From: a phage
DNA: 64,000 nt
Sequence record: PZ445439.1
Strand: one strand, 5' to 3'
Shown: one piece after another, positions 1 through 64,000 of the stretch
Position numbering within the stretch: the first letter of the stretch is position 1
Layout: the number at the start of each line of letters is the position of its first letter
Made by a program: the position numbers and the translations under genes
Notes under the pieces: generated by a model
Told to the model about the DNA's origin: nothing
The model's input: only the letters and a program-made list of their open reading frames with translations
Databases searched by the model: none

Positions 1-21
1 CTCGGTTTAGTTTAAAATTCT

Positions 22-285
22 TCACAAAAGATTCCTTTTAATGTATCTTTTAGACCATTCTATCATATCATCATAATCTAAAAAGTATTCATCAAATTCA
101 GCCATGCAAACAACACCTTGTGCTGCTTTTGATGTGATATAAATTATTCCAACATATCTAGAATCTTCTTCGGTATAATCAATATTTGCTATGAATTCAT
201 CATTAATGTCAAATGTCGAAAACTTCACAGTATGCATCCTTAATACAAGATACGGCCATATCTCGCAATGATTTAGGTGTGTCAT
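22..285 (-). CDS. hypothetical small early protein (real start probably internal Met near 237)
   Basis: ORF downstream of gene 47 in same orientation; overlaps 209..472 in another frame. Confidence 0.3.
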   Translation of the reverse strand: MTHLNHCEIWPYLVLRMHTVKFSTFDINDEFIANIDYTEEDSRYVGIIYITSKAAQGVVCMAEFDEYFLDYDDMIEWSKRYIKRNLL

Positions 286-472
286 TATCTAAAATGTTGA
301 AGTTAAAAGATACAGCCCAATCTGTACAGACCGTGACCTTTTTAATACAATTATCTTCAACCTCTAGCGGTTCAAACCAATATTCAATAATTTCTTTATG
401 ACCAATATCATCTTTTACTTCGCATTCAAAATGCTGACTCATCATAACATTTTTAAATTCATCAAAAGTCAT
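209..472 (-). CDS. hypothetical small protein, translationally coupled to gene 47
   Basis: Start codon at 472 abuts gene 47 stop (469-471); 87 aa acidic protein. Confidence 0.45.
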   Translation of the reverse strand: MTFDEFKNVMMSQHFECEVKDDIGHKEIIEYWFEPLEVEDNCIKKVTVCTDWAVSFNFNILDNDTPKSLRDMAVSCIKDAYCEVFDI

Positions 473-1488
473 TGTGTTGCCTCTACATATAGCTGATTTG
501 CATATTGAATAAGTGCTTCACGGTCAGAATCAGTGATGTCTGGAATTGCATTAATGTATTCTTCCATCAACGTCTGAAGCGATTGAACTTCAACTTCTTC
601 ACTGTCATCTGACTCGACAGAGTTATCAATTTTTGACACAACTCGTAATGAATGCACAACTTTTTCTAGTTCAGATTCGAACTTCGTCAGATTTTTGTCT
701 ACCTCAGTTACTATAACACGTACTGATAGATTTGTAAAATCTTTATAGTCAATTTTTCCTTTAAATGGATAATGAATTCTACGATGCCAGGTAGTATTGT
801 TTGGAATAAATTCCATTCGTTCTGTTTCTGTATCAAACATCCAGAACCCACGAGGGTCATTCTCGTCACCTGCAGTTAGTGTCCATGGTGTCCCAATATA
901 TCTGACGTTAGCAGCCTCAGAGATAGTATGGAAGTGACCAGACCACACTTCTTTATAAGTCTTAAGGAAATCAGGTTCAAGACCGTGAGATTTCATTCCT
1001 TTATAAAAATAAAATCCATTCAGTTCCCAGTGACCAACACAAAAAGAAGCAGATGAAGTTTTGATGTGCTCAAGAATTTCACCAGTATTTTCTTCACACA
1101 TCCAAGGAATCAAATCAATCAAACACCCGTCAAAATCTACCGTAGTAGGCTTATCATATACTTTAACATTAGGATATTTAGCCAAAAGCTCAGTAGAAGC
1201 ATTTGGATGCATTACATTTTTGTAGTGGAGATCGTGATTTCCTACAATAGTATGTAATGTGATTCCAGCATCATCAAGCATTTGAACTATTTCACGGGCA
1301 AACTCCATAGTTTTATGTGTGATTGCTTTTCGCACATCAAAAATATCACCATATTGAATCCATACAGTAATTCCATTTTTCTTAGAATATTCTATCGCTT
1401 GCTTAATTCCATCAATTTGAATACCGCGAATCCACTCATCATCAGCTTTAACGCCTAAATGCCAATCACCCAAGTTTAGTATTTTCAT
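469..1488 (-). CDS. 47: recombination endonuclease subunit gp47 (Mre11/SbcD-like phosphoesterase)
   Basis: 339 aa; calcineurin-like phosphoesterase motifs GDWHLG, GNHD, GHFH; length and sequence as recalled for T4 gp47. Confidence 0.92.
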   Translation of the reverse strand: MKILNLGDWHLGVKADDEWIRGIQIDGIKQAIEYSKKNGITVWIQYGDIFDVRKAITHKTMEFAREIVQMLDDAGITLHTIVGNHDLHYKNVMHPNASTELLAKYPNVKVYDKPTTVDFDGCLIDLIPWMCEENTGEILEHIKTSSASFCVGHWELNGFYFYKGMKSHGLEPDFLKTYKEVWSGHFHTISEAANVRYIGTPWTLTAGDENDPRGFWMFDTETERMEFIPNNTTWHRRIHYPFKGKIDYKDFTNLSVRVIVTEVDKNLTKFESELEKVVHSLRVVSKIDNSVESDDSEEVEVQSLQTLMEEYINAIPDITDSDREALIQYANQLYVEATQ

Positions 1489-2089
1489 GGTGTCTTTTCC
1501 ATCCTAATTTAGCTGCTTTTGAAACCAGTTCTTTAATTTTTCCTTTTGTCCATTCAGGACCAGGAGGTTCATGACATAACATTTGCTTAACTCCGTTATT
1601 ATACCATTTTTTACCTTTATTATGTGATGAAGCTTTAAATTTATTTGACCTTCCTTTTACATAACCTTCTGGAATATAAGGCAAAAAGGCAGATTTTCCT
1701 GTTAATGGATCATGTGAATGTATATTTCCTTTACAATTATGAGAACCATATAATGGATGATTTTGTCCTTTATTATCTCTTCCAAATGAACCTTTTGGAG
1801 CAGCATATGACATATTAAAGAATAATGGATTTTTAACTGCATCATGCAATCGTTGATAATATAACTCGCATTTAATAGCTTCTTCACGCGTATCAAATTC
1901 AGCTAAAATGCATGAATCAAATAAGTGAGGATTATCTGAAAGCTCTTTATTATAAATTTTCTTATACTTTTTAGATAAAACTGAACCATGATATCCAGCT
2001 AAATGCCTATCTAAAGACGTAGATCCAATATAAAAAGGAGGAAGTTTATCTCCACTATATATTGTTAAATAAGTTATATATTTTTTCAT
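1466..2089 (-). CDS. GIY-YIG family homing endonuclease (seg-like)
   Basis: N-terminal TIY...YIGST module, conserved Arg/His/Glu, DSCILAEF...EAIKCELYY block resembling I-TevI ECSILEE region; C-terminal NKGKKWYNNG-type repeats; overlaps gene 47 start by 23 nt. Confidence 0.7.
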   Translation of the reverse strand: MKKYITYLTIYSGDKLPPFYIGSTSLDRHLAGYHGSVLSKKYKKIYNKELSDNPHLFDSCILAEFDTREEAIKCELYYQRLHDAVKNPLFFNMSYAAPKGSFGRDNKGQNHPLYGSHNCKGNIHSHDPLTGKSAFLPYIPEGYVKGRSNKFKASSHNKGKKWYNNGVKQMLCHEPPGPEWTKGKIKELVSKAAKLGWKRHHENTKLG

Positions 2090-2224
2090 ATATCAAGAAC
2101 CGTCATTGAAATGCAAAATAAAATTATTGAAATAAACCCATCTGGTGTGCTAAAGAACCCAATCCAACATGCTTTAGTGAATAGATAAAATGCAAGAAAA
2201 AGTATCACATATTCAAGAAATATC

Positions 2225-2249
2225 ATTATATCAAACTCCGTATAAAGCT
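2225..2249 (-). promoter_or_regulatory. putative T4 middle-type promoter (MotA-box-like AGCTTTA, 12 nt, TATAAT)
   Basis: minus strand reads AGCTTTA-tacggagtttga-TATAAT upstream of seg-like gene. Confidence 0.3.
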
Positions 2250-2252
2250 AAA

Positions 2253-2264
2253 GGGCCGAAGCCC
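2253..2264 (-). terminator. GC hairpin with UUCG tetraloop (GGGC-UUCG-GCCC) 3' of a-gt
   Basis: perfect inverted repeat GGGCCGAAGCCC flanked by A/T runs immediately after a-gt stop. Confidence 0.55.
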
Positions 2265-2265
2265 T

Positions 2266-3468
2266 TTATTTTGTAATAATGTCAAACTGTTCTTTAAAGC
2301 AGAAGCTTGAATCTTGATGCTGATACAAAAATTCATAAGCTTTTTCGCGTTCGCGGTCATAAAGAGTTCGGTCAGATGACAGTTCTTTAATACGTTCAAA
2401 TGTTGATTCCATGTCATTTTCATCAAACCAAATGATACCGCTATCATGCGAGGTCAAAGGAGTATTATCAACACGGAATTTTAAATTTTCGCCAGTAGAT
2501 TTCCAAAATACCGGAATTGTTCCACATGCACCAAGCTCGAGATGAGTATATTCTAAAGAACGTTGTAGATATTTTTTATCCAACTTACTCAACTGATAAC
2601 CAAAACCGGATTTACTCATACGTTCAAGCATTTCGCTATTTACATAACGGTCAAGAATTTGCGTTGGCAAATTAGGAGCAATTTTAATTTGGTCTACTTG
2701 ATGAAGACGATAATACTCGTATGGAATTCCTTTTTCTTTAATAGGAATGAACGCTGGAGAACGTTCCAGACCTTCCATAATAGTACTTAGTCCTGCAGGT
2801 TTAAGATGTTTTTCATGAAAATCAAACATCTGATAAAAACCTTTCCATGTAGTCGTACGACCAATCCAACGGTTGATATTCATGTTAATTTCAGAAACAT
2901 CTTTCCAGTAGGTTGACCGAACCTTCGCAATATCCATAGGAGGCTGAAAGTTATATACTGTCGGTGCTTCTTCAATATCATCAAACAGAGAAACTGTTTC
3001 AGGATACCATTCTTTCATCAGAACTTTATTAAAATCACCATTATCAGAATGGCTAAAAATAACATCAGCTCGACGAACAGTTTCTTCTAATCCCAAATTT
3101 CGGCGCAAAGAAAGAGAAGAATGGTCATGTTGATAAACTACAACACGAACAGAAGGTTTAATGTTATCAATAATTTTTTTATAGTTATTAATAGTGTCTT
3201 CTTCAACCGAAGTAGCAGGAACTGAATTGATAATTAGAATATCACAATCATTTACCAGCTTAAGTGTTTTATCATATTCTTTTGCCAATAAAACCGGAAT
3301 TGAAAATGATTTATAATCATGCGCGCAATTACGAGTAAATGATTTATCTTTAGCATAAACCAAAGTTACTTCATGACCATTTTTAATAAACCAATCACGT
3401 TGCTCGAGTGAGAATTTTGTTACACCACAACCTTCAAGACCTCGAGCCATAAAAATACATACTTTCAT
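2266..3468 (-). CDS. a-gt: DNA alpha-glucosyltransferase
   Basis: 400 aa; N-terminus MKVCIFMARGLEGCGVTKF as recalled for T4 alpha-gt; same length as T4 protein. Confidence 0.85.
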   Translation of the reverse strand: MKVCIFMARGLEGCGVTKFSLEQRDWFIKNGHEVTLVYAKDKSFTRNCAHDYKSFSIPVLLAKEYDKTLKLVNDCDILIINSVPATSVEEDTINNYKKIIDNIKPSVRVVVYQHDHSSLSLRRNLGLEETVRRADVIFSHSDNGDFNKVLMKEWYPETVSLFDDIEEAPTVYNFQPPMDIAKVRSTYWKDVSEINMNINRWIGRTTTWKGFYQMFDFHEKHLKPAGLSTIMEGLERSPAFIPIKEKGIPYEYYRLHQVDQIKIAPNLPTQILDRYVNSEMLERMSKSGFGYQLSKLDKKYLQRSLEYTHLELGACGTIPVFWKSTGENLKFRVDNTPLTSHDSGIIWFDENDMESTFERIKELSSDRTLYDREREKAYEFLYQHQDSSFCFKEQFDIITK

Positions 3469-3521
3469 TTAATATCCTCTTTGTTTTGGTTTATTTTACC
3501 AAAAATTTATAAAGCAATATA

Positions 3522-3535
3522 GGAGCCGAAGCTCC
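3522..3535 (-). terminator. hairpin GGAGC-UUCG-GCUCC
   Basis: inverted repeat GGAGCCGAAGCTCC in intergenic region upstream of a-gt. Confidence 0.45.
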
Positions 3536-3711
3536 TATCCACATAATACGCCATACAGAGGCTCATTAGAACTTTTAAATTTTATGCGCTTATATTTTAT
3601 AGTTCCTTCTGCTTTAGCTTTATCATGAGACTCTTTAAAGCGTCTCATCATTTCCTCTTTAGAGGAACGAATTTTATTATAATCTATTTCAGAAGTCTGG
3701 GTGTTCATCTT

Positions 3712-3915
3712 TCATAACTGCCACCATTTTTTGACTTGATAAGAATCAACCCACACTTTCATATTAGGGTCTGCTCTTACAATAGGAGGATTAACTTCTT
3801 TAATTGAACTATCATGGTATTCTTTTTCAGAAATTTTCACACAAAGATGACCATTCAAAGATTCAGTAAATCCTGCATTAATTTTAAGACGCTTGAATTT
3901 TACGTGTGTAAGCAT
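3712..3915 (-). CDS. hypothetical small protein
   Basis: ORF in early orientation; first ATG at 3915. Confidence 0.35.
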   Translation of the reverse strand: MLTHVKFKRLKINAGFTESLNGHLCVKISEKEYHDSSIKEVNPPIVRADPNMKVWVDSYQVKKWWQL

Positions 3916-4201
3916 CAATCATATCCTCAATTTGCGATCTAGTAGTCTTCCAAAGAATACTGATGAGTTCATCGTTATATGGCTGTTTTAGAATATCCCG
4001 ACTTTTCTTGATAGCATATTCGTATTGAGCAAAATTATTATTTTCAGCTGCAATCTGAGCGTGCTTATAAAGACGATTCAGTTCGCGTTTGTTTTTAGAC
4101 AATAACTTATTTGCTTTTCTTTCTGCTTCAAGACGGTTCTTTTCTTCAATAGAAGAAATAAGCTTTTCCACTTCATCATTAATTTCGGGTTTATCAGTCA
4201 T
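3884..4201 (-). CDS. hypothetical protein, predicted helical
   Basis: 105 aa charged ORF between a-gt and gene 55. Confidence 0.45.
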   Translation of the reverse strand: MTDKPEINDEVEKLISSIEEKNRLEAERKANKLLSKNKRELNRLYKHAQIAAENNNFAQYEYAIKKSRDILKQPYNDELISILWKTTRSQIEDMIDAYTRKIQAS

Positions 4202-4202
4202 A

Positions 4203-4421
4203 TTATTTCTCTAATATAAAATAAAAATCATCATCTGTTAAATGATACCGATAGTTTAATTCTACACCATTAGATTTAAAAGCGGTATCATACGGATTTT
4301 CTGGATCAATATCAATGTCAAGAGCTAAAACTTCCCTGAGATACATTTTAAGTAAATAGGGAATAGCTTCAACTTCAGGTATTTCTTCCAAGAATCCGGA
4401 GAGGTTAATCGTTAGCCTCAT
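4203..4421 (-). CDS. hypothetical small acidic protein
   Basis: 72 aa ORF; overlaps gene 55 stop region. Confidence 0.45.
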
Positions 4422-4962
4422 ATAAAAAATCCAAACTAGGAGAATCGTCTACAACACTTTTCTTTTCAGCCCCCGGTGTTCTATAGGTTGATTCTTCGTA
4501 ATGCGTCATTTTATCGTAGATGTCTTGAATAAAAGTTTCATCTACTAACGCAACCATATCGTCGTCACGACTGTCATAGACATTGTGAACGAAGTAACTA
4601 TATTTCTTTGCAACTTCCTTACGTTCTTTTTTAATACGTTGGACGAATGCATTAAAACAAGCTTGAGTTATATACGCATGTGGGTTTTTATATTTCGTTT
4701 CATCAAAATTGTGAAGCCCCTTAATAGAAGCTTCTATACCATCTGCAATCATTTCTTGTTTCCAAGACTGGGTGTATCCTGAAAAGTTGAAACGTTTAGA
4801 TAAGCCTTCTGCAATAAGCATAATGGCTAATCCGATAGTATCATTCTGACGAACTACTTTATTTGGGTCTTTATTATTTGCTAATTCTGTTTTCCAATCA
4901 ATAATAGCTTGTAAAAGCTCTTTATTGTTTACGTAATTATATTTAGGCTTAGTTTCTGACAT
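4405..4962 (-). CDS. 55: late-transcription sigma factor gp55
   Basis: 185 aa from ATG at 4962 ([20 protein letters not shown]...), same length as T4 gp55. Confidence 0.85.
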
Positions 4963-5040
4963 TTTCACCTCTTAGCTCAATTCATAGATCTATTATATCA
5001 TAATATTTGAAGATCTATCTTAAAGCATAGAGAATATCAG

Positions 5041-5310
5041 TTATCTAAGTAAACAGTATGCTTGGAATACTTTCTCCATCATCTTTTTAAATTCATGAAT
5101 ATCTATATAATGACTAGTTAGATCAGCATGATATAAAAAGTCTAAAAACTTTTCATGTGTACTAACATATTCACTTTCATTTAATTCAGAAACATGGCTT
5201 TCCCAATATCCAACACCAGTCTTATTTGGGAAAAATGAAATTTTCATGTATTGGTCAACATAGAAAATGCCATAATTTTCAATAGTAATAGAAATATTAA
5301 TAAATTTCAT
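5041..5310 (-). CDS. hypothetical small protein
   Basis: 89 aa ORF in early orientation. Confidence 0.4.
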   Translation of the reverse strand: MKFINISITIENYGIFYVDQYMKISFFPNKTGVGYWESHVSELNESEYVSTHEKFLDFLYHADLTSHYIDIHEFKKMMEKVFQAYCLLR

Positions 5311-5522
5311 ACATTCATCAACTTAGCCGCTTCAAGAGCTGCATCTAGTGAATCAAATTGGTCAACGTATTCAATCAATTCGCCATAATTGGCATATAAC
5401 CACCATTGGCTAAATTCATACTCAAGGATGAATCCGTTTCCTTCAATTTGAGTTAAACCAATGCCATTTGTATTTACTTCATATCCAGCAAGACGCAAAT
5501 CGTTAATAAGAGCTTCGTTCAT
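5307..5522 (-). CDS. hypothetical small acidic protein
   Basis: 71 aa; stop/start overlap with neighbour. Confidence 0.4.
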   Translation of the reverse strand: MNEALINDLRLAGYEVNTNGIGLTQIEGNGFILEYEFSQWWLYANYGELIEYVDQFDSLDAALEAAKLMNV

Positions 5523-5524
5523 AA

Positions 5525-5851
5525 TTATACCTTAGTAATTTTCAGGTCTGCAAATTTTTTCTTGCGTTGATTTTTCATGCGACGAATAGTTTTATCGGAA
5601 ATTTCATGCTTTTGATAAGCTTTAGATTCTACACCAAAAGCTTTAACATCAAATTCTGACAAGATATATTGAACCAACAATTCACGGACAGTATTGCGTC
5701 CAATCTTCTGATCATTCTGTTTCATCGTCTGATGAAGCTCTTTTTCCCATTTATCCAAAATTTGAGGAGTTACAATATCGCCTTTTTCTAGCAAAGAAAC
5801 TACTTTATCATATGCGTAAGAATTGATGGCGTTTTTAATTTGAATAGTCAT
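5525..5851 (-). CDS. hypothetical protein
   Basis: 108 aa basic C-terminus. Confidence 0.45.
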   Translation of the reverse strand: MTIQIKNAINSYAYDKVVSLLEKGDIVTPQILDKWEKELHQTMKQNDQKIGRNTVRELLVQYILSEFDVKAFGVESKAYQKHEISDKTIRRMKNQRKKKFADLKITKV

Positions 5852-5890
5852 ACATTATCCTCAATTGCGTTAAAATTTTATTATCCAAAA

Positions 5891-5904
5891 AGGGCCGAAG
5901 CCCT
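5891..5904 (-). terminator. hairpin AGGGC-UUCG-GCCCU
   Basis: inverted repeat AGGGCCGAAGCCCT directly after ORF 5904..6104 stop. Confidence 0.5.
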
Positions 5905-6104
5905 TAGCTAAACTTTTTGGCACCCTTCCAGCCTTCATACATCATTGCGGCTGATATTAATATTGCTCCTGAGCAACTTGAATATTTGTGATTCCAAAAC
6001 CAGTTTAGAAAAACTTCGTCATCAATACCTTGTGCTATCATATTTTCAAAGAACTGACGACGAGCTTCGGCAATTCGCTGCGATAATTTAGATTCAGGAT
6101 TCAT
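5904..6104 (-). CDS. hypothetical small protein
   Basis: 66 aa ORF followed by hairpin. Confidence 0.4.
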   Translation of the reverse strand: MNPESKLSQRIAEARRQFFENMIAQGIDDEVFLNWFWNHKYSSCSGAILISAAMMYEGWKGAKKFS

Positions 6105-6236
6105 TTAAATTTTCCAATTACCGTTTTCATCAATGAATTTAATCCAGTCATTTACTGACCACTTAGTTGTATCGCCTTTTGGAGTAACATTTAAAGTATA
6201 TAGCCCTTGCTTAAAAAGCATTCGTTTGATATTCAT
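6105..6236 (-). CDS. hypothetical mini-protein (track ORF 6105..6320 trimmed to ATG with GAGGAAAAT RBS)
   Basis: ATG at 6236 preceded by GAGGAA; upstream part of track ORF overlaps 6244..6576. Confidence 0.3.
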   Translation of the reverse strand: MNIKRMLFKQGLYTLNVTPKGDTTKWSVNDWIKFIDENGNWKI

Positions 6237-6243
6237 ATTTTCC

Positions 6244-6537
6244 TCAGATGTAACGATAACACTCGTTTGATTTACGTTTAGCAACTCGTTGAGAAGTATT
6301 ATAATCAAAATCATCGTCAATGTAAACTGATTTTTTCAACTTTCTTACTTCACCACGTAATTGGCGATTTAGCTCATCTTTAACTTCTGAATCAATACCT
6401 TTCATTCTACGCCATTTATCTGAGCGAAAAATGTTTTCAACCATATCTTTATGACTTACCCCATCAGGAGCTTTACGCTTTCCGAAATAGTCATAATCAC
6501 GAACTTTCAAGTCTTTACGACGATACGTTTTACCCAT
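6244..6537 (-). CDS. hypothetical basic protein
   Basis: ORF trimmed to ATG at 6537 with AAGGAAAT RBS. Confidence 0.4.
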   Translation of the reverse strand: MGKTYRRKDLKVRDYDYFGKRKAPDGVSHKDMVENIFRSDKWRRMKGIDSEVKDELNRQLRGEVRKLKKSVYIDDDFDYNTSQRVAKRKSNECYRYI

Positions 6538-6712
6538 GGAGTTTAATTTCCTTAGCAACTGAACTAAATGCAGCACGATCGCAAATCATGCGTTTATGTA
6601 ACTTGAGTATAATATAGCAAACTTCAAAACTATTTACATGAGTAACACGAACAGCATTACCATTAATGAGATAATACTGTCCCTTTTTAATTTCTTTATC
6701 AACCATAACCAT
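6530..6712 (-). CDS. hypothetical small protein
   Basis: 60 aa ORF with GAGGAA RBS and early promoter upstream. Confidence 0.4.
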   Translation of the reverse strand: MVMVDKEIKKGQYYLINGNAVRVTHVNSFEVCYIILKLHKRMICDRAAFSSVAKEIKLHG

Positions 6713-6742
6713 ATCAATTCCTCAAAGGTAATTCATATGTTA

Positions 6743-6772
6743 ATAATACCACGGTTTGAACTTGTTGTAAAC
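6743..6772 (-). promoter_or_regulatory. T4 early-type promoter (-35 GTTTACA, 17 nt, -10 TATTAT)
   Basis: minus strand TTTTTCACAAAGTTGTTTACA...GGTATTATTAAC upstream of ORF 6530..6712. Confidence 0.5.
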
Positions 6773-6852
6773 AACTTTGTGAAAAATATTTCAGGGAATG
6801 ATAAGAAAGGAACGATAGCTTAGAATGGTAATATACAGAATGTAAGAAAGAA

Positions 6853-6867
6853 AGGCCCAGAGGGCCC
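6853..6867 (-). terminator. hairpin GGCCC-(AGA)-GGGCC
   Basis: inverted repeat immediately 3' of nrdH-like ORF. Confidence 0.45.
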
Positions 6868-6870
6868 ATC

Positions 6871-7194
6871 TTAGTCTTCTATGATATCTCTATCATATCC
6901 AAGTGAAATGAGAGTTTCTTTGAAGTGTTTAATGTTCTTTTGCCTAGAATCATTAATGAAAATGACCGGATACCGAATATTAAGAGATGTGAATCCGGCG
7001 CGTTTGGCAAGAGATACAATCAGTGGACGATCATACTCAATCTTACCATTATTAGTAAGAACTTTATAGAAAGTAAAAGGAGCATTGAGCTCCTTTAGAA
7101 GTTTTGTAACTGATTGACATCCAGGACAACGACCTACTTCATCTGGAATTCCATAGACTTCAATCTTATTCTTTAAGTTCGAGTTTTGTTCCAC
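6871..7194 (-). CDS. nrdH: NrdH/glutaredoxin-like redoxin (start uncertain, possibly GTG near 7194)
   Basis: CPGC redox motif preceded by IEVYGIP beta-strand; N-terminal 40 aa of track ORF are low-complexity and overlap next gene. Confidence 0.5.
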   Translation of the reverse strand: MEQNSNLKNKIEVYGIPDEVGRCPGCQSVTKLLKELNAPFTFYKVLTNNGKIEYDRPLIVSLAKRAGFTSLNIRYPVIFINDSRQKNIKHFKETLISLGYDRDIIED

Positions 7195-7477
7195 GAGAAA
7201 TAATTCCTTGGTAAGCCCAATAAGGAGGATTAACAGAATCCTCACCAGAGTTTTCTTCAGGAAAATAAACCTGGATAACGAAGCCGGATTCATCAAAGGT
7301 AAAATAAACCGTAGGCAGTTCACCTAACAAATCGGCACGAGCGTTGATTTCTTCGAGGTCTTGTTCACGTCCAGCCCAGAAGCTTGGGTTCAGACTACAT
7401 TCATAGAAATAATAGTCATTACCGAACATATCAAAACCATTCCAACTCTCTACTACATACCGCTCAAAACTAATCAT
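7166..7477 (-). CDS. hypothetical protein
   Basis: 103 aa ORF between nrdG and nrdH. Confidence 0.4.
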   Translation of the reverse strand: MISFERYVVESWNGFDMFGNDYYFYECSLNPSFWAGREQDLEEINARADLLGELPTVYFTFDESGFVIQVYFPEENSGEDSVNPPYWAYQGIISRGTKLELKE

Positions 7478-7479
7478 AA

Positions 7480-7695
7480 TTAATCCTTTTTATCAAGAAC
7501 CGCATTCAGCTTGTTAGTAATTTTATCCAGACGCTCATTGAACTCACTAGAAGATAAGCCCTTTTCCGGAGAAATTAAACTAATCACGAAAAATACAACA
7601 ATAAAAGGAATAAGAAAAATAGCTCCAACTGCCATAAACAGAAAGAACGTTACAGTTGTAAGAAAATCAGCTAAACCTTTACGAAATTTATACAT
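7480..7695 (-). CDS. small membrane protein
   Basis: 71 aa with a long hydrophobic segment (FFLFMAVGAIFLIPFIVVFFVISLI). Confidence 0.45.
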   Translation of the reverse strand: MYKFRKGLADFLTTVTFFLFMAVGAIFLIPFIVVFFVISLISPEKGLSSSEFNERLDKITNKLNAVLDKKD

Positions 7696-7810
7696 ATTTT
7701 ACCCTTAATTGATTAACCAAGCATTGATAAGCACTAAACTATATTGCGAATAAAATTCTGGACCAAAATGAAAAATCATATCATTTATAGTATCCATAAT
7801 GCAATTCAAT

Positions 7811-8281
7811 TTAATCATGTTTCCACACCCCATCGGTATTTGACCAAAGTCGCTGATTATCTGATCCTCGCCACAGCTTTTTAGTCGGAAGATTTTTCTC
7901 ATACTTCCCATCAATAATAACATCAACATATTTAAGCATTTCTAGTTGTTTAATATCTTCAAACTTATATCCTGTCCACAACCAAATGCTTTTATTGGGA
8001 TAAAGATTTTTTACTGTTTGAACAATGCAATGAATAACATCTCGGTTATCAGGATAGAGAGGGTCTCCTCCAGTTATAGTCAATCCTTCTATATAATCAT
8101 TATTCAAACATTCAATTAATTGTTCTAGCGTTTCACCGGTGAATGGAATACCATTTCTAGCATTCCATGTTGATTTATTATAACACCCTTCACATTTATG
8201 CAAACATCCAGTAACAAAAAGAACGGTCCTGCACCCAGGACCATTAACAAAATCACAAGGATAAATTCTATCGTAATTCAT
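7811..8281 (-). CDS. nrdG: anaerobic ribonucleotide reductase activating protein (radical SAM)
   Basis: 156 aa; CxxxCxxC motif CLHKCEGC; adjacent to nrdD. Confidence 0.9.
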   Translation of the reverse strand: MNYDRIYPCDFVNGPGCRTVLFVTGCLHKCEGCYNKSTWNARNGIPFTGETLEQLIECLNNDYIEGLTITGGDPLYPDNRDVIHCIVQTVKNLYPNKSIWLWTGYKFEDIKQLEMLKYVDVIIDGKYEKNLPTKKLWRGSDNQRLWSNTDGVWKHD

Positions 8282-10095
8282 TGATGCTTAACCCTATGCA
8301 TGATTTCTTTATTTTTGCCGAGATTAAATCCGCGTTCATTCGGATTTCCCAAATAGCCGCATGTTCTTCTTATGGTATTCATCTTTTTAGGATCAGTTTC
8401 TCCACAAATAGAACAAACAAATCCGTTTTCAGTAGGAGTCATTTCATGGGTACTTCCACACGTAAAACATTTATCTACTGGCATGTTAACGCCAAAATAA
8501 TCTAAATGCTGTGCAGCATAATCCCATACGGCCTCAAGACCTTTTAGGTTGTTTTTCATATCAGGAAGTTCAACATAAGAAATGTGACCACCTGTCGCAA
8601 TGAAATGATATGGTGCTTCACGAGAAATTTTTTCAAACGGAGTAATATTTTCTTCTACTGAAACGTGGAAACTGTTAGTGTACCATCCTTTATCAGTAAC
8701 ATCCTTTACACTTCCATATTTTTCAGTATCAAGTTTACAGAAGCGATAACAAAGGTTTTCAGCGGGGGTAGAATACAAGCTAAAAGCAAAACCGGTTCTT
8801 TCAGTCCACTGCTTAAGACGAGCATTCATTTTAGATAAAATTTCTTGTCCAATATCACGACCGACAAGAATATTCAATTCGTGAATACCAATGTATCCTA
8901 GGGACACTGAACTTCTACCGTTTTTAAATAACTCAATTATATCATCATCCGGTTTAAGACGAACCCCGAATGCACCTTCTTGGTAAAGAATAGGAGCAAC
9001 AGTCGCTTTAACTCCTTTTAAAGAACTAATTCTACACATCAAAGCTTCAAAACACAAATCCATTCGCTCATTGAATAATTCGGCAAATTTCTGTTCATTG
9101 AACTGTGTTCCAATATAAGAATCTAACGCAATGCGTGGAAGATTCAGCGTTACAACACCAAGATTATTACGTCCATCAAGAATTTCATTACCAGTCGAAT
9201 CTTTCCATACGCTCAAGAAACTACGGCAACCCATCGGAGAAACAGGAATAGATGAACCGGTGATAGCTTTATTGTTTTTAGCTGAAATAATATCAGGATA
9301 CATCCTTTTGCTTGCGCACTCTAGAGCAAGCTGCTTAATATCATAGTTCGGATCGTCTTTATAAAGATTAACGCCTTCTTCAACAAACATAACAAGCTTA
9401 GGGAAAATAGGAGTTATCCCATCACGACCGAGACCTTTAATACGATTTTTCAGAATTGCTTTCTGAATCATTCGTTCAGTCCAGTCAGTTCCCGTACCAA
9501 ATGTAATTGTTACAAAAGGCGTTTGTCCATTTGAACTAAAGAGAGTATTTACTTCATATTCATAAGCTTGGAATGCATCGTATACGTCTTTTTCTGTTTT
9601 AGATTGGGCATAATTCAACGCATCAGCAATTTGCCATTTTTCTGCATCCTCGATATGTTTTGCATAGGTGCGTTTAACATAAGGAGAAAGTACTTTATCT
9701 ACATTCGCAAAAGTCGTTCCGCCATATTGATGAGAAGCAACTTGTGCAGTAATTTGCGCCATAATTGCAGTAGCAACACCGATTGATTTAGGTGTTTCAA
9801 TCTGCGCATTACCGAGCTTAAATCCGTTCTCAAGCATTCCTTTTAAATCTACTAAACAGCAATTAGTAAATGGAAGAGCAGGGGAATAATCAATATCATG
9901 GAAATGAATAATTCCGCTTTCATGCGCTTTCATAATAAAAGACGGGACCATATTTTTGGCAATGTGTTTAGACACAATACCAGCCATAAGGTCCCGTTGA
10001 GTTGGAAAAACACGAGAATCTTTATTAGCATTCTCGTTTAAAAGGTCTTTATTAGTTTTATGAATCAATCCTTCAATTTCTTTTTCAATTGTCAT
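8278..10095 (-). CDS. nrdD: anaerobic ribonucleoside-triphosphate reductase
   Basis: 605 aa; C-terminal Cys cluster and glycyl-radical motif RRTCGYLG; contiguous ORF without intron. Confidence 0.92.
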   Translation of the reverse strand: MTIEKEIEGLIHKTNKDLLNENANKDSRVFPTQRDLMAGIVSKHIAKNMVPSFIMKAHESGIIHFHDIDYSPALPFTNCCLVDLKGMLENGFKLGNAQIETPKSIGVATAIMAQITAQVASHQYGGTTFANVDKVLSPYVKRTYAKHIEDAEKWQIADALNYAQSKTEKDVYDAFQAYEYEVNTLFSSNGQTPFVTITFGTGTDWTERMIQKAILKNRIKGLGRDGITPIFPKLVMFVEEGVNLYKDDPNYDIKQLALECASKRMYPDIISAKNNKAITGSSIPVSPMGCRSFLSVWKDSTGNEILDGRNNLGVVTLNLPRIALDSYIGTQFNEQKFAELFNERMDLCFEALMCRISSLKGVKATVAPILYQEGAFGVRLKPDDDIIELFKNGRSSVSLGYIGIHELNILVGRDIGQEILSKMNARLKQWTERTGFAFSLYSTPAENLCYRFCKLDTEKYGSVKDVTDKGWYTNSFHVSVEENITPFEKISREAPYHFIATGGHISYVELPDMKNNLKGLEAVWDYAAQHLDYFGVNMPVDKCFTCGSTHEMTPTENGFVCSICGETDPKKMNTIRRTCGYLGNPNERGFNLGKNKEIMHRVKHQ

Positions 10096-10565
10096 TTTAA
10101 ACTCTTTCTAAGCTGCTTCTTAAATGAAGCTATTAACTGTGTTTTAGTGTCAGATTCATTATATTCAAATCCTCTTTGAAGCATCTCAGCCATCATTTCC
10201 TCTTTTCCTAAACGAGAAAATTCCTTTGATTTATCTCCAACAAAGTTAGGGTGAATATTGTTTTGGGTGTAATCGGATTTTAAATAAGTAAGTAAATTTT
10301 CTAACCATTCAAGATAATCAACGCCTTGTCCCTTTAAACCAGAACGATTAAATTTGTGCTTCATTTGACCTTCTGCAGCATTACACAGATTACATAACAA
10401 TCCACGTACCTTTCCTGCTTTCGGTCCATTTAATTCATGGTCATGATCGAGGTGATTAGCTTGAACATCAGGATTTAATTCTCGTTGGCAAATTAAGCAT
10501 TTACCATTTTGTGCATTATAAAATTTTTGTTTTTCTTCTTTATATAATTTGCCAGTCAATAACAT
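10092..10565 (-). CDS. 49: endonuclease VII (Holliday junction resolvase)
   Basis: 157 aa; Cys4 zinc site plus DHDHELNG...LLCNLCN His-Asn nuclease motif; same length as T4 gp49. Confidence 0.85.
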   Translation of the reverse strand: MLLTGKLYKEEKQKFYNAQNGKCLICQRELNPDVQANHLDHDHELNGPKAGKVRGLLCNLCNAAEGQMKHKFNRSGLKGQGVDYLEWLENLLTYLKSDYTQNNIHPNFVGDKSKEFSRLGKEEMMAEMLQRGFEYNESDTKTQLIASFKKQLRKSLK

Positions 10566-10614
10566 AATAAAACCCTTACCTTAAATAGATAAGGGTATTT
10601 ATTATTTTCAAGTA

Positions 10615-11079
10615 TTAAAACGCTCGGTCAGAAAAAGAAATTTGGGTTTCAAGCCATTCAATGTATTCTGCGGCAGCTTGCATCAAATTTCCTTCGTAGC
10701 CATCGTTATTTTCTTGTGAAGCTAATTTAGCTAATGCATATGAAATACGTTCACCTTGAAAAGCGGCTTTAGGCTTCTGGGCAGCTTGATTAGTTCGTTC
10801 TACGACTTCTTCAATTTCACCATTTTCTACTGATTCAGTATTCCACAAACACCAATACGTAATTGGCTTATCATAGATGTTAATAATCTTTCCATCAGAA
10901 AGTTCAATTTCAATAATTCCAGTATCAGGTTCTATATCATCTTCACATTCTTTTGCAAGTTCACGAACTTTAAAGACAGTACCTGCACTAAGTTCCGGCC
11001 AGTAATTACACAGCCCTTTATCAGCACGATTAATTCTAAACCACTTATCTACTGTAATCATGTCCCATCTCCATATCAA
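10615..11079 (-). CDS. hypothetical acidic protein (positional equivalent of T4 pin)
   Basis: 154 aa ORF immediately upstream of gene 49; assignment by position only. Confidence 0.4.
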   Translation of the reverse strand: MIWRWDMITVDKWFRINRADKGLCNYWPELSAGTVFKVRELAKECEDDIEPDTGIIEIELSDGKIINIYDKPITYWCLWNTESVENGEIEEVVERTNQAAQKPKAAFQGERISYALAKLASQENNDGYEGNLMQAAAEYIEWLETQISFSDRAF

Positions 11080-11184
11080 TTAAGTCATTTATCGTTGGTT
11101 CATTATATACTGTTTCTTCATCAGTGTAAACCGGTTCTTCCGGCTCTGGCTCTACAGTTTCCCATCTAGCCGCCCACCAAGGTT

Positions 11185-11505
11185 TTATAGCGTAATCCAT
11201 TCTCGTACTGTCTGAGTTACTACACGTTCACGGGGCTCGACTAGTTCAACAGTCGGAACTGCATAATACCAGTCAGAATGATAAGAACCTGATCGAGATT
11301 CATTTACCGCTACATGTACATTATGTTTTGGACTAAAGTAAACGCACTGACGATATTGGCATTTACCATCTTGCACCCAATCTTCTATTTCGACAGGTTT
11401 AAGATAATCCGAAAAATCGAAATCATAATTTTCTGAAAATGCATCGTGGTCTTCAATAATTTCACTCAGAACTGCATCAACATCTAATTTATTTTCAATA
11501 GTCAT
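11185..11505 (-). CDS. hypothetical protein
   Basis: 106 aa acidic ORF. Confidence 0.4.
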   Translation of the reverse strand: MTIENKLDVDAVLSEIIEDHDAFSENYDFDFSDYLKPVEIEDWVQDGKCQYRQCVYFSPKHNVHVAVNESRSGSYHSDWYYAVPTVELVEPRERVVTQTVREWITL

Positions 11506-11515
11506 TTGTCACCAC

Positions 11516-11725
11516 TTAATTTCGCAATTTATTAAGTTCTTCATAATCAATCCAGGATTCTAATCCTGATGGCAAATCAGATTCAATTTCCCAAAGAAGT
11601 TCTTCAATTTTCTGAAGACGATCCAATTCTTCAGCTGGAATAGTAACCATTGCCGGAGCTCTTGCTGCACTAATATCGTAAATCATATTTACCCCAGTTT
11701 GACCATGCAATCGCCATATTTCCAC
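11516..11725 (-). CDS. hypothetical small protein
   Basis: 69 aa ORF. Confidence 0.35.
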   Translation of the reverse strand: MEIWRLHGQTGVNMIYDISAARAPAMVTIPAEELDRLQKIEELLWEIESDLPSGLESWIDYEELNKLRN

Positions 11726-11904
11726 TTAGAAATAGACTTTTCGCCATTAGAATAATAAACTTCGAGTTTAGCACGGTTATTTTTAATTTGAATAACCTTA
11801 GCTGTCATCAAAGTTCCATACCCATAGTAAACTGCAACTTCATCACCTACATATACCGCGCTTCCGCGGTAGTCATGGATATAATCAGTTCCTTCGAGCA
11901 TCAT
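11689..11904 (-). CDS. hypothetical small protein
   Basis: 71 aa ORF, coupled to nrdC. Confidence 0.4.
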   Translation of the reverse strand: MMLEGTDYIHDYRGSAVYVGDEVAVYYGYGTLMTAKVIQIKNNRAKLEVYYSNGEKSISKWKYGDCMVKLG

Positions 11905-12164
11905 TTAAAGTATTCCCGCAATTGGTCAAATCCACCAATATGACTTCCATCAGGAGCAAATACCTGAGGCATCGTCAAGCCGATTTGAGTATCACGACCT
12001 AGTTTCGTCAGAAGCTCAGCAATTTTCTCATCATCAAAAACACCTTTTTCCGGCATAATGTTGATAAATTCAAACGGCTGCTTCTTCACGGTCAAAAGAC
12101 GTTTTGCATTATCGCAATACACACATTTATGGATGTTGCTATCATAACCATATACTTTAAACAT
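11901..12164 (-). CDS. nrdC: thioredoxin/glutaredoxin (T4 thioredoxin)
   Basis: 87 aa; active site CVYC; same length as T4 NrdC. Confidence 0.85.
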
Positions 12165-12423
12165 AATATTCCTTAATTCCTAGTACTTGTTTAAAAGTCT
12201 CGTCGTAATCAAGACTTTGGCCCGTTTGTTCTTTATGTTTGTATATAATATCACTTACTTCTGATAGCATATTTTTATATGAACGAGTTAAAGCAGATTT
12301 AAGCACGCTGTATCTATCAGGAAATTTACCATGTTCATTATAATAAGCTATTGCTAATTCACGGACTGCCTTTTCAGCAGCCTCCATATATTCTTTACGC
12401 TTGGTCATTTTCTTCTCGGTCAA
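12157..12423 (-). CDS. hypothetical protein
   Basis: 88 aa ORF. Confidence 0.4.
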
Positions 12424-12712
12424 ATCGGTGTTTACAATGGCGACATTTATAACGAAGATTACTATTCTGCCAATGAACTAATTGTACCTGTTCAGTGCCG
12501 CACTTTGGGCAATTAGGAATATTCTTAGAAGCTCTTTCACGTCGTTCAACCATGGCCATAATAGCATCCCATGCTGGAGGTTTAAAATCTAAATCGTCGC
12601 AACCATGAATCTTTCCACGCATTTCCATATCATCTTCCTCACCAGCCATAATAATTTTAATTAAACTGGAATTACTTGAAGCTGCGATGTCTTCTAATAA
12701 ACGCTTTTTCAT
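12395..12712 (-). CDS. hypothetical zinc-ribbon protein
   Basis: 105 aa; CPKC...CRHC motif. Confidence 0.4.
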
Positions 12713-13638
12713 TTCAATACCTCGATGGCATTACGTAAACCATTTGCTTTGGCGGTTAAAGCCTTAAGAACTTTAGTATGCTCTTCAATTTGTTTTTCAA
12801 CTTCAGCCAAACGTACATTGAGATATTCACGTTCTTCGCTCAGATTATCAACCTTTTCTACTTTAGGTTCTTTTATAACTGACTTATATGTATTAGGGTT
12901 CTTCAGTTTAATTAGAATGCGTGAACTATATAACATTGAACCATTATCTTCGGTTTCGTCATACATTTCTACTACGTCCATGATTTTTAACATCATGCGA
13001 AGTTTATAAGACAACGAACGAATAGTTTTGTTGTGCTTATTAATTTCTTTAGCTGTCATGATGCCGAGATTACGTGAGTAATAATAAGGAACCTGGATAT
13101 TAATTAATACTGATGAACCACCTGGCTTGTGTGTTACTTCATCAGCAATAACCCAGTCCTTAACATGAACTGTATTTGTACGATCATCGCCCGCGGTAAA
13201 TAGTTTACGAGCATGCTTAAAAAGCATATTCACTTGGTCATTGAATTGACAAGCAAATTTATCAGCAAATTTAGTTTCAGGAATGGTAGATAACCAATCA
13301 GCCAAATGGGTCTTTTTAACATCATTAACAATAGTAAATTCAACCAAATCGGTTATAGATGTCTCAGATTTAATGAAGCTCGGCTTCATAAAGTTTTTAA
13401 TGTTCTCATGAGCTACAGTAGAAGATAACATACGAGAACGTTTAAACCATTCAAGCAAATTTCCTAACGAATGAGAATAAGCATTCTGAGTATCTTTACA
13501 GATATGATTTTCCTGTCCAACATATTGAAGGAAATCACGAAGAATATTATTAACTACTGCTCTGTGTCCTATCTGATAATTGCGATGTTTAGTAATAAGA
13601 CTGTTAAAATAATCAATATAATGTTTACGAGTTTTCAT
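12709..13638 (-). CDS. hypothetical protein with C-terminal coiled coil (paralogue family member 1)
   Basis: 309 aa; N-terminus MKTRKHYIDYFNSLI; C-terminal heptad-repeat segment. Confidence 0.5.
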   Translation of the reverse strand: MKTRKHYIDYFNSLITKHRNYQIGHRAVVNNILRDFLQYVGQENHICKDTQNAYSHSLGNLLEWFKRSRMLSSTVAHENIKNFMKPSFIKSETSITDLVEFTIVNDVKKTHLADWLSTIPETKFADKFACQFNDQVNMLFKHARKLFTAGDDRTNTVHVKDWVIADEVTHKPGGSSVLINIQVPYYYSRNLGIMTAKEINKHNKTIRSLSYKLRMMLKIMDVVEMYDETEDNGSMLYSSRILIKLKNPNTYKSVIKEPKVEKVDNLSEEREYLNVRLAEVEKQIEEHTKVLKALTAKANGLRNAIEVLK

Positions 13639-13692
13639 ATTCTTCTCACTTAGTTAATGATTTATGCTCCAAGCCATCCTTGGCTTTAAATT

Positions 13693-14694
13693 TTACTTAA
13701 TTAACTGTAAAGCTTGTTCAAGACGATCAAGACGATTAACAGATTCTTCCCAAATCCTTTTAGCCTGTTCATATTCTTTCTGCGCTTTATTAGAAATTTC
13801 TAGAACTTCTTTATAAGCTTTTTCTAGTGCAATAACTTCTGGACGAATTTCTACCGGTTCGGGTGAATCATCAAGACATTCCATTAGTTCCTCAAGAGTA
13901 GTTTCTTCTTTAGGAGTATTCACAATTTCCTCGCATTTTTGTTGATAAATTTCTTTATCAGTCGGTGAGTACGCGCATTTCACTTCACGAAGGCTAATTA
14001 TAATTTTATATCCTTCCCAACCACATATATTTTTGAAAGGATACGTATGAATACTTTTTACAGTTTCCATACAGCCCAAAGCCGCCTCTAACTGATGGGT
14101 TATAGTACTAGCAATTGAGAAAAATTTATTAATATTCTTTTGGTTAACTTCCGGTGTAAAAAATCCATAATTCACAAAAATAGCTACTTTATTTTTATCA
14201 AGCTCATATTCTTTTACGATAATCATATCAGAAGCTAAAGGATGAATTTGACGATAATCACCATAACATAATTTAGAAGCTGATTTTAAAATTTGTCCTT
14301 TAAAAAGTCTGAAATTACTAATCCAACGACGAGTAAAAATATTCTCAGGGTCTTCTTTATTATTAAGATGATAAGAATTAACATCACCGAACCAATTATA
14401 TCCTACTACATCTTTGGTTCGTTTAATTTCTTTCCCAAATTTACCAAAAATATCCCGATTAACCAAATATGAAAGAAGACGAGACCCTTTAAAGGTTTCC
14501 TTAATATCATCTTTATCTACACGGCTAGAAATTTTACAAACTTCATGAATAAATTTACTTGAAGAAACTATACTTGCATCAATACTATTGAGCCATTGAT
14601 TGATAATAGAAAGAACACCGTGATGACTAGACATGGGTTTAACTTTATCATCAATAACGCTATTGAATGATTTGATATATTCGTTACGAGTCAT
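13693..14694 (-). CDS. hypothetical protein with C-terminal coiled coil (paralogue family member 2)
   Basis: ATG at 14694 with GAGGAG RBS; MTRNEYIKSFNSVI N-terminus resembles neighbours. Confidence 0.5.
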   Translation of the reverse strand: MTRNEYIKSFNSVIDDKVKPMSSHHGVLSIINQWLNSIDASIVSSSKFIHEVCKISSRVDKDDIKETFKGSRLLSYLVNRDIFGKFGKEIKRTKDVVGYNWFGDVNSYHLNNKEDPENIFTRRWISNFRLFKGQILKSASKLCYGDYRQIHPLASDMIIVKEYELDKNKVAIFVNYGFFTPEVNQKNINKFFSIASTITHQLEAALGCMETVKSIHTYPFKNICGWEGYKIIISLREVKCAYSPTDKEIYQQKCEEIVNTPKEETTLEELMECLDDSPEPVEIRPEVIALEKAYKEVLEISNKAQKEYEQAKRIWEESVNRLDRLEQALQLIK

Positions 14695-14751
14695 AATAAT
14701 CTCCTCAGTAGAAAGTAAGAACATTATACCACATCCTTGTGGCAAAGTAAA

Positions 14752-15780
14752 CTAGTTCAGTGCATTTAGTGCATTGTTCAGTTTAGAACGTTGTTTTGTC
14801 AGATTTTGAACCCTTGACTGTGCTTGTTCTAACACCTTTTCAGCTTCTAGCATTTCATTAGTTGCTTTAACAAGTTCATCATCTACTGCTTTAAGAGACT
14901 TCTCAATCGCATCGGCGTGCCATTTTTCAACAGGTTTAAGACTCGGATTTTCAACAGGAAGAAAATTCACTTTATTGAATTTCCATGCATCATTATTACC
15001 TGAACTATACATCCAAAATTTAGGATCGTTTGATAAGTAATTAGATAAATTTAAGTTATAGTTATCTTGCACTTCCTGTTTTTTCTCTTGCGGGACTTCG
15101 TCCTTTCTCAAATAATCATATTTAAATGAAACGACCATATCAAGTTCATATGTTGTCGTATCTAATTTAAATCGTTCGAAATGCTGCGAAATCTTAGACT
15201 GAACAGCGGAAACAACATCCATATACTTAAATGCTTCTGTCAATTGTGATTTAAGGCATTCGCAAATTGAAAGAGAATTTTTTGTATTAGGTTTAAAGCT
15301 AATTCGTGCAGTTCTGTTATTTTCTTTTAATGGTCTTACTTCCATCTGAAGAGTATAACCATCAAATTTCAGATTCTTTAAGTTAATGTCAGAGCCTTTT
15401 AATCGACTAGCAGTAGACAAAATTTGCTTTAATTGTCTACGGAACAGAGCAATAAATCTCCATTCAATACGATAATGATTTGGATTGAAAAATCCAGATG
15501 ATAAATCGACCTTACTTTGACCAACGCCTTGAACAAATAGAGGATTTTTATAATCAATAGTTTTACAGAAATCAACGAGTTGCTCGCGAGCAGTCATTTG
15601 TGTAATATACCCTGCTTTACTAAAATGACGTAACCATTCACTGCTATTCAAATGTTTAAAGGCATGAATGGAACAATTAACTTTACCAAGGTCTAAATTA
15701 TTTTCGCACAAAAATGTCATAGCATCACGAGTATAACTGGCATTACGAACAATATCTTCAATTTGAGAACGAGTTTTCAT
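14752..15780 (-). CDS. hypothetical protein with C-terminal coiled coil (paralogue family member 3)
   Basis: 342 aa; MKTRSQIEDI N-terminus; C-terminal coiled coil. Confidence 0.5.
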   Translation of the reverse strand: MKTRSQIEDIVRNASYTRDAMTFLCENNLDLGKVNCSIHAFKHLNSSEWLRHFSKAGYITQMTAREQLVDFCKTIDYKNPLFVQGVGQSKVDLSSGFFNPNHYRIEWRFIALFRRQLKQILSTASRLKGSDINLKNLKFDGYTLQMEVRPLKENNRTARISFKPNTKNSLSICECLKSQLTEAFKYMDVVSAVQSKISQHFERFKLDTTTYELDMVVSFKYDYLRKDEVPQEKKQEVQDNYNLNLSNYLSNDPKFWMYSSGNNDAWKFNKVNFLPVENPSLKPVEKWHADAIEKSLKAVDDELVKATNEMLEAEKVLEQAQSRVQNLTKQRSKLNNALNALN

Positions 15781-15788
15781 AGTATTCC

Positions 15789-16700
15789 TTAAGATTTAAG
15801 TAAATCAACAATTTTAATTAACTTTTCACGCTCAGATTTAGCTTTACTACTCAGTCCAGATAGTCTAAAAATTTCATCATCATATTGTTGAATAGAAATA
15901 TTCAGCTCTTCAATCTGCTTATTAAAATAATCAATTTGTTCAGAATGTTTTTCGTTACTACGAACTGGTACAGGTTTTGTAGGCAATTCAATTGAACTGG
16001 ATTCATCCGGGCGATAAATTAAAATACAACTTGAACCAATTGGACATTTTGCACCAGATGAATATTCTAATGTTCCAGATTCTTTTAAAACTTCAAAAGC
16101 TAAACAGAGATGATGGCCCATATTAACATAATCCGTAGAGCGAGCTCTGACGTAATAATCATCTCCACGAATACTAAATTTAAAACATTTAAGGTCTTCT
16201 GTATTATTAGTTTTAAAAATCATTTGTTTATCTAGACCTTTAGCCAATCGAGCGCCTAACGCTAATAATCGTCGTTGATTTTCCCATAAATCCGCAATCA
16301 TTTGGTCGAATGATAATTTCGGCATTAGTCGGCCATAAAGGTCGTATCCTTTATTATAATTGCGAAGGATTTCACTCGCGTTAATACGAGACAATGCTCC
16401 AATTTTATTAAGGGCTTTCATAATGCGATTAGATAAACTCATTCCAGATCCGTTTGTTCGCTGTAAATGTTTTTCTAATCCAAACCCAATATCAACTTTA
16501 AACTTATCTAAAATTTCAGCATGAACATCTCTGTCAATAACATTCAAATCCAAAGTTGAGTTAAATCTATGAAAAAATTTATCTGGCTCTCCACGACGAA
16601 ATACAGTCCATTCATTCATCATTTTTTTATTAACTAAAGATTTAATTACTGCATTGACATTATTAATTACTACTGACATATTTTCCTCACTCAATTTCAA
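15789..16700 (-). CDS. hypothetical protein with C-terminal coiled coil (paralogue family member 4, most diverged)
   Basis: 303 aa; C-terminal heptad segment. Confidence 0.45.
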   Translation of the reverse strand: MKLSEENMSVVINNVNAVIKSLVNKKMMNEWTVFRRGEPDKFFHRFNSTLDLNVIDRDVHAEILDKFKVDIGFGLEKHLQRTNGSGMSLSNRIMKALNKIGALSRINASEILRNYNKGYDLYGRLMPKLSFDQMIADLWENQRRLLALGARLAKGLDKQMIFKTNNTEDLKCFKFSIRGDDYYVRARSTDYVNMGHHLCLAFEVLKESGTLEYSSGAKCPIGSSCILIYRPDESSSIELPTKPVPVRSNEKHSEQIDYFNKQIEELNISIQQYDDEIFRLSGLSSKAKSEREKLIKIVDLLKS

Positions 16701-17094
16701 TTTTACTAAATATACAGAATAAGATGGAACAGACTATATAAGCACCACACACAGATTGAACTAATACCATTCCAAAGAACCAAACAATATTATCAAACAA
16801 TGTCTGTTTTACGTCGAAAGGACGTAAACTTACAGTAATATTATCACCTTTTTCTATTGAAGAATACATCTCTGGGGAAATATATTCACTAAATCTATAA
16901 CCGTCTTTTAGTTCATATACGGCAATAAACGATAAACTAGACCCTTTTCCTTGTGTTCCTGTAATGGTATTAACTATAGTAACATCATAATCTTTATAAT
17001 GCATATAATCATTAATAGCATAATAACCGTATGCAACTACTACACATAAACAACATATCAATAAATTCAATCTTTTAATTATCAACTGTTTCAT
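16687..17094 (-). CDS. membrane protein (two predicted TM helices)
   Basis: 135 aa; hydrophobic N- and C-terminal segments. Confidence 0.45.
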   Translation of the reverse strand: MKQLIIKRLNLLICCLCVVVAYGYYAINDYMHYKDYDVTIVNTITGTQGKGSSLSFIAVYELKDGYRFSEYISPEMYSSIEKGDNITVSLRPFDVKQTLFDNIVWFFGMVLVQSVCGAYIVCSILFCIFSKIEIE

Positions 17095-17149
17095 AATAAT
17101 CTCAATTAAAAGGGCTTAGAACCATTATACCATCCTTGGTATAAAGCGG

Positions 17150-17677
17150 TTATGCGAGTACCGTCTTTAACCGTTCTTCAAACTTCCGAAGAGTATTTTG
17201 GCGTTCAGCTCTTTGCTTTTTGTAAGTTTCAATACGCTCTGAAATGAGAGTGTATCGTTCATTCACTGATTCTTTCATAAAATCAGGAATTTCACGAGAA
17301 GCTTTAATCTCGTCAAATTTATCAATAACAGCTTGCTCTTCAGCAATTAAGTTATCATACATTAAAATATCTTTCTTGATGAACTCAATATCTTCTTGAG
17401 TTACACGAGATAATTTAGATGCTTTATCCTTTTTGTACTGTTCGTTAGTATCACGAGACCAATGTAATATACGATTTTTATTCGTATTCTTGTAAATTTC
17501 TACAATACCAATCTCATCAATAATAACGATCCAATTCCAACGGGATTTGTAAATTTGTCCTCCATCAACAGTGATTTCACCTCCGATTGAGATGTCATTA
17601 AAGAACTTGCTTTGTGCTTCAGATTTAAATTTACCATCGTTGTAATTTACCAAGTTGAAAATATCTTTAGCATTCAT
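17150..17677 (-). CDS. hypothetical protein
   Basis: ATG at 17677 preceded by GGAGG RBS and early promoter; track ORF start lies inside promoter. Confidence 0.5.
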   Translation of the reverse strand: MNAKDIFNLVNYNDGKFKSEAQSKFFNDISIGGEITVDGGQIYKSRWNWIVIIDEIGIVEIYKNTNKNRILHWSRDTNEQYKKDKASKLSRVTQEDIEFIKKDILMYDNLIAEEQAVIDKFDEIKASREIPDFMKESVNERYTLISERIETYKKQRAERQNTLRKFEERLKTVLA

Positions 17678-17691
17678 TTTCTGTTCCTCCG

Positions 17692-17714
17692 TAGTTGATA
17701 GTTGTATAGTACCA
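17692..17714 (-). repeat. 23-bp promoter-associated repeat tagttgatagttgtatagtacca (copy 1)
   Basis: exact copies also at 19131..19153 and 35274..35296; near copy 22705..22726. Confidence 0.8.
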
Positions 17715-17735
17715 CAGAGGAACAGTCTTGTAAAC
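17704..17735 (-). promoter_or_regulatory. T4 early-type promoter (-35 GTTTACA, -10 TACTAT)
   Basis: minus strand GTTTACA-18 nt-TACTATAC then GGAGG-ATG. Confidence 0.5.
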
Positions 17736-17737
17736 AA

Positions 17738-18040
17738 CTAAAAGAAACTTCTTTCACAATTTTTTCCACTGAACCAGGCGCTCACTGCTTTCTTAGTCTC
17801 GGGAGCAGTGTTATCCATAAACCATTCAAAGGCAGCCTTTTTATGATTCTGGAGGGCTTCTCGGGCTTTAATCTGCTCACGGTCTATTAACACTAACATA
17901 TGAGCCTTTCTTGTCACCAGGGGCTTCTTATGATTTTTTGAATACTCCCAATCATTTGTCCATCGCATTGTCGTTGCGAATTGAAGTACAGCTTCTTTAA
18001 TTTTAGTTTCGTAAATTTCACGAGCCTTTGAGTATAACAT
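17738..18040 (-). CDS. hypothetical protein
   Basis: ATG at 18040 with GGAGGT RBS. Confidence 0.45.
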   Translation of the reverse strand: MLYSKAREIYETKIKEAVLQFATTMRWTNDWEYSKNHKKPLVTRKAHMLVLIDREQIKAREALQNHKKAAFEWFMDNTAPETKKAVSAWFSGKNCERSFF

Positions 18041-18141
18041 TATTACCTCCATTTACCAGTTTAATTCTAGTCATCTTTTTGATGGCAGTCCATATAATCT
18101 ATTTCTGAACTGCCTTTTTGTCTTAGAAGGTCTCTTATGAA

Positions 18142-19110
18142 TTATTTCAGAAGAGTAACCTCAGCAATTTCTTCCCAACCGTTTTTGTCGGTCATAATAA
18201 AGTCAGCAAGATAAAGAGCAGTACGCAGTGAAACATTGCGTAAACGATTAACATTGACTTTCATCCATGATAATGCTTTATAAGTTTCTTCATCAGAAAG
18301 ACCGCGCTTTTGCATCATGTCAGTTGAAAGAATAACATCTTCAACCCTGACCATAATTTCTTCATTAGTGTGAACACCTAAATCTAAATAAACTGAGCGG
18401 GACACTAATGCTTGTAAATGTGGAGCAAGTTTAGTACCACGGTCTAATTCGCGGTCAATGTCAACGTTTGTGATAAAAACAATCGTTCCTTTAAATTCAA
18501 ACTCACGCTCAATGCCTTTTTCTTCTAAGTAAGAAGATGCAGTGCTCCAGCAGACTTTACGGGTCTCTCCGGTGTCTAGAGCAGCTTTTAGAAGATTAAG
18601 AATGTCCATATCAGAGAAAACATCCACATCATCAATCAAAAGGACAGAATTCTCTTCACGATTATTCCAGAGCTGCTCATAAAGACCGATACCAGAGATT
18701 TTACCATTAATGCTTTTATACTCAATGTATCCAACATCATTTGCTTTATTTAAAGCTTTATCTAAAGAATACGTTTTACCAATACCTGCCGCACCAGAGA
18801 TAATTAATGAACGAATGTTTCCGTTAATAATACCATTCGTCATCATTCCCATAACATTAAATCTTTTATTAATGCGGGTTTTCATATCTTCATATGATTC
18901 TTTAACTTCTTCAACTTTTACACCATCATATGAAATATCTGATTTGTAAACCCAAACACCGCGACGCTTACCGTCAATTTCAACAAAAACTTTACCATCT
19001 CCTTGTGCATCCACCGGAGCATTATCTGGGAACCATTCGCCTAAGAGCTCAAAAGTTCCAGAGATTTCTTTACCGAAGTAGATACCCTTATTGATAGTTA
19101 CAGTTTTCAT
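18142..19110 (-). CDS. P-loop AAA-type ATPase
   Basis: Walker A GAAGIGKT, Walker B LLIDDVD; ATG at 19110 with GGAGAAT RBS. Confidence 0.6.
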   Translation of the reverse strand: MKTVTINKGIYFGKEISGTFELLGEWFPDNAPVDAQGDGKVFVEIDGKRRGVWVYKSDISYDGVKVEEVKESYEDMKTRINKRFNVMGMMTNGIINGNIRSLIISGAAGIGKTYSLDKALNKANDVGYIEYKSINGKISGIGLYEQLWNNREENSVLLIDDVDVFSDMDILNLLKAALDTGETRKVCWSTASSYLEEKGIEREFEFKGTIVFITNVDIDRELDRGTKLAPHLQALVSRSVYLDLGVHTNEEIMVRVEDVILSTDMMQKRGLSDEETYKALSWMKVNVNRLRNVSLRTALYLADFIMTDKNGWEEIAEVTLLK

Positions 19111-19130
19111 TTTATTCTCCAAATCCGTAT

Positions 19131-19153
19131 TAGTTGATAGTTGTATAGTACCA
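19131..19153 (-). repeat. 23-bp promoter-associated repeat (copy 2)
   Basis: identical to 17692..17714. Confidence 0.8.
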
Positions 19154-19175
19154 TAAAGCTTTATGCGTGTAAACA
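19143..19175 (-). promoter_or_regulatory. T4 early-type promoter with A/T-rich UP element
   Basis: minus strand TTTTTCACAAAACTGTTTACA...TACTATAC upstream of AAA ATPase gene. Confidence 0.55.
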
Positions 19176-19203
19176 GTTTTGTGAAAAATTTTTAAAATAA
19201 AAA

Positions 19204-19221
19204 GGGAGCCCGAAGGCTCCC
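19204..19221 (-). terminator. hairpin GGGAGCC-UUCG-GGCUCCC
   Basis: 7-bp GC stem with UUCG loop directly 3' of nucleotidyltransferase gene. Confidence 0.55.
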
Positions 19222-19223
19222 TA

Positions 19224-20237
19224 TCATTTATAATAACTTCGATGGTTTTCGAGATACACCCTTTCAAGGAAGTCATCCCAGAAACTCATGTCTACTTTTT
19301 GCTGCATACCGTTCTTAGAAGCTTCAATGGATGCTGCTTCTACTCGATCGACCACATCTTCCAAAAACTCTTGAACCGTTTTAAACGGATGCTTACCCAA
19401 CTTCACGTCGAGAATAAATGGAGCATCTTTGAGTGGATAGACCAAGTCGCCAGTTTTGTAAATTTCCAACAGTTGAAGTCCACCACGACAAGCATGACTC
19501 AGGGCTTTCCAGTCAATGCCCTCATTCGCTTCAGCCTTACGAGCGCGTTCACCATATTCAGCATCTAATTTGTTCAGTGACTGCTTAAGCTCAATAAGAG
19601 AAAGCGTTGTCTGATATTTACGACCCAGCACAGTGTAGAACGTCTGTGGGCCTGTTTTCTCATGATTATGGAATACCCATTCACAGAATTCGTTTTCTGG
19701 AAGACGATGCTTAATATCTTCAACCTTGGTACGACGCTGCTTAATAGAACCATCTTCTTGATAGTCAACCCACTGATCAGGGATTTGATTAACTACTTTC
19801 AATACATCACGTAATGCAGCCAAACGAGAACCCTTAACGCCATATTTAGAAGCTTGCTTGCGGACATATCCTAAATAGGATTTCATGTTAGTCGTATAAA
19901 AACGAGAACGGTTGTCTTGAATAAACTTCCATACGTCAGGCAAATCAGATTTAACCACTAGTTCAGGTGGAGTGTGAAGCATATCTAATGCTACAGTTTC
20001 ACCATCTGCTGCTAATTTAAAGAAATACTTAAGACTATACAATTCGTGGTCAATATCATCTTTAGTGTTTTTAGATGATGTGTTGTTAGTGTTTTTACTC
20101 ATGTGCTCTTTAACGTTTCCAATAAGAATATCACGAGCAGGAGGAACAAAAATTTCTTTAAAATCTACATCAGATTCTGGGGTAGAAGTTCCATAAAGAT
20201 GACTACCAAAATAGCTTTTCATTACTGTTTTCATCAT
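19224..20237 (-). CDS. Pol-beta superfamily nucleotidyltransferase
   Basis: GS-x10-DVD motif (YFGSHLYGTSTPESDVDF) near N-terminus; 337 aa. Confidence 0.6.
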   Translation of the reverse strand: MMKTVMKSYFGSHLYGTSTPESDVDFKEIFVPPARDILIGNVKEHMSKNTNNTSSKNTKDDIDHELYSLKYFFKLAADGETVALDMLHTPPELVVKSDLPDVWKFIQDNRSRFYTTNMKSYLGYVRKQASKYGVKGSRLAALRDVLKVVNQIPDQWVDYQEDGSIKQRRTKVEDIKHRLPENEFCEWVFHNHEKTGPQTFYTVLGRKYQTTLSLIELKQSLNKLDAEYGERARKAEANEGIDWKALSHACRGGLQLLEIYKTGDLVYPLKDAPFILDVKLGKHPFKTVQEFLEDVVDRVEAASIEASKNGMQQKVDMSFWDDFLERVYLENHRSYYK

Positions 20238-20695
20238 TCAGCCTTATATTCAATAACAGGACACACTTTAGCTTTACGGGCTTTTAAAAATTCGATAATA
20301 AGAGATTTCTTAGGTTGAATAGGAGGTAAATCTTTATACGCTCTATTAATATTTTCTACGTGTAAAGCATAATCCTTTTTCCATTTATAATTTTTATATT
20401 TTTCACGCAAACGCGCAGGAATAACAAATGAACCGATAATAAGTAAAACAACCAAAAGAGCAAGTATAAATGCCGATGGAAGAAGAGTCCATAAACTACC
20501 GAAAATAAGCCAACGTTGTAGACTTTCTGCACAAATAATTGTTAGCCCTACGAGTATAGCACACCCAAAAATAAAAACAAAAAATGTAGGGATAGCAATA
20601 GACCAAAAGTATGCACATAGTGTCTTAGGCCGTTGCCATTCGTCGTTAAACAATTTGAACAATTTATAGTGCCAAGAGTTTTCATTAATAATCAT
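20234..20695 (-). CDS. membrane protein
   Basis: 153 aa; 3 hydrophobic segments. Confidence 0.45.
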   Translation of the reverse strand: MIINENSWHYKLFKLFNDEWQRPKTLCAYFWSIAIPTFFVFIFGCAILVGLTIICAESLQRWLIFGSLWTLLPSAFILALLVVLLIIGSFVIPARLREKYKNYKWKKDYALHVENINRAYKDLPPIQPKKSLIIEFLKARKAKVCPVIEYKAE

Positions 20696-20697
20696 AA

Positions 20698-21219
20698 TTA
20701 TCCTTTCATTGAAGGTGTAATAGTTGTTAAATACTTAATCATAGCTTCAGCTTCTGATTTTGATAATGAAATTTCTCCATTGTTTTGACGAATAGAAATA
20801 AAATCCGGATGACGGTCACCACCAGCTTTTAAAACACACATATAAGTATCAGCTTCGTCTTCAATATTTGAAATGATTGAAGCAGTTCCACATGAATGTG
20901 GTTTTTGATAAATCAATACGGCTTTTCTTCCACCATTTGACTGTTCATAGGCTTTTAATACATCAAACAAATCAGTTCTTTTATCAATAGCTAAAATGTT
21001 ATTTTCATCTTCAATGTTAAATCCTTCGGATACTTCATAAAGCGTTACCCATAAATCACCAATGTCAATAACAGCATTTACGTTTCCACGGCTTTCAAGA
21101 GTATTACAAATTTTCTTGATTTCGTCATAACTCATTTTAATAATATCATCTCCTTGACTAAGGAAGATGTCATTTTTAAATTCAACACGAATTAAACCAC
21201 TTTCACTTGAAATATACAT
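20698..21219 (-). CDS. hypothetical protein (tandem paralogue A)
   Basis: 173 aa; C-terminus SKSEAEAMIKYLTTITPSM resembles neighbour. Confidence 0.5.
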   Translation of the reverse strand: MYISSESGLIRVEFKNDIFLSQGDDIIKMSYDEIKKICNTLESRGNVNAVIDIGDLWVTLYEVSEGFNIEDENNILAIDKRTDLFDVLKAYEQSNGGRKAVLIYQKPHSCGTASIISNIEDEADTYMCVLKAGGDRHPDFISIRQNNGEISLSKSEAEAMIKYLTTITPSMKG

Positions 21220-21225
21220 ATTTCC

Positions 21226-21771
21226 TCACTTTGAAATCATAGTTGGAATGACAGAATCAAGATAAGTCTTTAGCGCAATAGCTTCATCTTTGGTAAATGT
21301 GACAATATGCGATCGAAAATCATCAGTTTGACGAATAGTTAAGACATCTCCATCTTCATAGCATTTTGATACATTTAAAACAGTTTCATCATTCTGATCG
21401 CAAGCATTAGTAATAATAGCATTGCGATTTTTAAACCATTTTAAAATGTGTTTTCTTTCATTAGAATAATAAAAATATTTAATCTTAGTTATAAAATTAT
21501 CCCAATTGTTAATTGATAAGCATATAGACTCGCTTTCAATATTAAATCCTGGGCATAAAGAATAAAAATGAATTTTATGCTCATCATTAATGCTTACAAT
21601 TTTATCAGTATAAGGATTTTCAATTTGGGTTAAATGAATGATTTCACTAGGCGTAAAATATAGCATATCGTCTTCTTGTGTCAAACGATACATATTATTT
21701 ACTTTTTCTATAGCCAATTCACCAAAAAGTGAACTAACTTCTAATACTAATCGTTTTGCCTCTCCCATCAT
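21226..21771 (-). CDS. hypothetical protein (tandem paralogue B)
   Basis: 181 aa; GFNIESES and TKDEAIALKTYLDSVIPTM match paralogue A. Confidence 0.5.
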   Translation of the reverse strand: MMGEAKRLVLEVSSLFGELAIEKVNNMYRLTQEDDMLYFTPSEIIHLTQIENPYTDKIVSINDEHKIHFYSLCPGFNIESESICLSINNWDNFITKIKYFYYSNERKHILKWFKNRNAIITNACDQNDETVLNVSKCYEDGDVLTIRQTDDFRSHIVTFTKDEAIALKTYLDSVIPTMISK

Positions 21772-21935
21772 TACATGCTCCTTTGAATAATATCAATAAT
21801 GTTGTTCACCAGATTATAAGTAAACATTGGGTAATTATATTGAATCATCACATACACAACAAACAAAACTTTCATTCTCTTCTCCTTGGCAGTTGACAAG
21901 ATTACTATACCATAACCTTGCCAACTTGTAAACCG

Positions 21936-22109
21936 TTAAATGTTGTTTTCAATAAAATTTTGAAGCTTTGTATGAGCATCAACCATGATTTTCATTTCTT
22001 CTTTGGCGAAAGCTGTACCTCTTTCCCGAGAAGAATATTCATAGTCAGAAACTGCATTAGCATATTCTTCAATTAGCTTCATTAAAAACATCTGCTTTTC
22101 AGTTTTCAT
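21936..22109 (-). CDS. hypothetical small protein (below ORF-track length cut-off)
   Basis: 57 codons; ATG overlaps stop of 22099..22293 (ATGAAAACTGA); GGTGG RBS. Confidence 0.35.
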   Translation of the reverse strand: MKTEKQMFLMKLIEEYANAVSDYEYSSRERGTAFAKEEMKIMVDAHTKLQNFIENNI

Positions 22110-22293
22110 TATTCCACCTAATCATTTCAAGATATTGAACTAACTTAGCTTTGGATTTATCCAAATCCTTTTTAGCTGCTTCTATACCGTCGTATGAATA
22201 TCCTTCACAATGCTCAACTGCTAATTGATATGAATCTATTTCAATATCACGTGCTAATTTAATGATTTTTTCAAACTGTTCATGTGTTAGCAT
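22099..22293 (-). CDS. hypothetical small protein
   Basis: 64 aa ORF. Confidence 0.4.
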   Translation of the reverse strand: MLTHEQFEKIIKLARDIEIDSYQLAVEHCEGYSYDGIEAAKKDLDKSKAKLVQYLEMIRWNNEN

Positions 22294-22295
22294 AC

Positions 22296-22535
22296 TTAAA
22301 CTCTCGTATTATGATCGATAATTTCATCGAGAAACATATCTAAAGCTTCTACAGCATTATCAACTTTCGCTTCAAGTTCATCAATACCTTTATTTGCAAT
22401 GCCTGACGAAAACCAAGCAAAGTCGCTAAGTTCCTCATCTGCTTTACGAATTAAAGCCACCAATTCTTTAATCTTATCCGCTTGTTCGATACTAATCATT
22501 ATTCCACCACATATGAAAGAGAGAATATTGCACAC
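22296..22535 (-). CDS. hypothetical small acidic protein
   Basis: 79 aa ORF. Confidence 0.4.
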
Positions 22536-22687
22536 GCCATGTGAGTTGCAACTTCATCACACATATTATAGCGTTTCTTAAGAAGTTCTACAAGTTCTTC
22601 ACTAGTAACTTCATCCATGTCGACGAAAAAATCACCATTAATGATGACGTAAATATTTCCTTCTTTATTGAGTGCTTCAATTTTCAT
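22499..22687 (-). CDS. hypothetical small protein
   Basis: ATG at 22687 with AGAGGAG RBS just downstream of early promoter. Confidence 0.4.
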
Positions 22688-22713
22688 GATGTTCTCCTCT
22701 TTATCTGATAGTT

Positions 22714-22745
22714 GTATAGTACCACAGCTCAAACGGAAAGTAAAC
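22714..22745 (-). promoter_or_regulatory. T4 early-type promoter
   Basis: minus strand GGTTTAC...TACTATAC following terminator hairpin. Confidence 0.5.
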
Positions 22746-22761
22746 CGGTAAAATGAAAAAA

Positions 22762-22777
22762 GTCTCCCGAAGGAGAC
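22762..22777 (-). terminator. rho-independent terminator (GUCUCC-UUCG-GGAGAC + U-run)
   Basis: hairpin followed by TTTTTTCATTTT on minus strand, 3' of ORF 22783..23169. Confidence 0.6.
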
Positions 22778-22782
22778 TAATG

Positions 22783-23169
22783 TTATTCGAGGGAAAGAAG
22801 ATATTTACTTTGATAAAACATTCCAGTAATATCATCTATCGTGCTTTGAATGGCTGGAGGCATTTCTTTATAAATGCTGTTAGATTGGTCTAGTATGCGA
22901 TCAATCATTTTAATTGTATCGGTAGGAAGTTTACTAGCATCTGGAATTGAAGGAGTGTATTTTCTACCAGAATACCCTAAATACTGCTCACCAAATTTGT
23001 CAATCAAATCTGGTAACTCAGAAAAAATAAAATCGTATGCTTTGTGTCTAGCATAACTTTTAGTTTCAAAATGTGCAGAATGAAAATAAGCTTGTGCAGC
23101 CATTAATAAACCTAAGTATTCATCTGCCTTTGAAGGTTTTCCACTTTGTGAAAAGTCGCTGAATTTCAT
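22783..23169 (-). CDS. hypothetical protein
   Basis: 128 aa ORF coupled to rI. Confidence 0.45.
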
Positions 23170-23459
23170 TCAGTCTCCAATTTAATGTTCATAATTCTAG
23201 CGTATGATTGTGCCATCTCCGCGCCTCGTTCTATACATTCAAAATCAGAAGAGCACGGGTCATTTTTATAGGTCGTTCTCATAAAACTATAGAATTGTTC
23301 AGACGATTCTACGCTTTTGTTTTCAAAAAGTGTATAAACATGCCTAATACCAGATTCCATAAATTTATCAAAATGAGGATCGACATTCGCTTCAATAGAT
23401 GGAGATAAAACAAATGACAATCCTAGCATGGCAAATAGTGCCGTTGCTTTTAAGGCCAT
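23166..23459 (-). CDS. rI: lysis-inhibition regulator RI (signal-anchored periplasmic protein)
   Basis: 97 aa; MALKATALFAMLGLSFVLSPSIEA signal sequence; sequence as recalled for T4 RI. Confidence 0.85.
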   Translation of the reverse strand: MALKATALFAMLGLSFVLSPSIEANVDPHFDKFMESGIRHVYTLFENKSVESSEQFYSFMRTTYKNDPCSSDFECIERGAEMAQSYARIMNIKLETE

Positions 23460-23471
23460 AAAGGCCTCCTA

Positions 23472-23684
23472 TCATTTTTGTCCTGTATTTACTTTATGCC
23501 GATGCACGGCCTTAACTTTATCAAGGTATTTTTCAAAATTTCGCAATCTGGTATAGTCTGCCGGAGATTGGTTGATTGATACTTCTCGACGCAAAGCTGA
23601 AATAACATTTCCAACTTCTCTACGAATTTCATCTAATTGAAGCACAGTAAGATTGCGAAGTTGCTTTTCAGTTAATTGTAGCAT
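23472..23684 (-). CDS. hypothetical basic protein
   Basis: 70 aa ORF between tk and rI. Confidence 0.45.
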
Positions 23685-23726
23685 ATATACCCCTTTAGTT
23701 AGATAAACCTATTTATAACTTTTGTG

Positions 23727-24308
23727 CTAATCTAGCTTTTTAGTTAATTCGTTCCAATGTTTTCTACATAAAGATACGTAAATTTCATCACCAATACAAA
23801 TTTGATCGCCTTCTTTAACTGGGGTTCCATCTTCCATTAATCGAGCGGTCATAATAGCTTTTTTACCACAGTGACAAACCGCTTTAAGCTCAATAAGTTT
23901 ATCAGCAATCGCCAAAAGTTCTTTAGAACCTTCAAATAATTTTCCAGCGAAATCAGTTCTTAATCCATAAGCCATAACAGGAACATTATATGTATCAACA
24001 ATTCGGCTTAATTGGTGTACTTGTTCAGTTTTTAAAAACTGAGCTTCATCTACAAATACGCAATGAATATCTTTTTGTGCTTCAGCCCATTTATAGAACT
24101 CGAAAATATCCATATCATCTGTAATAATATTCGCTTCCTGTTTAATTCCAATGCGAGAAACAACTTCACAGACAGAATCGCGAGTATCAATAGCAGGTTT
24201 AAGAACTAATACACCCATTCCACGTTCTTTATAATTATGCGCAGCAGTCAAAAGAGAAGCAGATTTTCCAGCATTCATTGCTGCATAAGTAAAAATTAAA
24301 CTCGCCAT
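23727..24308 (-). CDS. tk: thymidine kinase
   Basis: 193 aa; P-loop NAGKSASLL; C-terminal Cys zinc motif CHCG...C..C. Confidence 0.9.
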   Translation of the reverse strand: MASLIFTYAAMNAGKSASLLTAAHNYKERGMGVLVLKPAIDTRDSVCEVVSRIGIKQEANIITDDMDIFEFYKWAEAQKDIHCVFVDEAQFLKTEQVHQLSRIVDTYNVPVMAYGLRTDFAGKLFEGSKELLAIADKLIELKAVCHCGKKAIMTARLMEDGTPVKEGDQICIGDEIYVSLCRKHWNELTKKLD

Positions 24309-24309
24309 C

Positions 24310-24498
24310 TTAGTCCTTAGTTAAATTTTCTAAATATGTTTCTAAATCATTTTCAGCTTTATCGATAGATTTTACTAATTCGTAATATGTTTCAGCATCT
24401 CCATAATCAGAAGATAATTCAAAAGACAAATCCTTTTCTAAACTAATAATTTCACCAACTAAAAATAATATTTCGTTCTTTTGTTCGCGAGTAATCAT
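24310..24498 (-). CDS. hypothetical small acidic protein
   Basis: 62 aa; similar in pattern to the adjacent 61 aa ORF. Confidence 0.4.
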   Translation of the reverse strand: MITREQKNEILFLVGEIISLEKDLSFELSSDYGDAETYYELVKSIDKAENDLETYLENLTKD

Positions 24499-24680
24499 AC
24501 GGAATTTACATAATCAATAAGTTCTTGCTCTTTATTATCGAATTCTTTAGAAAGTTCTTCGTATTCATTTGCGCTAAAAGGACCGCATTCATCACAAACT
24601 TTTTCTAATTCACTATTTTTATCCATAACTTCGTGAATAAGAGAAAACAGCCTGTCTTTCTGTTCTTTACTTAGGCTCAT
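24495..24680 (-). CDS. hypothetical small acidic protein
   Basis: 61 aa. Confidence 0.4.
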   Translation of the reverse strand: MSLSKEQKDRLFSLIHEVMDKNSELEKVCDECGPFSANEYEELSKEFDNKEQELIDYVNSV

Positions 24681-24850
24681 AATATATCGATTCCCAAAAG
24701 TTTTAAAATGACTCGCTTTTGATTCATAACTGCAACAATTGAATGACCATTTGGGTCTTTTTGACCTGATCCAATTATAAATCCTTTTTGAGCAGAAAGT
24801 TCAATTAAAATGTCGAGTTCACGTAATAATTGATATTTCAAATCATCATT
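24677..24850 (-). CDS. hypothetical small protein (below ORF-track cut-off)
   Basis: 58 codons MNDDLKYQLLRELDIL...; start overlaps upstream stop (ATGA) and stop overlaps downstream start (TTATGA). Confidence 0.4.
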   Translation of the reverse strand, partial: NDDLKYQLLRELDILIELSAQKGFIIGSGQKDPNGHSIVAVMNQKRVILKLLGIDIL

Positions 24851-25056
24851 CATTTCGGTTTTCCTTCTTTAACGAAATCTGGATAAGGATAAAATCCTGA
24901 ATAAAATCCTTCACCTTTATGATTCGTGCACCCTTTATTAGAACAATAGCACCAATAATCAAAATCACAAGCCATTTCATCATTACATAAAGCAAAGACA
25001 ACTGGCCATTTACACTTTTCACAATGGGCATTTTTGAGAATGCTAGTTTGGCTCAT
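24850..25056 (-). CDS. Cys-rich putative zinc-binding protein
   Basis: CEKC...C...C..C...C pattern; ATG at 25056 overlaps upstream stop. Confidence 0.4.
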   Translation of the reverse strand: MSQTSILKNAHCEKCKWPVVFALCNDEMACDFDYWCYCSNKGCTNHKGEGFYSGFYPYPDFVKEGKPK

Positions 25057-25265
25057 AACCATGTAACCTTTAAGCAATATTCTTCTACGTGTTGTTTACG
25101 ACCTTTCTTATCAATAAAAGTATATTCAACATATTCACCAATATACCACTTGTCTACATTATGTGGGCTTTTTATAGGACACTTGGTTACCCGAGTTTCT
25201 ATCCAACTCCGGATAATTGAAGCTTTGTTTTTAGGGTCAAACGGATGCGGGTAATGTGCTTTCAT
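25053..25265 (-). CDS. hypothetical protein
   Basis: 70 aa ORF coupled to macro-domain gene. Confidence 0.4.
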   Translation of the reverse strand: MKAHYPHPFDPKNKASIIRSWIETRVTKCPIKSPHNVDKWYIGEYVEYTFIDKKGRKQHVEEYCLKVTWL

Positions 25266-25716
25266 AATCCACCACTATTAAATCAATATCAGGAGTAAAC
25301 ATGTCGATTAATTTAGAAACCTTATCCCAATCACCGCCAGCAATACCACAACCTATACGTGGAATATAAATTACTGGTTTAAACAAAAGGGTTTCTGCCT
25401 GTAGATTTAATTCTATCATACAGTTTACTAAAGCACCATAATCAAGATTAGGACCTGGTTCGTATTGCGTATACAGGTTGTAACATATGCCAAAACCATT
25501 AGGTTTATGTTTAAAAACTATAGACATATCACCGAGTTTTTCACGCGAACCATATTCAGTTGTGGTCTTATCTATTTCTAAAATTTTGGGATAGGCTCTT
25601 GCTAATTGACCCGCTACACCTGAACCCATTGTGTGGAAGCAATTGCACCCGTGCGCAATAATATTACCTTCAAGAAAGAGGGCGACAATATCGCCCTTGA
25701 TATATTTTACAATCAT
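25237..25716 (-). CDS. macro-domain protein (ADP-ribose binding/processing fold)
   Basis: GDIV...HGCNC...GSGVAGQL N-terminal motifs and IPRIGCGIAGG C-terminal motif, matching macro-domain signature blocks. Confidence 0.6.
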   Translation of the reverse strand: MIVKYIKGDIVALFLEGNIIAHGCNCFHTMGSGVAGQLARAYPKILEIDKTTTEYGSREKLGDMSIVFKHKPNGFGICYNLYTQYEPGPNLDYGALVNCMIELNLQAETLLFKPVIYIPRIGCGIAGGDWDKVSKLIDMFTPDIDLIVVDYESTLPASV

Positions 25717-26060
25717 CTAGTACTCAATCCTCGATTATAAGAATCTACTAAACGGTCAACCATTGAACGACAAGCGGCTTTGTCTTTTTCCTCCGCAACT
25801 GAGCATTCTAAGGTATTCCACTTTTTAGCATATCGTTTTAATAATGTATCGTTTTTGTATCTACTTGTTTTATCTCTTTCTCCGTCTTTATATGCATATA
25901 TTAATTTCTGCGCAAACTCAGATTGACATGCTTTATTTTTCCCGCAATAATCTGCCGCAGTGCGGTTCACATACTCCCTAATTTCAGTATATGATGTATC
26001 TGCTGACGCGTAAGCAGAAAATGAAATTAATCCTATACATAAAACCAAAATTTTAGTCAT
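25713..26060 (-). CDS. secreted/periplasmic Cys-containing protein
   Basis: N-terminal signal peptide MTKILVLCIGLISFSAYA; 115 aa. Confidence 0.5.
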   Translation of the reverse strand: MTKILVLCIGLISFSAYASADTSYTEIREYVNRTAADYCGKNKACQSEFAQKLIYAYKDGERDKTSRYKNDTLLKRYAKKWNTLECSVAEEKDKAACRSMVDRLVDSYNRGLSTR

Positions 26061-26598
26061 TTACTATTTCCAAAAGTTTATTATTTTTAAGGTAATTAGC
26101 CTTTTCTAGGACTTCAGAAGCATATTTAGAACCTGCTTTAACATTCCATCCCGAATTATAAGAGGATATTGCTTTTCTTATATCGCCCTTATGTATATTT
26201 AACCAATAAGAAAGTTCAATGTACGCCCATGAAGCTGAATTGGATCGTTTATTCAACATTCTTTTTATTTCAGCATCGGTCATATTATAACCAAGTTCCT
26301 TAACTCTTGCTCGCATAGTAGGCAAATAATTTTGGAACATTCCATAAGCGTGATGCTTTGGTTTAGATTTTAAATTAACTCCGCCAGAGCTTTCTTGCCA
26401 TAAAATGGCTGCCATTATATGACCTAATCCACTCTTATGAACATTTTGGTGTGTTTTATATTTTCCATCCTTAGAAAACTGTTCCCCGAATTGATACGCG
26501 TAACGCATGTTATCGAGTTGGACATTACTGAAAGTATGCTCGGAGCTATGTGCCATCATTGAAATGGCCAATAGACCAGCGAGTAGTGCTTTTCTCAT
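26053..26598 (-). CDS. secreted lytic transglycosylase-like protein (SLT domain)
   Basis: signal peptide MRKALLAGLLAISMMAHS; SLT motifs WQESSG, YGMFQ, SYNSG. Confidence 0.6.
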   Translation of the reverse strand: MRKALLAGLLAISMMAHSSEHTFSNVQLDNMRYAYQFGEQFSKDGKYKTHQNVHKSGLGHIMAAILWQESSGGVNLKSKPKHHAYGMFQNYLPTMRARVKELGYNMTDAEIKRMLNKRSNSASWAYIELSYWLNIHKGDIRKAISSYNSGWNVKAGSKYASEVLEKANYLKNNKLLEIVND

Positions 26599-26605
26599 GT
26601 TTACC

Positions 26606-27067
26606 TCATTGAGTTTTAATTACTGCTTTAGAAGCCTTTCCTGGTAAACGACGACTGTTGATAATTGCCATCCTGCATTGAAGTGACGGGTCTTTGAACT
26701 TCTCATTAGGTTTACAAACCGTAAATCCAAGCCAAAGATTTCCATCAGTGATTTCTAAACGTCCAGGGCGATATTCAATTCCATCGATAAAATCTTCATC
26801 AATATCAGGACGCGGAGGCATACTCAGGAATTCATTAACTTCTAAAACATGGTCTTTTATTTTATGGAATAATTCAAAAACATATGTCTCATCAATCTCC
26901 CGTTGAATTGCACGATCAAGAAGATGCTGAGAATATTTTAGATGAAACGATGAGACCCCTGCTGCTTTTGATGCCTCACGAATCTCATTGTTAATTTGAC
27001 GAAACTCCGACTCAAAGTGACGACGAAGCTTATTTCGACGGATAAAAACTTCTGTGTTGATAGTCAT
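26606..27067 (-). CDS. regB: sequence-specific endoribonuclease RegB
   Basis: 153 aa; position between vs-region and tk as in T4; own strong early promoter. Confidence 0.7.
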   Translation of the reverse strand: MTINTEVFIRRNKLRRHFESEFRQINNEIREASKAAGVSSFHLKYSQHLLDRAIQREIDETYVFELFHKIKDHVLEVNEFLSMPPRPDIDEDFIDGIEYRPGRLEITDGNLWLGFTVCKPNEKFKDPSLQCRMAIINSRRLPGKASKAVIKTQ

Positions 27068-27094
27068 GTTATTCTCCTCTTAACTTATAGAAAA

Positions 27095-27124
27095 ATTATA
27101 CCACAGTTAAGAGGAAAAGTAAAC
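27095..27124 (-). promoter_or_regulatory. T4 early promoter with extended -10 (TGGTATAAT) and -35 GTTTAC
   Basis: minus strand GTTTACT-18 nt-TGGTATAAT then AAGAGGAG RBS of regB; -10 embedded in 9-bp inverted repeat CTCTTAACT/AGTTAAGAG. Confidence 0.6.
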
Positions 27125-27126
27125 AG

Positions 27127-27447
27127 TTATTCTTTAAATCTGATCAATTTATTCATAGACTTTGAAACTTCTGCTCGAACCTCATGTAGATTTTTGAGCT
27201 GCTCAAGACGCTGCTCATAGTAAGCAATTTCGTCTTCTTCAAGACAGTCGTCAGAATCTTCTTTAAGATAACGTGCATAGTCCTGGAAAGCTTTACGGAC
27301 TACTTCCTGGAAATCATCAAGACTTTGAATTTTCTTAGGAGCGGCAGATACACGACGAGGTGCAGTATAATACTCATAACCAAACCCTGCGCTTAATTGA
27401 GCCATTAATATTTTTCCTCTGGTTGGAATACAGCACGGCAAGCCCAC
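27127..27447 (-). CDS. hypothetical protein
   Basis: 106 aa ORF; likely starts at internal Met. Confidence 0.4.
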
Positions 27448-27707
27448 ATACTTGCTTCTTTGAGTTTCGTTTTAGCAATAGTTAACTGATCGAGGCTTTC
27501 GGCGTAATTATTCGCGAGTTCATCATCTTCACAGCTATCAAATGCTTCCCAGAATTCATCATATAAAGCATCAAAGATAAGTCCTAAACGAACTTCAGCA
27601 TCTTTAATAGCATTCACTTTACCGATTTTTTCGTCGGTATGTGGCTTATAACCTTTAATATCTTCAATCATATTTGACTTCCTCACCAGTGCACAAATCG
27701 TATTCAA
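27405..27707 (-). CDS. hypothetical protein (positional equivalent of T4 vs.4/Acb2 region)
   Basis: about 90-100 aa helical acidic protein; assignment by synteny only. Confidence 0.4.
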
Positions 27708-27885
27708 CTAAACGAATAGGTTCATGAATGCCATATCCTTGAACAGAAATTTCTGTCGTAGGATAAATTCCATCAATATCACCCATATTCCACGCTTCAT
27801 TAAATTGCTGTTCGCCTGAATTACTAAACCATTCGGCGAAAGCATTTAGTACATCTTTAGAACCTTCAATAATTATCTTTGCCAT
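27664..27885 (-). CDS. hypothetical small acidic protein
   Basis: 73 aa. Confidence 0.4.
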   Translation of the reverse strand: MAKIIIEGSKDVLNAFAEWFSNSGEQQFNEAWNMGDIDGIYPTTEISVQGYGIHEPIRLVEYDLCTGEEVKYD

Positions 27886-28247
27886 TACAAACTCTCGGTA
27901 AAGGTACGAGCGATAACGTCGCGTTGCTGTTCCGGAGTCAGAGAGTTAAAGCGAACTGCATAACCGGATACACGGATGGTCAGCTGCGGATATTTTTCCG
28001 GATGCTTAACTGCATCTTCCAGAGTTTCACGACGCAGAACGTTAACGTTCAGGTGTTGACCACCTTCAATTTTAACTGTAGGCTGTGGCTCAATTTCAAT
28101 TTCACGGGCATGCAAACCATAGAAAATTTCTGGGTCTACAAAAGAGTCCTCTTTAAAGGTTTTAGAAACGATAATTCGTGCTTGAATACCATCTTCAAAA
28201 TAAATAGTACCTTTGTGCGTGCCTTCAAGAATTTGATATGCTTTCAT
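27885..28247 (-). CDS. autonomous glycyl-radical cofactor (GrcA/YfiD-like)
   Basis: C-terminal glycyl radical signature RVSGYAVRF; 120 aa. Confidence 0.7.
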
Positions 28248-28254
28248 ATAAACC

Positions 28255-28635
28255 TCAATTAGAAAATAAATTTATCCAAGATTGTTCTTTAATTAAAAAT
28301 GGCTCAGAATCATATGCCATTAAACTCTGGGTAATTAATCCTTTAAAAGGTCCATCAATAAACTCCATTGTAAAATATGGAATTTTATTCATTAACCGTG
28401 CATTAGGAGCAGTACACAAAACTCTACATCCTTTGAATACACCTTTTTGTAGTTTATACTGCTTAGGATAAAATTCGCTCAAAATGTTGTTATTTGCCAA
28501 AATTTCAAAATGATTCACCAATTTATTTTTAATAGTTTTTGGCGAAAAATAAAGATATTCGAAAAGCTGCGCATCTGTCATCATTGCATTCCGATTACGA
28601 AAAACTGTGGACGAGTAATACCACCAATGCAGCAT
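28255..28635 (-). CDS. hypothetical protein
   Basis: 126 aa ORF; start probably internal. Confidence 0.35.
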
Positions 28636-29120
28636 TTACTTTTACAGCAATGTTGCACAGTTTCAATATGAATGTCGTAAATCTTATCCATATCAGGAGA
28701 TTTAACGGGCTCATCAATTATATACAAAATTCGCGAAAGCGATAAACCTCTGAACTTGCTACCTCTATTACCAATAAAACTGCGTATAGAATCAGTAAAT
28801 AAACGAAAACGTATATCATCATTAGAATAACGCGAAAATTCCTTTTTAATGTTATCTGCAGAAATTTTAGCGTAAGCTGAAGTATTAGAAAGAACAATAA
28901 CTGTTCCGCCATCATACAACCAATTAGCAGCAAAATTAGTCACAGCAATTGATTTACCGGATTGACGACCACCATCTAGTCGAAGTGTGCAATACTGCTT
29001 GAGTAAGTCTTCAAATGGTGGGATATAATCGTTTTTACAAATTTCTTCTACTCTAGCATCAGAATGGTGTGTAAAAGCATTCATCAGGGATAGATAAGGA
29101 CCAGTTAAAAATGTTCTCAT
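28581..29120 (-). CDS. small P-loop NTPase-like protein
   Basis: Walker A-like GGRQSGKS and Walker B-like ILYIIDEP; ATG at 29120. Confidence 0.45.
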   Translation of the reverse strand: MRTFLTGPYLSLMNAFTHHSDARVEEICKNDYIPPFEDLLKQYCTLRLDGGRQSGKSIAVTNFAANWLYDGGTVIVLSNTSAYAKISADNIKKEFSRYSNDDIRFRLFTDSIRSFIGNRGSKFRGLSLSRILYIIDEPVKSPDMDKIYDIHIETVQHCCKSKCCIGGITRPQFFVIGMQ

Positions 29121-29277
29121 TTTATTCTCTCTAAATTTGGGCCATTCCATGGCGCATGAATTGTCCATTTCTGTATTTACCCATTACCGCACTTGGGCTC
29201 GACCTTATTACAGGTTGGCGGGAATCCCTCATAGAATCATGAGGTCCAGGTTGTTCCCATTTTATTTGAATGTAAAT

Positions 29278-29295
29278 AGGCCTAAGTATCGGCCT
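29278..29295 (-). terminator. hairpin AGGCC-(loop)-GGCCU
   Basis: inverted repeat directly 3' of internal-protein gene. Confidence 0.4.
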
Positions 29296-29297
29296 TA

Positions 29298-29876
29298 TTA
29301 ATTACCACGGGCTGCATTAGCAACGGCGTAAGCGTACTGAACATTAGCGTCCTTAAACGTACCTTTAGAGGTATCTATTTCTGCCTTAAAGCCGCCTTTA
29401 GCCATAACATCGGCAAATTCTTTACGGAAAGCCATTGCATCAAGACCTTTCCATGATGATTTGTGCTTGGCGAATTCAAGACCAGCGTAGTTGACAGCCT
29501 TAGCTAATTTATTATCAATGACCCATTTACCGGCTTTAGGCACAAACTTCGGGCCTTTTTGTTTAGAGAACAGTTTTAAATTCCAGCGACGAAGATCACT
29601 GTCGGCTTTAACAAAAGCTGCGTCTAAGTTACTAGCAACAACATCTTCAATATGAGCAAATTTAAGTCCGTCAACTTCAATATTTAAATCGGTACGCCAG
29701 CGAAGTCCTTCCCAAGCGAAAGCTTTAAAATCGGAAGCTTTTGTAGCTAAGTATCGTTCAAGTGGAGCAGTTTTAGGGTCAAAGCCGTTTCCACCACGAT
29801 AGTTCCACTCGTCCTTATTAATGCCTTTGGCCTTTACTACAGAAGCTTCAGCAATAAATTCTTGATACGTTTTCAT
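29298..29876 (-). CDS. capsid internal protein with N-terminal capsid-targeting sequence (IPIII-like)
   Basis: N-terminus MKTYQEFIAE followed by basic Lys/Ala-rich body; 192 aa. Confidence 0.7.
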   Translation of the reverse strand: MKTYQEFIAEASVVKAKGINKDEWNYRGGNGFDPKTAPLERYLATKASDFKAFAWEGLRWRTDLNIEVDGLKFAHIEDVVASNLDAAFVKADSDLRRWNLKLFSKQKGPKFVPKAGKWVIDNKLAKAVNYAGLEFAKHKSSWKGLDAMAFRKEFADVMAKGGFKAEIDTSKGTFKDANVQYAYAVANAARGN

Positions 29877-29901
29877 TTTGTTCCTATTGATTTAATTTAT
29901 G

Positions 29902-30216
29902 TTATTCTTTAGGGAAGTTTTTAGAGTATGCATCATAAAGTTTATTACCGATGCGACGGAAGACTTTAGCTGCAAAACGGTTTTCAGGGTTTTTAATCAT
30001 GATTTGCATCATGTAAGTTCCTGCATCCGAAAGAGCTTCTTCATAGTACCCATTAATTTCTTTAAGAGTCCTACGTTTACCGCCAGGACCGTCAACAGTA
30101 ATTTTCCATTTACCTGTAGAAGTGCGGCTCGGTGGCTCAACTTGTTCAATCCAAATATAACCACCTTCAACGCGTTGGTTGGCGGATTCTGCAATAAATT
30201 CTTGATACGTTTTCAT
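29902..30216 (-). CDS. capsid internal protein (CTS-bearing)
   Basis: N-terminus MKTYQEFIAE; 104 aa; own early promoter. Confidence 0.65.
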   Translation of the reverse strand: MKTYQEFIAESANQRVEGGYIWIEQVEPPSRTSTGKWKITVDGPGGKRRTLKEINGYYEEALSDAGTYMMQIMIKNPENRFAAKVFRRIGNKLYDAYSKNFPKE

Positions 30217-30246
30217 TTTTGTTTCCTTGTTTGTTTTGATAGAGTA

Positions 30247-30276
30247 ATTATATCATATTAATACTTAAGCGTAAAC
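30247..30276 (-). promoter_or_regulatory. T4 early-type promoter (-35 GTTTAC, -10 TATAAT)
   Basis: minus strand GTTTACGCTTAAGTATTAATATGATATAAT upstream of 29902..30216. Confidence 0.5.
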
Positions 30277-30279
30277 TGT

Positions 30280-30540
30280 TTAAGCTTTACCACCAGAAAT
30301 AATTCCGAAGTTGTTAAAATCATATCCAATATCGTCAACATCTACTTTAGGGCTTGCTACAACATAAGCAATTTCACTACGTTTTGCATAGGTGTTTATT
30401 TCTCTACCATCGCCGCCTAGGAAAGAATACCCATTACGTTTTAATGAGCCAAAATCTTCGGCATCACCAACGAAAGCTTTAACTTTAAATTTGGGGCCTT
30501 TGGCATCTGCTTCAGCGATAAATTCTTGATACATTTTCAT
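30280..30540 (-). CDS. capsid internal protein (CTS-bearing), 86 aa
   Basis: N-terminus MKMYQEFIAE. Confidence 0.65.
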   Translation of the reverse strand: MKMYQEFIAEADAKGPKFKVKAFVGDAEDFGSLKRNGYSFLGGDGREINTYAKRSEIAYVVASPKVDVDDIGYDFNNFGIISGGKA

Positions 30541-30546
30541 TTTTCC

Positions 30547-30960
30547 TTAGTAAATTGATTTACCATAGTATTTGTACCAAGTAGGGCGTTGAGCAATTTT
30601 TTCATCTAAGCGAGCTTGACTTATCGCAATGGACGCTTCGGACGGGACATAATTATTACGAAATTCGACAGGGATGTCGGAAATATCCTGGACAGTCGTG
30701 TCCTTGATTTTGAAACCACGTTTCAAGCATTCAGCGATTAGCTCGATTTGACGTAAACGTAAAAATTCGAGTTTGTCGTAAAAGAATGTTACGTGACCTG
30801 TGCCTAAGATAAATGTTGGAGAGATTTTAAAATCCTTTACACGTTTACCGTTTTGAACATGTTTACGGACTGCACCAAATACGCGTGGTAATTCACGATA
30901 CTCAGCCATAAGATGTTGGTCGGTCAGTTCAGAAACAAGTGTTAAATTGATACGAGTCAT
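30547..30960 (-). CDS. denV: endonuclease V (pyrimidine dimer DNA glycosylase)
   Basis: [12 protein letters not shown]...[11 protein letters not shown]; 137 aa from ATG at 30960 with GGAGGA RBS. Confidence 0.9.
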
Positions 30961-31018
30961 AATTTCCTCCAAGTAATTGATGAATGTATAGTATCAAAGT
31001 CCTTGGAGGAAGTAAACA

Positions 31019-31821
<803 letters not shown>

Positions 31822-32277
31822 TTAAAAGAGGCTGTTCATTATTCGGTAAAGTGAAGGACCCATCACATATTGCCACTGAGTACGAGGAATAAGAGCAAAA
31901 GCATCCATCTCTGGAATCATAACGCCATCTTTATTTTCAAAATAAGACTCGCAATGGCAATTTCTGAACATCTCATGCTCTACTGGAATCGTATAATAAA
32001 ATAGCTGTAAGTCTTTATTACTAGAATATTTAAATACACCTAGGTCTTCTAGAAGGTCTGGATTATAATTGCTAAAACCAGTCTCTTCTAAGCATTCTCT
32101 TCGTGCTGCATCTAATGCGCTTAAATCGGAATTTTCTACACGACCCTTTGGAATATCCCAACGATGTGCCATCATTCCAGGCTTACGAGAACCAGTAACC
32201 CGACCCATAAATAAATCTTTATCTTCTGTCATAAAGATAATACCAGCTGATAATGTTTTCATTTTAATTTCCTGCAT
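31822..32277 (-). CDS. nudE: Nudix hydrolase
   Basis: Nudix box GRVENSDLSALDAARRECLEETG; 151 aa (alternative start at 32262). Confidence 0.85.
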   Translation of the reverse strand: MQEIKMKTLSAGIIFMTEDKDLFMGRVTGSRKPGMMAHRWDIPKGRVENSDLSALDAARRECLEETGFSNYNPDLLEDLGVFKYSSNKDLQLFYYTIPVEHEMFRNCHCESYFENKDGVMIPEMDAFALIPRTQWQYVMGPSLYRIMNSLF

Positions 32278-32762
32278 TCAGTAATAAAGTTATTTAAATT
32301 TTGAGTATATTTCTTTTCATCAAAAATCTTTTGTTGTCTGCGTAAACGCCATGGCATTTCAATGAACACGCACCATATTCCTGATAATATTGCTGCAGTA
32401 AAAATATTAACAAATATAGTACAAAGAGCCCAATCTCCTATTCTGTCCATTGGATTTTTTCCAAAGAAGTAAAATACGAATGATGACACAGGAAGACTGA
32501 TAGTATACCACAGAAGCATATTCTTGTCTGTAAACCAATCAGCGTTCGTTAACTTAGCGCGACCATTTTGAATACACACGAATTTATCATCTGTTACAGT
32601 AGATGGCTTAACTGGTTGATATCCCATTCTAAACTCCCTAATTAGCAAATTTTTCATATCTTCGGAACAGCCACTCCAGTCAACTCTATCAACTGAAATG
32701 CCATCATCCCCATCATCTAAATCATACCAGCGAGTTTTTAAAATCATCTGATTTTCCTGCAA
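32259..32762 (-). CDS. membrane protein, C-terminal F-x-x-ECRK motif family
   Basis: hydrophobic helices; C-terminus NNFITECRKLK. Confidence 0.5.
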   Translation of the reverse strand: MQENQMILKTRWYDLDDGDDGISVDRVDWSGCSEDMKNLLIREFRMGYQPVKPSTVTDDKFVCIQNGRAKLTNADWFTDKNMLLWYTISLPVSSFVFYFFGKNPMDRIGDWALCTIFVNIFTAAILSGIWCVFIEMPWRLRRQQKIFDEKKYTQNLNNFITECRKLK

Positions 32763-33106
32763 TCACTCACAAACTCTTTCATTGATTCATTTTCAATATA
32801 AGACATGTAGCTGTTATATTCTTTTAATTGTATTTTGTAATCCTTTTTTCTTTGCCAATTTATTTTAAAATTATCATAATGAAAATATAACATGATACCA
32901 AAGAATGAAAATGATGAAATCGCTATAGTATAATGAAGTTCACTCCAAACTTCTATTATATTTACTGTGCCGTCGATATTTAAAATAAGACAGTCAATTA
33001 ACAATCCAATAAGACTACCCGCAAGAGCTGCAGCCAACGCCACAGCAAAAATTAAAAATGACTCAGGAAACGAATATTTGACTTTATTTAGTTTTGGCTT
33101 TTGCAC
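32744..33106 (-). CDS. membrane protein, same family
   Basis: two TM segments; C-terminus KEFVSDCRKIR. Confidence 0.5.
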   Translation of the reverse strand: MQKPKLNKVKYSFPESFLIFAVALAAALAGSLIGLLIDCLILNIDGTVNIIEVWSELHYTIAISSFSFFGIMLYFHYDNFKINWQRKKDYKIQLKEYNSYMSYIENESMKEFVSDCRKIR

Positions 33107-33501
33107 CGTGATTCCTTAACAAATTTCATAATTTCATCAAATTCATACGCAGCAAGTTTAAGCTGGTGTTCCTTTTTAATCTTTTTACACTGAGCTTTCC
33201 AATCGCGTATGCGTTTACGATAATGTCTTCCTTGATACCAGTATCCTACCCAATTTACAGGTACTAATAAAAATGGAACTATCATTGGAAGAATTAGTGT
33301 TGACGCAAATATTATATTAGATTCAATATCAGTCATAACATCTATAACTATTCCAACCCCCAGTAGAATTACAAATGATACAGCTATTACAGGACCTATT
33401 AATACATCAGTAGAAATTAGCTGGCGCTTTAATTCATACTTCAACGGTTTACTTGGAAGATACATTGATGGCTTTGACATATTCTCTACATTCCTTAACA
33501 A
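33088..33501 (-). CDS. membrane protein, same family
   Basis: two TM segments; C-terminus MKFVKESRCKSQN. Confidence 0.5.
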   Translation of the reverse strand: MLRNVENMSKPSMYLPSKPLKYELKRQLISTDVLIGPVIAVSFVILLGVGIVIDVMTDIESNIIFASTLILPMIVPFLLVPVNWVGYWYQGRHYRKRIRDWKAQCKKIKKEHQLKLAAYEFDEIMKFVKESRCKSQN

Positions 33502-34057
33502 ATTTTTCTAGTAATAAATCGCTTTCAAAATTAGGATTTTCCACGAATTTATCAAAAAGATCATCAACAACGGTTAAAATATTCTTTTTGCTAAGAATAC
33601 GTTTATTTTCATGCTTCGTTTCAGAATCAACTATAAGAGTAAAGAAATATTTCTTGCCACGAAATTTTACGGTAGTATCAATATAAAATAAATTTGACTT
33701 TTGTAAATTACGTTTAAACCATGCGTCACTCAAACTATAAATGCCAAGATAATCATAATCGTCATTTAAATAACAAACTGTCCATTCAGGAGAAATGAAA
33801 TCAGTAAATTCAACATCAAAATCACAGGTCAATGAATGAATTGATTCAATACTGTTAATAAGTATTCCAGGACGTATTAAAGACTTTTTACCTCTTGAAA
33901 ATCTTCCAGAAAGGCTTTCATCAGTTTCATATGAAGAACCCCAATAGTAATTACGTCCTTCTGCCATGCGTTTAAGAGCATTTAGTAATTGGTCTGGAAC
34001 ATCAACCTGTCTTTGGAACTCTTCAAACATTGAATTGAAATCACTTTGCATTTTCAT
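33449..34057 (-). CDS. soluble protein carrying related EKFVKECREYV motif
   Basis: 202 aa; no TM; motif shared with three downstream membrane proteins. Confidence 0.5.
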   Translation of the reverse strand: MKMQSDFNSMFEEFQRQVDVPDQLLNALKRMAEGRNYYWGSSYETDESLSGRFSRGKKSLIRPGILINSIESIHSLTCDFDVEFTDFISPEWTVCYLNDDYDYLGIYSLSDAWFKRNLQKSNLFYIDTTVKFRGKKYFFTLIVDSETKHENKRILSKKNILTVVDDLFDKFVENPNFESDLLLEKFVKECREYVKAINVSSK

Positions 34058-34078
34058 TCCTATTTACTCCAAGTAATA

Positions 34079-34092
34079 GGGGCCGAAGCCCC
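34079..34092 (-). terminator. hairpin GGGGC-UUCG-GCCCC
   Basis: inverted repeat GGGGCCGAAGCCCC 3' of 34099..34692. Confidence 0.5.
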
Positions 34093-34098
34093 TTATTA

Positions 34099-34692
34099 TC
34101 ATTTCAGAGAATTAATGTATTCCTGAACATCGGCAGAGGTAGTTTCAACCCCGGAAATATTACCATTAAAGGTTTCAACTCGAGCAAGGGTATCTTCAAT
34201 ATCAACCTTAGTCAGCGCTGCAATTTCAACTACATCATCGGCAGTACTAATTCCAAGGGCATTTGCTGCACGAGTTTCACGGATATATTCCAATTTAACT
34301 GCAAGTTCTTGGCGAGCATCATCTAACTCAACTACTTTCTTGGCGATTTCAATTCGCATTTCAGCATAACCGTCAGCCTTAGTAGTCAACTGCTCAGCTG
34401 TTCGACGATATAGTAAACCGAGTTTAGCATGCATTGTTACATCTTGACCTTCAGAAAGAAGCTTGCGAATTTCACGCTCTTTTGATTCGGCCTGCTTATT
34501 CTTTTCGACAATAAGTTCACGAATACGTTTTTCTTCATTAATAGATTTAACAGAAGCAGTTTTTAGGTCTTTAATTTTATCAAGTAGTTTTGCTGCTGCA
34601 GCAGTATACTGTTCTTCAACAGATAAATTTTTAGCCATAGCAGAACCAAGTTTAGTGCGAATAAACTCAACAATTTTCTTCAGTGTGTTCAT
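34099..34692 (-). CDS. long coiled-coil protein, PspA/IM30-like
   Basis: 197 aa almost entirely heptad-type helix; pattern resembles PspA family (low certainty). Confidence 0.4.
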
Positions 34693-34735
34693 AGTATTTC
34701 CTTAGGTTAATTAAGATTTAAAATCCATGAGAGTA

Positions 34736-34912
34736 TTATACTCCGGATAGTTTGTAAACTATTTTAACATCGCCTTTTGCTGCTTTATAACCTTCAGCCC
34801 AAGATATAACAGAGTTTTTATCTGAAGATTCAAATTCTGGCATTGGGCTTTCGCCAATGTTCACACAATATGTTTCTTCATTTTCGTCGAACCAAATAAT
34901 TAAAGTAGTCAT
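34736..34912 (-). CDS. hypothetical small protein (below ORF-track cut-off)
   Basis: 58 codons MTTLIIWFDENEETYCVNIGESPMPEF...; GGAGAAAT RBS. Confidence 0.35.
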   Translation of the reverse strand: MTTLIIWFDENEETYCVNIGESPMPEFESSDKNSVISWAEGYKAAKGDVKIVYKLSGV

Positions 34913-34980
34913 TTATTTCTCCGTTTCTATATTTGTTTTGATAAGTCTATAATAACACCGTCCTTGGTGTTTGTACACAA

Positions 34981-35256
34981 TTATTTCATATTATTGAAAT
35001 ATTCTTCTGCGATTTCGTCGTTATCATGGTAAACTTTAGAAGACAGTTTAACATAACCTTCAGCAGCGAACATGTTAATCACAACCTTTACAGTATACCA
35101 CTGACCGTCTTCATTACCCATTACTGCATAGGTTTCAAACATCGGATGGTCAGGACCGATAACTTTAATATCATTCACCGTACGACCAAAATCTTCTGAA
35201 ACACATTTCATAAAGAAGTTGAACAGTTCACCGTAATTATCCATTTCGTTCTCCAA
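34981..35256 (-). CDS. hypothetical acidic protein
   Basis: 91 aa; early promoter and GGAGAA RBS upstream. Confidence 0.5.
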   Translation of the reverse strand: MENEMDNYGELFNFFMKCVSEDFGRTVNDIKVIGPDHPMFETYAVMGNEDGQWYTVKVVINMFAAEGYVKLSSKVYHDNDEIAEEYFNNMK

Positions 35257-35273
35257 GTTGTTTTCTGTATCAG

Positions 35274-35296
35274 TAGTTGATAGTTGTATAGTACCA
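35274..35296 (-). repeat. 23-bp promoter-associated repeat (copy 3)
   Basis: identical to 17692..17714 and 19131..19153. Confidence 0.8.
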
Positions 35297-35317
35297 TGGA
35301 AGAACAGGGATGTAAAC
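35286..35317 (-). promoter_or_regulatory. T4 early-type promoter with UP element
   Basis: minus strand TTTTTTCACAAAACTGTTTACA...TACTATAC. Confidence 0.55.
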
Positions 35318-35440
35318 AGTTTTGTGAAAAAATTTTTAAAAAGTTTTGGGGAATTCTAGGGCAGGGAGAGGCAATTAAAGGATAGGATAATATATTATAA
35401 AGGGTAGAAACTAAATGATGCCTAGAGAGGCCCGGAAAGG

Positions 35441-35471
35441 CTTAGATACCAAAAAGCCCCAACCTTTCGGC
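35441..35471 (-). repeat. 31-bp direct repeat containing terminator hairpin (copy A)
   Basis: aaaaagccccaacctttcggctgaggctaag; 30/31 identical to 36006..36036. Confidence 0.85.
35445..35468 (-). terminator. rho-independent terminator (stem AGCCUCA/UGGGGCU, GAAA-type loop, U5)
   Basis: hairpin followed by TTTTT on minus strand, 3' of CTS protein gene. Confidence 0.6.
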
Positions 35472-35485
35472 TGAGGCTAAGAATG

Positions 35486-35959
35486 TTATTTGATTTGTTT
35501 AGCAGACCAAATGCGGTCTTTAATAATTTTTTGGATGTCTTCAACATACTCAAGAGAGTGAACATGCGGGTTATCTTTGAAACTATAAGCACGAGCTAAC
35601 TTTTGGCCTTCAGTTTTGATTACTAAAAGCTCTTTAAGGATAGCTTCATATTTGGAGATAATTCCTTTAACAATATTTTTCTCTTGTGCTACTTTAGGAT
35701 CTGCTTTAGGAGCAGGTTTACCTGAAGCCTTTGCAAAAGCAGCTCCAGTAGCAACTAAACTTTTCCAAGCCATACTAACTGCATTTCCCGTAAATCCTTC
35801 TGCTTTCATATCGCGAGCAAATTGGAATCGCGATTCATCAGAAGCATCTTTATAGGAATATTTACCCGCGGCAATGGCAGCTTTTGCGACAGCTTGAATT
35901 TCAGTGCTAGATGCTTCATTTAACACCGCTTCATTTAAAAATTGAGCATATGATTTCAT
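35486..35959 (-). CDS. capsid-targeted internal protein-like protein (CTS-bearing), 157 aa
   Basis: N-terminus MKSYAQFLNE-AVLNE resembling MKTYQEFIAE CTS; late promoter upstream; flanked by terminator repeats. Confidence 0.6.
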   Translation of the reverse strand: MKSYAQFLNEAVLNEASSTEIQAVAKAAIAAGKYSYKDASDESRFQFARDMKAEGFTGNAVSMAWKSLVATGAAFAKASGKPAPKADPKVAQEKNIVKGIISKYEAILKELLVIKTEGQKLARAYSFKDNPHVHSLEYVEDIQKIIKDRIWSAKQIK

Positions 35960-35995
35960 CTTATTTCCTGTTTTAATTCGTGGTTTTAATATACT

Positions 35996-36003
35996 TATTT
36001 ATA
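35996..36003 (-). promoter_or_regulatory. late promoter TATAAATA
   Basis: minus strand GTATAAATAAG about 35 nt upstream of 35959 start. Confidence 0.45.
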
Positions 36004-36005
36004 CT

Positions 36006-36036
36006 AAAAAGCCCCAACCTTTCGGCTGGGGCTAAG
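36006..36036 (-). repeat. 31-bp direct repeat containing terminator hairpin (copy B)
   Basis: aaaaagccccaacctttcggctggggctaag. Confidence 0.85.
36010..36033 (-). terminator. rho-independent terminator of tRNA/stable-RNA operon
   Basis: perfect 7-bp stem AGCCCCA/UGGGGCU + inner CC/GG, followed by TTTTT. Confidence 0.65.
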
Positions 36037-36039
36037 CCT

Positions 36040-36349
36040 TGCGGCAACCTTGTCGGGGTTCCACCTGCTAAGGCAAGTGTTTGTACGAAACGCCGGGATT
36101 CGAACCCGGTTACCAAGCAGTTGACGCTACTCAATATTTTTAAAAGGCCATATCTCGACCATATCCGAACGTTCCGTCAAAAACGCTACTCGGCTTATGG
36201 CAAAGATATTTCCTCGAATCGATAATTCGGTGCGCCGTTTCTGCTGTGATATAAGGGGACATTAACAGATCGTAAAGATTTGTTAATGTCAGTCCTTAAA
36301 CAGGGAACATCAGTCCGACGACTTACCGGTAGCGACCCGGCTTCTTGTC
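36040..36349 (-). ncRNA. stable small RNA region (T4 species 1/2, rnaC/rnaD-like) with tRNA-like T-arm
   Basis: no ORF; canonical T-arm CCGGG-TTCGAAT-CCCGG and paired ends between tRNA-Arg and terminator; boundaries approximate. Confidence 0.45.
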
Positions 36350-36426
<77 letters not shown>

Positions 36427-36429
36427 TAG

Positions 36430-37095
36430 TTAAAATTTCATTTTTCGACCTTTAAACCATCCTTCTGGAATTGGGTCAGTTTTCTTAATACGTTTAGAAA
36501 CTTTTTCATCTAATGAATGAATCCACATCATACCAAATTGGGAATTCTTTTCACCTTTTTGGTGATTATTTTTAGCATGAATTTCTTTCATTTTATTAAT
36601 AGTTTCAGGAGTATGGGTCTTACCCAAGAAAGATTTAGTATTTAAAAATTTCTCTCTATACTTAGGATTATCCCAAAGCTGTTTAAACCTTTCTGAACCC
36701 ATTTTACGATATTTTTCTTTAAGGTCTGGGTCGTTCTCAAATCTGGTTTTAAAAGCAGCAGCCCCTTTTAAGGAAGCTTCTTTCTTTTTATCCAAATATT
36801 CTTTAGTGTTTAAATGGTCCCAACCACCTTCACCACCTAATTTCAAATTATAAACATCAGGGCGCTTTAAAAACTCTTCAGTCAAAATATTCTTTTCTGA
36901 CTCAAACATAGAGGTTTTATCGTCAAAGAACTCTAATATTTCTTTAGAGAAATTTTCTATACCATACTTGTCTTGGGCTCTTTTTAATAATTTACCAGAA
37001 CCCATATATCCATCATCTAAATTTTCGGTAGAATGAGCGCCTATATAGATTTTATTATTAATTTTATTTGTTATTTTATAAGTGTAATGGAACAT
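36430..37095 (-). CDS. segB: GIY-YIG homing endonuclease SegB
   Basis: 221 aa; YTYKITNKINNKIYIGAHS GIY-YIG module; located inside tRNA cluster as in T4. Confidence 0.8.
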   Translation of the reverse strand: MFHYTYKITNKINNKIYIGAHSTENLDDGYMGSGKLLKRAQDKYGIENFSKEILEFFDDKTSMFESEKNILTEEFLKRPDVYNLKLGGEGGWDHLNTKEYLDKKKEASLKGAAAFKTRFENDPDLKEKYRKMGSERFKQLWDNPKYREKFLNTKSFLGKTHTPETINKMKEIHAKNNHQKGEKNSQFGMMWIHSLDEKVSKRIKKTDPIPEGWFKGRKMKF

Positions 37096-37136
37096 AAATA
37101 TCTCCTATTTCTAAGAGTATTTATGTTCCCAAAATA

Positions 37137-37208
37137 TGGCCCTGGGTGGAATTGAACCACCATCTGGCGATTATGAGTCGCTTGCTTGAACCTTCCAGCT
37201 ACAGGGCC
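37137..37208 (-). tRNA. tRNA-Ile (anticodon CAU, lysidine-type)
   Basis: acceptor GGCCCTG/CAGGGCC, anticodon loop CTCATAA, T-loop GGTTCAATTCC. Confidence 0.75.
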
Positions 37209-37209
37209 T

Positions 37210-37285
37210 TGGTGCTGATTGACGGAATCGAACCGCCGACCTTCTCATTACAAGTGAGTTGCTCTACCTACTGAGCTAAATCAGC
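37210..37285 (-). tRNA. tRNA-Thr (anticodon UGU), CCA encoded
   Basis: acceptor GCTGATT/AATCAGC, D-arm TAGCTCAGTAGGTAGAGC, anticodon loop CTTGTAA, T-loop GGTTCGATTCC. Confidence 0.85.
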
Positions 37286-37292
37286 GAAATTA

Positions 37293-37379
37293 CGGAGGCG
37301 ATAGGATTTGAACCTATGAGTCGCCGGAGCGACTGCCGGTTTTCAAGACCGGTGCATTAAACCACTCTGCCACGCCTCC
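37293..37379 (-). tRNA. tRNA-Ser (anticodon UGA), long variable arm
   Basis: acceptor GGAGGCG/CGCCTCC, anticodon stem CCGGT/ACCGG loop CTTGAAA, T-loop GGTTCAAATCC. Confidence 0.85.
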
Positions 37380-37381
37380 AG

Positions 37382-37455
37382 TCTCCGTGGCAGGATTTGA
37401 ACCTACGACATTCTGCTCCCAAAGCAGACGCTCTACCAAACTGAGCTACACGGAG
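37382..37455 (-). tRNA. tRNA-Pro (anticodon UGG)
   Basis: acceptor CTCCGTG/CACGGAG, D-arm TAGCTCAGTTTGGTAGAGC, anticodon loop TTTGGGA, T-loop GGTTCAAATCC. Confidence 0.85.
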
Positions 37456-37467
37456 TAAATTAAATTT

Positions 37468-37539
<72 letters not shown>

Positions 37540-37545
37540 AAACTT

Positions 37546-37632
37546 TGGTACGAGAAGTGGGACTCGAACCCACAAGGAAATCATTCCGCAGCATTTTAAG
37601 TGCTGTGCCTTTACCAATTTGACCATTCTCGC
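37546..37632 (-). tRNA. tRNA-Leu (anticodon UAA), long variable arm, CCA encoded
   Basis: acceptor GCGAGAA/TTCTCGT, anticodon stem CAGCA/TGCTG loop CTTAAAA, T-loop GGTTCGAGTCC. Confidence 0.85.
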
Positions 37633-37633
37633 G

Positions 37634-37706
37634 CTGGGAATAAAGGACTCGAACCTTTGCATCTAGCAGTCAAAGTGCTATGCCTTACCAACTTGGCTAA
37701 TTCCCA
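37634..37706 (-). tRNA. tRNA-Gln (anticodon UUG)
   Basis: acceptor TGGGAAT/ATTCCCA, D-arm TAGCCAAGTTGGTAAGGC, anticodon stem TAGCA/TGCTA loop CTTTGAC, T-loop GGTTCGAGTCC. Confidence 0.85.
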
Positions 37707-37792
37707 ATTATTAACAAAGGCTCTCAAACAAGAACCCTTGATGATAGAGGGTATTAATCAGTGCGGTATGAGTTAATAATAACAAATAATTC

Positions 37793-38308
37793 TTAAAGCA
37801 AATTAAACATTTTAACGGTCGGCAAAACAATTTCTTTTTCTATATAAGAGTATTTAACACTCTCAACTACACGCAAAAAATCATAATCATAATACTCAGA
37901 AGCACTGCCTAAAATATTAATAAGTCCTTCAAGCACTTTATTACCATTCACAAAGAATAAGTCAAATACACGTTCTTCGTCTTCTTCGGATTTATTACCA
38001 AGGTCAACTTCTATGTCAAAGACCTTTTTAATGAATTCTGGATAAAGTTGTTCTGAGAACAGTCCTTCAACCAAGTATTCATAAATAAAAAGCGATTGCT
38101 CGCTGAACAAGCCATTACCACAATAACGTTCAGCTTTAGTACTAGAATGTCTACTTTTAAACTTCTTTAAAAGATATTGAAATTGTAAGATTTCATGCTC
38201 TTCTACGCCAAACAGTGTTTTAGTTTTATAGTTGTCACCATCATTTTCCCAGGTAGTGACATCAATTACGTAACCCTGTGGAATTGTAGTACCTAAACAA
38301 ATATTCAT
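37793..38308 (-). CDS. hypothetical acidic protein
   Basis: 171 aa ORF upstream of tRNA cluster. Confidence 0.45.
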   Translation of the reverse strand: MNICLGTTIPQGYVIDVTTWENDGDNYKTKTLFGVEEHEILQFQYLLKKFKSRHSSTKAERYCGNGLFSEQSLFIYEYLVEGLFSEQLYPEFIKKVFDIEVDLGNKSEEDEERVFDLFFVNGNKVLEGLINILGSASEYYDYDFLRVVESVKYSYIEKEIVLPTVKMFNLL

Positions 38309-38604
38309 TTGCTCACCATATTAATGTAAGTATATTCAATACATTCAAGACCCAAAGGATTCTTGAAAATATCATATTCAAGAGGACCTTTTTCCGTTTC
38401 AATAAAGAAATCAAAATTTACTGTATTAAATTTACGGTCTTCCTTCACTAATTTAACCTGAGAAGATGAACGGTCAATGTAAACCTTTTCAACTTCAAAA
38501 CATGTTAAAATGCCATAATCATCAATCAAGGCTTTAGCTGCTTCTTGATCATATTTATATCCATTTTCAATGGATGATACTTTAGCATAAAGAATCATTA
38601 TCAC
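38305..38604 (-). CDS. hypothetical protein
   Basis: 99 aa; its first 26 nt are duplicated at 39013..39038. Confidence 0.45.
   Translation of the reverse strand: MIMILYAKVSSIENGYKYDQEAAKALIDDYGILTCFEVEKVYIDRSSSQVKLVKEDRKFNTVNFDFFIETEKGPLEYDIFKNPLGLECIEYTYINMVSK
38576..38601 (-). repeat. 26-bp direct repeat (copy 1, gene start)
   Basis: tactttagcataaagaatcattatca identical at 39013..39038. Confidence 0.85.
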
Positions 38605-38981
38605 ACTCCGTAGTCTATCTTGACCAATCTACCTTTGTAGTAGCCAAAGTTCTTTGGAAAGGCATCATACTCAAAGAAATCACGGTCAAGCGTTCTGCAT
38701 TCATCACCATCAACATCATTATAGAGCTTTTGCAAATCAGATTTAAAAAGCTCCTTATCCTCAACTGGCTCTGCTTTGTGCATCACAACCATGAGACCAA
38801 ATCTGTTTGAGTATGCTATTGGGCATAGGTGCTTGTTATCATACCCCTTCCACTGACCTTCTGTAAGATTGCTGAGCATACCCTGCACGAAGTGTTTCCA
38901 TGTCTTGGGGATAGGGAATTTAATAGCATACTTACGTGTTAGTAGTACCCATCTGGTTCCACCCGATTTAATTAATTTCAT
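38601..38981 (-). CDS. hypothetical protein
   Basis: 126 aa ORF. Confidence 0.45.
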   Translation of the reverse strand: MKLIKSGGTRWVLLTRKYAIKFPIPKTWKHFVQGMLSNLTEGQWKGYDNKHLCPIAYSNRFGLMVVMHKAEPVEDKELFKSDLQKLYNDVDGDECRTLDRDFFEYDAFPKNFGYYKGRLVKIDYGV

Positions 38982-39012
38982 AGTCTCAGCTACCTCAATA
39001 TTAATTTAAGCA

Positions 39013-39038
39013 ATATCATTCCTATAAGGTAGTACTTT
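39013..39038 (-). repeat. 26-bp direct repeat (copy 2, intergenic pseudo-start)
   Basis: encodes truncated MILYAKV... then stop after 15 codons. Confidence 0.85.
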
Positions 39039-39055
39039 AGCATAAAGAATCATTA

Positions 39056-39466
39056 TCAGCCTCTATCAACGATAGCATGAGTATGGGCATTTACGATTTG
39101 CCACCAGTCGAAACGATTGGAACCATAATCTGGTTTATTTTCATTTTCTTTAATGATATCACGCAATTTATCTTCTGTTTCAGCATACGCAATTAAATCA
39201 TCATATCCACCACAAGGATAATAATTATCACCTGCGAATAAAAGAAAATTTACCTTAGATGGATTTACGTAATAATGGTCTTTAGGATATTTAGTTCCTC
39301 TCCAATCAGTTACTTCAACATAACGGTAAGAAAATCCATTTTTACTTTCAATCCAACTCCACGCTTCAAAAGGAGTATTAAAAACTTTATCAGGTATTAA
39401 ATTACCTTCAAAATGAGAAGGATTTGCATAATCCCCGGCATAAACATAATATTCGTTAATACTCAT
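39056..39466 (-). CDS. hypothetical protein (Tyr/Trp-rich)
   Basis: 136 aa ORF. Confidence 0.45.
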   Translation of the reverse strand: MSINEYYVYAGDYANPSHFEGNLIPDKVFNTPFEAWSWIESKNGFSYRYVEVTDWRGTKYPKDHYYVNPSKVNFLLFAGDNYYPCGGYDDLIAYAETEDKLRDIIKENENKPDYGSNRFDWWQIVNAHTHAIVDRG

Positions 39467-39652
39467 TTATTCACCTTTAGAAATTTTATCCATAACGATA
39501 GCAATTAAACCAATTAAAAATGCTACTACAAGTGAAAACACATTTTCTGCTGTAGTTAATAATCCGCATATAAATCCAACAAACATTGAAAAACTAAAAG
39601 CGGAAGCAGAAATTGCAATAGCAACATTTCGAATTAATTCACAACGTTTCAT
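39467..39652 (-). CDS. small membrane protein
   Basis: 61 aa, two hydrophobic segments; GAGGAG RBS and early promoter upstream. Confidence 0.45.
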   Translation of the reverse strand: MKRCELIRNVAIAISASAFSFSMFVGFICGLLTTAENVFSLVVAFLIGLIAIVMDKISKGE

Positions 39653-39680
39653 TTTATTCTCCTCAGTAGTTGATAGGGTA

Positions 39681-39710
39681 ATAGTATCACTACCCTATCT
39701 AAAAGTAAAC
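39681..39710 (-). promoter_or_regulatory. T4 early-type promoter with -10 inside 9-bp inverted repeat
   Basis: minus strand GTTTACTTTTAGATAGGGTAGTGATACTATTACCCTATCAA; inverted repeat GATAGGGTA/TACCCTATC. Confidence 0.5.
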
Positions 39711-39944
39711 TCATTTTTTACGAAAAATTGATTTATTTTCTGCTGCCCATTTTTCAATAACTGCAGCCGGACCAGTAACAACAATTTTATCACCGTAATC
39801 TTCTGCGGCGAGTTGACCGAAATCATCTAATGCATCACGAAGAACTCCATGAGGCATTTCACCCATTTTATCTTTCTTGCCAGTGTAAATAAACTCAACT
39901 TTTACATCAGCAGTTTCAGCAATAAATTCTTGATACGTTTTCAT
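39711..39944 (-). CDS. capsid internal protein (CTS-bearing; ipI position)
   Basis: MKTYQEFIAE N-terminus from ATG at 39944 with GGAGAAC RBS; adjacent to 57B. Confidence 0.6.
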   Translation of the reverse strand: MKTYQEFIAETADVKVEFIYTGKKDKMGEMPHGVLRDALDDFGQLAAEDYGDKIVVTGPAAVIEKWAAENKSIFRKK

Positions 39945-39980
39945 TTTGTTCTCCAATTTCACATTTGTTTTGATAGGGTA

Positions 39981-40010
39981 ATAGTATCACTACTAAAACC
40001 CCATGTAAAC
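39981..40010 (-). promoter_or_regulatory. T4 early-type promoter
   Basis: minus strand TTTCACAAAGTTGTTTACA-17 nt-TACTAT upstream of ipI-position gene. Confidence 0.5.
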
Positions 40011-40022
40011 AACTTTGTGAAA

Positions 40023-40719
<697 letters not shown>

Positions 40720-40720
<1 letters not shown>

Positions 40721-41433
40721 TATAGTACCTTTAGTGTATTTTTAATTTTAGAAAAAAGTTCTTCAAGAGAACCATCGTTTGTAATTACTAAATCGCCATC
40801 ACGAATTGGCAATCCAGCTTCTGTAATATGAGTATCATTGGATTTTTGACCAGGACGAACTACATGAATTACTGTAGCACCCATCGCCCTAGCCGCATCC
40901 ATTTCATGATCTTGACGAGTATCAGGAACGATATAATAATCATAACCTGAGTTAAATTTATCAAGATAATCTAAAGCAAATAATTTTACCCAGTACATGC
41001 GGTCGAAGTTATTAACAATCAAATCCGTACCTAGGGCTTGCATCAGACGACGGACTGACCATTGATCTTCAATATTATTTATAACGTCAGTAATTTTGTT
41101 AAATGCTACGAAATTAACTGCGTCATCAAAAACAAACACACCTTTAATTGGGCTTTTACTATTAAGATAGCAAAATGCTTGTTCCATAATCGTAATTACT
41201 TCTAATTTAGTCAGATTTAAATTAGTTTCACGATCATAGTCAATTCCTTCAAACTCTTTACGAGTTAAGCAAGGATAGTCAGTGTTTGCTGCAAATACAC
41301 CCCATGCATAAGCCAATGCATCCTTAATAGGACCAGCAAGTTGGTATTTAACTGCAGAATAATTGCTCATGATAAAATCAGCAGTAGTATCTTTTCCACT
41401 GCGCTTTACACCGCTTAAAAAGATTAGTTTCAT
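40720..41433 (-). CDS. 1: deoxynucleoside monophosphate kinase
   Basis: P-loop GVKRSGKDT; ATG at 41433 with GAGGAG RBS; 237 aa. Confidence 0.85.
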
Positions 41434-41482
41434 GTGTTTCTCCTCAAATTTAATTAAGATTATAACACACAAAACTGAAGCA

Positions 41483-42013
41483 TTAAACTTCCGCTATAAT
41501 TTTTCCATCTTTTTCTACTTGAAAATAGGTGTAAGGAATCGTTGCAGTACATACTAAAGCCGGGTCTGAATCTTCTGTGTAGCTAAATTCTACTTCAGAC
41601 AAGTCAGAAACCCAAGGCTTATAAAAATTTATTGACATCACTATTTCAGTTTTGCTATTATCTAAGATGTAAAGCGTAATGTACTCAGGACCTGTTTTTT
41701 GGGCAGTATTTTCACCTGTAAGATAGTTGCTAGTTCCTAGCATCCATTCATACATTCCTATCCACGACTTAAGTTCTTCATCAACTATAAATCTCACAAT
41801 GAGTGGATCATACTCAAATGTAACACCTGGACGTTGTGCTCGGCCCAGTCCAAACGGCCCAGTCACGGTATCAGTAACAGGTATTCTAATTCCTGGAATA
41901 GGAACTGACTGAGCATTTAAAGTAAAAGCAGATGTAGTATTACTATGTGGTATTGATACTACAAAGTTAGTTGTATTTGCTTGGTTAAAAATTTGTTGCA
42001 GAGCTTGCGACAT
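41483..42013 (-). CDS. 3: tail sheath stabiliser/tail completion protein gp3
   Basis: 176 aa from ATG at 42013 (MSQALQQIF...), same length as T4 gp3. Confidence 0.8.
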   Translation of the reverse strand: MSQALQQIFNQANTTNFVVSIPHSNTTSAFTLNAQSVPIPGIRIPVTDTVTGPFGLGRAQRPGVTFEYDPLIVRFIVDEELKSWIGMYEWMLGTSNYLTGENTAQKTGPEYITLYILDNSKTEIVMSINFYKPWVSDLSEVEFSYTEDSDPALVCTATIPYTYFQVEKDGKIIAEV

Positions 42014-42119
42014 ATATTCCTCATAATGCTTTATAACTGTTGGTGGTATAATGGGTCTAAGTCCCTTCCATTCAATTCCATTTAGAACAAACAACAGAAA
42101 AGAATGGAAGATAATAGAA

Positions 42120-42944
42120 TTAGATATTTGACCAGACTTTGTTTGCAGAGAAACGTTTTCCTTTTGAAACGAACTGCTGAAGTGGCATCAACACAACGTT
42201 CGCCCAGTCTTTCGGGGCGATTTCAACAAGGCTACCCATAATATTACCGGGTATATATGCCTTAATCATTTGGTCTGCACCCCTAAATCCTTTCACTTGA
42301 CTCCAATCAATTTTTAATTTCGTTTTATTAGTAATAGTAGGTGTATTTGAATATTGCTTTAAAAGCTCTTCTAGAAATTGCTGACGAGCTTTAGGTGGAA
42401 TATAGTGCAAGTTCAATCCGTACATTAAATTATGCTTACCTAAACCAAGGTAAATTATCAAAGGAAATTTATCCCAGTAAGGAAGAGTTTCCTTGTGTTT
42501 AGCATCATAAGCAAAAGCATATATTCGTCCCGGCTGCGGGCGAACAACTTTATGTCCTTTTACTTGCTTAATAGTTTCAGCAAACCACTTTCTGGTTTTA
42601 TTATTAATTGCTGCACCTTCATTACGAATTTTATCGCGCAATGTTTGTCTGAATGAATTTATCATAAGCAGTTGTCTTTCTTGCTTATTGAGCTTATTCA
42701 TTGGTTTTGATTCAAGCTTTTGAATCTTTTCAGCTGTTTTAATTCCTGAAGCATATTTTGACATTGCCGAAGTAAACGTAGAGTATTTGATTCCTCTTTC
42801 TTCAGCAAATTGCTTTCCTGTCATTCCTTTTGCTTTGGCCTTTTTGTATTCAAGACCTATTTGAATCCATTTCTTTTCGTTTAATGATTGCTTAACCTTT
42901 GGAACTTGGGGAGTGCTTTCATTAATTATTTGAAAAATAGCCAT
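42120..42944 (-). CDS. 2: DNA end-protector protein gp2
   Basis: 274 aa, same length as T4 gp2; basic protein; start overlaps gp4 stop (TAATG). Confidence 0.85.
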
Positions 42945-43396
42945 TATGCCCCCTTAAAGCCAAGAGCTCGTAATCCATCTTCTGTTAGAATTCTAAATTT
43001 TATTCCACGCTTTTCAGCTAAAGCTTGCGCTGCTTTCCATTTGTCGGTATTAACAGAATATGTATAAATTTCATTCATAAATCTTTTCTTCGCTGCGGTT
43101 GTTAGATGTGCTGGTTTAACCGGTGGTTGTGTTTCTTTTTTAGGTTTTATTTCAATAAAAAATTCTTGCCCAGAAGAATCTTTCATCCAAATATCCATGA
43201 AGTATCTACGTTTTTTCCCTTCTGCATTACAAAAATAAGGAATTACTGCTGTTTCACTACCCCATGCAATAATTTCTGGATTTTTATCTAACCATTCAAA
43301 AAAGAATTTTTCCCAATTTGATCTATACGTAATTTTTTTAGGGTCACCTCTATACTTTGATATATTTTTAGGAACCCATTTTCCAGAATATGCCAT
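42944..43396 (-). CDS. 4: head completion protein gp4
   Basis: 150 aa, same length as T4 gp4; position before divergent gene 53. Confidence 0.85.
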
Positions 43397-43406
43397 TGGA
43401 TTCTCC

Positions 43407-43414
43407 TTATAAAT
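43407..43414 (+). promoter_or_regulatory. late promoter TATAAATA for gene 53
   Basis: exact TATAAATA 30 nt upstream of gp53 ATG with GGAGGG RBS. Confidence 0.6.
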
Positions 43415-43420
43415 AGATAA

Positions 43421-43428
43421 TATATTTA
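43421..43428 (-). promoter_or_regulatory. late promoter TATAAATA (divergent, for genes 4-2-3)
   Basis: minus strand GTTTATAAATAT upstream of gp4 start. Confidence 0.5.
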
Positions 43429-43443
43429 TAAACAGGAGGGCCC

Positions 43444-44034
43444 ATGCTCTTTACATTTTTTGATCCGATTGAATATGCGGCCAAAACGGTGAATAAAAAC
43501 GCGCCGACTATTCCTATGACAGATATTTTTAGAAACTATAAAGACTATTTTAAACGCGCTCTTGCGGGATACCGCTTACGTACTTATTATATTAAAGGTT
43601 CACCACGCCCGGAAGAATTAGCAAATACTATATATGGAAATCCACAGCTGTATTGGGTTTTATTGATGTGTAATGATAATTATGATCCGTATTATGGATG
43701 GATTACTTCACAAGAAGCAGCTTATCAAGCATCTATACAAAAATACAAAAATGTGGGTGGAGACCAAATAGTATATCATGTGAATGAGAACGGTGAAAAA
43801 TTTTATAATTTAATATCATACGATGATAATCCATATGTTTGGTATGACAAAGGCGATAAAGCTAGAAAATATCCTCAATATGAAGGAGCACTTGCTGCGG
43901 TCGATACGTATGAAGCTGCTGTTCTTGAAAATGAAAAACTTCGTCAAATAAAAATAATAGCAAAATCAGACATTAATTCATTTATGAACGACCTTATACG
44001 TATAATGGAGAAATCTTATGGAAATGATAAGTAA
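43444..44034 (+). CDS. 53: baseplate wedge protein gp53
   Basis: 196 aa, same length as T4 gp53; first gene of plus-strand late module. Confidence 0.85.
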   Translation: MLFTFFDPIEYAAKTVNKNAPTIPMTDIFRNYKDYFKRALAGYRLRTYYIKGSPRPEELANTIYGNPQLYWVLLMCNDNYDPYYGWITSQEAAYQASIQKYKNVGGDQIVYHVNENGEKFYNLISYDDNPYVWYDKGDKARKYPQYEGALAAVDTYEAAVLENEKLRQIKIIAKSDINSFMNDLIRIMEKSYGNDK

Positions 44035-45745
44035 TAACCTTAATTGGTTTGTTGGTGTTGTTGAAGATAGAATGGACCCATTAAAATTAGGTCGTGTTCG
44101 TGTTCGTGTGGTTGGTCTGCATCCACCTCAAAGAGCACAAGGTGATGTAATGGGTATTCCAACTGAAAAATTACCATGGATGTCAGTTATTCAACCTATA
44201 ACTTCTGCAGCGATGTCAGGAATTGGAGGTTCTGTTACAGGGCCAGTAGAAGGAACTAGAGTTTATGGTCATTTTTTAGACAAATGGAAAACTAACGGAA
44301 TTGTCCTTGGCACATATGGTGGAATAGTTCGCGAAAAACCGAATAGACTTGAAGGATTTTCTGACCCAACTGGGCAGTATCCTAGACGTTTAGGAAATGA
44401 TACGAACGTATTAAACCAAGGCGGAGAAGTAGGATATGATTCGTCTTCTAACATTATCCAAGATAGTAACTTAGACACCGCAATAAATCCCGATGATAGA
44501 CCACTATCAGAGATTCCAACCGATGATAATCCAAATATGTCAATGGCTGAAATGCTTCGCCGTGATGAAGGATTAAGATTAAAAGTTTATTGGGATACCG
44601 AAGGATATCCGACAATTGGTATTGGTCATCTTATCATGAAGCAGCCAGTTCGTGATATGGCTCAAATTAATAAAGTTTTATCAAAACAAGTTGGTCGTGA
44701 AATTACTGGAAACCCAGGTTCTATTACAATGGAAGAGGCGACAGCTTTATTTGAGCGTGATTTGGCTGATATGCAACGGGACATTAAATCACATTCTAAA
44801 GTTGGCCCAGTTTGGCAGGCAGTTAATCGTTCTCGTCAAATGGCGTTAGAAAATATGGCATTTCAGATGGGTGTTGGCGGTGTAGCTAAATTTAACACAA
44901 TGTTAACTGCTATGTTAGCCGGAGATTGGGAAAAAGCATATAAAGCTGGTCGTGATTCATTGTGGTATCAACAAACAAAAGGCCGTGCATCCCGTGTTAC
45001 CATGATTATTCTTACGGGAAATTTGGAATCATATGGTGTTGAAGTGAAAACCCCAGCTAGGTCTCTATCAGCAATGGCTGCTACTGTAGCTAAATCTTCT
45101 GACCCTGCTGATCCTCCTATTCCAAATGACTCGAGAATTTTATTCAAAGAACCAGTTTCTTCATATAAAGGTGAATATCCTTATGTGCATACAATGGAAA
45201 CTGAAAGTGGACATATCCAAGAATTTGATGATACCCCTGGGCAAGAACGATACAGATTAGTTCATCCAACTGGAACTTATGAAGAAGTATCACCGTCAGG
45301 AAGAAGAACAAGAAAAACTGTTGATAATTTGTATGATATAACCAACGCTGATGGTAATTTTTTGGTAGCCGGTGATAAAAAGACTAACGTCGGTGGATCA
45401 GAAATTTATTACAACATGGATAATCGTCTTCACCAAATAGATGGAAGCAATACGATATTTGTTCGAGGCGATGAAACTAAGACGGTTGAAGGTAATGGAA
45501 CTATCCTAGTTAAAGGTAATGTTACTATTGTAGTTGAAGGTAATGCTGACATTACAGTTAAAGGAGATGCTACCACTTTAGTTGAAGGAAATCAGACTAA
45601 TACAGTAAATGGAAATCTTTCTTGGAAAGTTGCTGGGACAGTTGATTGGGACGTTGGTGGTGATTGGACAGAAAAAATGGCATCTATGAGTTCTATTTCA
45701 TCTGGTCAATACACAATTGATGGATCGAGGATTGACATTGGCTAA
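44018..45745 (+). CDS. 5: baseplate hub/cell-puncturing protein with lysozyme domain gp5
   Basis: 575 aa; OB-fold N-terminus, lysozyme domain DEGLRLKVYWDTEGYPTIGIGHL, C-terminal VxGxxxxx beta-helix repeats. Confidence 0.95.
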   Translation: MEMISNNLNWFVGVVEDRMDPLKLGRVRVRVVGLHPPQRAQGDVMGIPTEKLPWMSVIQPITSAAMSGIGGSVTGPVEGTRVYGHFLDKWKTNGIVLGTYGGIVREKPNRLEGFSDPTGQYPRRLGNDTNVLNQGGEVGYDSSSNIIQDSNLDTAINPDDRPLSEIPTDDNPNMSMAEMLRRDEGLRLKVYWDTEGYPTIGIGHLIMKQPVRDMAQINKVLSKQVGREITGNPGSITMEEATALFERDLADMQRDIKSHSKVGPVWQAVNRSRQMALENMAFQMGVGGVAKFNTMLTAMLAGDWEKAYKAGRDSLWYQQTKGRASRVTMIILTGNLESYGVEVKTPARSLSAMAATVAKSSDPADPPIPNDSRILFKEPVSSYKGEYPYVHTMETESGHIQEFDDTPGQERYRLVHPTGTYEEVSPSGRRTRKTVDNLYDITNADGNFLVAGDKKTNVGGSEIYYNMDNRLHQIDGSNTIFVRGDETKTVEGNGTILVKGNVTIVVEGNADITVKGDATTLVEGNQTNTVNGNLSWKVAGTVDWDVGGDWTEKMASMSSISSGQYTIDGSRIDIG

Positions 45746-46274
45746 TATACTTCCAATGAGCGCTGATTTAGGAGAATCCATGGAAGGTTCTTCTATCGAC
45801 GTCACCTTTACCGCTCAATTAGAAACAGGTGAAACGTTAGTATCTATAAATATAACTAGTTACGAAGAAACTCCTGGGGTTTTAGTAGAAGAAAATCGCT
45901 TATATGGAACATATGAATCTGTGTTTGGATTTGGAAATGACGCGTTGAAATATCGTTTAGGCGATGAATTTAAAACTGCTGCTTCATGGGAAGAACTTCC
46001 TACTGATTCTGACACTCAGTTGTATTTGTGGAAAGCTCCTCAGAATCTCCAGAAGACATTCACTTACGAAGTAACATTAATATATGACTACCAAGAACAA
46101 AGTGAATCTGGAGGTTCTGGTAGTAATTCTAGGTCATCTTCTGATACTACTGAACCAACAGATCCTCCTGCTCCAGTAAGAAAAACTCTCGTTAAAAATT
46201 ATACTAAAACTATAGTTGGAAATTGGAGTCGTTGGGCTAATAAATTGAGAAGCTATGTATATGAGAGGCCATAA
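45717..46274 (+). CDS. 5.1: hypothetical baseplate-region protein gp5.1
   Basis: 185 aa ORF between 5 and 5.4. Confidence 0.6.
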
Positions 46275-46568
46275 ATGTCAGGATTAAGTTATGATAAGTG
46301 TGTTACTGCTGGCCATGAAGCGTGGCCTCCAACAGTTGTGAATGCTACACAAAGTAAAGTATTCACTGGAGGAATTGCTGTTCTAGTAGCAGGCGATCCA
46401 ATTACAGAACATACAGAAATTAAAAAGCCATATGAAACACATGGCGGAGTGACACAACCTCGAACTTCTAAGGTATATGTCACTGGAAAGAAAGCTGTTC
46501 AAATGGCTGATCCAATATCATGCGGTGATACTGTGGCTCAGGCATCATCTAAAGTATTCATTAAATAG
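46275..46568 (+). CDS. 5.4: PAAR-repeat spike tip protein gp5.4
   Basis: 97 aa; PAAR-like repeats ([20 protein letters not shown]). Confidence 0.85.
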
Positions 46569-46576
46569 GATTTAAA

Positions 46577-48559
46577 ATGGCAAATACCCCTGTAAATTAT
46601 CAATTAACAAGAACAGCAAATGCTATTCCCGAGATATTCGTCGGGGGTACGTTTGCTGAAATAAAACAAAACCTCATTGAATGGCTTAATGGCCAAAATG
46701 AATTTTTGGATTATGATTTTGAAGGCTCAAGATTAAACGTTCTGTGTGACCTTTTAGCTTATAATACATTATACATTCAGCAGTTTGGTAATGCTGCTGT
46801 GTATGAAAGCTTTATGCGTACTGCTAACTTACGAAGTTCAGTTGTTCAAGCTGCGCAAGATAACGGATATTTACCTACTTCAAAATCCGCTGCGCAGACC
46901 GAAATTATGTTAACATGCACAGATGCATTGAATAGAAATTACATTACTATTCCTCGCGGTACTCGCTTTTTAGCATATGCAAAGGATACTTCTGTTAATC
47001 CTTATAACTTTGTATCTACCGAAGATGTTATTGCTATTCGTGATAAAAATAACCAATATTTTCCACGTTTAAAATTGGCCCAGGGACGTATAGTAAGAAC
47101 TGAAATCATTTATGATAAATTAACACCTATTATCATTTATGATAAAAATATTGATAGAAACCAGGTTAAATTATATGTTGATGGAGCGGAATGGATTAAC
47201 TGGACAAGAAAGTCAATGGTTCATGCTGGTTCAACATCAACGATTTATTATATGCGTGAAACTATTGATGGAAACACTGAATTCTATTTTGGTGAAGGTG
47301 AAATTTCTGTTAATGCTTCTGAAGGAGCTTTGACCGCTAATTATATCGGAGGTCTTAAACCTACTCAGAACTCTACGATTGTTATTGAGTACATTAGTAC
47401 TAATGGTGCTGACGCGAACGGAGCAGTCGGATTTTCATACGCAGATACATTAACAAATATAACTGTCATCAATATTAATGAAAATCCAAACGATGACCCA
47501 GATTTTGTTGGGGCAGATGGCGGCGGTGATCCAGAAGATATTGAGCGTATTCGCGAATTGGGTACTATTAAACGCGAAACCCAACAACGATGCGTAACTG
47601 CGACTGACTATGATACATTCGTTTCAGAGAGATTTGGTTCTATTATTCAAGCAGTTCAAACTTTCACTGATTCTACTAAACCTGGTTATGCATTTATTGC
47701 TGCTAAACCTAAATCAGGTCTGTATTTAACTACCGTACAGCGTGAAGATATTAAAAATTATCTCAAAGATTATAATTTAGCACCTATTACGCCATCAATT
47801 ATTTCTCCTAATTATCTTTTCATTAAGACTAATTTAAAAGTCACATATGCTTTAAATAAACTGCAAGAATCCGAGCAGTGGCTCGAAGGTCAAATAATTG
47901 ATAAAATTGATCGTTATTATACCGAAGATGTAGAAATTTTTAACTCGTCTTTTGCCAAGTCTAAGATGTTGACATATGTAGATGATGCAGATCATTCTAT
48001 CATTGGTTCATCAGCGACAATTCAAATTGTTCGTGAAGTACAAAACTTCTATAAAACGCCTGAAGCAGGTATTAAATACAATAATCAAATAAAAGATCGT
48101 TCTATGGAATCTAATACGTTTTCATTTAATTCTGGACGAAAGGTTGTAAATCCTGATACTGGTTTAGAAGAAGATGTATTATATGACGTTCGTATAGTAT
48201 CAACAGACCGAGATTCTAAAGGAATTGGTAAAGTTATTATTGGTCCATTTGCTTCTGGCGATGTTACAGAAAATGAAAACATTCAGCCGTATACAGGAAA
48301 CGATTTTAACAAATTAGCAAATTCTGATGGACGCGACAAATACTATGTTATCGGTGAAATAAATTATCCAGCTGACATGATTTATTGGAATATCGCTAAA
48401 ATTAATTTAACATCTGAAAAATTTGAAGTTCAGACTATTGAATTATATTCTGACCCAACCGATGATGTTATCTTTACTCGTGATGGTTCACTGATTGTAT
48501 TTGAAAATGACTTACGTCCACAATACTTAACTATCGATTTGGAGCCTATATCACAATGA
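46577..48559 (+). CDS. 6: baseplate wedge protein gp6
   Basis: 660 aa, same length as T4 gp6. Confidence 0.9.
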   Translation: MANTPVNYQLTRTANAIPEIFVGGTFAEIKQNLIEWLNGQNEFLDYDFEGSRLNVLCDLLAYNTLYIQQFGNAAVYESFMRTANLRSSVVQAAQDNGYLPTSKSAAQTEIMLTCTDALNRNYITIPRGTRFLAYAKDTSVNPYNFVSTEDVIAIRDKNNQYFPRLKLAQGRIVRTEIIYDKLTPIIIYDKNIDRNQVKLYVDGAEWINWTRKSMVHAGSTSTIYYMRETIDGNTEFYFGEGEISVNASEGALTANYIGGLKPTQNSTIVIEYISTNGADANGAVGFSYADTLTNITVININENPNDDPDFVGADGGGDPEDIERIRELGTIKRETQQRCVTATDYDTFVSERFGSIIQAVQTFTDSTKPGYAFIAAKPKSGLYLTTVQREDIKNYLKDYNLAPITPSIISPNYLFIKTNLKVTYALNKLQESEQWLEGQIIDKIDRYYTEDVEIFNSSFAKSKMLTYVDDADHSIIGSSATIQIVREVQNFYKTPEAGIKYNNQIKDRSMESNTFSFNSGRKVVNPDTGLEEDVLYDVRIVSTDRDSKGIGKVIIGPFASGDVTENENIQPYTGNDFNKLANSDGRDKYYVIGEINYPADMIYWNIAKINLTSEKFEVQTIELYSDPTDDVIFTRDGSLIVFENDLRPQYLTIDLEPISQ

Positions 48560-51500
48560 CAGTAAAAGCACCTTCAGTCACTAGTCTCAGAATTTCCAAG
48601 TTATCCGCAAATCAGGTGCAAGTACGCTGGGATGACGTTGGTGCTAATTTCTACTATTTTGTAGAAATCGCTGAGACAAAAACAAACTCGGGGGAAAATC
48701 TCCCGAGTAATCAATACAGATGGATTAACTTAGGATATACTGCAAATAACAGCTTCTTTTTTGATGATGCTGATCCATTGACATCATACATTATCAGAGT
48801 AGCTACAGCTGCGCAAGATTTTGAGCAGTCTGATTGGATTTATACCGAAGAGTTTGAAACTTTTGCTACAAATGCTTATACATTTCAAAACATGATTGAA
48901 ATGCAATTAGCCAATAAATTCATTCAGGAAAAATTTACTCTTAATAATTCTGATTATGTTAATTTTAATAATGACACTATAATGGCTGCATTGATGAATG
49001 AATCATTTCAATTCAGCCCATCGTATGTTGATGTTTCATCAATAAGTAATTTTATTATTGGTGAAAATGAGTATCATGAAATACAAGGTTCTATTCAGCA
49101 AGTATGTAAGGATATTAACCGAGTTTATTTGATGGAATCAGAAGGAATTCTATATCTTTTTGAGCGCTATCAACCTGTAGTTAAAGTATCCAATGATAAA
49201 GGACAAACTTGGAAAGCTGTAAAGCTCTTCAATGACCGTGTAGGATATCCTTTATCTAAGACAGTATATTACCAATCTGCGAACACAACATACGTTCTAG
49301 GATACGACAAGATTTTCTATGGCCGCAAATCTACTGATGTTAGATGGTCAGCCGATGATGTCAGATTTAGTTCTCAGGATATAACATTTGCTAAACTTGG
49401 CGACCAGTTACATTTAGGATTTGATGTAGAAATTTTTGCCACTTACGCGACTTTGCCAGCGAATGTATACCGCATTGCAGAAGCTATTACTTGCACCGAT
49501 GATTACATTTACGTTGTCGCCAGAGACAAAGTTAGATACATAAAAACGAGTAATGCACCTATAGATTCTGATCCATTATCTCCAACATATTCGGAAAGAC
49601 TTTTTGAACCTGATACCATGACTATAACCGGAAATCCTAAAGCAGTATGTTATAAAATGGATTCTATCGGTGATAAAGTTTTTGCTCTTATTATTGGTGA
49701 AGTTGAAACATTAAATGCTAATCCTAGAACATCAAAAATAATTGATTCCGCTGATAAAGGAATATATGTTTTAAATCATGACGAAAAAACATGGAAAAGA
49801 GTTTTTGGTAATACCGAAGAAGAAAGAAGACGTATTCAACCCGGATATGCGAATATGTCAACTGACGGTAAATTAGTTTCTCTGTCTTCGAGTAATTTTA
49901 AATTTTTAAGTGATAACGTTGTTAATGACCCTGAAACTGCGGCAAAATACCAGTTAATTGGCGCTGTTAAATATGAATTTCCTCGCGAATGGTTAGCTGA
50001 TAAACATTATCATATGATGGCGTTTATAGCGGATGAAAAATCTGACTGGGAGACTTTTACTCCTCAACCAATGAAATACTACGCAGAACCATTCTTTAAC
50101 TGGTCTAAAAAATCTAACACGCGTTGTTGGATAAACAACTCCGATAGAGCTGTAGTAGTTTATGCGGATTTAAAATACACTAAAGTTATAGAAAATATTC
50201 CTGAAACATCACCAGATAGATTAGTGCATGAATACTGGGATGATGGCGATTGCACTATAGTAATGCCAAATGTTAAATTCACTGGATTTAAAAAATATGC
50301 ATCTGGGATGCTTTTCTATAAAGCCTCTGGTGAAATAATTTCTTATTATGATTTTAACTATCGTGTGAGAGATACAGTAGAAATTATTTGGAAGCCAACC
50401 GGGGTATTTTTAAAAGCGTTTTTACAAAACCAAGAGCATGAAACTCCTTGGTCACCGGAAGAAGAGCATGGATTAGCTGACCCTGATTTAAGACCATTAA
50501 TTGGCACAATGATGCCTGATTCTTATTTGTTACAGGATTCGAATTTTGAGGCATTTTGCGAAGCATATATTCAATATCTTTCTGATGGATACGGAACTCA
50601 GTATAATAATTTGCGAAATTTAATTCGTAATCAGTATCCACGAGAAGAGCATGCATGGGAATATTTGTGGTCAGAGATATATAAAAGAAACATTTATTTA
50701 AATGCTGACAAACGCGATGCTGTCGCAAGATTCTTTGAATCACGTAGCTATGATTTTTATTCTACTAAAGGAATTGAAGCATCATACAAATTTCTTTTTA
50801 AAGTTCTTTATAATGAAGAAGTTGAAATTGAAATTGAATCTGGGGCTGGTACTGAATATGACATAATCGTTCAATCTGATTCTTTGACTGAAGATTTAGT
50901 AGGACAAACGATTTATACGGCAACAGGAAGATGTAATGTTACTTATATAGAAAGAAGCTATTCTAATGGTAAATTGCAATGGACCGTGACTATACATAAT
51001 CTTTTGGGGCGTTTAATAGCAGGGCAAGAAGTTAAAGCAGAAAGACTCCCTAGTTTTGAAGGCGAAATTATTCGTGGGGTTAAAGGAAAGGATTTGCTTC
51101 AAAATAATATAGACTATATTAATAGAAGTCGATCATATTATGTAATGAAAATTAAATCCAATTTACCTTCTTCTCGTTGGAAATCTGACGTTATTCGTTT
51201 TGTTCATCCAGTAGGATTTGGATTTATAGCAATTACTCTTTTAACTATGTTTATTAATGTTGGTTTAACTCTTAAACATACAGAGACTATAATTAATAAA
51301 TACAAAAACTATAAATGGGATTCTGGATTGCCTACTGAATATGCTGATAGAATAGCTAAATTAACTCCAACTGGTGAAATTGAGCATGATTCAGTAACAG
51401 GCGAAGCAATTTATGAGCCTGGCCCAATGGCTGGTGTAGAATATCCTCTTCCTGATGACTATAATGCTGAAAATAACAATTCAATATTTCAAGGTCAATT

Positions 51501-51654
51501 GCCGTCTGAACGACGTAAATTAATGAGTCCTCTATTTGACGCATCTGGAACAACATTTGCACAATTTAGAGATTTAGTTAATAAACGTCTAAAAGACAAT
51601 ATAGGAAATCCAAGAGACCCTGAAAATCCAACACAGGTTAAAATAGATGAATGA
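48556..51654 (+). CDS. 7: baseplate wedge initiator gp7
   Basis: 1032 aa, same length as T4 gp7. Confidence 0.9.
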   Translation: MTVKAPSVTSLRISKLSANQVQVRWDDVGANFYYFVEIAETKTNSGENLPSNQYRWINLGYTANNSFFFDDADPLTSYIIRVATAAQDFEQSDWIYTEEFETFATNAYTFQNMIEMQLANKFIQEKFTLNNSDYVNFNNDTIMAALMNESFQFSPSYVDVSSISNFIIGENEYHEIQGSIQQVCKDINRVYLMESEGILYLFERYQPVVKVSNDKGQTWKAVKLFNDRVGYPLSKTVYYQSANTTYVLGYDKIFYGRKSTDVRWSADDVRFSSQDITFAKLGDQLHLGFDVEIFATYATLPANVYRIAEAITCTDDYIYVVARDKVRYIKTSNAPIDSDPLSPTYSERLFEPDTMTITGNPKAVCYKMDSIGDKVFALIIGEVETLNANPRTSKIIDSADKGIYVLNHDEKTWKRVFGNTEEERRRIQPGYANMSTDGKLVSLSSSNFKFLSDNVVNDPETAAKYQLIGAVKYEFPREWLADKHYHMMAFIADEKSDWETFTPQPMKYYAEPFFNWSKKSNTRCWINNSDRAVVVYADLKYTKVIENIPETSPDRLVHEYWDDGDCTIVMPNVKFTGFKKYASGMLFYKASGEIISYYDFNYRVRDTVEIIWKPTGVFLKAFLQNQEHETPWSPEEEHGLADPDLRPLIGTMMPDSYLLQDSNFEAFCEAYIQYLSDGYGTQYNNLRNLIRNQYPREEHAWEYLWSEIYKRNIYLNADKRDAVARFFESRSYDFYSTKGIEASYKFLFKVLYNEEVEIEIESGAGTEYDIIVQSDSLTEDLVGQTIYTATGRCNVTYIERSYSNGKLQWTVTIHNLLGRLIAGQEVKAERLPSFEGEIIRGVKGKDLLQNNIDYINRSRSYYVMKIKSNLPSSRWKSDVIRFVHPVGFGFIAITLLTMFINVGLTLKHTETIINKYKNYKWDSGLPTEYADRIAKLTPTGEIEHDSVTGEAIYEPGPMAGVEYPLPDDYNAENNNSIFQGQLPSERRKLMSPLFDASGTTFAQFRDLVNKRLKDNIGNPRDPENPTQVKIDE

Positions 51655-52651
51655 TTCAAGTGTTATCTATCGTGCGATAGTTACTTCAAAATTTAGAACA
51701 GAAAAAATGTTGAATTTTTATAATTCAATTGGAAGTGGTCCGGATAAAAACACTATCTTTATCACATTTGGAAGATCAGAACCGTGGTCATCAAATGAAA
51801 ATGAGGTGGGCTTTGCCCCACCTTATCCAACCGATTCTGTATTAGGCGTAACTGACATGTGGACGCATATGATGGGAACAGTAAAGGTTCTTCCATCAAT
51901 GCTTGATGCTGTTATTCCTCGCAGAGATTGGGGAGATACTAGATATCCGGATCCATACACATTTAGAATTAACGATATTGTAGTGTGTAACTCAGCTCCT
52001 TACAATGCTACTGAATCAGGCGCAGGCTGGTTAGTATATCGTTGTTTAGATGTTCCTGATACCGGAATGTGTTCAATAACATCTTTAACTGATAAGGATG
52101 AATGCCTTAAATTAGGTGGAAAATGGACACCTTCTGTTAGGTCAATGACTCCTCCTGAAGGTCGAGGAGATGCTGAAGGAACAATTGAACCAGGAGATGG
52201 ATATGTGTGGGAATATCTTTTTGAGATTCCGCCTGATGTATCTATAAATAGATGCACGAATGAATATATCGTGGTTCCTTGGCCTGAGGAATTAAAAGAA
52301 AATCCGACTAGATGGGGATATGAAGATAATCTCACTTGGCAACAAGACGATTTTGGATTAATTTATCGTGTTAAAGCTAATACAATTCGCTTTAAAGCAT
52401 ATTTAGACTCAGTTTATTTTCCTGAAGCTGCACTGCCAGGAAATAAAGGGTTTAGACAAATATCGATAATTACAAATCCTCTTGAAGCTAAAGCTCATCC
52501 AAATGATCCAAACGTTAAAGCTGAAAAGGACTATTATGATCCGGAAGATTTAATGAGGCATTCCGGCGAAATGATTTATATGGAAAATAGGCCACCTATT
52601 ATTATGGCAATGGATCAAACAGAAGAAATCAATATTCTGTTTACATTTTAA
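51647..52651 (+). CDS. 8: baseplate wedge protein gp8
   Basis: 334 aa, same length as T4 gp8. Confidence 0.9.
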   Translation: MNDSSVIYRAIVTSKFRTEKMLNFYNSIGSGPDKNTIFITFGRSEPWSSNENEVGFAPPYPTDSVLGVTDMWTHMMGTVKVLPSMLDAVIPRRDWGDTRYPDPYTFRINDIVVCNSAPYNATESGAGWLVYRCLDVPDTGMCSITSLTDKDECLKLGGKWTPSVRSMTPPEGRGDAEGTIEPGDGYVWEYLFEIPPDVSINRCTNEYIVVPWPEELKENPTRWGYEDNLTWQQDDFGLIYRVKANTIRFKAYLDSVYFPEAALPGNKGFRQISIITNPLEAKAHPNDPNVKAEKDYYDPEDLMRHSGEMIYMENRPPIIMAMDQTEEINILFTF

Positions 52652-52656
52652 ATTGA

Positions 52657-52679
52657 GGGAGCCCATGGGCTCCCTTTTT
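52657..52679 (+). terminator. rho-independent terminator after gene 8
   Basis: hairpin GGGAGCCCATGGGCTCCC followed by TTTTT. Confidence 0.6.
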
Positions 52680-52680
52680 C

Positions 52681-52688
52681 TTTATAAA
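52681..52688 (+). promoter_or_regulatory. late promoter TATAAATA for gene 9
   Basis: exact TATAAATA 27 nt upstream of gp9 ATG. Confidence 0.6.
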
Positions 52689-52714
52689 TACTATAAACTC
52701 ATAAGGAAACCGCT

Positions 52715-53581
52715 ATGTTCATTCAAGAACCAAAGAAATTGATTGATACCGGCGAAATTGGTAACGCTTCTACTGGTGATATCTTATTCGACGGTGGTAA
52801 TAAAATTAATAGTGATTTTAACGCAATTTATAATGCGTTTGGCGATCAACGTAAAATGGCAGTAGCAAATGGAACTGGAGCAGATGGCCAAATTATTCAT
52901 GCTACTGGATATTATCAAAAACACTCTATTGCAGAGTACGCAACTCCAGTAAAAGTTGGCACTAGGCATGATATTGATACCTCTACTGTAGGTGTTAAAG
53001 TTATCATTGAAAGAGGCGAACTTGGCGACTGTGTTGAATTTATTAACTCAAATGGATCTATATCAGTTACTAATCCTTTAACGATTCAAGCGATTGATTC
53101 AATTAAAGGTGTTTCGGGTAATTTAGTAGTAACTAGCCCATATAGTAAAGTTACTTTACGCTGTATTTCATCTGATAATTCTACTTCGGTTTGGAATTAT
53201 TCTATTGAAAGTATGTTTGGACAAAAGGAATCACCAGCTGAAGGTACATGGAATATTTCTACATCCGGATCAGTTGATATTCCACTATTTCATCGCACTG
53301 AATACAATATGGCTAAATTGTTAGTTACATGCCAATCAGTAGATGGAAGAAAAATTAAAACAGCAGAAATAAATATTCTTGTGGATACTGTTAATTCAGA
53401 GGTAATTTCTTCTGAATATGCTGTCATGCGAGTTGGGAATGAAACCGAAGAAGACGAAATCGCTAATATTGCATTTAGTATTAAAGAAAATTATGTAACG
53501 GCGACTATAAGTTCTTCAACTGTCGGTATGAGAGCAGCAGTTAAAGTTATCGCTACGCAGAAAATCGGGGTGGCTCAATAA
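52715..53581 (+). CDS. 9: baseplate protein gp9 (long tail fibre socket)
   Basis: 288 aa, same length as T4 gp9. Confidence 0.9.
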   Translation: MFIQEPKKLIDTGEIGNASTGDILFDGGNKINSDFNAIYNAFGDQRKMAVANGTGADGQIIHATGYYQKHSIAEYATPVKVGTRHDIDTSTVGVKVIIERGELGDCVEFINSNGSISVTNPLTIQAIDSIKGVSGNLVVTSPYSKVTLRCISSDNSTSVWNYSIESMFGQKESPAEGTWNISTSGSVDIPLFHRTEYNMAKLLVTCQSVDGRKIKTAEINILVDTVNSEVISSEYAVMRVGNETEEDEIANIAFSIKENYVTATISSSTVGMRAAVKVIATQKIGVAQ

Positions 53582-55389
53582 TGAAACAAAATATTAATAT
53601 CGGTAATGTTGTAGATGATGGTACCGGTGACTACCTGCGTAAAGGTGGTATAAAAATAAATGAAAACTTTGATGAGCTTTATTATGAACTCGGTGATGGT
53701 GATGTTCCATATTCAGCTGGTGCCTGGAAAACTTATAATGCTTCATCAGGACAAACATTAACAGCAGAATGGGGAAAATCATACGCTATTAATACATCTT
53801 CTGGAAGAGTGACTATAAATCTTCCAAAGGGTACAGTTAATGATTACAACAAGGTAATTAGAGCTAGAGACGTATTTGCTACATGGAACGTCAACCCAGT
53901 TACACTAGTAGCTGCTTCCGGAGATACGATTAAAGGGTCTGCAGTACCAGTTGAAATTAATGTTCAATTCAGCGATTTAGAACTAGTGTATTGTGCCCCA
54001 GGACGTTGGGAATATGTCAAAAATAAACAAATTGACAAAATTACCAGTTCAGACATTAGTAATGTAGCTCGTAAAGAATTTTTAGTCGAAGTCCAAGGAC
54101 AAACAGACTTTTTAGATGTTTTCCGTGGAACTAGTTATAATGTAAATAACATCAGAGTAAAACATCGTGGTAACGAATTATATTATGGCGATGTGTTTAG
54201 CGAAAACAGCGATTTTGGCTCTCCGGGCGAAAATGAAGGAGAACTGGTTCCTCTTGATGGATTTAATATTCGATTAAGACAGCCTTGTAATATTGGTGAC
54301 ACTGTTCAAATTGAAACATTTATGGATGGTGTATCGCAGTGGAGAAGTTCATATACAAGACGTCAAATTAGATTGTTAGATTCAAAATTAACGTCAAAAA
54401 CTTCTCTAGAAGGAAGTATTTACGTTACTGATTTATCAACAATGAAATCAATTCCATTTTCTGCTTTTGGATTAATTCCAGGAGAACCTATTAATCCTAA
54501 CTCTCTTGAGGTTCGTTTTAATGGGATTTTGCAGGAATTGGCTGGCACAGTTGGAATGCCATTATTTCATTGTGTTGGTGCCGATTCAGACGATGAAGTA
54601 GAATGCTCTGTTTTAGGTGGAACTTGGGAACAATCTCATACCGATTATTCAATTGAAACTGATGAAAACGGCATACCGGAAATTTTACATTTCGATAGAG
54701 TATTTGAGCATGGTGACATTATCAATATCACCTGGTTTAATAATGATTTAGGCACATTATTAACAAAAGACGAGATTATTGATGAAACTGATAATCTTTA
54801 TGTATCTCAAGGACCGGGAGTAGATATTTCTGGTGATGTAAATTTAACAGACTTCGATAAAATTGGTTGGCCAAATGTAGAAGCAGTTCAATCTTATCAA
54901 CGCGAATTTAATGCTGTTTCAAATATCTTTGATACGATTTATCCTATTGGAACTATATATGAAAACGCTGTTAATCCAAACAACCCTGTTACATATATGG
55001 GATTCGGCTCATGGAAATTATTTGGGCAAGGAAAAGTTTTAGTTGGATGGAATGAAGATATTTCGGACCCTAACTTTGCTCTAAATAACAACGATTTAGA
55101 TTCGGGTGGAAATCCTTCACATACTGCAGGTGGAACAGGTGGTTCTACTTCTGTTACATTGGAAAATGCTAATCTTCCTGCAACTGAAACAGATGAAGAA
55201 GTTCTAATAGTTGATGAAAATGGATCAGTCATTGTTGGTGGGTGTCAATACGATCCAGATGAATCCGGTCCAATTTACACTAAATACCGTGAAGCTAAAG
55301 CATCTACTAACTCTACTCACACTCCGCCAACATCAATAACTAACATTCAACCATATATTACAGTTTATCGTTGGATAAGGATTGCATAA
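53581..55389 (+). CDS. 10: baseplate wedge protein gp10
   Basis: 602 aa, same length as T4 gp10. Confidence 0.9.
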
Positions 55390-56048
55390 TGAGTTTACTT
55401 AATAATAAAGCGGGAGTTATTTCCCGCTTAGCCGATTTTCTTGGTTTTAGACCTAAAGCTGGTAATATAGATGTAATGAATCGTCAATCAGTTGGGTCAG
55501 TGACAATTTCTCAATTAGCGAAAGGATTTTATGAACCAAACGTAGAATCAGCTATTAATGATGTTCATAATTTTTCTATAAAAGACGTTGGTACAATTAT
55601 TACTAATAAAACTGGTGTTTCTCCTGAGGGTGTTTCTCAAACTGATTATTGGGCATTTTCTGGAACTGTAACAGACGATTCTCTTCCTCCGGGTTCTCCT
55701 GTTACGGTATTAGTATTTGGTCTTCCAGTTTCAGCAACTACTGGAATGACGGCAATTGAGTTTGTTGCAAAAGTTCGTGTTGCCCTTCAAGAAGCTATTG
55801 CGTCATTTACTGCTATTAACTCATATAAAGACCATCCAACAGATGGTAGTAAATTAGAAGTTACTTATTTAGATAATCAAAAACATGTATTAAGCACATA
55901 TTCTACATATGGAATAACTATTTCACAGGAAATTATTTCTGAGTCTAAACCTGGCTACGGTACATGGAATTTATTAGGCGCACAAACTGTAACTTTAGAT
56001 AATCAGCAGACTCCTACAGTATTTTATCATTTTGAGAGAACAGCATGA
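55389..56048 (+). CDS. 11: baseplate wedge protein gp11
   Basis: 219 aa from ATG at 55389 overlapping gp10 stop (TAATG). Confidence 0.85.
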
Positions 56049-57628
56049 GTAATAATACATATCAACACGTTTCTAATGAATCTCGTTATGTAAAATTTGA
56101 TCCTACCGATACGAATTTTCCACCAGAGATTACTGATGTTCAGGCTGCTATAGCAGCCATTTCTCCTGCTGGCGTAAATGGAGTTCCTGATGCATCGTCA
56201 ACAACAAAGGGAATTTTATTTCTTGCCACTGAACAGGAAGTTATAGATGGAACTAATAATACCAAAGCAGTTACACCAGCAACGTTGGCAACAAGATTAT
56301 CATATCCAAACGCAACTGAAACTGTTTACGGATTAACAAGATATTCAACCAATGATGAAGCCATTGCCGGAGTTAATAATGAATCTTCTATAACTCCAGC
56401 TAAATTTACTGTTGCTCTTAATAATGCGTTTGAAACACGAGTTTCAACTGAATCCTCGAATGGTGTTATTAAAATTTCATCTCTACCGCAAGCATTAGCT
56501 GGTGCAGATGATACTACTGCAATGACTCCATTAAAAACACAGCAGTTAGCTATTAAATTAATTGCGCAAATTGCTCCTTCTGAAACCACAGCTACTGAAT
56601 CGGACCAAGGTGTTGTTCAATTAGCAACAGTAGCGCAGGTTCGTCAGGGAACTTTGAGAGAAGGCTATGCAATTTCTCCTTATACGTTTATGAATTCATC
56701 TGCTACTGAAGAATATAAAGGCGTAATTAAATTAGGAACACAATCAGAAGTTAACTCGAATAATGCTTCTGTTGCGGTTACTGGCGCAACTCTTAATGGT
56801 CGTGGTTCTACAACGTCAATGAGAGGCGTAGTTAGATTAACAACAACGGCCGGTTCACAGAGTGGAGGAGATGCTTCATCAGCCTTAGCTTGGAATGCTG
56901 ACGTTATCCACCAAAGAGGCGGTCAAACTATCAATGGAACACTTCGCATTAATAACACGCTTACAATAGCTTCAGGTGGAGCAAATATTACCGGAACAGT
57001 TAACATGACCGGTGGTTATATTCAAGGTAAGCGTGTCGTAACACAAAATGAAATTGATAGAACTATTCCTGTCGGAGCTATTATGATGTGGGCCGCTGAT
57101 AGTCTTCCTAGTGATGCTTGGCGTTTTTGCCACGGTGGAACTGTTTCAGCGTCAGATTGTCCATTATATGCTTCTAGAATTGGAACAAGATATGGCGGAA
57201 GCTCATCAAATCCTGGATTGCCTGACATGCGTGGTCTTTTTGTTCGTGGCTCTGGTCGTGGCTCTCACTTAACAAATCCAAATGTTAATGGTAATGACCA
57301 ATTTGGTAAACCTAGATTAGGTGTAGGTTGTACTGGTGGATATGTTGGTGAAGTACAGAAACAGCAGATGTCTTATCATAAACATGCTGGTGGATTTGGT
57401 GAGCATGATGATTCTGGGGCATTCGGTAATACCCGTAGATCAAATTTTGTTGGTACACGTAAAGGACTTGACTGGGATAACCGTTCATACTTCACTAATG
57501 ACGGGTATGAAATTGACCCAGCATCACAACGAAATTCCAGATATACATTAAATCGTCCTGAATTAATTGGAAATGAAACACGTCCATGGAACATTTCTTT
57601 AAACTACATAATTAAGGTAAAAGAATGA
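56045..57628 (+). CDS. 12: short tail fibre protein gp12
   Basis: 527 aa, same length as T4 gp12; Ala/Thr-rich beta-structure repeats. Confidence 0.9.
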
Positions 57629-59088
57629 CAGATATTGTACTGAATGACTTACCATTCGTTGACGGCCCTCCTGCAGAGGGCCAGAGCCGCATTTCCTGGA
57701 TTAAAAACGGCGAAGAAATATTAGGAGCTGACACACAGTATGGAAGTGAAGGTTCAATGAATAGACCTACAGTTTCTGTACTAAGAAATGTTGAAGTTCT
57801 TGATAAAAACATTGGAATACTTAAAACATCTTTAGAAACCGCAAATAGTGATATTAAAACAATTCAGGGCATCTTAGATGTATCTGGTGATATTGAAGCT
57901 TTGGCCCAAATAGGTATCAATAAAAAGGATATTTCTGACCTCAAAACGCTAACCAGTGAACACACAGAAATATTAAATGGAACTAATAATACGGTTGACA
58001 GTATTCTTGCCGATATTGGTCCATTTAACTCCGAGGCCAACTCTGTATACAGAACAATCAGAAATGATTTATTGTGGATAAAGCGTGAACTTGGACAATA
58101 CACTGGTCAAGATATTAATGGTCTTCCTGTTGTAGGAAATCCTAGTAGTGGAATGAAGCATCGTATTATTAATAATACTGATGTCATTACTTCACAGGGA
58201 ATACGTTTAAGCGAATTAGAAACAAAATTTATTGAATCTGATGTAGGTTCTTTAACTATCGAAGTTGGTAATCTTCGCGAAGAGCTTGGACCGAAACCAC
58301 CATCATTTTCACAGAACGTTTACAGTCGTTTAAATGAAATTGACACTAAACAGACAACAGTTGAGTCTGACATTAGTGCTATTAAGACCTCAATAGGATA
58401 TCCGGTAAATAATTCGATTATTACGAGTGTTAATACAAACACTGATAATATTGCATCTATTAATTTAGAGCTAAATCAAAGTGGAGGTATTAAACAGCGT
58501 TTAACCGTTATTGAAACTTCTATTGGATCAGACGATATTCCTTCAAGTATTAAAGGCCAAATCAAAGATAATACAACTTCAATCGAATCTCTAAATGGAA
58601 TCGTCGGTGAAAACACTTCATCTGGTTTAAGAGCGAATGTTTCGTGGTTAAACCAAATTGTTGGAACTGATTCTAGCGGTGGACAACCTTCTCCTCCTGG
58701 GTCTCTTTTAAACCGAGTTTCTACAATTGAAACTTCTGTTTCAGGCTTGAATAATGATGTTCAAAACCTACAAGTAGAGATTGGTAATAACAGCACAGGA
58801 ATTAAAGGGCAAGTTGTAGCGTTAAATACTTTAGTAAATGGAACTAATCCAAACGGTTCAACTGTTGAAGAACGCGGATTAACCAATTCAATAAAAGCTA
58901 ACGAAACCAACATTGCATCAGTTACACAAGAAGTGAATACCGCTAAAGGTAGTATATCTTCTCTGCAAGGTGATGTTCAAGCTCTCCAAGAAGCAGGTTA
59001 TATTCCTGAAGCTCCAAAAGATGGACAAGCTTACGTTCGTAAAGACGGCGAATGGGTATTACTTTCTACCTTTTTATCACCAGCATAA
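57625..59088 (+). CDS. wac: fibritin (whisker antigen control)
   Basis: 487 aa; coiled-coil heptads; C-terminal foldon [27 protein letters not shown]. Confidence 0.95.
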
Positions 59089-59091
59089 CAT

Positions 59092-59107
59092 GGGGCCGCA
59101 AGGCCCC
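59092..59107 (+). terminator. hairpin GGGGCCGCAAGGCCCC after wac
   Basis: 6-bp GC stem, followed by AAAGGATTTTT. Confidence 0.45.
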
Positions 59108-59120
59108 AAAGGATTTTTAA

Positions 59121-60822
<1,702 letters not shown>

Positions 60823-60863
60823 TAAATATTATAAACTAATTAAAGCCCAGATTAGGAGAAATC

Positions 60864-64000
<3,137 letters not shown>

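What the first reader, a model, noticed from the sequence alone, without database searches (positions are those of the whole stretch)
25713..26598. Two secreted early proteins, one a lytic transglycosylase-like enzyme
ORF 26053..26598 has a cleavable signal peptide and SLT-family catalytic motifs (WQESSG with the catalytic Glu, YGMFQ, SYNSG). ORF 25713..26060 also starts with a signal peptide and contains four Cys. Both are expressed from the early region rather than with the late lysis genes, so they are unlikely to be the endolysin, which is gene e at 31297..31785. Possible roles are local peptidoglycan remodelling or protection from superinfection and lysis from without.
Basis: partly seen in the sequence, partly recalled or inferred. 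Interest (0 to 1): 0.5.

Follow-up and report, generated by a model that had tools for sequence, protein, structure and literature searches.

The report
T4 vs.1 and vs: exported pair
These two small genes are the near-identical counterparts of phage T4 genes vs.1 (a cell-wall-cutting lytic-transglycosylase-like enzyme) and vs (named a "valyl-tRNA synthetase modifier"); both are already catalogued, but both carry conserved export signals, which fits the enzyme and clashes with the cytoplasmic job in the second gene's name.

Summary
On the minus strand, 26053-26598 (181 aa) and 25713-26060 (115 aa) are real, expressed-type genes in a Tequatrovirus (T4-like) early operon, in the order regB, vs.1, vs, tk.4. 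They are orthologues of T4 vs.1 (2 aa differences) and vs (4 aa differences).

**Vs.1**
- It passes the Pfam SLT threshold.
- It keeps the invariant E69-S70, GMFQ and YNSG motifs plus Y159, collinear with E. coli Slt70.
- It folds as a GH23 lysozyme-like domain and has a Sec-type signal peptide.
- The SLT similarity was already published (2003/2006).

**Vs**
- It has a conserved signal peptide; one distant member has a lipobox instead.
- It has four invariant Cys, and its predicted four-helix bundle has no informative structural match.
- In every one of 29 related loci where vs is present, vs.1 lies immediately upstream.
- This predicted periplasmic location conflicts with its historical label as a cytoplasmic ValRS modifier. 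I found nothing in the literature searched that addresses this.

**Published T4 data**
- Both have early RNA and both proteins were detected.
- Both are non-essential, but their transposon insertions are under-represented.
- vs is the T4 gene most depleted in minimal medium.
- Gene e is essential, so Vs.1 is not the endolysin.

The physiological role remains inferred. Verdict: ordinary and already-known genes, with one loose end worth testing.

The parts
27095..27123 (-). Early-type sigma-70 promoter-like site (TTTACT-17-TATAAT with extended TG) upstream of regB; likely start of the regB-vs.1-vs-tk.4 transcript
   Evidence: Consensus scan, 10/12 matches plus TG; sequence read. The T4 orthologues have early RNA. 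Promoter activity was not tested.
26606..27067 (-). regB, the site-specific endoribonuclease and first gene of the unit
   Evidence: Pfam REGB_T4, E 9.6e-69.
26053..26598 (-). vs.1 orthologue: 181-aa precursor of a predicted periplasmic GH23/SLT lytic-transglycosylase-like enzyme (mature about 18.8 kDa, pI 9.6, no Cys)
   Evidence: ORF; Pfam SLT; PHROG 600; AF2 pLDDT 87.8; Foldseek hits to MltD, Slt, Slt70 and a GH23 chitinase; 2 aa differences from T4 Vs.1.
26545..26598 (-). Predicted Sec signal peptide of Vs.1 (residues 1-18, MRKALLAGLLAISMMAHS, predicted cleavage AHS|SE)
   Evidence: Heuristic. Equivalent signals are present in all 30 aligned homologues and in Ackermannviridae, Felixounavirus and Aeromonas-phage homologues.
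26137..26418 (-). SLT-domain match (residues 61-154)
   Evidence: Pfam PF01464, profile positions 16-101 of 117.
26392..26394 (-). Codon of Glu69, the predicted catalytic acid (E-S motif)
   Evidence: Invariant in 30 of 30 homologues. Aligns to Slt70 E505 (precursor numbering) and MltE E64. Codon checked.
25713..26060 (-). vs orthologue: 115-aa precursor of a predicted exported four-helix-bundle protein (mature about 11.1-11.3 kDa, pI 9.0). It overlaps the vs.1 stop by 8 nt and the tk.4 start by 4 nt
   Evidence: ORF; PHROG 1256 and the precomputed Pfam PF26829 ValRS_modifier on its homologues; AF2 pLDDT 83.5; 4 aa differences from T4 Vs; junction sequences.
26001..26060 (-). Predicted Sec signal peptide of Vs (residues 1-18 or 1-20; AYA|S or ASA|D)
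   Evidence: Heuristic. Conserved in 23 distinct homologues. A distant member, P0096, has a lipobox (LSGC) instead.
25770..25946 (-). Span holding the four invariant Cys codons: C39 (25944-25946), C45 (25926-25928), C86 (25803-25805), C97 (25770-25772). They are placed to staple helices 1-2 and 3-4
   Evidence: Alignment A1; 23 sequences; helix boundaries H22-39, H43-63, H70-86 and H91-112; codons checked. Disulfide formation is inferred.
25237..25716 (-). tk.4 (macro-domain protein, T4 AdfM), the next gene in the unit; context only
   Evidence: Pfam Macro, E 2.4e-8; AdfM anti-DarTG2 assignment in preprint 10.1101/2025.11.20.689424.

Best explanation
The region is the vs.1-vs segment of a T4-type early operon (regB, vs.1, vs, tk.4).

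Vs.1:
- It is made early, exported through Sec and cleaved to an approximately 18.8-kDa soluble periplasmic enzyme.
- It belongs to the GH23/SLT family. It uses Glu69 as the single catalytic acid to cleave MurNAc-GlcNAc bonds of the host sacculus, most likely as a lytic transglycosylase producing 1,6-anhydroMurNAc ends.
- It is not the endolysin. It most likely makes limited cuts that remodel or loosen the wall during the pre-lysis period.
- It is a non-essential function that improves phage fitness, more so in minimal medium and on a wild E. coli host.

Vs:
- It is translated from an overlapping start. It is also exported and folds into an approximately 11-kDa four-helix bundle stapled by two disulfides.
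- It most likely acts in the envelope, in the same pathway as Vs.1, as a partner or regulator. It probably does not act, or does not act only, as a cytoplasmic ValRS modifier.

Shown here: gene identity and orthology, SLT-family membership by sequence motifs and predicted fold, conservation of signal-like N-termini and of the Cys, and synteny.

Taken from papers: early timing, protein detection and fitness phenotypes in T4.

Inferred: actual export, enzymatic activity and product, the physiological role, and any Vs-Vs.1 interaction.
For: Identity:
- The region is 96-98.6% identical in DNA to Tequatrovirus genomes annotated regB / hypothetical / vs / macro.
- Only 2 and 4 aa differ from T4 Vs.1 and Vs.

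Enzyme class:
- Pfam SLT above the gathering score, and in 28 of 30 relatives.
- W67, E69, G86, F88, Q89, N90, Y147, N148, G150 and Y159 are invariant.
- The motifs are collinear with Slt70: E69/E505, GMFQ86/GLMQ520, YNSG147/YNAG579, Y159/Y614.
- The AF2 model (pLDDT 87.8) matches MltD, P. aeruginosa Slt, Slt70, Cj0843, a GH23 chitinase, the phi6 lysin and T7 core proteins (probability about 1, TM 0.45-0.54).
- There is no acidic residue between E69 and G86, as in transglycosylases rather than goose-type lysozymes (sequence; the goose-type Asp positions are from memory).

Export:
- Signal heuristics plus a positive control, rI.
- Signals are conserved across three phage families for Vs.1 and across 23 distinct Vs sequences.
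- There is a lipobox variant of Vs and four invariant Cys at helix ends.
- T4 itself has no in-frame alternative start codon (ATG, GTG or TTG) at codon 31 that could give a leaderless Vs.

Linkage:
- vs.1 lies immediately upstream of vs in 29 of 29 loci, with overlapping or abutting ORFs.

T4 data:
- Both are early-RNA/middle-protein.
- Both are non-essential, but mean insertion counts are 26.6 (vs) and 22.6 (vs.1), against 178.6 (regB), 652 (vs.3) and 289.6 (tk.4).
- From LB to M9, vs changes by -2.19 (q=0) and vs.1 by -0.87 (p=0.0055).
- On isolate CFE299, vs.1 changes by -1.20 (q=0.015).
- Gene e is essential.
Against: - No dedicated signal-peptide predictor and no experiment. Export and cleavage are predictions.
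- Similarity to solved transglycosylases is remote: no PDB sequence hit by phmmer or by profile, weak hhalign statistics, and Foldseek E-values of only 6e-3 to 0.3.
- No activity data exist for Vs.1 in the literature searched.
- Vs carries a decades-old biochemical label as the factor that binds cytoplasmic ValRS. From my own memory of that literature, there are in vivo genetic interactions with valS(ts) hosts, which argues for a cytoplasmic pool.
- Vs.1 occurs widely without Vs (2013 phage records against 795), so Vs is not required for Vs.1 function.
- Vs shows no structural resemblance to known lysozyme or transglycosylase inhibitors.
- The shared fitness phenotype could partly reflect polarity of vs.1 insertions on vs.
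Confidence: 0.68

Rival explanations
1. Vs is exactly what its name says. It is a cytoplasmic early protein that binds host valyl-tRNA synthetase. Its hydrophobic N-terminus is not, or is only inefficiently, used for export. Adjacency to vs.1 is just T4 gene packing.
For: - Annotation as ValRS modifier in T4 and hundreds of relatives, PHROG 1256 and Pfam ValRS_modifier.
- The vs deletion is specifically defective in minimal medium, where aminoacylation could be limiting.
- From memory: classical work purified a factor of about 10 kDa bound to ValRS and found genetic interaction with valS(ts) hosts.
Against: - Signal-like N-termini are conserved in 23 distinct Vs sequences despite sequence drift.
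- One member has a lipoprotein lipobox.
- Four invariant Cys sit at helix termini, as expected for periplasmic disulfides.
- T4 has no alternative start for a leaderless form.
- The mature mass of 11.1-11.3 kDa fits a factor of about 10 kDa (size from memory) better than the 13.2-kDa precursor does, which would imply processing.
- I could not verify with these tools how the genetic vs locus was tied to this ORF.
Confidence: 0.25
2. Vs.1 is an auxiliary lysis enzyme. It is a pre-positioned periplasmic muralytic enzyme, like Sec-exported or SAR endolysins. It is held in check (perhaps by Vs) until the holin fires, and then speeds up wall destruction.
For: - A signal peptide plus a muralytic fold.
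- A small exported neighbour that could be a restraint.
- Weak PHROG matches to transglycosylase domains of endolysins and lytic tail proteins.
Against: - It lies in the early operon, far from t, e and the spanins, and its RNA is early.
- T4 gene e is essential while vs.1 is not, so Vs.1 cannot lyse cells on its own.
- The Vs fold resembles no known inhibitor.
- Homologues in other phage families also sit among early genes: next to rIIA/rIIB in REP10 and next to gp46 in Menlow.
Confidence: 0.12
3. The pair protects the infected cell against secondary phage attack (superinfection exclusion or resistance to lysis from without).
For: Predicted periplasmic location and early timing, like the T4 proteins Spackle and Imm. 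Spackle is likewise a small periplasmic protein that acts on a lysozyme (abstract of PMC7650644).
Against: - No evidence here.
- From established knowledge, T4 already assigns these functions to sp and imm.
- A wall-cutting enzyme would be expected to weaken the wall against lysis from without, not protect it.
- The minimal-medium phenotype is not obviously linked to superinfection.
Confidence: 0.08
4. Vs.1 is a catalytically inert SLT-fold protein that only binds peptidoglycan or another glycan.
For: Remote similarity only, and no activity data.
Against: The catalytic Glu and all four family-1 motifs are invariant or nearly so across homologues as low as about 30% identity and across three phage families.
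Confidence: 0.05

Closest known systems
Phage T4 gene vs.1 (Vs.1 'conserved hypothetical protein'; PHROG 600)
   Same: Orthologue: 179 of 181 residues identical to T4 Vs.1 and the same position between regB and vs. An exact copy is in public databases, some labelled 'transglycosylase SLT domain-containing protein'. The SLT similarity was reported in 2006, citing 2003.
   Different: Nothing material. Only K51Q and I53V differ.
[quoted passage not shown]
   Same: Orthologue: 111 of 115 residues identical and the same position. T4 Vs has the same signal-like N-terminus and the same Cys.
   Different: The named function is cytoplasmic. The sequence features, which T4 Vs shares, predict export. The window copy alone has an internal GTG preceded by AGGGAG at codon 31, which T4 lacks.
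Family-1 lytic transglycosylases (E. coli Slt70 C-domain, MltE/EmtA, MltD; Pfam SLT, CAZy GH23)
   Same: E-S, G-x-x-Q, Y-N-x-G and Y motifs in the same order and with similar spacing, a single catalytic Glu, a lysozyme-like helical fold and a periplasmic location.
   Different: Very remote in sequence, with no PDB sequence hit. It is a stand-alone 163-aa mature protein with a family-specific N-terminal segment (FSNxQLDNLxYAYxFGEQ) and no lipid anchor or accessory domains. It is phage-encoded and early. No relatives were found in representative bacterial genomes by a pattern scan of limited sensitivity.
'Specialised' lytic transglycosylases of secretion and conjugation systems (VirB1, P19 of plasmid R1, IpgF, EtgA); comparison from my own knowledge
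   Same: A small (150-250 aa), signal-peptide-bearing, single-SLT-domain enzyme thought to make local gaps in the wall rather than lyse the cell.
   Different: Vs.1 is not encoded within a gene cluster for an envelope-spanning machine, and no such partner is evident in the operon.
T4 Spackle (gp61.3), a periplasmic inhibitor of the gp5 tail lysozyme
   Same: Like Vs, a small periplasmic T4 protein that acts on a muralytic enzyme (PMC7650644 abstract). Its early timing is from my own knowledge.
   Different: No fold or sequence similarity to Vs was detected. No evidence that Vs binds any muralytic enzyme.

Membership tests
Pfam SLT (PF01464) / GH23 family-1 lytic transglycosylases: Vs.1 | Profile match above the curated threshold | tested here: met
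   25.0 bits against a 21.3-bit cut-off, E 1.5e-5, residues 61-154. 28 of 30 homologues match at E<=0.01. Distant homologues: Menlow 22.1 bits, phiAS4 20.4 bits, REP10 16.7 bits.
Pfam SLT (PF01464) / GH23 family-1 lytic transglycosylases: Vs.1 | Catalytic Glu in an E-S motif, aligned to the catalytic Glu of characterised enzymes | tested here: met
   E69-S70 is invariant. hhalign places E69 on Slt70 E505 (precursor numbering) and on MltE E64. The alignment statistics are weak, but the motif context is unambiguous. That these are the catalytic residues is from my own knowledge.
Pfam SLT (PF01464) / GH23 family-1 lytic transglycosylases: Vs.1 | Motifs II (G-L-M-Q), III (A-Y-N-x-G) and IV (Y), collinear | tested here: met
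   GMFQ 86-89, SYNSG 146-150 and Y159. Spacing E to G is 17 (15 in Slt70); spacing Q to Y is 58 (56 in Slt70). These positions are invariant or nearly so.
Pfam SLT (PF01464) / GH23 family-1 lytic transglycosylases: Vs.1 | Lysozyme-like alpha-helical GH23 fold | tested here: met
   AF2 pLDDT 87.8, pTM 0.82. The top Foldseek PDB hits are all GH23: MltD, Ralstonia chitinase, Slt, Slt70, Cj0843. Probability is 0.96-1.0, but E-values are 6e-3 to 0.3 and TM-scores 0.43-0.54.
Pfam SLT (PF01464) / GH23 family-1 lytic transglycosylases: Vs.1 | Non-hydrolytic cleavage giving 1,6-anhydroMurNAc products | not testable with these tools
   Needs an enzyme assay on sacculi with muropeptide HPLC/MS.
Sec-exported, signal-peptidase-I-cleaved proteins: Vs.1 and Vs | Basic n-region, uncharged hydrophobic h-region, small residues at -3/-1, polar mature part | tested here: met
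   My own heuristic. Only rI, vs and vs.1 among 140 window ORFs meet it. The pattern is conserved across homologues. SignalP-type software was not available.
Sec-exported, signal-peptidase-I-cleaved proteins: Vs.1 and Vs | Demonstrated translocation and cleavage | not testable with these tools
   Needs fractionation, reporter fusions or N-terminal peptide mass spectrometry.
T4 Vs 'valyl-tRNA synthetase modifier' (PF26829, PHROG 1256): ORF 25713-26060 | Sequence orthology and synteny with T4 vs | tested here: met
   96.5% identity to T4 Vs. PHROG 1256, E 5.4e-39. regB-vs.1-vs-tk.4 order.
T4 Vs 'valyl-tRNA synthetase modifier' (PF26829, PHROG 1256): ORF 25713-26060 | Cytoplasmic location compatible with binding ValRS | tested here: not met
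   By sequence prediction only: a conserved signal peptide, a lipobox variant and four invariant Cys. This applies to T4 Vs itself, so it questions the function label, not the orthology.
T4 Vs 'valyl-tRNA synthetase modifier' (PF26829, PHROG 1256): ORF 25713-26060 | Physical binding to and stabilisation of ValRS | not testable with these tools
   The original papers are not held in the library. No complex prediction was available.
Phage endolysins (holin-dependent, SAR or Sec-exported): Vs.1 | Late expression or a lysis-cassette context, and a requirement for lysis | tested here: not met
   Early operon. vs.1 is non-essential while e is essential in T4. The e orthologue is present at 31297-31785.
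Periplasmic lysozyme/transglycosylase inhibitors (Spackle, Ivy, PliC/MliC, PliG): Vs | Sequence or fold similarity to a known inhibitor | tested here: not met
Periplasmic lysozyme/transglycosylase inhibitors (Spackle, Ivy, PliC/MliC, PliG): Vs | Binding and inhibition of a muralytic enzyme | not tested
Needs a pull-down or activity assay with Vs.1.

The most novel reading that the evidence does not exclude
Vs is not, or not only, a cytoplasmic modifier of valyl-tRNA synthetase. It is an exported, disulfide-stapled periplasmic protein that works with the neighbouring exported transglycosylase Vs.1 on the cell envelope. On this reading, the recently found conditional essentiality of vs in minimal medium reflects an envelope function. 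The classical ValRS 'modification' would then be either a secondary activity or an association formed after compartments are mixed in extracts. A corollary is that many virulent enterobacterial phages (Straboviridae, Ackermannviridae, Felixounavirus) share an early periplasmic transglycosylase step that has never been studied.
Probability: 0.3. Interest if true: 0.6.

Novelty: already known. Interest (0 to 1): 0.33.

Why it matters
As sequence features these are catalogued T4 genes, and the SLT-like nature of vs.1 has been in print since 2003/2006. The finding therefore adds no new kind of element.

Three things make it worth a small follow-up:
- vs.1-type exported transglycosylases occur in about 2,000 phage records across at least three families, always among early genes. 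No role is known for a wall-cutting enzyme made minutes after infection.
- The sequence of vs predicts a periplasmic protein, which is at odds with its 50-year-old functional name.
- A 2025 transposon screen singled out vs as the T4 gene most needed in minimal medium and showed that vs.1 insertions are also under-represented. A phenotype now exists with which the localisation and epistasis questions can be tested directly.

Tried and rejected
1. **Internal start in vs.** In the window, codon 31 is GTG, preceded by AGGGAG. Starting there would give an 85-aa, 9.8-kDa leaderless protein, close to the approximately 10 kDa I recall for the ValRS factor, and could have reconciled export with a cytoplasmic role. 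Some databases even annotate an 85-aa Vs. Rejected because T4 itself and five close relatives have GTA and AGAGAA/AGAGAG there.
2. **Sequence search of both proteins, and of the Vs.1 profile, against PDB chains.** Nothing significant.
4. **Exhaustive profile search for Vs relatives in 1.84 billion representatives.** Only 8 were found. The one I located on a contig (P0096) lies in a T4-like context, and the public names and hosts of the other family members are T4-type phages. No cellular homologue turned up to hint at function.
5. **Scan of representative bacterial genomes for Vs.1 relatives.** None confirmed. The method is pattern-based, so its sensitivity is limited.
6. **NCBIfam.** No hits for either protein.
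7. **Literature.** The classical vs papers and the 2003 T4 genome review are not held. I could not check how the genetic vs locus was assigned to this ORF. I found no paper that discusses a signal peptide in Vs or Vs.1.
8. **Polarity as the sole cause of the vs.1 fitness signal.** Considered unlikely, because insertions in the upstream gene regB are not depleted. It is not excluded, since an internal promoter could exist.
Full report
**What is there**

The window is a Tequatrovirus (T4-type) phage genome segment. The 1.9 kb around the finding is 96-98.6% identical to many T4-like coliphages. Their annotation reads, on the minus strand, regB (endoribonuclease), a hypothetical protein, 'valyl-tRNA synthetase modifier' and a macro-domain protein.

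The window ORFs are:

| Gene | Coordinates | Length |
|---|---|---|
| regB | 26606-27067 | 153 aa |
| vs.1 | 26053-26598 | 181 aa |
| vs | 25713-26060 | 115 aa |
| tk.4 | 25237-25716 | 159 aa |

- regB hits Pfam REGB_T4 at E 9.6e-69, and tk.4 hits Pfam Macro.
- Against T4 itself, Vs.1 differs at 2 residues and Vs at 4.
- Exact copies of both proteins are already public, for example in phages PaulHMueller/Bas45, BECP11 and JoYop.
- The genes are tightly packed. The vs start overlaps the vs.1 stop by 8 nt (ATGACTAA), and the tk.4 start overlaps the vs stop (ATGA).
- An early-type promoter-like site (TTTACT-17-TATAAT, extended TG) lies upstream of regB at 27123-27095.

**Checking the observation: Vs.1**

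- The protein passes Pfam's curated SLT threshold (25.0 bits against 21.3). So do most relatives (28 of 30 at E<=0.01).
- In an alignment of 30 homologues down to 41% identity, W67, E69, G86, F88, Q89, N90, Y147, N148, G150 and Y159 are invariant.
- The four family-1 transglycosylase motifs are collinear with E. coli Slt70 and similarly spaced: E69/E505, GMFQ/GLMQ, YNSG/YNAG, Y159/Y614.
- Profile alignment puts E69 on Slt70 E505 (precursor numbering) and on MltE E64. The statistics of those single-sequence comparisons are weak. That these are the catalytic residues is from my own knowledge.
- An AlphaFold2 model is confident (pLDDT 87.8). Its best PDB matches are all GH23 enzymes: MltD, P. aeruginosa Slt, Slt70, Cj0843, a Ralstonia GH23 chitinase, the phi6 lysin and T7 core proteins. 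Scores are modest, as expected for a remote member.
- Direct sequence or profile searches of PDB find nothing.
- So family membership is supported by motifs, profile and fold. Activity is inferred.

**Checking the observation: export**

- Both N-termini have the classical tripartite layout.
- A crude rule set applied to all 140 ORFs of at least 60 aa in the window picks out only three. These are vs, vs.1 and rI, which is experimentally exported and serves as a positive control (PMC8385771 listed).
- For Vs.1, the signal is kept in all aligned homologues. It is also kept in distant ones from Ackermannviridae (Menlow), Felixounavirus (REP10) and an Aeromonas phage.
- For Vs, 23 distinct sequences from 28 related loci all keep four features. 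These are a basic residue at positions 2-4, a hydrophobic core, small residues before the mature part, and exactly four Cys in the mature part with conserved spacing.
- The most distant Vs member found has a lipoprotein lipobox (LSGC) in place of the signal-peptidase-I site.
- The Vs model (pLDDT 83.5) is a four-helix bundle. C39/C45 flank the turn between helices 1 and 2, and C86/C97 flank the turn between helices 3 and 4, which suits two disulfide staples.
There is a fifth Cys in the signal segment.

**Distribution and linkage**

- Vs.1 relatives occur in 2,013 of 50,697 phage records.
- They include Straboviridae, Ackermannviridae and Felixounavirus, and in each case they sit among early-type genes: regB, rIIA/rIIB, gp46.
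- None was confirmed in representative bacterial genomes by a pattern-based scan.
- Vs is much narrower. There are 795 phage records, 13 clusters at 90% identity and only 8 representatives in a 1.84-billion-protein library searched with a profile.
- In 29 of 29 loci that contain vs, vs.1 is the gene immediately upstream.
- Vs diverges faster (41-54% identity) than Vs.1 (60-70%) or RegB (55-63%) in the same genomes.
- Vs.1 therefore does not need Vs. Where Vs exists, it is always coupled to vs.1.

**What is known from T4**

- The SLT similarity of vs.1 was reported as 'marginally significant', and conserved in 6 of 6 genomes, in 2006, citing earlier PSI-BLAST work (PMC1524935).
- A time-resolved omics study classes both vs and vs.1 as early RNA with middle-phase protein, so both proteins are made.
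- A 2025 transposon-sequencing preprint (10.1101/2025.11.20.689424) scores both as non-essential on LB. It names vs as the T4 gene most depleted in M9-glucose, confirmed with a clean deletion.

| Measure in the preprint's tables | vs | vs.1 | regB | vs.3 | tk.4 |
|---|---|---|---|---|---|
| Mean insertion count in LB competition | 26.6 | 22.6 | 178.6 | 652 | 289.6 |
| LB to M9, log2 change | -2.19 (q=0) | -0.87 (p=0.0055, q=0.16) | +1.17 | not used | not used |
| K-12 to wild isolate CFE299, log2 change | -1.04 (p=0.13, q=1.0) | -1.20 (q=0.015) | not used | not used | not used |

- Insertions in regB, upstream in the same unit, are not depleted. Simple polarity therefore does not explain the vs.1 signal, although an internal promoter cannot be excluded.
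- Gene e is essential in the same screen (4 of 45 sites hit). Vs.1 therefore cannot substitute for the endolysin.

**Most likely mechanism**

- Vs.1 is an early, Sec-exported, soluble periplasmic lytic transglycosylase of about 18.8 kDa (mass).
- It cuts glycan strands of the host wall with Glu69 as the catalytic acid.
- The stretch between E69 and the GMFQ motif has no acidic residue. This resembles transglycosylases rather than goose-type lysozymes (from my knowledge of the family).
- It is early, non-essential and unable to replace e. I therefore favour limited remodelling or loosening of the wall during the pre-lysis period over a lytic role.
- Why that helps the phage is not known. The larger effects in minimal medium and on a wild host suggest dependence on the state of the envelope.
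- Vs is most likely a periplasmic partner or modulator in the same pathway. This rests on export features, strict adjacency and the shared fitness signature. There is no structural or biochemical evidence of an interaction.

**The loose end**

- Vs carries the name of a cytoplasmic function, and T4 Vs has the same export features as the window copy.
- The predicted mature mass (11.1-11.3 kDa) fits the approximately 10 kDa I recall for the purified ValRS-binding factor better than the 13.2-kDa precursor does. If anything, that suggests a processed protein.
- I tested one reconciliation, a leaderless isoform from an internal GTG at codon 31 with an AGGGAG Shine-Dalgarno sequence. I rejected it because T4 and close relatives lack both elements.
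- The original vs papers are not in the library. I could not check how the genetic locus was tied to this ORF, nor whether modification was shown without mixing cell compartments.
- From memory, there are in vivo genetic interactions between vs and valS(ts) hosts. These keep the classical model alive, and I give it about 0.25.

**Comparison and novelty**

- These are known genes of a known phage type, with a previously published domain assignment.
- In enzyme class, Vs.1 works like family-1 lytic transglycosylases.
- In architecture, it most resembles the small signal-peptide-bearing 'specialised' transglycosylases of secretion and conjugation systems, but it lacks an associated machine.
- Vs has no informative relative outside its own small family.
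- I rate novelty as 'already known' and interest as low to moderate.
- The interest lies in two points. One is the unaddressed conflict between the sequence of Vs and its name. The other is the existence of a widespread, unstudied class of early periplasmic phage transglycosylases.

Noticed in passing
window 25237-25716 (minus): tk.4 is a macro-domain protein (Pfam Macro, E 2.4e-8). A 2025 preprint names the T4 orthologue AdfM, an anti-DarTG2 factor. Many public records still label it 'phosphatase' or hypothetical.
   Followed up: partly
L009-L035 (IMG/VR loci), tk.4 position: tk.4 is mosaic relative to its neighbours. Loci whose vs.1 and vs are 94-99% identical to the window can have tk.4 at only 56-57%. 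Loci with vs at about 45% can have tk.4 at 91-93%. This suggests allele exchange at the anti-defence gene, independent of the flanking genes.
   Followed up: no
L008 3363-3755 (Klebsiella phage KP179) and L004 4724-5143 (Logan contig): In these T4-like phages a third signal-peptide ORF (130 and 139 aa, e.g. MKKAAILLCCAFSVNA|WEKLPGYP) follows vs, ahead of the tk.4 homologue. It has no Pfam hit. It forms a small cluster of exported early proteins.
   Followed up: partly
window 25968-25979 (minus), vs codons 28-31: The window's vs has an in-frame GTG at codon 31, preceded by AGGGAG. This would give an 85-aa product, and an 85-aa 'Vs' is annotated for phage IME340. T4 and five close relatives have GTA and AGAGAA/AGAGAG instead. 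It is probably a gene-caller trap rather than a conserved isoform. The GGAG is also a RegB-type motif.
   Followed up: yes
public records and UniRef names for Vs.1 and Vs homologues: Several Vs.1 homologues are labelled 'endoribonuclease', 'RegB' or 'site-specific RNA endonuclease' (P0021, P0050, H49, H53, H63). Several Vs homologues are labelled 'valyl-tRNA synthetase' (the enzyme). These look like annotation slips carried over from the neighbouring gene or from a shortened name.
   Followed up: no
window 23166-23459 (minus): The rI orthologue (97 aa) is the only other ORF in the window with a Sec-type N-terminus by my heuristic. This agrees with published evidence for a cleavable signal peptide in T4 RI.
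   Followed up: partly
window 25678-25698 (both strands): A GC-rich inverted repeat (8 pairs) scored as terminator-like on both strands. It lies inside the 5' end of tk.4, just downstream of the vs stop. Its function is unknown.
   Followed up: no
L004 2800-3081: In a distant T4-like contig, a 93-aa ORF two genes upstream of regB in the vs.3-vs.5 region carries Pfam Acb2_Tad1_hairpin, an anti-CBASS/Thoeris sponge family. The regB-e region therefore holds several counter-defence genes.
   Followed up: no
phage record PV654520.1 (H14): A record named 'Pseudomonas phage vB_PSGBLB0006' (host P. aeruginosa, 142 kb) is 96% identical to this coliphage region. The host label or the assembly may be wrong.
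   Followed up: no

Follow-up and report, generated by a model that had tools for sequence, protein, structure and literature searches.

Results

The window analysed here, a stretch of 64,000 nt (PZ445439.1), comes from a Tequatrovirus and contains five minus-strand ORFs that are orthologues of T4 e.2, e.3, e.4, e.5, and e.6, with a DNA identity over these genes of 95.6% to RB14 and 94% to T4. They form a module that lies in the order e.6, e.5, e.4, e.3, e.2 upstream of nudE. The e.6 gene (34099..34692) encodes a 197-aa protein matching phrog_1203 and is followed on the same strand by e.5 (33449..34051, or 34057), whose product is a soluble protein of 200 aa, and by three membrane protein genes: e.4 (33088..33480; 130 aa, with a basic tail predicted to be cytoplasmic), e.3 (32744..33106; 120 aa), and e.2 (32259..32747; 162 aa, with an acidic N-terminal domain and a basic tail). 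The downstream limit of the module is nudE (31822..32262, minus strand), a Nudix hydrolase gene (Pfam NUDIX, E=1e-13) that is translationally coupled to e.2, and the lysozyme gene e adjoins the region. Start positions for e.2–e.6 were taken from the RB14 and T4 annotation; while the five ORFs listed in the initial annotation of this DNA all exist, the extents given there were those of maximal ORFs, some of which the RB14/T4 starts shorten. The e.2 reading frame is intact in the window and frameshifted in reference T4.

A sigma-70-like promoter (TTTACA-17-TACTAT, with TG in front; 35288..35316, minus strand) is found upstream of e.8, close to the position of about 35300 at which an early promoter had been proposed, and corresponds to the -35/-10 elements annotated upstream of msp1 in T4 record L13089. 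The early transcript through the module probably starts at this site. The 43-nt gap upstream of e.6 offers no convincing sigma-70 or MotA-type site for a promoter of its own, the TTTACA and TATAAT that it contains being only 12 nt apart. The gap between e.6 and e.5 holds a GGGGC-UUCG-GCCCC hairpin (34078..34093, minus strand) with no U-tract and a fold z-score of only -1.6, which L13089 annotates as a putative stem_loop and which is possibly an RNA-stability or processing element.

The e.6 protein of the window, 100% identical to T4 e.6 (msp3), had been described as nearly all-helical and as resembling PspA/IM30. Structure prediction agrees with the former, giving an almost entirely helical protein; the latter holds for the family profile and for Foldseek but not for Pfam, in which PF04012 does not match window e.6 even at E<=10, and an NCBIfam scan of the same protein gave no match. 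Searched against PDB sequences, a profile of 39 family members finds Vipp1 with E=7.4e-5 in a colinear alignment (1-146 to 1-147), and more Vipp1/PspA chains at 2e-4 to 2.6e-3. The HMMER bias term amounts to 16 bits on this 25-bit Vipp1 match; in controls, real Vipp1 scores 28.3 bits, its reversed sequence -0.7, and 500 shuffles at most 8.0, while circularly permuted sequences retain long colinear blocks and are therefore uninformative. Two members of the family, P0068 (39.0 bits) and P0066 (35.1 bits), score above the PF04012 gathering score of 33.9, and both match the e.6 profile over their full length (E=6e-20 and E=1e-21, respectively); one member also matches the NCBIfam LiaH model (E=0.005). 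Single-sequence PDB searches with e.6 and with P0068 gave no matches, E. coli PspA reaches only E=1.5 against the family profile, and when hhalign aligns the e.6 family with this one PspA sequence the probability is only 26%, for 57 columns.

The structural comparisons point the same way as the profile. Foldseek with e.6 against the PDB places Vipp1/PspA entries at all of ranks 1–8, with archaeal CdvB next, and against BFVD it returns family members first, then a Snf7 protein and a phage protein annotated as PspA/IM30. The resemblance to CdvB/Snf7 is structural only (Foldseek E=0.001 to 0.1), with no Snf7 (PF03357) match for e.6 in Pfam scans. The AF2 model has helices at residues 2-22, 25-80, and 86-145, for which the predicted layout is an N-terminal amphipathic helix followed by the long α1/α2-3 hairpin of the ESCRT-III fold, and the N-terminal helix has a hydrophobic moment of 0.45, compared with 0.42 in PspA and 0.57 in Vipp1. 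Judged from these comparisons, e.6 is a diverged homologue of PspA/IM30/Vipp1, within the ESCRT-III superfamily.

The products of the other four genes match little that is known. Close homologues of e.5 carry a precomputed Pfam assignment, PF26876; our own Pfam scan of e.2–e.5 and of their homologues in other phages gave no match, including to PspB, PspC, PspF, and LiaI/LiaF, and NCBIfam models and PADLOC defence-system models gave none to e.2–e.6. Broader searches with e.5 reached few distant relatives, its identity to homologues from other genera is 16-21%, with F184 and C188 as the only invariant columns, and its AF2 model (pLDDT 35) is unusable. The view that e.4, e.3, and e.2 are three two-helix membrane proteins is borne out by hydropathy for e.2 and e.4, which have two hydrophobic segments each, whereas e.3 has only one strong segment and a second, weaker one of about 1.1 on the Kyte-Doolittle scale. 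The e.3 and e.4 groups align with hhalign over their full length including the tails (90% probability, P=2e-7), a probability that falls to 27-43% when the 20-residue tails are removed; they are also connected by a transitive BLAST chain (e.3, AnYang, PM2, e.4) and have in common an N-terminal K-P-x-K-P pattern. Orthologues of e.4 are present in KpV477 and PM2. By sequence, e.3 and e.4 may thus be paralogues; e.2 shows no significant match to either, and homology among the bodies of e.2, e.3, and e.4, beyond their tails, is weakly supported.

What these four proteins have in common is a C-terminal motif, F-[IV]-x-x-C-R or more broadly hydrophobic-[IV]-x-x-[C/A]-R-[K/R], that is absent from e.6. 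It reads F-V-K-E-C-R in e.5 (33485..33502), F-V-K-E-S-R-C, a variant, in e.4 (33103..33123), F-V-S-D-C-R in e.3 (32756..32773), and F-I-T-E-C-R in e.2 (32271..32288), all on the minus strand and in the very tails that the initial annotation had listed (FVKECREYV, FVKESRCKSQN, FVSDCRKIR, and FITECRKLK, respectively); the motif survives alignment and is the sole invariant feature of e.5-like proteins. Its count in the six-frame translation of the window (4 instances of F[IV]xxCR versus 1.5 +/- 1.1 in shuffles) is weak evidence alone. The complete T4 genome (165,660 bp) has four instances of the strict motif, three of which are the tails of e.2, e.3, and e.5, and the motif is found in no other ORF tail of that genome. 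At 40 IMG/VR loci, which are not independent because they are related by descent, the motif is present in 85 of 405 ORF tails downstream of e.6 and in 0 of 522 upstream. The tails are basic and, by the positive-inside rule, the motif would therefore lie in the cytoplasm.

The same arrangement recurs in distant phages. The gene directly after e.6 carries the motif in 38 of the 40 IMG/VR metagenomic loci, the remaining two having FVxYC, and the motif extends to Muldoonvirus and to Ackermannviridae, the latter having the form [IV]-[IV]-x-x-A-R with Ala in place of Cys, so that a cysteine-specific role is not general. The e.6 family is present in phages of Aeromonas and Erwinia as well. An e.5-type gene always directly follows e.6, and the order of e.6 and motif protein is kept in 40/40 IMG/VR loci and in Ackermannviridae although the bodies of the proteins have diverged beyond recognition. 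Sequence comparison thus indicates that distant phage lineages have e.6, then an e.5-type gene and between one and three genes for small membrane proteins of the hairpin type, and this synteny across Straboviridae, Muldoonvirus, and Ackermannviridae strengthens the original proposal of a membrane-directed module.

The DNA encoding the tails has a second aspect. Neighbouring genes overlap by 4 to 32 nt, and every tail in the window overlaps the next start, with AAGGAA (encoding K-E) or GCAGGAAA (encoding C-R-K) 5-10 nt before it. In the e.5 tail, AAGGAA within the motif is the likely Shine-Dalgarno site for e.4; in the e.4 tail, the overlap is with AAGGAA, the Shine-Dalgarno site of e.3, and with the GTG at which e.3 starts; and in the tails of e.3 and e.2, GCAGGAAA and ATGA provide the Shine-Dalgarno site and start of e.2 and of nudE, respectively. 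A 16-nt identical repeat, AAATTTGTTAAGGAAT, is common to the e.5 and e.4 tails. Among 82 distinct motif instances, a Shine-Dalgarno-like site and a start lie in or just after the tail in 64. From their sequences, the genes of the module are tightly coupled in translation, with motif codons often supplying the ribosome-binding site of the next gene. This dual role of the motif DNA, as peptide and as ribosome-binding/start region, had been missed by the first reading of the window.

Discussion

The reading that we favor, to which we give an even chance, is that these genes form a conserved, Psp-like module with which the phage maintains the membrane, a function that we infer. The e.6 protein would be a membrane-binding polymer and the shared tail of e.5, e.4, e.3, and e.2 a common cytoplasmic docking helix, through which the membrane proteins e.4, e.3, and e.2 would draw e.6 to the inner membrane or nucleate it there, and e.5 would hold or regulate it in the cytoplasm, in parallel with PspB/PspC and PspF for PspA, or LiaI for LiaH. 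T4 shuts off host transcription early. Once host transcription is silenced, the host's own Psp response would no longer be inducible, and the module may keep the inner membrane of the infected cell tight and energised after this shutoff; it may also blunt membrane-depolarising abortive-infection systems or superinfection damage. A T4 knockdown screen on a laboratory host (CRISPRi-ART, 2025) revealed no defect for the e.2–e.6 genes, which fits an accessory role but also counts against the favored reading, as do the weak match to E. coli PspA and the lack of matches of the partners to PspB, PspC, or LiaI models. A bolder version, which we regard as tentative and somewhat doubtful, is that T4-type and ViI-type phages have a self-contained ESCRT-III/PspA remodelling system in which dedicated adaptors, marked by a C-terminal docking helix (F-I-x-x-C-R) not described before, recruit the e.6 polymer to the inner membrane. 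Such a system could seal or reshape the membrane after injection, upon superinfection, or against pore-forming abortive-infection effectors, and would replace the host Psp response silenced by the phage.

Several features of the locus could be read otherwise. The overlap of every window tail with the next start, the AAGGAA or GCAGGAAA that precedes it, the 64 of 82 instances with such signals, the repeat common to the e.5 and e.4 tails, and the possible paralogy of e.3 and e.4 would all suit a motif with no function in the protein, left by tandem duplication and by the ribosome-binding/start region of the next gene being read in the upstream frame. We consider this very improbable. Among the 82 instances, F, I/V, C, and R are encoded by the full set of their synonymous codons, which argues for selection on the peptide, the Shine-Dalgarno site shifts among motif positions from tail to tail, the motif in some proteins sits 24-25 residues before the stop codon and away from the next start, and the e.5-like proteins, otherwise so divergent, have no other part that is invariant. 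The codon data thus largely refute an origin of the motif from Shine-Dalgarno sites only, and on sequence grounds we conclude that the motif is real and under selection at the peptide level, making this stretch of DNA a clear case of one sequence that carries a peptide under selection and, at the same time, the signals for starting translation of the gene that follows.

If the peptide is selected, it may nevertheless have little to do with e.6. The tail-bearing proteins could form a membrane complex of their own or bind a host target through the shared helix—for example to exclude superinfecting phages, to time lysis, or to inhibit a membrane protein of the host—with e.6 an independent neighbour in the operon, which we think unlikely, yet the most credible of the alternatives. 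The motif is indeed found in the four partners and not in e.6, the docking of e.6 onto the tails is something that we infer, the annotation of Muldoon guesses at a holin or antiholin function for the two-TM proteins, and gene e is next door. However, the T4 holin, antiholins, and exclusion proteins (t, rI, rIII, imm, sp) are encoded elsewhere in the genome, and the persistence of the e.6-to-motif-protein order despite body divergence argues for a shared function, the usual meaning of such linkage. Less probable still is that e.6 is a PspA mimic aimed at the host Psp system, binding PspF or co-assembling with PspA, with the host envelope-stress response being reset or blocked. E. coli PspA contacts PspF and the membrane through its N-terminal helix and hairpin, the very parts that the e.6 homology spans. 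There is also a precedent in a truncated host PspA, a gain-of-function allele that alters the envelope and phage adsorption (PMC12234005). A mimic would leave the conserved membrane partners unexplained, however, and the e.6 family extends to phages of hosts such as Aeromonas and Erwinia. With host transcription shut off early by T4, control of a host activator would matter little.

No lytic phage has been studied better than T4, yet e.2–e.6 are still without an assigned function: T4 annotation holds no experimentally defined role for them, and the 2025 CRISPRi-ART tables list them as unknown. Our literature search on T4 e.6 and neighbouring e genes, including a 2025 HIDEN-SEQ preprint, yielded only these tables and Gendre et al. 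2022 (PMC9409062), and the set of motif-bearing partners appears to be undescribed before in a literature searched by gene names, the motif not being keyword-searchable. A PspA system owned by the phage, if true, would explain how the host membrane stays energised until lysis despite the shutdown of host gene expression, would be a candidate for countering defences that depolarise the membrane, and would represent a viral branch of the PspA/Vipp1/ESCRT-III superfamily with new adaptors and a new short recruitment motif. Point mutants and peptide binding assays make the motif itself directly accessible to experiment.

The closest phage parallel is Gp_125 of Salmonella Kuttervirus SeF3a, which belongs to the same PHROG family as e.6 (phrog_1203), and for which PspA homology was suggested from a pdb70 comparison and an anti-Abi role proposed (PMC9409062); that study concerned a single gene in one Kuttervirus, leaving aside T4 e.6, the conserved genes that follow it, and their tail motif. 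The Psp system of E. coli/Yersinia resembles the phage module in combining a protein of the PspA family, built of an amphipathic N-terminal helix and a long hairpin, with a soluble partner and with small inner-membrane proteins encoded alongside, whose cytoplasmic C-terminal helices could bind it. The analogy is in layout only, however: e.2–e.5 match no PspB, PspC, or PspF model, the phage module is without sigma-54 regulation, e.6 is shorter than PspA (197 versus 222 aa) and matches that of E. coli only at the E=1.5 given above, and the phage partners have one common tail motif, with none such in Psp partners. Vipp1/IM30 of cyanobacteria and chloroplasts (PDB 7O3W, 6ZVR, 8QFV) provides the best profile and Foldseek match to e.6, colinear from Met1 to about residue 146, although identity is about 15%, and e.6, known here from sequence and model, is without the Vipp1-specific C-terminal extension. 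In Bacillus subtilis, the PspA homologue LiaH is anchored by LiaI, a small membrane protein encoded beside it. The phage locus likewise has a PspA-type protein next to small membrane protein genes, but e.2, e.3, and e.4 have no sequence relationship to LiaI, and there is no LiaFSR-type regulation. With respect to ESCRT-III, there is no Vps4-like ATPase near the phage module, and the motif is carried by the partners instead of the ESCRT-III-like protein; the likeness, which is one of analogy only, lies in the superfamily fold of e.6 (CdvB and Snf7 in Foldseek) and in a short terminal helix that would serve for recruitment in the manner of MIM-MIT interactions.

Results

The five minus-strand genes at issue, orthologues of T4 e.6, e.5, e.4, e.3 and e.2, lie ahead of nudE and lysozyme gene e in this Tequatrovirus. 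The 2.4-kb stretch that they form shares 97.9% identity with Escherichia phage JoYop, against 95.6% with RB14 and 94% with T4. The genes delineated in the initial annotation are real, but its coordinates were those of maximal ORFs, and the starts annotated in RB14 and T4 shorten e.2 (32259..32747), e.4 (33088..33480) and e.5 (33449..34051). In the old T4 GenBank record, these genes appear as msp3 to msp7, accompanied by annotated promoters and a stem-loop, and no function is given. In reference T4 (GT7 KJ477686, 67451..67938, and the old L13089), e.2 is split by a frameshift into a 102-aa N-terminal part and a separate frame in which the second hydrophobic segment lies together with the FITECRKLK tail, a split that PHROGs 35263 and 35580 mirror; e.2 in the window is intact (162 aa), as in RB14. 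At 34736..34912, an unrelated 58-aa ORF (phrog_5461, similar to RB69ORF145c) stands where T4 has e.7 (111 aa) and an annotated promoter before e.6, T4 homology picking up again 16 nt ahead of the e.6 start.

The product of e.6 (34099..34692, minus strand; 197 aa) had been likened to PspA/IM30, a resemblance that its distant relatives bear out. It matches phrog_1203 (E=8e-88), and its homologues, of ~195-205 aa, occur in >1,100 phage records (46 clusters at 50% identity); all those whose source was examined come from phages or phage-like contigs. The AF2 model (mean pLDDT 74.5, about 90 in the hairpin) begins with a helix (2-22) and a long hairpin (25-80 and 86-145), after which come three short helices at the C-terminus. 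A Pfam scan of window e.6 gave no PspA_IM30 match and nothing near threshold, and a profile of close relatives found nothing significant in the PDB. A broad profile of 39 members, reaching down to 18% identity, matched Synechocystis Vipp1 (E=7.4e-5; 1-146 colinear with 1-147) and then six more Vipp1/PspA chains (E between 2e-4 and 2.6e-3); a single prefoldin chain (8.7e-4) ranked between these, and E. coli PspA reached only E=1.5. Because the HMMER bias term of the Vipp1 match was large, reversed and shuffled controls were run: real Vipp1 scored 28.3 bits, reversed Vipp1 -0.7 and the best of 500 shuffles 8.0. Pfam PspA_IM30 was matched by five of the 39 members, and two distant homologues that match the e.6 profile over their full length, P0068 (39.0 bits; Kuttervirus type, on a contig also encoding UvsX and gp41 homologues) and P0066 (35.1 bits), exceed its gathering score of 33.9. 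As judged by these profile comparisons, the e.6 family is homologous to PspA. Many GenBank/UniRef records call e.6 a 'host specificity protein' and one labels a homologue 'tail completion protein'; we found neither name backed by experiment, and both look like propagated automatic annotations.

PHROGs assigns each module protein to a separate family, four of them of 'unknown function' and that of e.2 (phrog_2203) labelled just 'membrane protein'. The Pfam scan of window proteins gave no family for e.2, e.3 and e.4; for e.5, close homologues of which carry the precomputed family PF26876, nothing came near threshold. The e.5 structure model failed (pLDDT 35). With a Pfam set lacking PF26876, neither PspB, PspC, LiaI nor any other family matched the accessory proteins or their homologues elsewhere, and PADLOC models matched none of the accessory proteins. 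Hydropathy and charge suggest that both ends of e.4 and e.3 (32744..33106), and the e.2 tail, are cytoplasmic. The e.3 and e.4 proteins share an N-terminal K-P-x-K-P pattern and are connected via intermediates in other phages and by hhalign; as the tail supplies most of the hhalign signal, paralogy of their bodies is at most plausible.

The four related C-terminal tails first noticed (FITECRKLK, FVSDCRKIR, FVKESRCKSQN and FVKECREYV) are present as described, and their DNA also holds the translation signals of the following gene. AAGGAA (K-E codons) sits before the e.4 and e.3 starts, GCAGGAAA (C-R-K codons) and then ATGA mark the e.2 and nudE starts, and module genes, which are translationally coupled, overlap by 4 to 32 nt. 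A 16-nt repeat, AAATTTGTTAAGGAAT, identical at 33490..33505 and 33111..33126 (minus strand) and also found in T4, encodes K-F-V-K-E in both the e.5 and e.4 tails and might permit unequal recombination, with duplication or loss of genes of the array.

Downstream of e.6, the motif F-[IV]-x-x-C-R recurs in AnYang, PM2, KpV477, Aeromonas 65.2, phiR1-RT, RB43 and Muldoon, as the tail of e.5-like proteins, two-TM proteins and small soluble proteins, and takes the form [IV]-[IV]-x-x-A-R in Ackermannviridae. Among e.5-like proteins 16-21% identical, its F and C are the only invariant columns. Across the complete T4 genome there are four copies of the strict motif, three of them the tails of e.2, e.3 and e.5. 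It is carried by the ORF directly after e.6 in 38 of 40 IMG/VR loci (FVxYC in the other two), and by 85/405 ORF tails downstream of e.6 versus 0/522 upstream, counts that convey no probability because the loci are related by descent. Two motif-bearing two-TM proteins of Yersinia phage phiR1-RT (4401..4718 and 4688..5062) are unannotated or truncated in GenBank, which for one annotates just a 49-aa protein. In other phages, the module is closely followed by small acidic proteins (L003 5820..6264; L004 5907..6451 and 6765..6950; phiR1-RT 5059..5800) that share a second tail, W-x-SSS-x-C or SSC then stop, of which a search of the window found no copy.

Elsewhere in the window, five ORFs (minus-strand starts 29876, 30216, 30540, 31300 and 39944) open with MK(T/M)Y(Q/S)EF(I/L)(A/S)E, a start that resembles the N-terminus targeting T4 internal proteins to the capsid; T4 has ipII and ipIII annotated at the equivalent position. 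A sixth ORF (35486..35959) opens with MKSYAQFLNEAVLNEA. A GIY-YIG homing-endonuclease-like ORF (36430..37095, minus strand; MFHYTYKITNK...) lies at the T4 segB position, adjoining a GC-richer stretch (~35970..36400) whose T4/RB14 counterpart holds tRNA and small RNA genes.

Discussion

In this analysis, e.6 is followed by two to four proteins with a common tail that, across the genomes compared, is conserved at the peptide level, in a gene order kept across three phage groups. This confirms the initial observation of tail-motif proteins beside a PspA-like protein and supports its reading as a membrane-directed module. The PspA link has a precedent; Gendre et al. 2022 (PMC9409062) noted, by pdb70 comparison, PspA homology for a Kuttervirus phrog_1203 member and suggested an anti-Abi function for it. 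We found no paper tying T4 e.6 to PspA, and in the literature found on these genes the partner set and the motif, itself not keyword-searchable, are undescribed. As far as our search reached, the conserved module with its common tail is new. A CRISPRi-ART screen of T4 lists e.2 to e.6 as unknown, and their knockdown left fitness on the laboratory host unimpaired, which fits an accessory, condition-dependent role.

The dual use of the tail DNA meant that the motif as a mere ribosome-binding site had to be considered. Of 82 distinct instances, 64 do contain an SD-like site plus the start codon of the following gene, so that the DNA often serves both purposes. A ribosome-binding site alone is ruled out by the use of all synonymous codons across these 82 instances (F TTT 52 / TTC 28; C TGT 44 / TGC 38; R six codons), by positions as far as 24-25 residues before the stop codon and by wide recurrence. 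The same codon data largely exclude a by-product of duplication and coupling. Other rival readings are that the tails would serve a complex independent of e.6, or that e.6 would act on host Psp regulators.

The reading that we favor is that the shared tail would be a common docking helix through which the membrane proteins bring e.6 to the inner membrane, with e.5 holding or regulating e.6. Such a module may preserve membrane integrity and proton-motive force while the phage has blocked the cell's own Psp induction. The partner scheme proposed for e.6 would thereby parallel both PspB/PspC/PspF of the Psp system and LiaI.

Follow-up and report, generated by a model that had tools for sequence, protein, structure and literature searches.

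How does a single small gene come to lie between two nearly identical terminator hairpins in a T-even phage genome, and what might its product do? We have addressed these questions for a locus in a 64,000-nucleotide stretch of phage DNA (sequence record PZ445439.1; hereafter, the window), which carries eight tRNA genes, a GIY-YIG endonuclease gene, and homologues of e, denV, ipIII, e.6, and e.8, all of which are encoded on the minus strand. This gene content identifies the window as a T4-like (Tequatrovirus) genome. The gene of interest, here called gene A, is situated between the end of the tRNA/rnaD/rnaC operon and e.8. Our explanation, which we consider fairly probable as a whole, is that gene A constitutes a late, one-gene unit of the internal-protein type that would be ancestral in the Tevenvirinae and would have been lost by phage T4 through recombination between the hairpins.

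The hairpin repeat and the late-promoter motif

Gene A (35486..35959, minus strand), reported as an open reading frame in a first-pass annotation of the sequence, is confirmed and encodes a protein of 157 residues that begins MKSYAQFLNEAVLNE and is placed in PHROG 2280, a family of unknown function. Downstream of the gene, the e.8 homologue (34981-35244, minus strand), identified as an open reading frame and by alignment with T4, and an early-promoter-like site of e.8 obtained by promoter calling (35288-35316, minus strand) make up a flank (34981..35316) that is common to the window and T4. On the upstream side, and again on the minus strand, are homologues of the T4 stable RNAs rnaC (approximately 36084-36222) and rnaD (approximately 36229-36348), which were mapped from the T4 alignment, with tRNA-Arg (36350-36426) and a segB-type GIY-YIG homing endonuclease gene (36430-37095) lying further upstream, the latter about 470 bp from the cassette. 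A search of positions 34500-38500 against Rfam at the gathering threshold returned the eight tRNAs only; this database contains no counterpart of rnaC, rnaD, or the hairpin. In several GenBank records, spurious CDS calls span rnaC, rnaD, and the hairpin, and we advise that these be removed.

The 31-nucleotide direct repeat described in the first-pass annotation is present, with 30 of its 31 positions identical and its second copy at 36006-36036, but the first copy is located at 35451-35481 rather than at 35441-35471, an error of 10 nucleotides. No match was obtained in any of 100 shuffled-sequence controls. The repeat can be extended to 36 nucleotides (35446-35481 and 36001-36036, 34/36 identical) with a spacing of 555 bp. 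Read on the minus strand, the upstream copy (36001..36036) contains a stem at 36010-36033 (AGCCCCAGCC-GAAA-GGTTGGGGCT) and the downstream copy (35446..35481), which begins 4 nucleotides past the stop codon of gene A, contains a stem at 35455-35478 (AGCCUCAGCC-GAAA-GGUUGGGGCU). Each copy is a hairpin followed by a U-run on the transcribed strand, as had been proposed. On the minus strand, the 10-bp stem includes 6-7 G-C pairs and is capped by a GAAA loop, and the UUUUU run occupies 36005-36009 in the upstream copy and 35450-35454 in the downstream copy. Fold energies (centroid or minimum) are -17.6 kcal/mol for the 35455-35478 stem and -25.2 kcal/mol for the 36010-36033 stem, with z-scores of -3.5 and -4.4, respectively. 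Judged by sequence, both copies would qualify as Rho-independent terminators in that a GC-rich stem-loop directly precedes a U-tract. As mapped from T4, the rnaC homologue has its 3' end at window position 36084 and the upstream copy is found 51 nucleotides beyond it, which places the end of the tRNA/rnaD/rnaC unit at this hairpin, again as had been suggested. The upstream hairpin is thus a probable intrinsic terminator of this unit, and the downstream hairpin a probable terminator of gene A. The terminator of the T4 tRNA/species 1-2 RNA operon was reportedly the subject of work by Broida and Abelson in 1985. T4 has a single hairpin downstream of rnaC, to which the upstream copy in the window is orthologous; in the window, however, this hairpin is duplicated and a gene is present between the two copies.

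If the repeat were a generic terminator found throughout the genome, its presence on both sides of gene A would carry a different meaning. We searched for the 28-nucleotide core, permitting up to 5 substitutions, in the 64-kb window and in the 1-50 kb and 66-76 kb segments of T4. The window contains the two copies at the locus and none elsewhere, no copy is present in T4 1-50 kb, and the one copy in T4 66-76 kb is located at the empty site. Only local copies having been found, the repeat is not a generic terminator within the approximately 124 kb examined. Moreover, stem variants are common to both copies by lineage, with C[GA][AG]CC in Tequatrovirus and CTTCC in Mosigvirus, a pattern that would fit concerted evolution, whether by repeated exchange or by gene conversion; the likeness of the two stems is also due in part to selection for terminator function. 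Within this pattern, the CAGCC and CGACC variants are each found at either hairpin position in different genomes, implying that exchange is continuing.

The T4 late-promoter consensus, TATAAATA, occurs between the upstream terminator and the gene (35996..36003, minus strand), where it had been noted previously. It lies 2 nucleotides past the U-run and its first 3 nucleotides are inside the repeat, so that hairpin, U-run, and motif all fall within 45 nucleotides. A Shine-Dalgarno-like AGGAAA (35964..35969, minus strand), read from the sequence, is located 4 nucleotides before the ATG. The motif is found 11 times in the window when 10.45 occurrences are expected, and we have dropped the count as promoter evidence because it is at chance level. 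Presence alone therefore proves little, and we have relied on positional conservation as the evidence for a late promoter: TATAAATA is located 2-3 nucleotides past the U-run in 7 of 9 lineages, although the spacer between hairpin and ATG differs, and AATAAATA takes its place in the other two. No early-type promoter (-35/-10 pair) was called between 35960 and 36040. Positions 35996-36003 would therefore have the features expected of a T4 late promoter, namely TATAAATA at -10 and no -35 element, and transcription of gene A from this motif late in infection seems likely to us. The leader-bearing genes of the two other window loci discussed below have GTTTAC...TATAAT-like early promoters upstream. 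Three observations in this region were counted against our overall explanation: the chance-level number of TATAAATA motifs, the occurrence of only AATAAATA in two lineages, and the early-type promoters, rather than a lone late one, of the other leader-bearing genes.

Configurations of the locus and the direction of change

At the corresponding site, T4 has exactly one hairpin and no gene. Positions 4361-4850 of the T4 locus align with window positions 34981-35470 (96.3% identity) and positions 4853-5092 align with 36028-36267 (94.2% identity). Both breakpoints of the resulting difference of about 555 bp are inside the repeat, and there is no scar in T4. The T4 structure is that expected either from recombination of two copies or from entry of a cassette at a single copy, and the alignment bears out the earlier description of gene A as a discrete cassette bounded by two near-identical hairpins.

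We surveyed the configurations of the locus by searching a phage collection with the T4 junction and listing 60 matches evenly down the ranking. Counts were based on the 36 of these that cover at least 93% of the query, which were classed by span; arrangements were checked by sequence in SA20RB, Shfl2, KarlGJung, OE5505, and ECML-134. The empty site (span of about 400 bp) accounts for 5 of the 36 matches, these being two T4 records, RB3, ACG-C40, and W143. Gene A without further cassette (about 955-960 bp) is the most frequent class, with 20 matches, and was read by sequence in the window and in SA20RB. A second gene, B, is present instead of A in five matches (about 1087-1094 bp; read in Shfl2), and both genes, in the order A then B, are present in another five (about 1634-1644 bp; read in KarlGJung, OE5505, and ECML-134). 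The one remaining match has an odd configuration. Roughly 730 phage records have the flanks of this site. In all phage records searched, A is found at a coverage of at least 80% in 467 and B in 165. Alignment with other T-even genomes, which had been put forward as a check, thus reveals a gene that is present or absent between conserved flanks, and empty, A, B, and A+B sites all occur rather than the same gene and flanks in all close relatives. Several database records also contain frameshifted copies of A, an observation that we counted against our overall explanation. Such variation in presence, together with the frameshifted copies, is as expected for internal proteins, which are dispensable and vary in presence among close relatives.

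Gene B encodes 187 residues beginning MKTYAEFLTE, and has its own, different terminator at the 3' end, yet the GGCTTTTTGGTATCT junction is retained. Both A and B are placed in phrog_2280 of PHROGs, and BLASTP comparison of the two detects similarity in the leader only, so that we make no claim of homology between them; their common PHROG may reflect the leader together with composition. A third allele, C (126 residues, beginning MYTVNEFLAE), was found in one viral contig behind the same hairpin and promoter at the same site. It was supplied by IMG/VR, in which we obtained only five loci, too few for statistics. When the junctions are tabulated, two contexts are found to the left of hairpin copies (the end of ORF A or the rnaC flank) and three to the right (the e.8 flank, the beginning of cassette B, or TATAAATA followed by A). 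The only junction that does not have this hairpin is the 3' end of B. These combinations of left and right contexts, as read from the genomes compared, are those expected from recombination at the hairpin.

Homologues of A in Mosigvirus and Jiaodavirus bear on the age of the unit, being located directly behind the tRNA/stable-RNA terminator and a TATAAATA-type motif. Mosigvirus AV118 has, in succession, tRNA-Arg, rnaD-/rnaC-like sequence, hairpin, AATAAATA, the gene, a second related hairpin, and an early promoter. In Jiaodavirus KEN39, three tRNAs are followed by about 200 nucleotides of non-coding sequence, the hairpin GGGGCTTTTTAGTATAAATA, and an A homologue of 177 residues; the downstream terminator is unrelated to the upstream one. 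Values of dS between A alleles are 0.19-0.45 within Tequatrovirus and about 1.3-2 relative to Mosigvirus. The same position in other genera and these large dS values indicate that the A unit is old, and that empty sites are better read as deletions. The empty site in T4, RB3, ACG-C40, and W143 would then represent loss, a direction of change that we strongly favor on the basis of parsimony across three genera rather than a dated phylogeny. The suggestion in the first-pass annotation that the module was gained here is therefore not supported. The single hairpin of W143 has an AAAA loop, which elsewhere was observed in downstream copies alone, namely those of SA20RB and of one viral contig (L009), and this genome has a 12-nucleotide deletion that is not present in the other empty-site genomes. 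Both features of W143 hint that more than one deletion event may lie behind the empty sites.

Two other accounts of the locus have to be weighed against hairpin-mediated loss. In one of these, which we consider quite unlikely, the cassette would have entered a T4-like empty site recently, through recombination of the terminator with an incoming hairpin, borne for example by a co-infecting phage or a small circle. In principle, such recombination can proceed in either direction, PeSL cassettes have been documented as circles (PMC2839356), CAGCC and CGACC stems at both positions show that exchange continues, and B has apparently been added beside A in some genomes. Recent entry is difficult to reconcile, however, with A homologues at the same site in Mosigvirus and Jiaodavirus, with divergence of A alleles that reaches a dS of about 2, and with the fact that A-bearing sites are the majority (25 of 36 sampled, compared to 5 that are empty); the downstream-type loop of W143, with its hint of an independent deletion, also argues for loss. 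In the other account, the two hairpins would be independent terminators that look alike, and presence or absence of the gene would result from illegitimate recombination or from co-conversion during segB-type homing. A GIY-YIG homing endonuclease gene is indeed located nearby (36430-37095), and SegB is reported, in the title of a paper cited in PMC4122927, to drive preferential inheritance of the T4 tRNA region; the unrelated downstream terminator in Jiaodavirus is also consistent with separate origins. Nevertheless, we regard this account as very unlikely given that identity of the repeats reaches past the stem into the unpaired flanks (CTTAG... and ...GTAT; 34/36), that the T4 site is an exact and scarless collapse to one copy, that the configurations examined join at the hairpin wherever the hairpin is present, and that lineage-specific stem changes are common to both copies. 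Insertion and deletion mediated by the hairpins is very probably the correct reading of this locus.

The leader and body of the gene A product

The first 15 residues of the gene A product (nucleotides 35915-35959, minus strand) resemble a capsid-targeting sequence, as the first-pass annotation had recognized in the form MKSYAQFLNE-AVLNE, with L-x-E sites ending at E10 and E15. Relative to MKTYQEFIAE, the segment MKSYAQFLNE has 5 of 10 residues exact and two conservative changes, and gene A would thus have a capsid-targeting leader of the kind expected for an internal protein. The doubled LNEAV-LNEAS is encoded by two exact 11-nucleotide copies, 15 nucleotides apart, within the leader (35913..35938, minus strand). 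This doubled sequence yields two candidate protease sites, and some gene A alleles have one site. Prohead-protease sites take the form (L/I)-x-E at the end of the leader, and the L-N-E sequences ending at residues 10 and 15 would be of this form; cleavage after Glu10 or Glu15 is predicted to expose Ala11 (AVLNEASSTEIQAVAK) or Ala16 (ASSTEIQAVAK), respectively. The predicted mature protein contains 16.9% alanine and 14.1% lysine, in agreement with the Ala/Lys-rich body without a recognizable domain that had been described, and its pI of 9.6 is close to that of IPIII in the window (pI 9.65).

A six-frame scan of the window for the leader motif identified six ORFs of at least 77 residues, which are gene A and five others (29298-29876, 29902-30216, 30280-30540, 31019-31300, and 39711-39944). 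All five are in the two classical internal-protein loci, and four of them belong to PHROG families annotated as internal head or virion protein. Over the first 19 residues, A and the 93-residue internal head protein encoded at 31019-31300 are identical at 11 positions and similar at 18, with the doubled L-x-E included. Moreover, every full-length member of the A family, even when the bodies are less than 45% identical, has kept the leader M-x-x-[FY]-x-x-F-[LV]-x-E or a close variant, which implies that the leader is under selection. Values of dN/dS between Tequatrovirus and Mosigvirus A alleles are 0.04-0.10, indicating strong purifying selection and, as a consequence, that gene A encodes a functional protein. 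The A sequence is 95-99% identical in most Tequatrovirus records, a degree of conservation that is unusual for an arms-race protein and that we also counted against our overall explanation.

Efforts to place the body of the protein by similarity gave few leads. A profile search of 1.84 billion representative proteins identified 13 relatives, all apparently from T4-like phages, and no cellular homologue. Pfam searches with A gave sub-threshold noise only, NCBIfam had no match for A and a far sub-threshold TraA match for B, and a sequence search of the PDB with A yielded nothing significant. The AlphaFold2 model of A, built from 8 sequences, is of moderate confidence (pLDDT 76.7, pTM 0.47) and predicts an all-helical structure in which a Pro/Lys linker connects an N-terminal domain of three helices to a long helical hairpin. 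Foldseek comparisons with this model gave no PDB match at E < 1, and the BFVD matches were members of its own family only. A model of moderate confidence without an informative fold match lends no support to any particular target. Both A and B are annotated as hypothetical in every database copy that we examined, and our literature search found no paper that mentions phrog_2280 or the relevant accessions, and no transcript, term-seq, or virion-proteome report for A-carrying phages. We advise that gene A be annotated as a putative internal head protein.

On the scheme that we propose, the stable-RNA transcript would end at the upstream hairpin, and late RNA polymerase would start transcription of gene A at TATAAATA, 2 nucleotides past the U-run. 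The product would be a basic, helical protein of 157 residues whose first 10-15 residues act as a T4-type capsid-targeting sequence. This leader would carry A into the prohead core, where the prohead protease would trim it after Glu10 or Glu15 at the two (L/I)-x-E sites, and A would probably be injected alongside the DNA, as is the case for the known T-even internal proteins. The downstream hairpin would terminate the A unit and insulate the early unit of e.8. At the level of DNA, the 36-nucleotide repeats would supply homology to the phage recombination system, for which less than 50 bp is needed (PMC2839356), allowing precise loss, gain, and stacking of cassettes. Recombination between repeats spaced by 555 bp would remove the A unit and leave one hairpin, as in T4, RB3, ACG-C40, and W143, and the same hairpin would serve as the joint for cassette B, so giving empty, A, B, and A+B states in addition to allele C.

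Packaging of A as an internal protein is a step that we favor somewhat, the leader being the main reason. The site of the gene might be taken to point elsewhere, because it is outside the two canonical internal-protein loci, which are treated as the only ones (PMC2839356, PMC12373910), and the high conservation of A is unlike that of the hypervariable internal proteins. A could instead be an ordinary late cytoplasmic protein, with a function in head or DNA maturation, for example, and its leader a leftover of recombination. This alternative seems unlikely to us when the leader is the most conserved feature common to the otherwise unrelated A and B and is kept in family members with bodies that are less than 45% identical; the L-x-E sites are also exactly where the known leader is cleaved, and a lone late promoter fits a prohead component. 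A or B may correspond to one of the internal proteins Ip4-Ip10, although the genes for these are described as originating in the two classical loci, and the supplement text of PMC12373910 contains neither of our two sequences.

Relation to known cassettes and internal proteins

Genes for internal proteins with a conserved leader are described at two loci that are polymorphic and have promoter/stem-loop homologies on either side (Repoila et al. 1994, as relayed in PMC2839356, PMC3012670, and PMC12373910), and the only two such loci described are next to ipI or in the denV-e interval (PMC2839356, PMC12373910). Gene A has much in common with the T-even internal proteins (IPI, IPII, IPIII, and Ip4-Ip10), which are small, non-essential, and variable in presence among close relatives, which join otherwise unrelated bodies to a conserved N-terminal leader of MKTYQEFIAE type that spans about 10 residues and has (L/I)-x-E at its end, and whose genes have conserved promoter and stem-loop flanks that are thought to mediate shuffling. 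It differs from them in its location, which is a third site bordered by the rnaC terminator and e.8 rather than one adjacent to ipI or between denV and e. Its flanks consist of a strong GC-rich terminator and a late promoter in place of an early promoter and a weak AT-rich stem-loop, and the protein is much more conserved than is typical, labeled as hypothetical, and only putatively packaged.

The Ip1, Ip2, and Ip3 proteins of T4 are inhibitors of GmrSD type IV restriction enzymes, each acting on a different one, and there are several active GmrSD variants without a known inhibitor (PMC12373910). By analogy with this activity of Ip1-3, anti-defense would be the likeliest role for A, but this is the most tentative step of our explanation. 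More broadly, and just as tentatively, the site behind the tRNA/stable-RNA operon might be a third T-even internal-protein locus, in which A, B, and C would be expressed late, packaged, injected, and able to neutralize inhibitor-less defenses (such as the unpartnered GmrSD variants of PMC12373910), with the duplicated terminator as the joint for gain, loss, and stacking. The absence of A from T4 may explain why classical T4 genetics missed the family, and its presence in several hundred sequenced relatives provides concrete candidates for injected anti-defense proteins. Available phages carry the family, with KarlGJung/Bas37 having both A and B.

ORF cassettes of T4-type phages are excised and inserted when promoter/stem-loop motifs recombine with each other (PMC2839356, PMC4122927), an idea that was generalized as PeSL, with excised circles, by Arbiol et al. 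2010 (PMC2839356) and Comeau et al. 2014 (PMC4122927). The layout of A is an instance of this described shuffling of promoter/stem-loop-bounded genes (PMC2839356, PMC4122927). As in PeSL cassettes, a composite terminator/promoter motif flanks a single ORF with its own transcription signals, stem-loop terminator and promoter being united in a conserved intergenic element; a single such motif, with the ORF missing, is found in a close relative, and the indel breakpoints between close relatives fall within the motif, so that recombination between motifs explains insertion and deletion. The A locus differs, however, in having the late consensus TATAAATA only, where PeSL elements have an early sigma-70-like promoter, and in that its repeat is confined to one locus, with two local copies in the 64-kb window, whereas PeSL motifs occur as many dispersed copies in hyperplastic regions. 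What would be new is the site, as a third and unannotated locus of the internal-protein type, and the flanking element that is specific to it, the shuffling mechanism being already known. The locus provides a clear natural case in which an intrinsic terminator, once duplicated, supplies the homology for precise gene gain and loss, and extends the promoter/stem-loop shuffling idea to a late-promoter cassette. Gene A also recalls the morons of lambdoid phages (PMC2839356), each of which is a lone accessory gene that sits between two conserved transcription units and brings a promoter and a terminator of its own. Morons, however, have no homologous repeats at their borders, and their origin is ascribed to illegitimate recombination, whereas the flanks of A are themselves the recombination substrate.

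Leader-bearing genes and their flanks

The leader MK[TM]Y.EF[IL].E is carried by five ORFs in the window besides A, the 157-aa gene with an internal-protein-like leader, and all of these ORFs lie on the minus strand (29298-29876, 29902-30216, 30280-30540, 31019-31300, and 39711-39944). In the window, e is followed first by an internal-protein gene of 93 aa, then by denV, two more internal-protein genes and ipIII, which is unlike the T4 order of e, ipIII, ipII, denV. The e stop and the start of this 93-aa gene overlap. The genes at 29902-30216 and 39711-39944 are each preceded by a conserved early-promoter block (GTTTAC...TATAAT-like...ctatcaaaacaaa), which also follows the latter gene. This block is probably the flanking homology of Repoila et al. 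1994, as that report is described in papers citing it (PMC2839356, PMC3012670, PMC12373910).

Broken and chimeric copies of A and B

Both A and B, the second gene found at this locus in relatives, are split by frameshifts in phage OE5505 (L003 514-1076 and 1202-1853). Several database clusters (P0006-P0009) are shortened A variants, two of which (P0006 and P0009) break at the A-run in ...CAAGAAAAAAATATC... These frameshifted or shortened copies are either pseudogenes or products of homopolymer sequencing errors; the former would agree with the gene being dispensable. In addition, the 94-aa database protein P0014 is a chimera, its N-terminal part resembling a trna.3-like ORF (39056-39466 in the window) and its last 32 residues being the A C-terminus. 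From this fusion it follows that an assembled genome lacks about 3.5 kb, a deletion that takes out all of the tRNA cluster together with segB, rnaC and rnaD, as well as the greater part of A.

Endonuclease, tRNA and hairpin neighbours

A GIY-YIG homing endonuclease gene (221 aa; 36430-37095, minus strand) occupies the segB position about 470 bp from the A cassette, and homing-linked co-conversion of its flanks during mixed infections could spread or erase A/B cassettes. The 5' part of rnaD together with tRNA-Arg aligns poorly to T4, with 75-91% identity and gaps (36269-36366 versus L001 5093-5219), whereas rnaC and the flanks are 94-96% identical; this patch of raised local divergence adjoins the endonuclease gene. 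The tRNA that ARAGORN calls tRNA-Met (CAT anticodon; 37137-37208, minus strand) is probably not a Met tRNA but an AUA-reading Ile tRNA with modified C34, because the gene at the same position in T4 is annotated as tRNA-Ile.

The terminator-then-late-promoter layout recurs in the window at about 52657-52690 on the plus strand, where a GC-rich hairpin with perfect pairing (GGGAGCCCATGGGCTCCC) is followed by a T-run, then by TATAAATA, and next by an SD and ATG, although this hairpin is unrelated in sequence to that of the A cassette. Several GenBank records place short hypothetical CDSs across the hairpin, late promoter and rnaC/rnaD stable-RNA genes (L002 2576-2877 and L015 282-569), and short ORFs cover this region in the window (35973-36134 and 35980-36225). 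Such CDSs are almost certainly spurious calls on non-coding RNA.

Follow-up and report, generated by a model that had tools for sequence, protein, structure and literature searches.

A 26-bp direct repeat flanking an apparently foreign gene in a T4-like phage, probably the target duplication of a recent insertion

An exact 26-nt direct repeat (TACTTTAGCATAAAGAATCATTATCA) that brackets a small and apparently foreign gene in a T4-like phage of the genus Tequatrovirus is most likely, with a probability of about 0.8, the target duplication of a single, evolutionarily recent insertion. According to this reading, the insertion took place in the trna.3/trna.2 junction of a teqdroes/JK1-like Tequatrovirus, the two joints were guided by microhomology and the inserted segment later spread by recombination in its flanks. 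The phage was analysed over a stretch of 64 kb, hereafter the window. The collection contains no record identical to the window. Over the whole genome, its nearest relative is teqdroes, to whose species JK1 belongs; phage teqdroes is also the closest record over 22 kb of structural genes (98.2%).

The layout of the locus (Table 1) was established from the list of open reading frames (ORFs), from profile matches and from the annotations of relatives. The two copies of the repeat are spaced by 455 bp and separated by a 429-bp cassette made of a 51-nt leader and a gene encoding a protein of 126 aa, the cargo gene, which has the same orientation as its neighbours.

Table 1. Features of the locus carrying the 26-nt repeat (positions in the window)
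Feature	Position	Strand	Remarks
gene 1 (dNMP kinase)	40720-41472	-	
57A	40478-40720	-	
57B/Acb1	40023-40478	-	
Ip6-like internal protein gene	39711-39944	-	
T4 trna.4 homologue	39467-39652	-	
trna.3 homologue, 136 aa	39056..39466	-	from ORF list; phrog_1411, 9e-51; annotated Trna.3 in T4 and RB3
trna.3 TGA stop	39058-39056	-	within the upstream repeat copy
upstream 26-mer copy	39033..39058	-	trna.3 stop, TA, pseudo-start (ATG + 6 codons copied from trna.2)
15-codon pseudo-ORF	39006..39053	-	MILYAKVLPYRNDIA + TAA, read from the sequence; stop at 39008-39006
cassette leader, 51 nt	38982..39032	-	GAGG 11 nt before the cargo ATG; absent from empty-site phages
cargo gene, 126 aa	38601..38981	-	TGA stop within the downstream repeat copy
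downstream 26-mer copy	38578..38603	-	cargo TGA stop, TA, real trna.2 start + 6 codons
trna.2 homologue, 97 aa from ATG	38305..38598	-	phrog_2023, 1e-48
171-aa ORF	37793-38308	-	
tRNA cluster	37137-37706	-	
segB-like GIY-YIG homing endonuclease gene	36430-37095		about 1.5 kb from the cassette

On the coding (minus) strand, the repeat reads TGATAATGATTCTTTATGCTAAAGTA, that is, the stop codon of the upstream gene, TA, then ATG and six further codons (TGA TA ATG ATT CTT TAT GCT AAA GTA). It corresponds to the stop/start junction between the homologues of the T4 genes trna.3 and trna.2. The 26-mer has only two matches in the window even when up to three mismatches are allowed, and the pair was found in none of 100 dinucleotide-preserving shuffles, so that none is expected by chance. 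A repeat search extends the similarity to 31 nt at 94% identity; this extension is explained by the last cargo codons, GGA GTG, which occupy the Shine-Dalgarno position for trna.2 where AGA GGC of trna.3 sat before. The exact recurrence of the 26 nt had been noticed in a preliminary description of this DNA, which placed the second copy at 39013-39038, 20 nt too low.

The downstream copy contains the genuine start of trna.2, the ATG at 38598-38596, which gives the 97-aa protein annotated in related phages. The ORF list begins this frame at the GTG at 38604, which is not the start codon, so that the extent 38305..38604 adopted earlier is wrong. The duplicated start in the upstream copy opens a pseudo-ORF that extends into the cassette leader and stops after 15 codons (39053-39006), exactly as first described, and the 74-bp gap reported upstream of 38601..38981 (38982-39055) is likewise correct. 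Judging from its start context, TGATAATG, which is identical to the stop/start coupling context of the real trna.2 start, this pseudo-ORF may be translated. It should nevertheless not be annotated as a gene, and the start of trna.2 should be corrected to the ATG at 38598.

Comparison with related phages reveals the state of the site before the insertion. The region is matched by 848 phage records, many of them by exactly 455 bp less than the window. In alignments, JK1 and vB_Eco_Some carry one 26-mer, their trna.3 abuts trna.2, and they are devoid of exactly one copy of the repeat plus the 429 bp. The single junction is also found in T4, teqskov, teqhad, RB3, KIT06 and UFV13, whereas QOTSP displays the same two-copy structure as the window. 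The 429 bp are present in 9 of the 632 records that match trna.2/trna.3, corresponding to seven distinct phages (QOTSP, EL, ESh17, PhiZZ30, G10400, G4507 and ECP52), and the other records, about 620, are empty. In all carriers, the cassette is found at this single locus, the trna.3/trna.2 site, between both copies of the 26-mer and with the same two joints. As the two-copy structure occurs in seven independently sequenced phages, it is not an assembly artefact.

The filled site therefore equals the empty site plus 455 bp, i.e. one copy of the repeat and the 429-bp cassette, and nothing is missing from it. The idea that a recombination event had left a scar around 38601..38981 is thus supported by the empty site of almost all relatives, and of the two possibilities left open at first, a replaced or an inserted gene, only insertion agrees with a filled site that retains everything of the empty one. 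Furthermore, the filled state is the derived one: the junction is empty even in JLBYU31, whose trna.3 is only 56% identical, and the upstream copy duplicates the start of trna.2 without being functional, which only a duplication can bring about. The 381-nt gene located upstream of trna.2 in JLBYU31 and 4E10 has the exact length of the cargo gene; it is a divergent allele of trna.3 devoid of any similarity to the cargo.

Several features point to a foreign origin of the cargo gene. Its GC3 is 0.44 (GC 0.41) versus 0.18-0.26 for the neighbouring genes, and the whole cassette is among the 7.5% of 429-nt windows with the highest GC content. Sequences that match the 429 bp at 66-78% nucleotide identity come from Schitoviridae (the N4-like phages phi G17 and Moonfish), Vequintavirinae (the rV5-like phages A7_1 and A5-4) and Drexlerviridae (the T1-like phage GaoY1-9D). 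The cargo protein has 45 homologues (57-85% identity), encoded mostly by phage-like contigs of 45-72 kb. The gene is mosaic relative to all its known relatives: identity to the N4-like group is 86-97% over the first ~126 nt, and the middle of the gene matches the 48-kb contigs at 84-95%. The leader matches the region upstream of the phi G17 homologue at 36 of 51 positions, and the corresponding regions of nine other homologues at 8-19 of 51; upstream of the closer protein relatives (75-85% aa identity), the sequences are unrelated to the leader. The searches revealed no donor above 85% amino-acid identity: a search of IMG/VR with the cargo protein gave no nearer donor, and a leader pattern degenerate between the window and phi G17 states had no match in IMG/VR or in the JGI metagenomes. 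The cargo is a foreign gene, probably spliced into a T4-like phage from unrelated phages.

The cargo protein belongs to phrog_4301, a PHROGs family with no function assigned. It has no match above the cut-off in Pfam (a single match to DUF3440, E 0.087, lies far below the threshold), no hit in PADLOC and no nuclease match in either, and a sequence search of the PDB retrieved only spurious matches to MS2 coat proteins. With 41 homologues as input, AlphaFold gave a confident model (pLDDT 91.6), and the top 50 Foldseek matches of this model in the PDB are all protein kinases and aminoglycoside phosphotransferases, at marginal E values of about 1e-3. In BFVD, small phage proteins rank first, and one of these bears the name protein kinase domain protein (E 5e-9). 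All 41 homologues have K21, D106 and N111, and at least 90% of them have E41 and D123. These residues fit the kinase constellation, with K21 in strand 3, E41 at the end of a helix, D106-x4-N111 and D123-Y-G, i.e. a kinase-like catalytic set of β3 Lys, αC Glu, D-x4-N and DFG Asp as assigned from the spacing of the residues and the secondary structure and not from a residue-level superposition. The model displays an N-lobe β-sheet and an αC helix followed by the catalytic loop and the DFG strand pair, and the protein ends at residue 126, three after D123, devoid of the activation segment and of most of the C-lobe (αF etc.). It is therefore predicted to adopt a truncated protein-kinase-like fold. 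The minimal protein kinases OspG/NleH, HopBF1, archaeal Ark1 and Bud32/Rio are 45-100 residues longer than the 126-aa cargo, which is devoid of the activation segment and of the C-lobe helices. Literature searches for a described phage mini-kinase or for the trna.3/trna.2 locus returned nothing relevant; an accessory-gene paper that matched the locus search mentions neither kinases nor the trna.3/trna.2 region.

A scan of positions 38200-40100 detected no promoter or terminator above shuffle background in the cassette, the repeat or the leader, and the cargo is therefore presumably expressed by read-through early transcription, with translation from its own ribosome-binding site. The nearest early-promoter-like element lies at ~39709. 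By eye, the leader contains a MotA-box-like hexamer, TGCTTA, without a -10 element at the required spacing. A leader hairpin (CTACCT...AGGTAG) that would mask the GAGG of the cargo was discarded, as it folds no better than shuffles (z = 0.76). After the insertion, trna.3 retains its own stop and the cargo terminates at the TGA of the downstream copy; trna.2 retains its native start and its TGA-TA-ATG arrangement, the cargo now being its upstream partner.

Short matches at both joints suggest that the insertion resulted from microhomology-guided illegitimate recombination. They were read from phi G17, a 74%-identical relative that is the only one to share the leader and thus a distant proxy of the donor. 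At the 5' joint, the similarity between the window and phi G17 runs from the leader over 5 of 6 nt into the repeat (AAAGTA versus AAAGCA) and is random beyond. At the 3' joint, it runs through TGAnnATGATT (9 of 11 nt) and is random beyond. Such matches would arise at random positions at rates of 0.6% (5' match) and 0.02% (3' match), the latter being optimistic since TGAnnATG junctions are common (about 100 in the window). In the recipient, the AAAGTA patch is located 15-26 nt downstream of the TGATAATGATT patch. The involvement of short homologies, proposed in the preliminary description, is thus made plausible by these microhomologies, as far as they can be read from a relative of a donor that was not found.

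The joints may have been formed by illegitimate, microhomology-guided recombination or by template switching during recombination-dependent replication of the T4 type. Synthesis would have left the recipient after ...GCTAAAGTA, at a point where the donor reads AAAGyA, and would have copied the donor cassette before returning to the recipient 26 nt further upstream, at TGATAATGATT (TGAnnATGATT in the donor). With two such joins, the 26 nt between the patches would be copied on both sides of the cassette. The same outcome could equally be reached by two sequential exchanges involving two copies of the recipient, or by a longer initial duplication later trimmed by deletion. The proposed mechanism is consistent with T4 recombination-dependent replication and with its use of very short homologies, recombination in T4 needing only small patches of homology (<50 bp; Singer 1982, as cited in PMC2839356).

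The subsequent history of the cassette can be approached by comparing the carriers. Cassettes are 98.8-99.8% identical among carriers and the flanking trna.2 genes 93.5-100%. The trna.2 of the window is 100% identical over 273 nt to that of the empty-site phages JK1, Some and teqskov, and 93.5-97% identical to that of the other carriers; its trna.3 is 99.5% identical to those of JK1, Some, teqskov and T4. Both copies of the repeat in the window correspond to the empty allele of JK1 type, and in every carrier the upstream copy retains the GCT allele of this empty site. Unlike the window, the seven database carriers share a C at position 4 of the upstream copy and an A at position 20 of the downstream copy. 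The GCA and TGAC variants of the repeat in the other carriers could not be traced to empty-site alleles; the closest empty-site relative, teqhad, has GCT. At nt 114 of the cassette, the seven database carriers have G and the window A (AAA, versus AAG in the outgroups); as the outgroups have G, the A of the window is derived.

The flanks of the carriers diverge from one another, the first mismatch being found +3 to +132 nt into trna.2 and -12 to -74 nt into trna.3. These different distances suggest that the cassette travelled together with its two repeats into other T-even phages, through ordinary homologous recombination within the genes on either side. As the flanks of the window match those of the empty-site phages of JK1 type and its two repeats have not diverged, the window probably stands near the original recipient lineage, with the duplication in its pristine form. 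An empty-site phage with identical flanks could be an ancestor or a precise revertant, as the data fit both, and the 26-bp repeats make a precise loss of the cassette possible.

Four other readings of the repeat pair were weighed against a recent insertion. The window could have acquired the cassette by a Campbell-type integration, in which a 455-bp circle carrying one 26-mer, excised from a carrier, would have entered an empty JK1-like genome by a single crossover. This would be a promoter-less analogue of the mini-circles formed by PeSL (promoter-early stem-loop) cassettes, which have been demonstrated in RB49 and phi1 (PMC2839356). It would account for window flanks that are identical to those of empty-site phages up to the repeat and for the identity of both copies; indeed, a circle of QOTSP type with a crossover between positions 4 and 20 of the repeat should yield the T/T allele and two identical copies. 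However, it requires two crossovers within 26 bp at most, far under efficient homology lengths, and the flank breakpoints of the seven other carriers lie at variable distances outside the repeats, as expected from ordinary flank recombination. The derived A at nt 114 of the window cassette also speaks against it. Moreover, this route concerns only the acquisition of the cassette by the window, leaves the first origin of the duplication unexplained and needs more rare events; we consider it unlikely. A simpler tree starts from an ancestral carrier whose copies were identical, and from which the window lineage and that of the seven other carriers descended separately. Still less probable is an ancestral filled state followed by loss of the gene from most T4-like phages through deletion between the 26-bp repeats. 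Recombination between direct repeats would indeed restore the empty junction precisely, less than 50 bp of homology suffices in T4 (Singer 1982, as cited in PMC2839356), and JK1 and teqskov, with their near-identical flanks, could be revertants. Yet the upstream copy, being a non-functional duplicate, can arise only by duplication, and the junction is empty in phages as divergent as T4, RB3, KIT06/UFV13 and JLBYU31. The cassettes of the carriers are also >98.8% identical although their flanks differ by up to 6.5%, and both the foreign GC3 of the cargo and the scarcity of filled records (9 of 632) run counter to an ancestral gene.

Direct repeats flanking an inserted segment also evoke the target-site duplication of a transposon, an IS or a homing-endonuclease cassette, all the more since a segB-like GIY-YIG gene lies nearby. 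Typical target-site duplications are, however, far shorter than 26 bp, and to our knowledge homing does not duplicate its target. The only ORF of the cassette is kinase-like, with neither transposase nor nuclease; the ends of the cassette bear no terminal inverted repeats and all carriers have it at one locus instead of multiple sites. These observations led to the rejection of a transposon, IS or homing cassette, which we regard as very improbable. As for a conserved regulatory or translational-coupling motif, or a repeat due to chance, the 26-mer does hold a junction of the stop/start coupling type, and the window has many TGAnnATG junctions. This reading is the least credible of all and is refuted: the 26-mer occurs twice in 64 kb at up to three mismatches, never in shuffles and in one place per record among 646 relatives, which does not correspond to the longer regulatory element at many loci that the preliminary description had envisaged as an alternative. 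In addition, 18 of its 26 nt are trna.2 coding sequence and it carries no promoter or terminator signal.

The recent insertion can be compared with known modes of gene gain in T4-type phages. PeSL cassettes and their mini-circles are known from this group (Arbiol et al. 2010, PMC2839356; Comeau et al. 2014, PMC4122927); the PeSL repeat, of ~100 bp, associates a sigma70-like early promoter with a stable stem-loop and is found at many loci of the hyperplastic region (PMC2839356). As in PeSL cassettes, direct repeats bracket here an ORFan of the hyperplastic region that is present or absent between near-identical phages, and the repeats permit, in principle, precise excision and re-integration. 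Unlike the PeSL repeat, the 26-nt repeat consists of a stop codon and coding sequence, was made by the insertion itself, is unique to the locus and contains neither promoter nor stem-loop. The cassette therefore lacks the defining features of a PeSL cassette, its 26-mer being neither a promoter/stem-loop nor a dispersed motif.

Two other genes of the neighbourhood are also bracketed by repeats: the Ip6-like gene by 41-nt elements made of an early promoter and a stem-loop (39670/39970), and a gene encoding a 157-aa IP-like protein by 36-nt terminator-like hairpins (35446/36001). The latter gene belongs to a ~555-bp unit that is exactly missing from T6, F2, SHFML-11 and RB3. The repeats around these ip genes are genuinely PeSL-like or of the Repoila type, i.e. 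of the published regulatory kind. Knowledge of small-ORF variation in the IP/tRNA region of T-even phages goes back to Repoila et al. 1994, and PeSL-mediated shuffling was the later interpretation, according to PMC2839356 and PMC4122927, where IP shuffling is attributed to common early-promoter/stem-loop elements and to a conserved capsid-targeting start. The cassette shares the neighbourhood of these polymorphic loci (57B - ip - trna.4/.3/.2 - tRNA genes), in which small ORFs vary in number and identity. It differs from them in that the cargo is not an IP (it lacks the MKTYQEFIAE start) and in that the flanking repeat is a one-off duplication.

The cassette also resembles morons, extra genes of foreign composition located between otherwise adjacent genes (Hendrix et al. 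2000, as summarised in PMC2839356): it places a single gene of foreign composition between two genes that neighbour each other in relatives, apparently through illegitimate recombination, and conserved linkers are absent. Unlike a moron, it showed neither a promoter nor a terminator in the scan. T4 has long been known to lose DNA between short direct repeats (Singer et al. 1982 and Mosig et al. 1998, as cited in PMC2839356). The 26-bp pair mirrors the end-point of such a deletion and records a gain instead of a loss, the donor DNA having come from a different family of phages. Homologies of tens of bp are substrates for the recombination and replication machinery of T4. Altogether, the event is best described as a gain of gene by illegitimate recombination with a 26-bp target duplication.

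A more far-reaching possibility is that the insertion turned a translational-coupling junction into a pair of 26-bp attachment sites for itself. In that case, the 455-bp unit would be a reversible promoter-less cassette that is excised as a mini-circle and able to enter any T-even phage with the conserved trna.3/trna.2 junction, and the cargo would be an unusually small (126 aa) active kinase-like enzyme circulating among four coliphage families and involved in host takeover or counter-defence. This combination is speculative and seems to us rather improbable.

The kind of event described here is already known, and the current understanding of the plasticity of phage genomes is unchanged by it. 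What the locus offers is a clean and datable case of a virulent T4-like phage gaining a gene from unrelated phages. Its value comes from the preservation of both joints, from a perfect duplication, from the presence of the empty site in hundreds of relatives and from the identification of a probable recipient lineage. All three genes were left with workable stop/start signals, which illustrates why overlapping stop/start junctions are tolerant as landing sites. The interest of the locus thus lies both in the cleanness of its preservation and in its uncharacterised mini kinase-like cargo, which points to a family of very small kinase-like proteins common to T4-, N4-, T1- and rV5-like coliphages that merits a functional test.

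In phage JLBYU31, trna.3 encodes a protein sharing just 56% identity with its counterpart in the window, the N-terminal half being replaced and the C-terminal half conserved, and the trna.3/trna.2 junction reads TAAATAATG, as against TGATAATG. This is within-gene mosaicism adjoining the insertion site. Phage 4E10 also carries a gene of the same length at the same position.

Coordinates of the features considered, in the window unless a locus is named
Feature	Position	Strand	Remark
Divergent trna.3 allele	L028 (JLBYU31 locus) 1498-1878		
Gene of same length and position	L029 (4E10 locus) 1463-1843		
Terminator-like hairpin repeats, 36 nt	35446-35481, 36001-36036		Flank ORF 35486-35959
157-aa ORF	35486-35959	-	Between the two hairpin repeats
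segB-like GIY-YIG homing endonuclease ORF	36430-37095	-	Between tRNA-Arg and tRNA-Met
Direct repeats, 41 nt	39670-39710, 39970-40010		On either side of Ip6-like gene 39711-39944
57B homologue	40023-40478	-	Pfam Acb1 match
Three repeats, 69 nt each	29847-29915, 30187-30255, 30511-30579		Conserved part coding on minus strand
Three repeats, 45 nt each	17692-17736, 19131-19175, 22702-22746		Early-promoter-like (T4) when read on minus strand

The corresponding region of T6, F2, SHFML-11 and RB3 is shorter than that of the window by ~555 bp, which is also the spacing of the two hairpin repeats (94% identity) that surround the 157-aa ORF. This is therefore a second presence/absence cassette flanked by repeats, whose repeat, unlike that of the 26-bp-repeat cassette found between trna.3 and trna.2, is a regulatory hairpin. 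The N-terminus of the ORF product (MKSYAQFLNEA) resembles the capsid-targeting start of internal proteins (IPs).

The capsid-targeting IP start itself, MK(T/M)YQEFIAE, is encoded by the conserved part of the three 69-nt repeats. These belong to a second ip cluster, in which duplicated gene starts are shared for a functional reason. The 41-nt repeats around the Ip6-like gene (80% identity) include an early-promoter-like GTTTAC...TACTAT element and a stem-loop, and are consistent with the IP-locus elements of Repoila (as summarised in PMC2839356 and PMC4122927) and Arbiol. vB_Eco_Some and QOTSP carry an extra 258-nt gene at the position of the Ip6-like gene. Further early-promoter-like elements are provided by the 45-nt repeats (TGTTTAC ... 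GGTACTATAC). The 57B homologue, which matches the anti-CBASS nuclease family Acb1 at 2.6e-60, is still named RNA ligase or hypothetical in PHROGs and in several GenBank records.

The location of the homing endonuclease gene among the tRNA genes differs: whereas it separates tRNA-Arg and tRNA-Met in the window, the one annotated in QOTSP and EL adjoins tRNA-Gly. Its neighbours in EL are tRNA-Ser on one side and tRNA-Gly on the other, with tRNA-Pro displaced, and PhiZZ30 displays an equal-sized gap devoid of annotation at this place. Co-conversion driven by the homing endonuclease could aid the spread of nearby cassettes.
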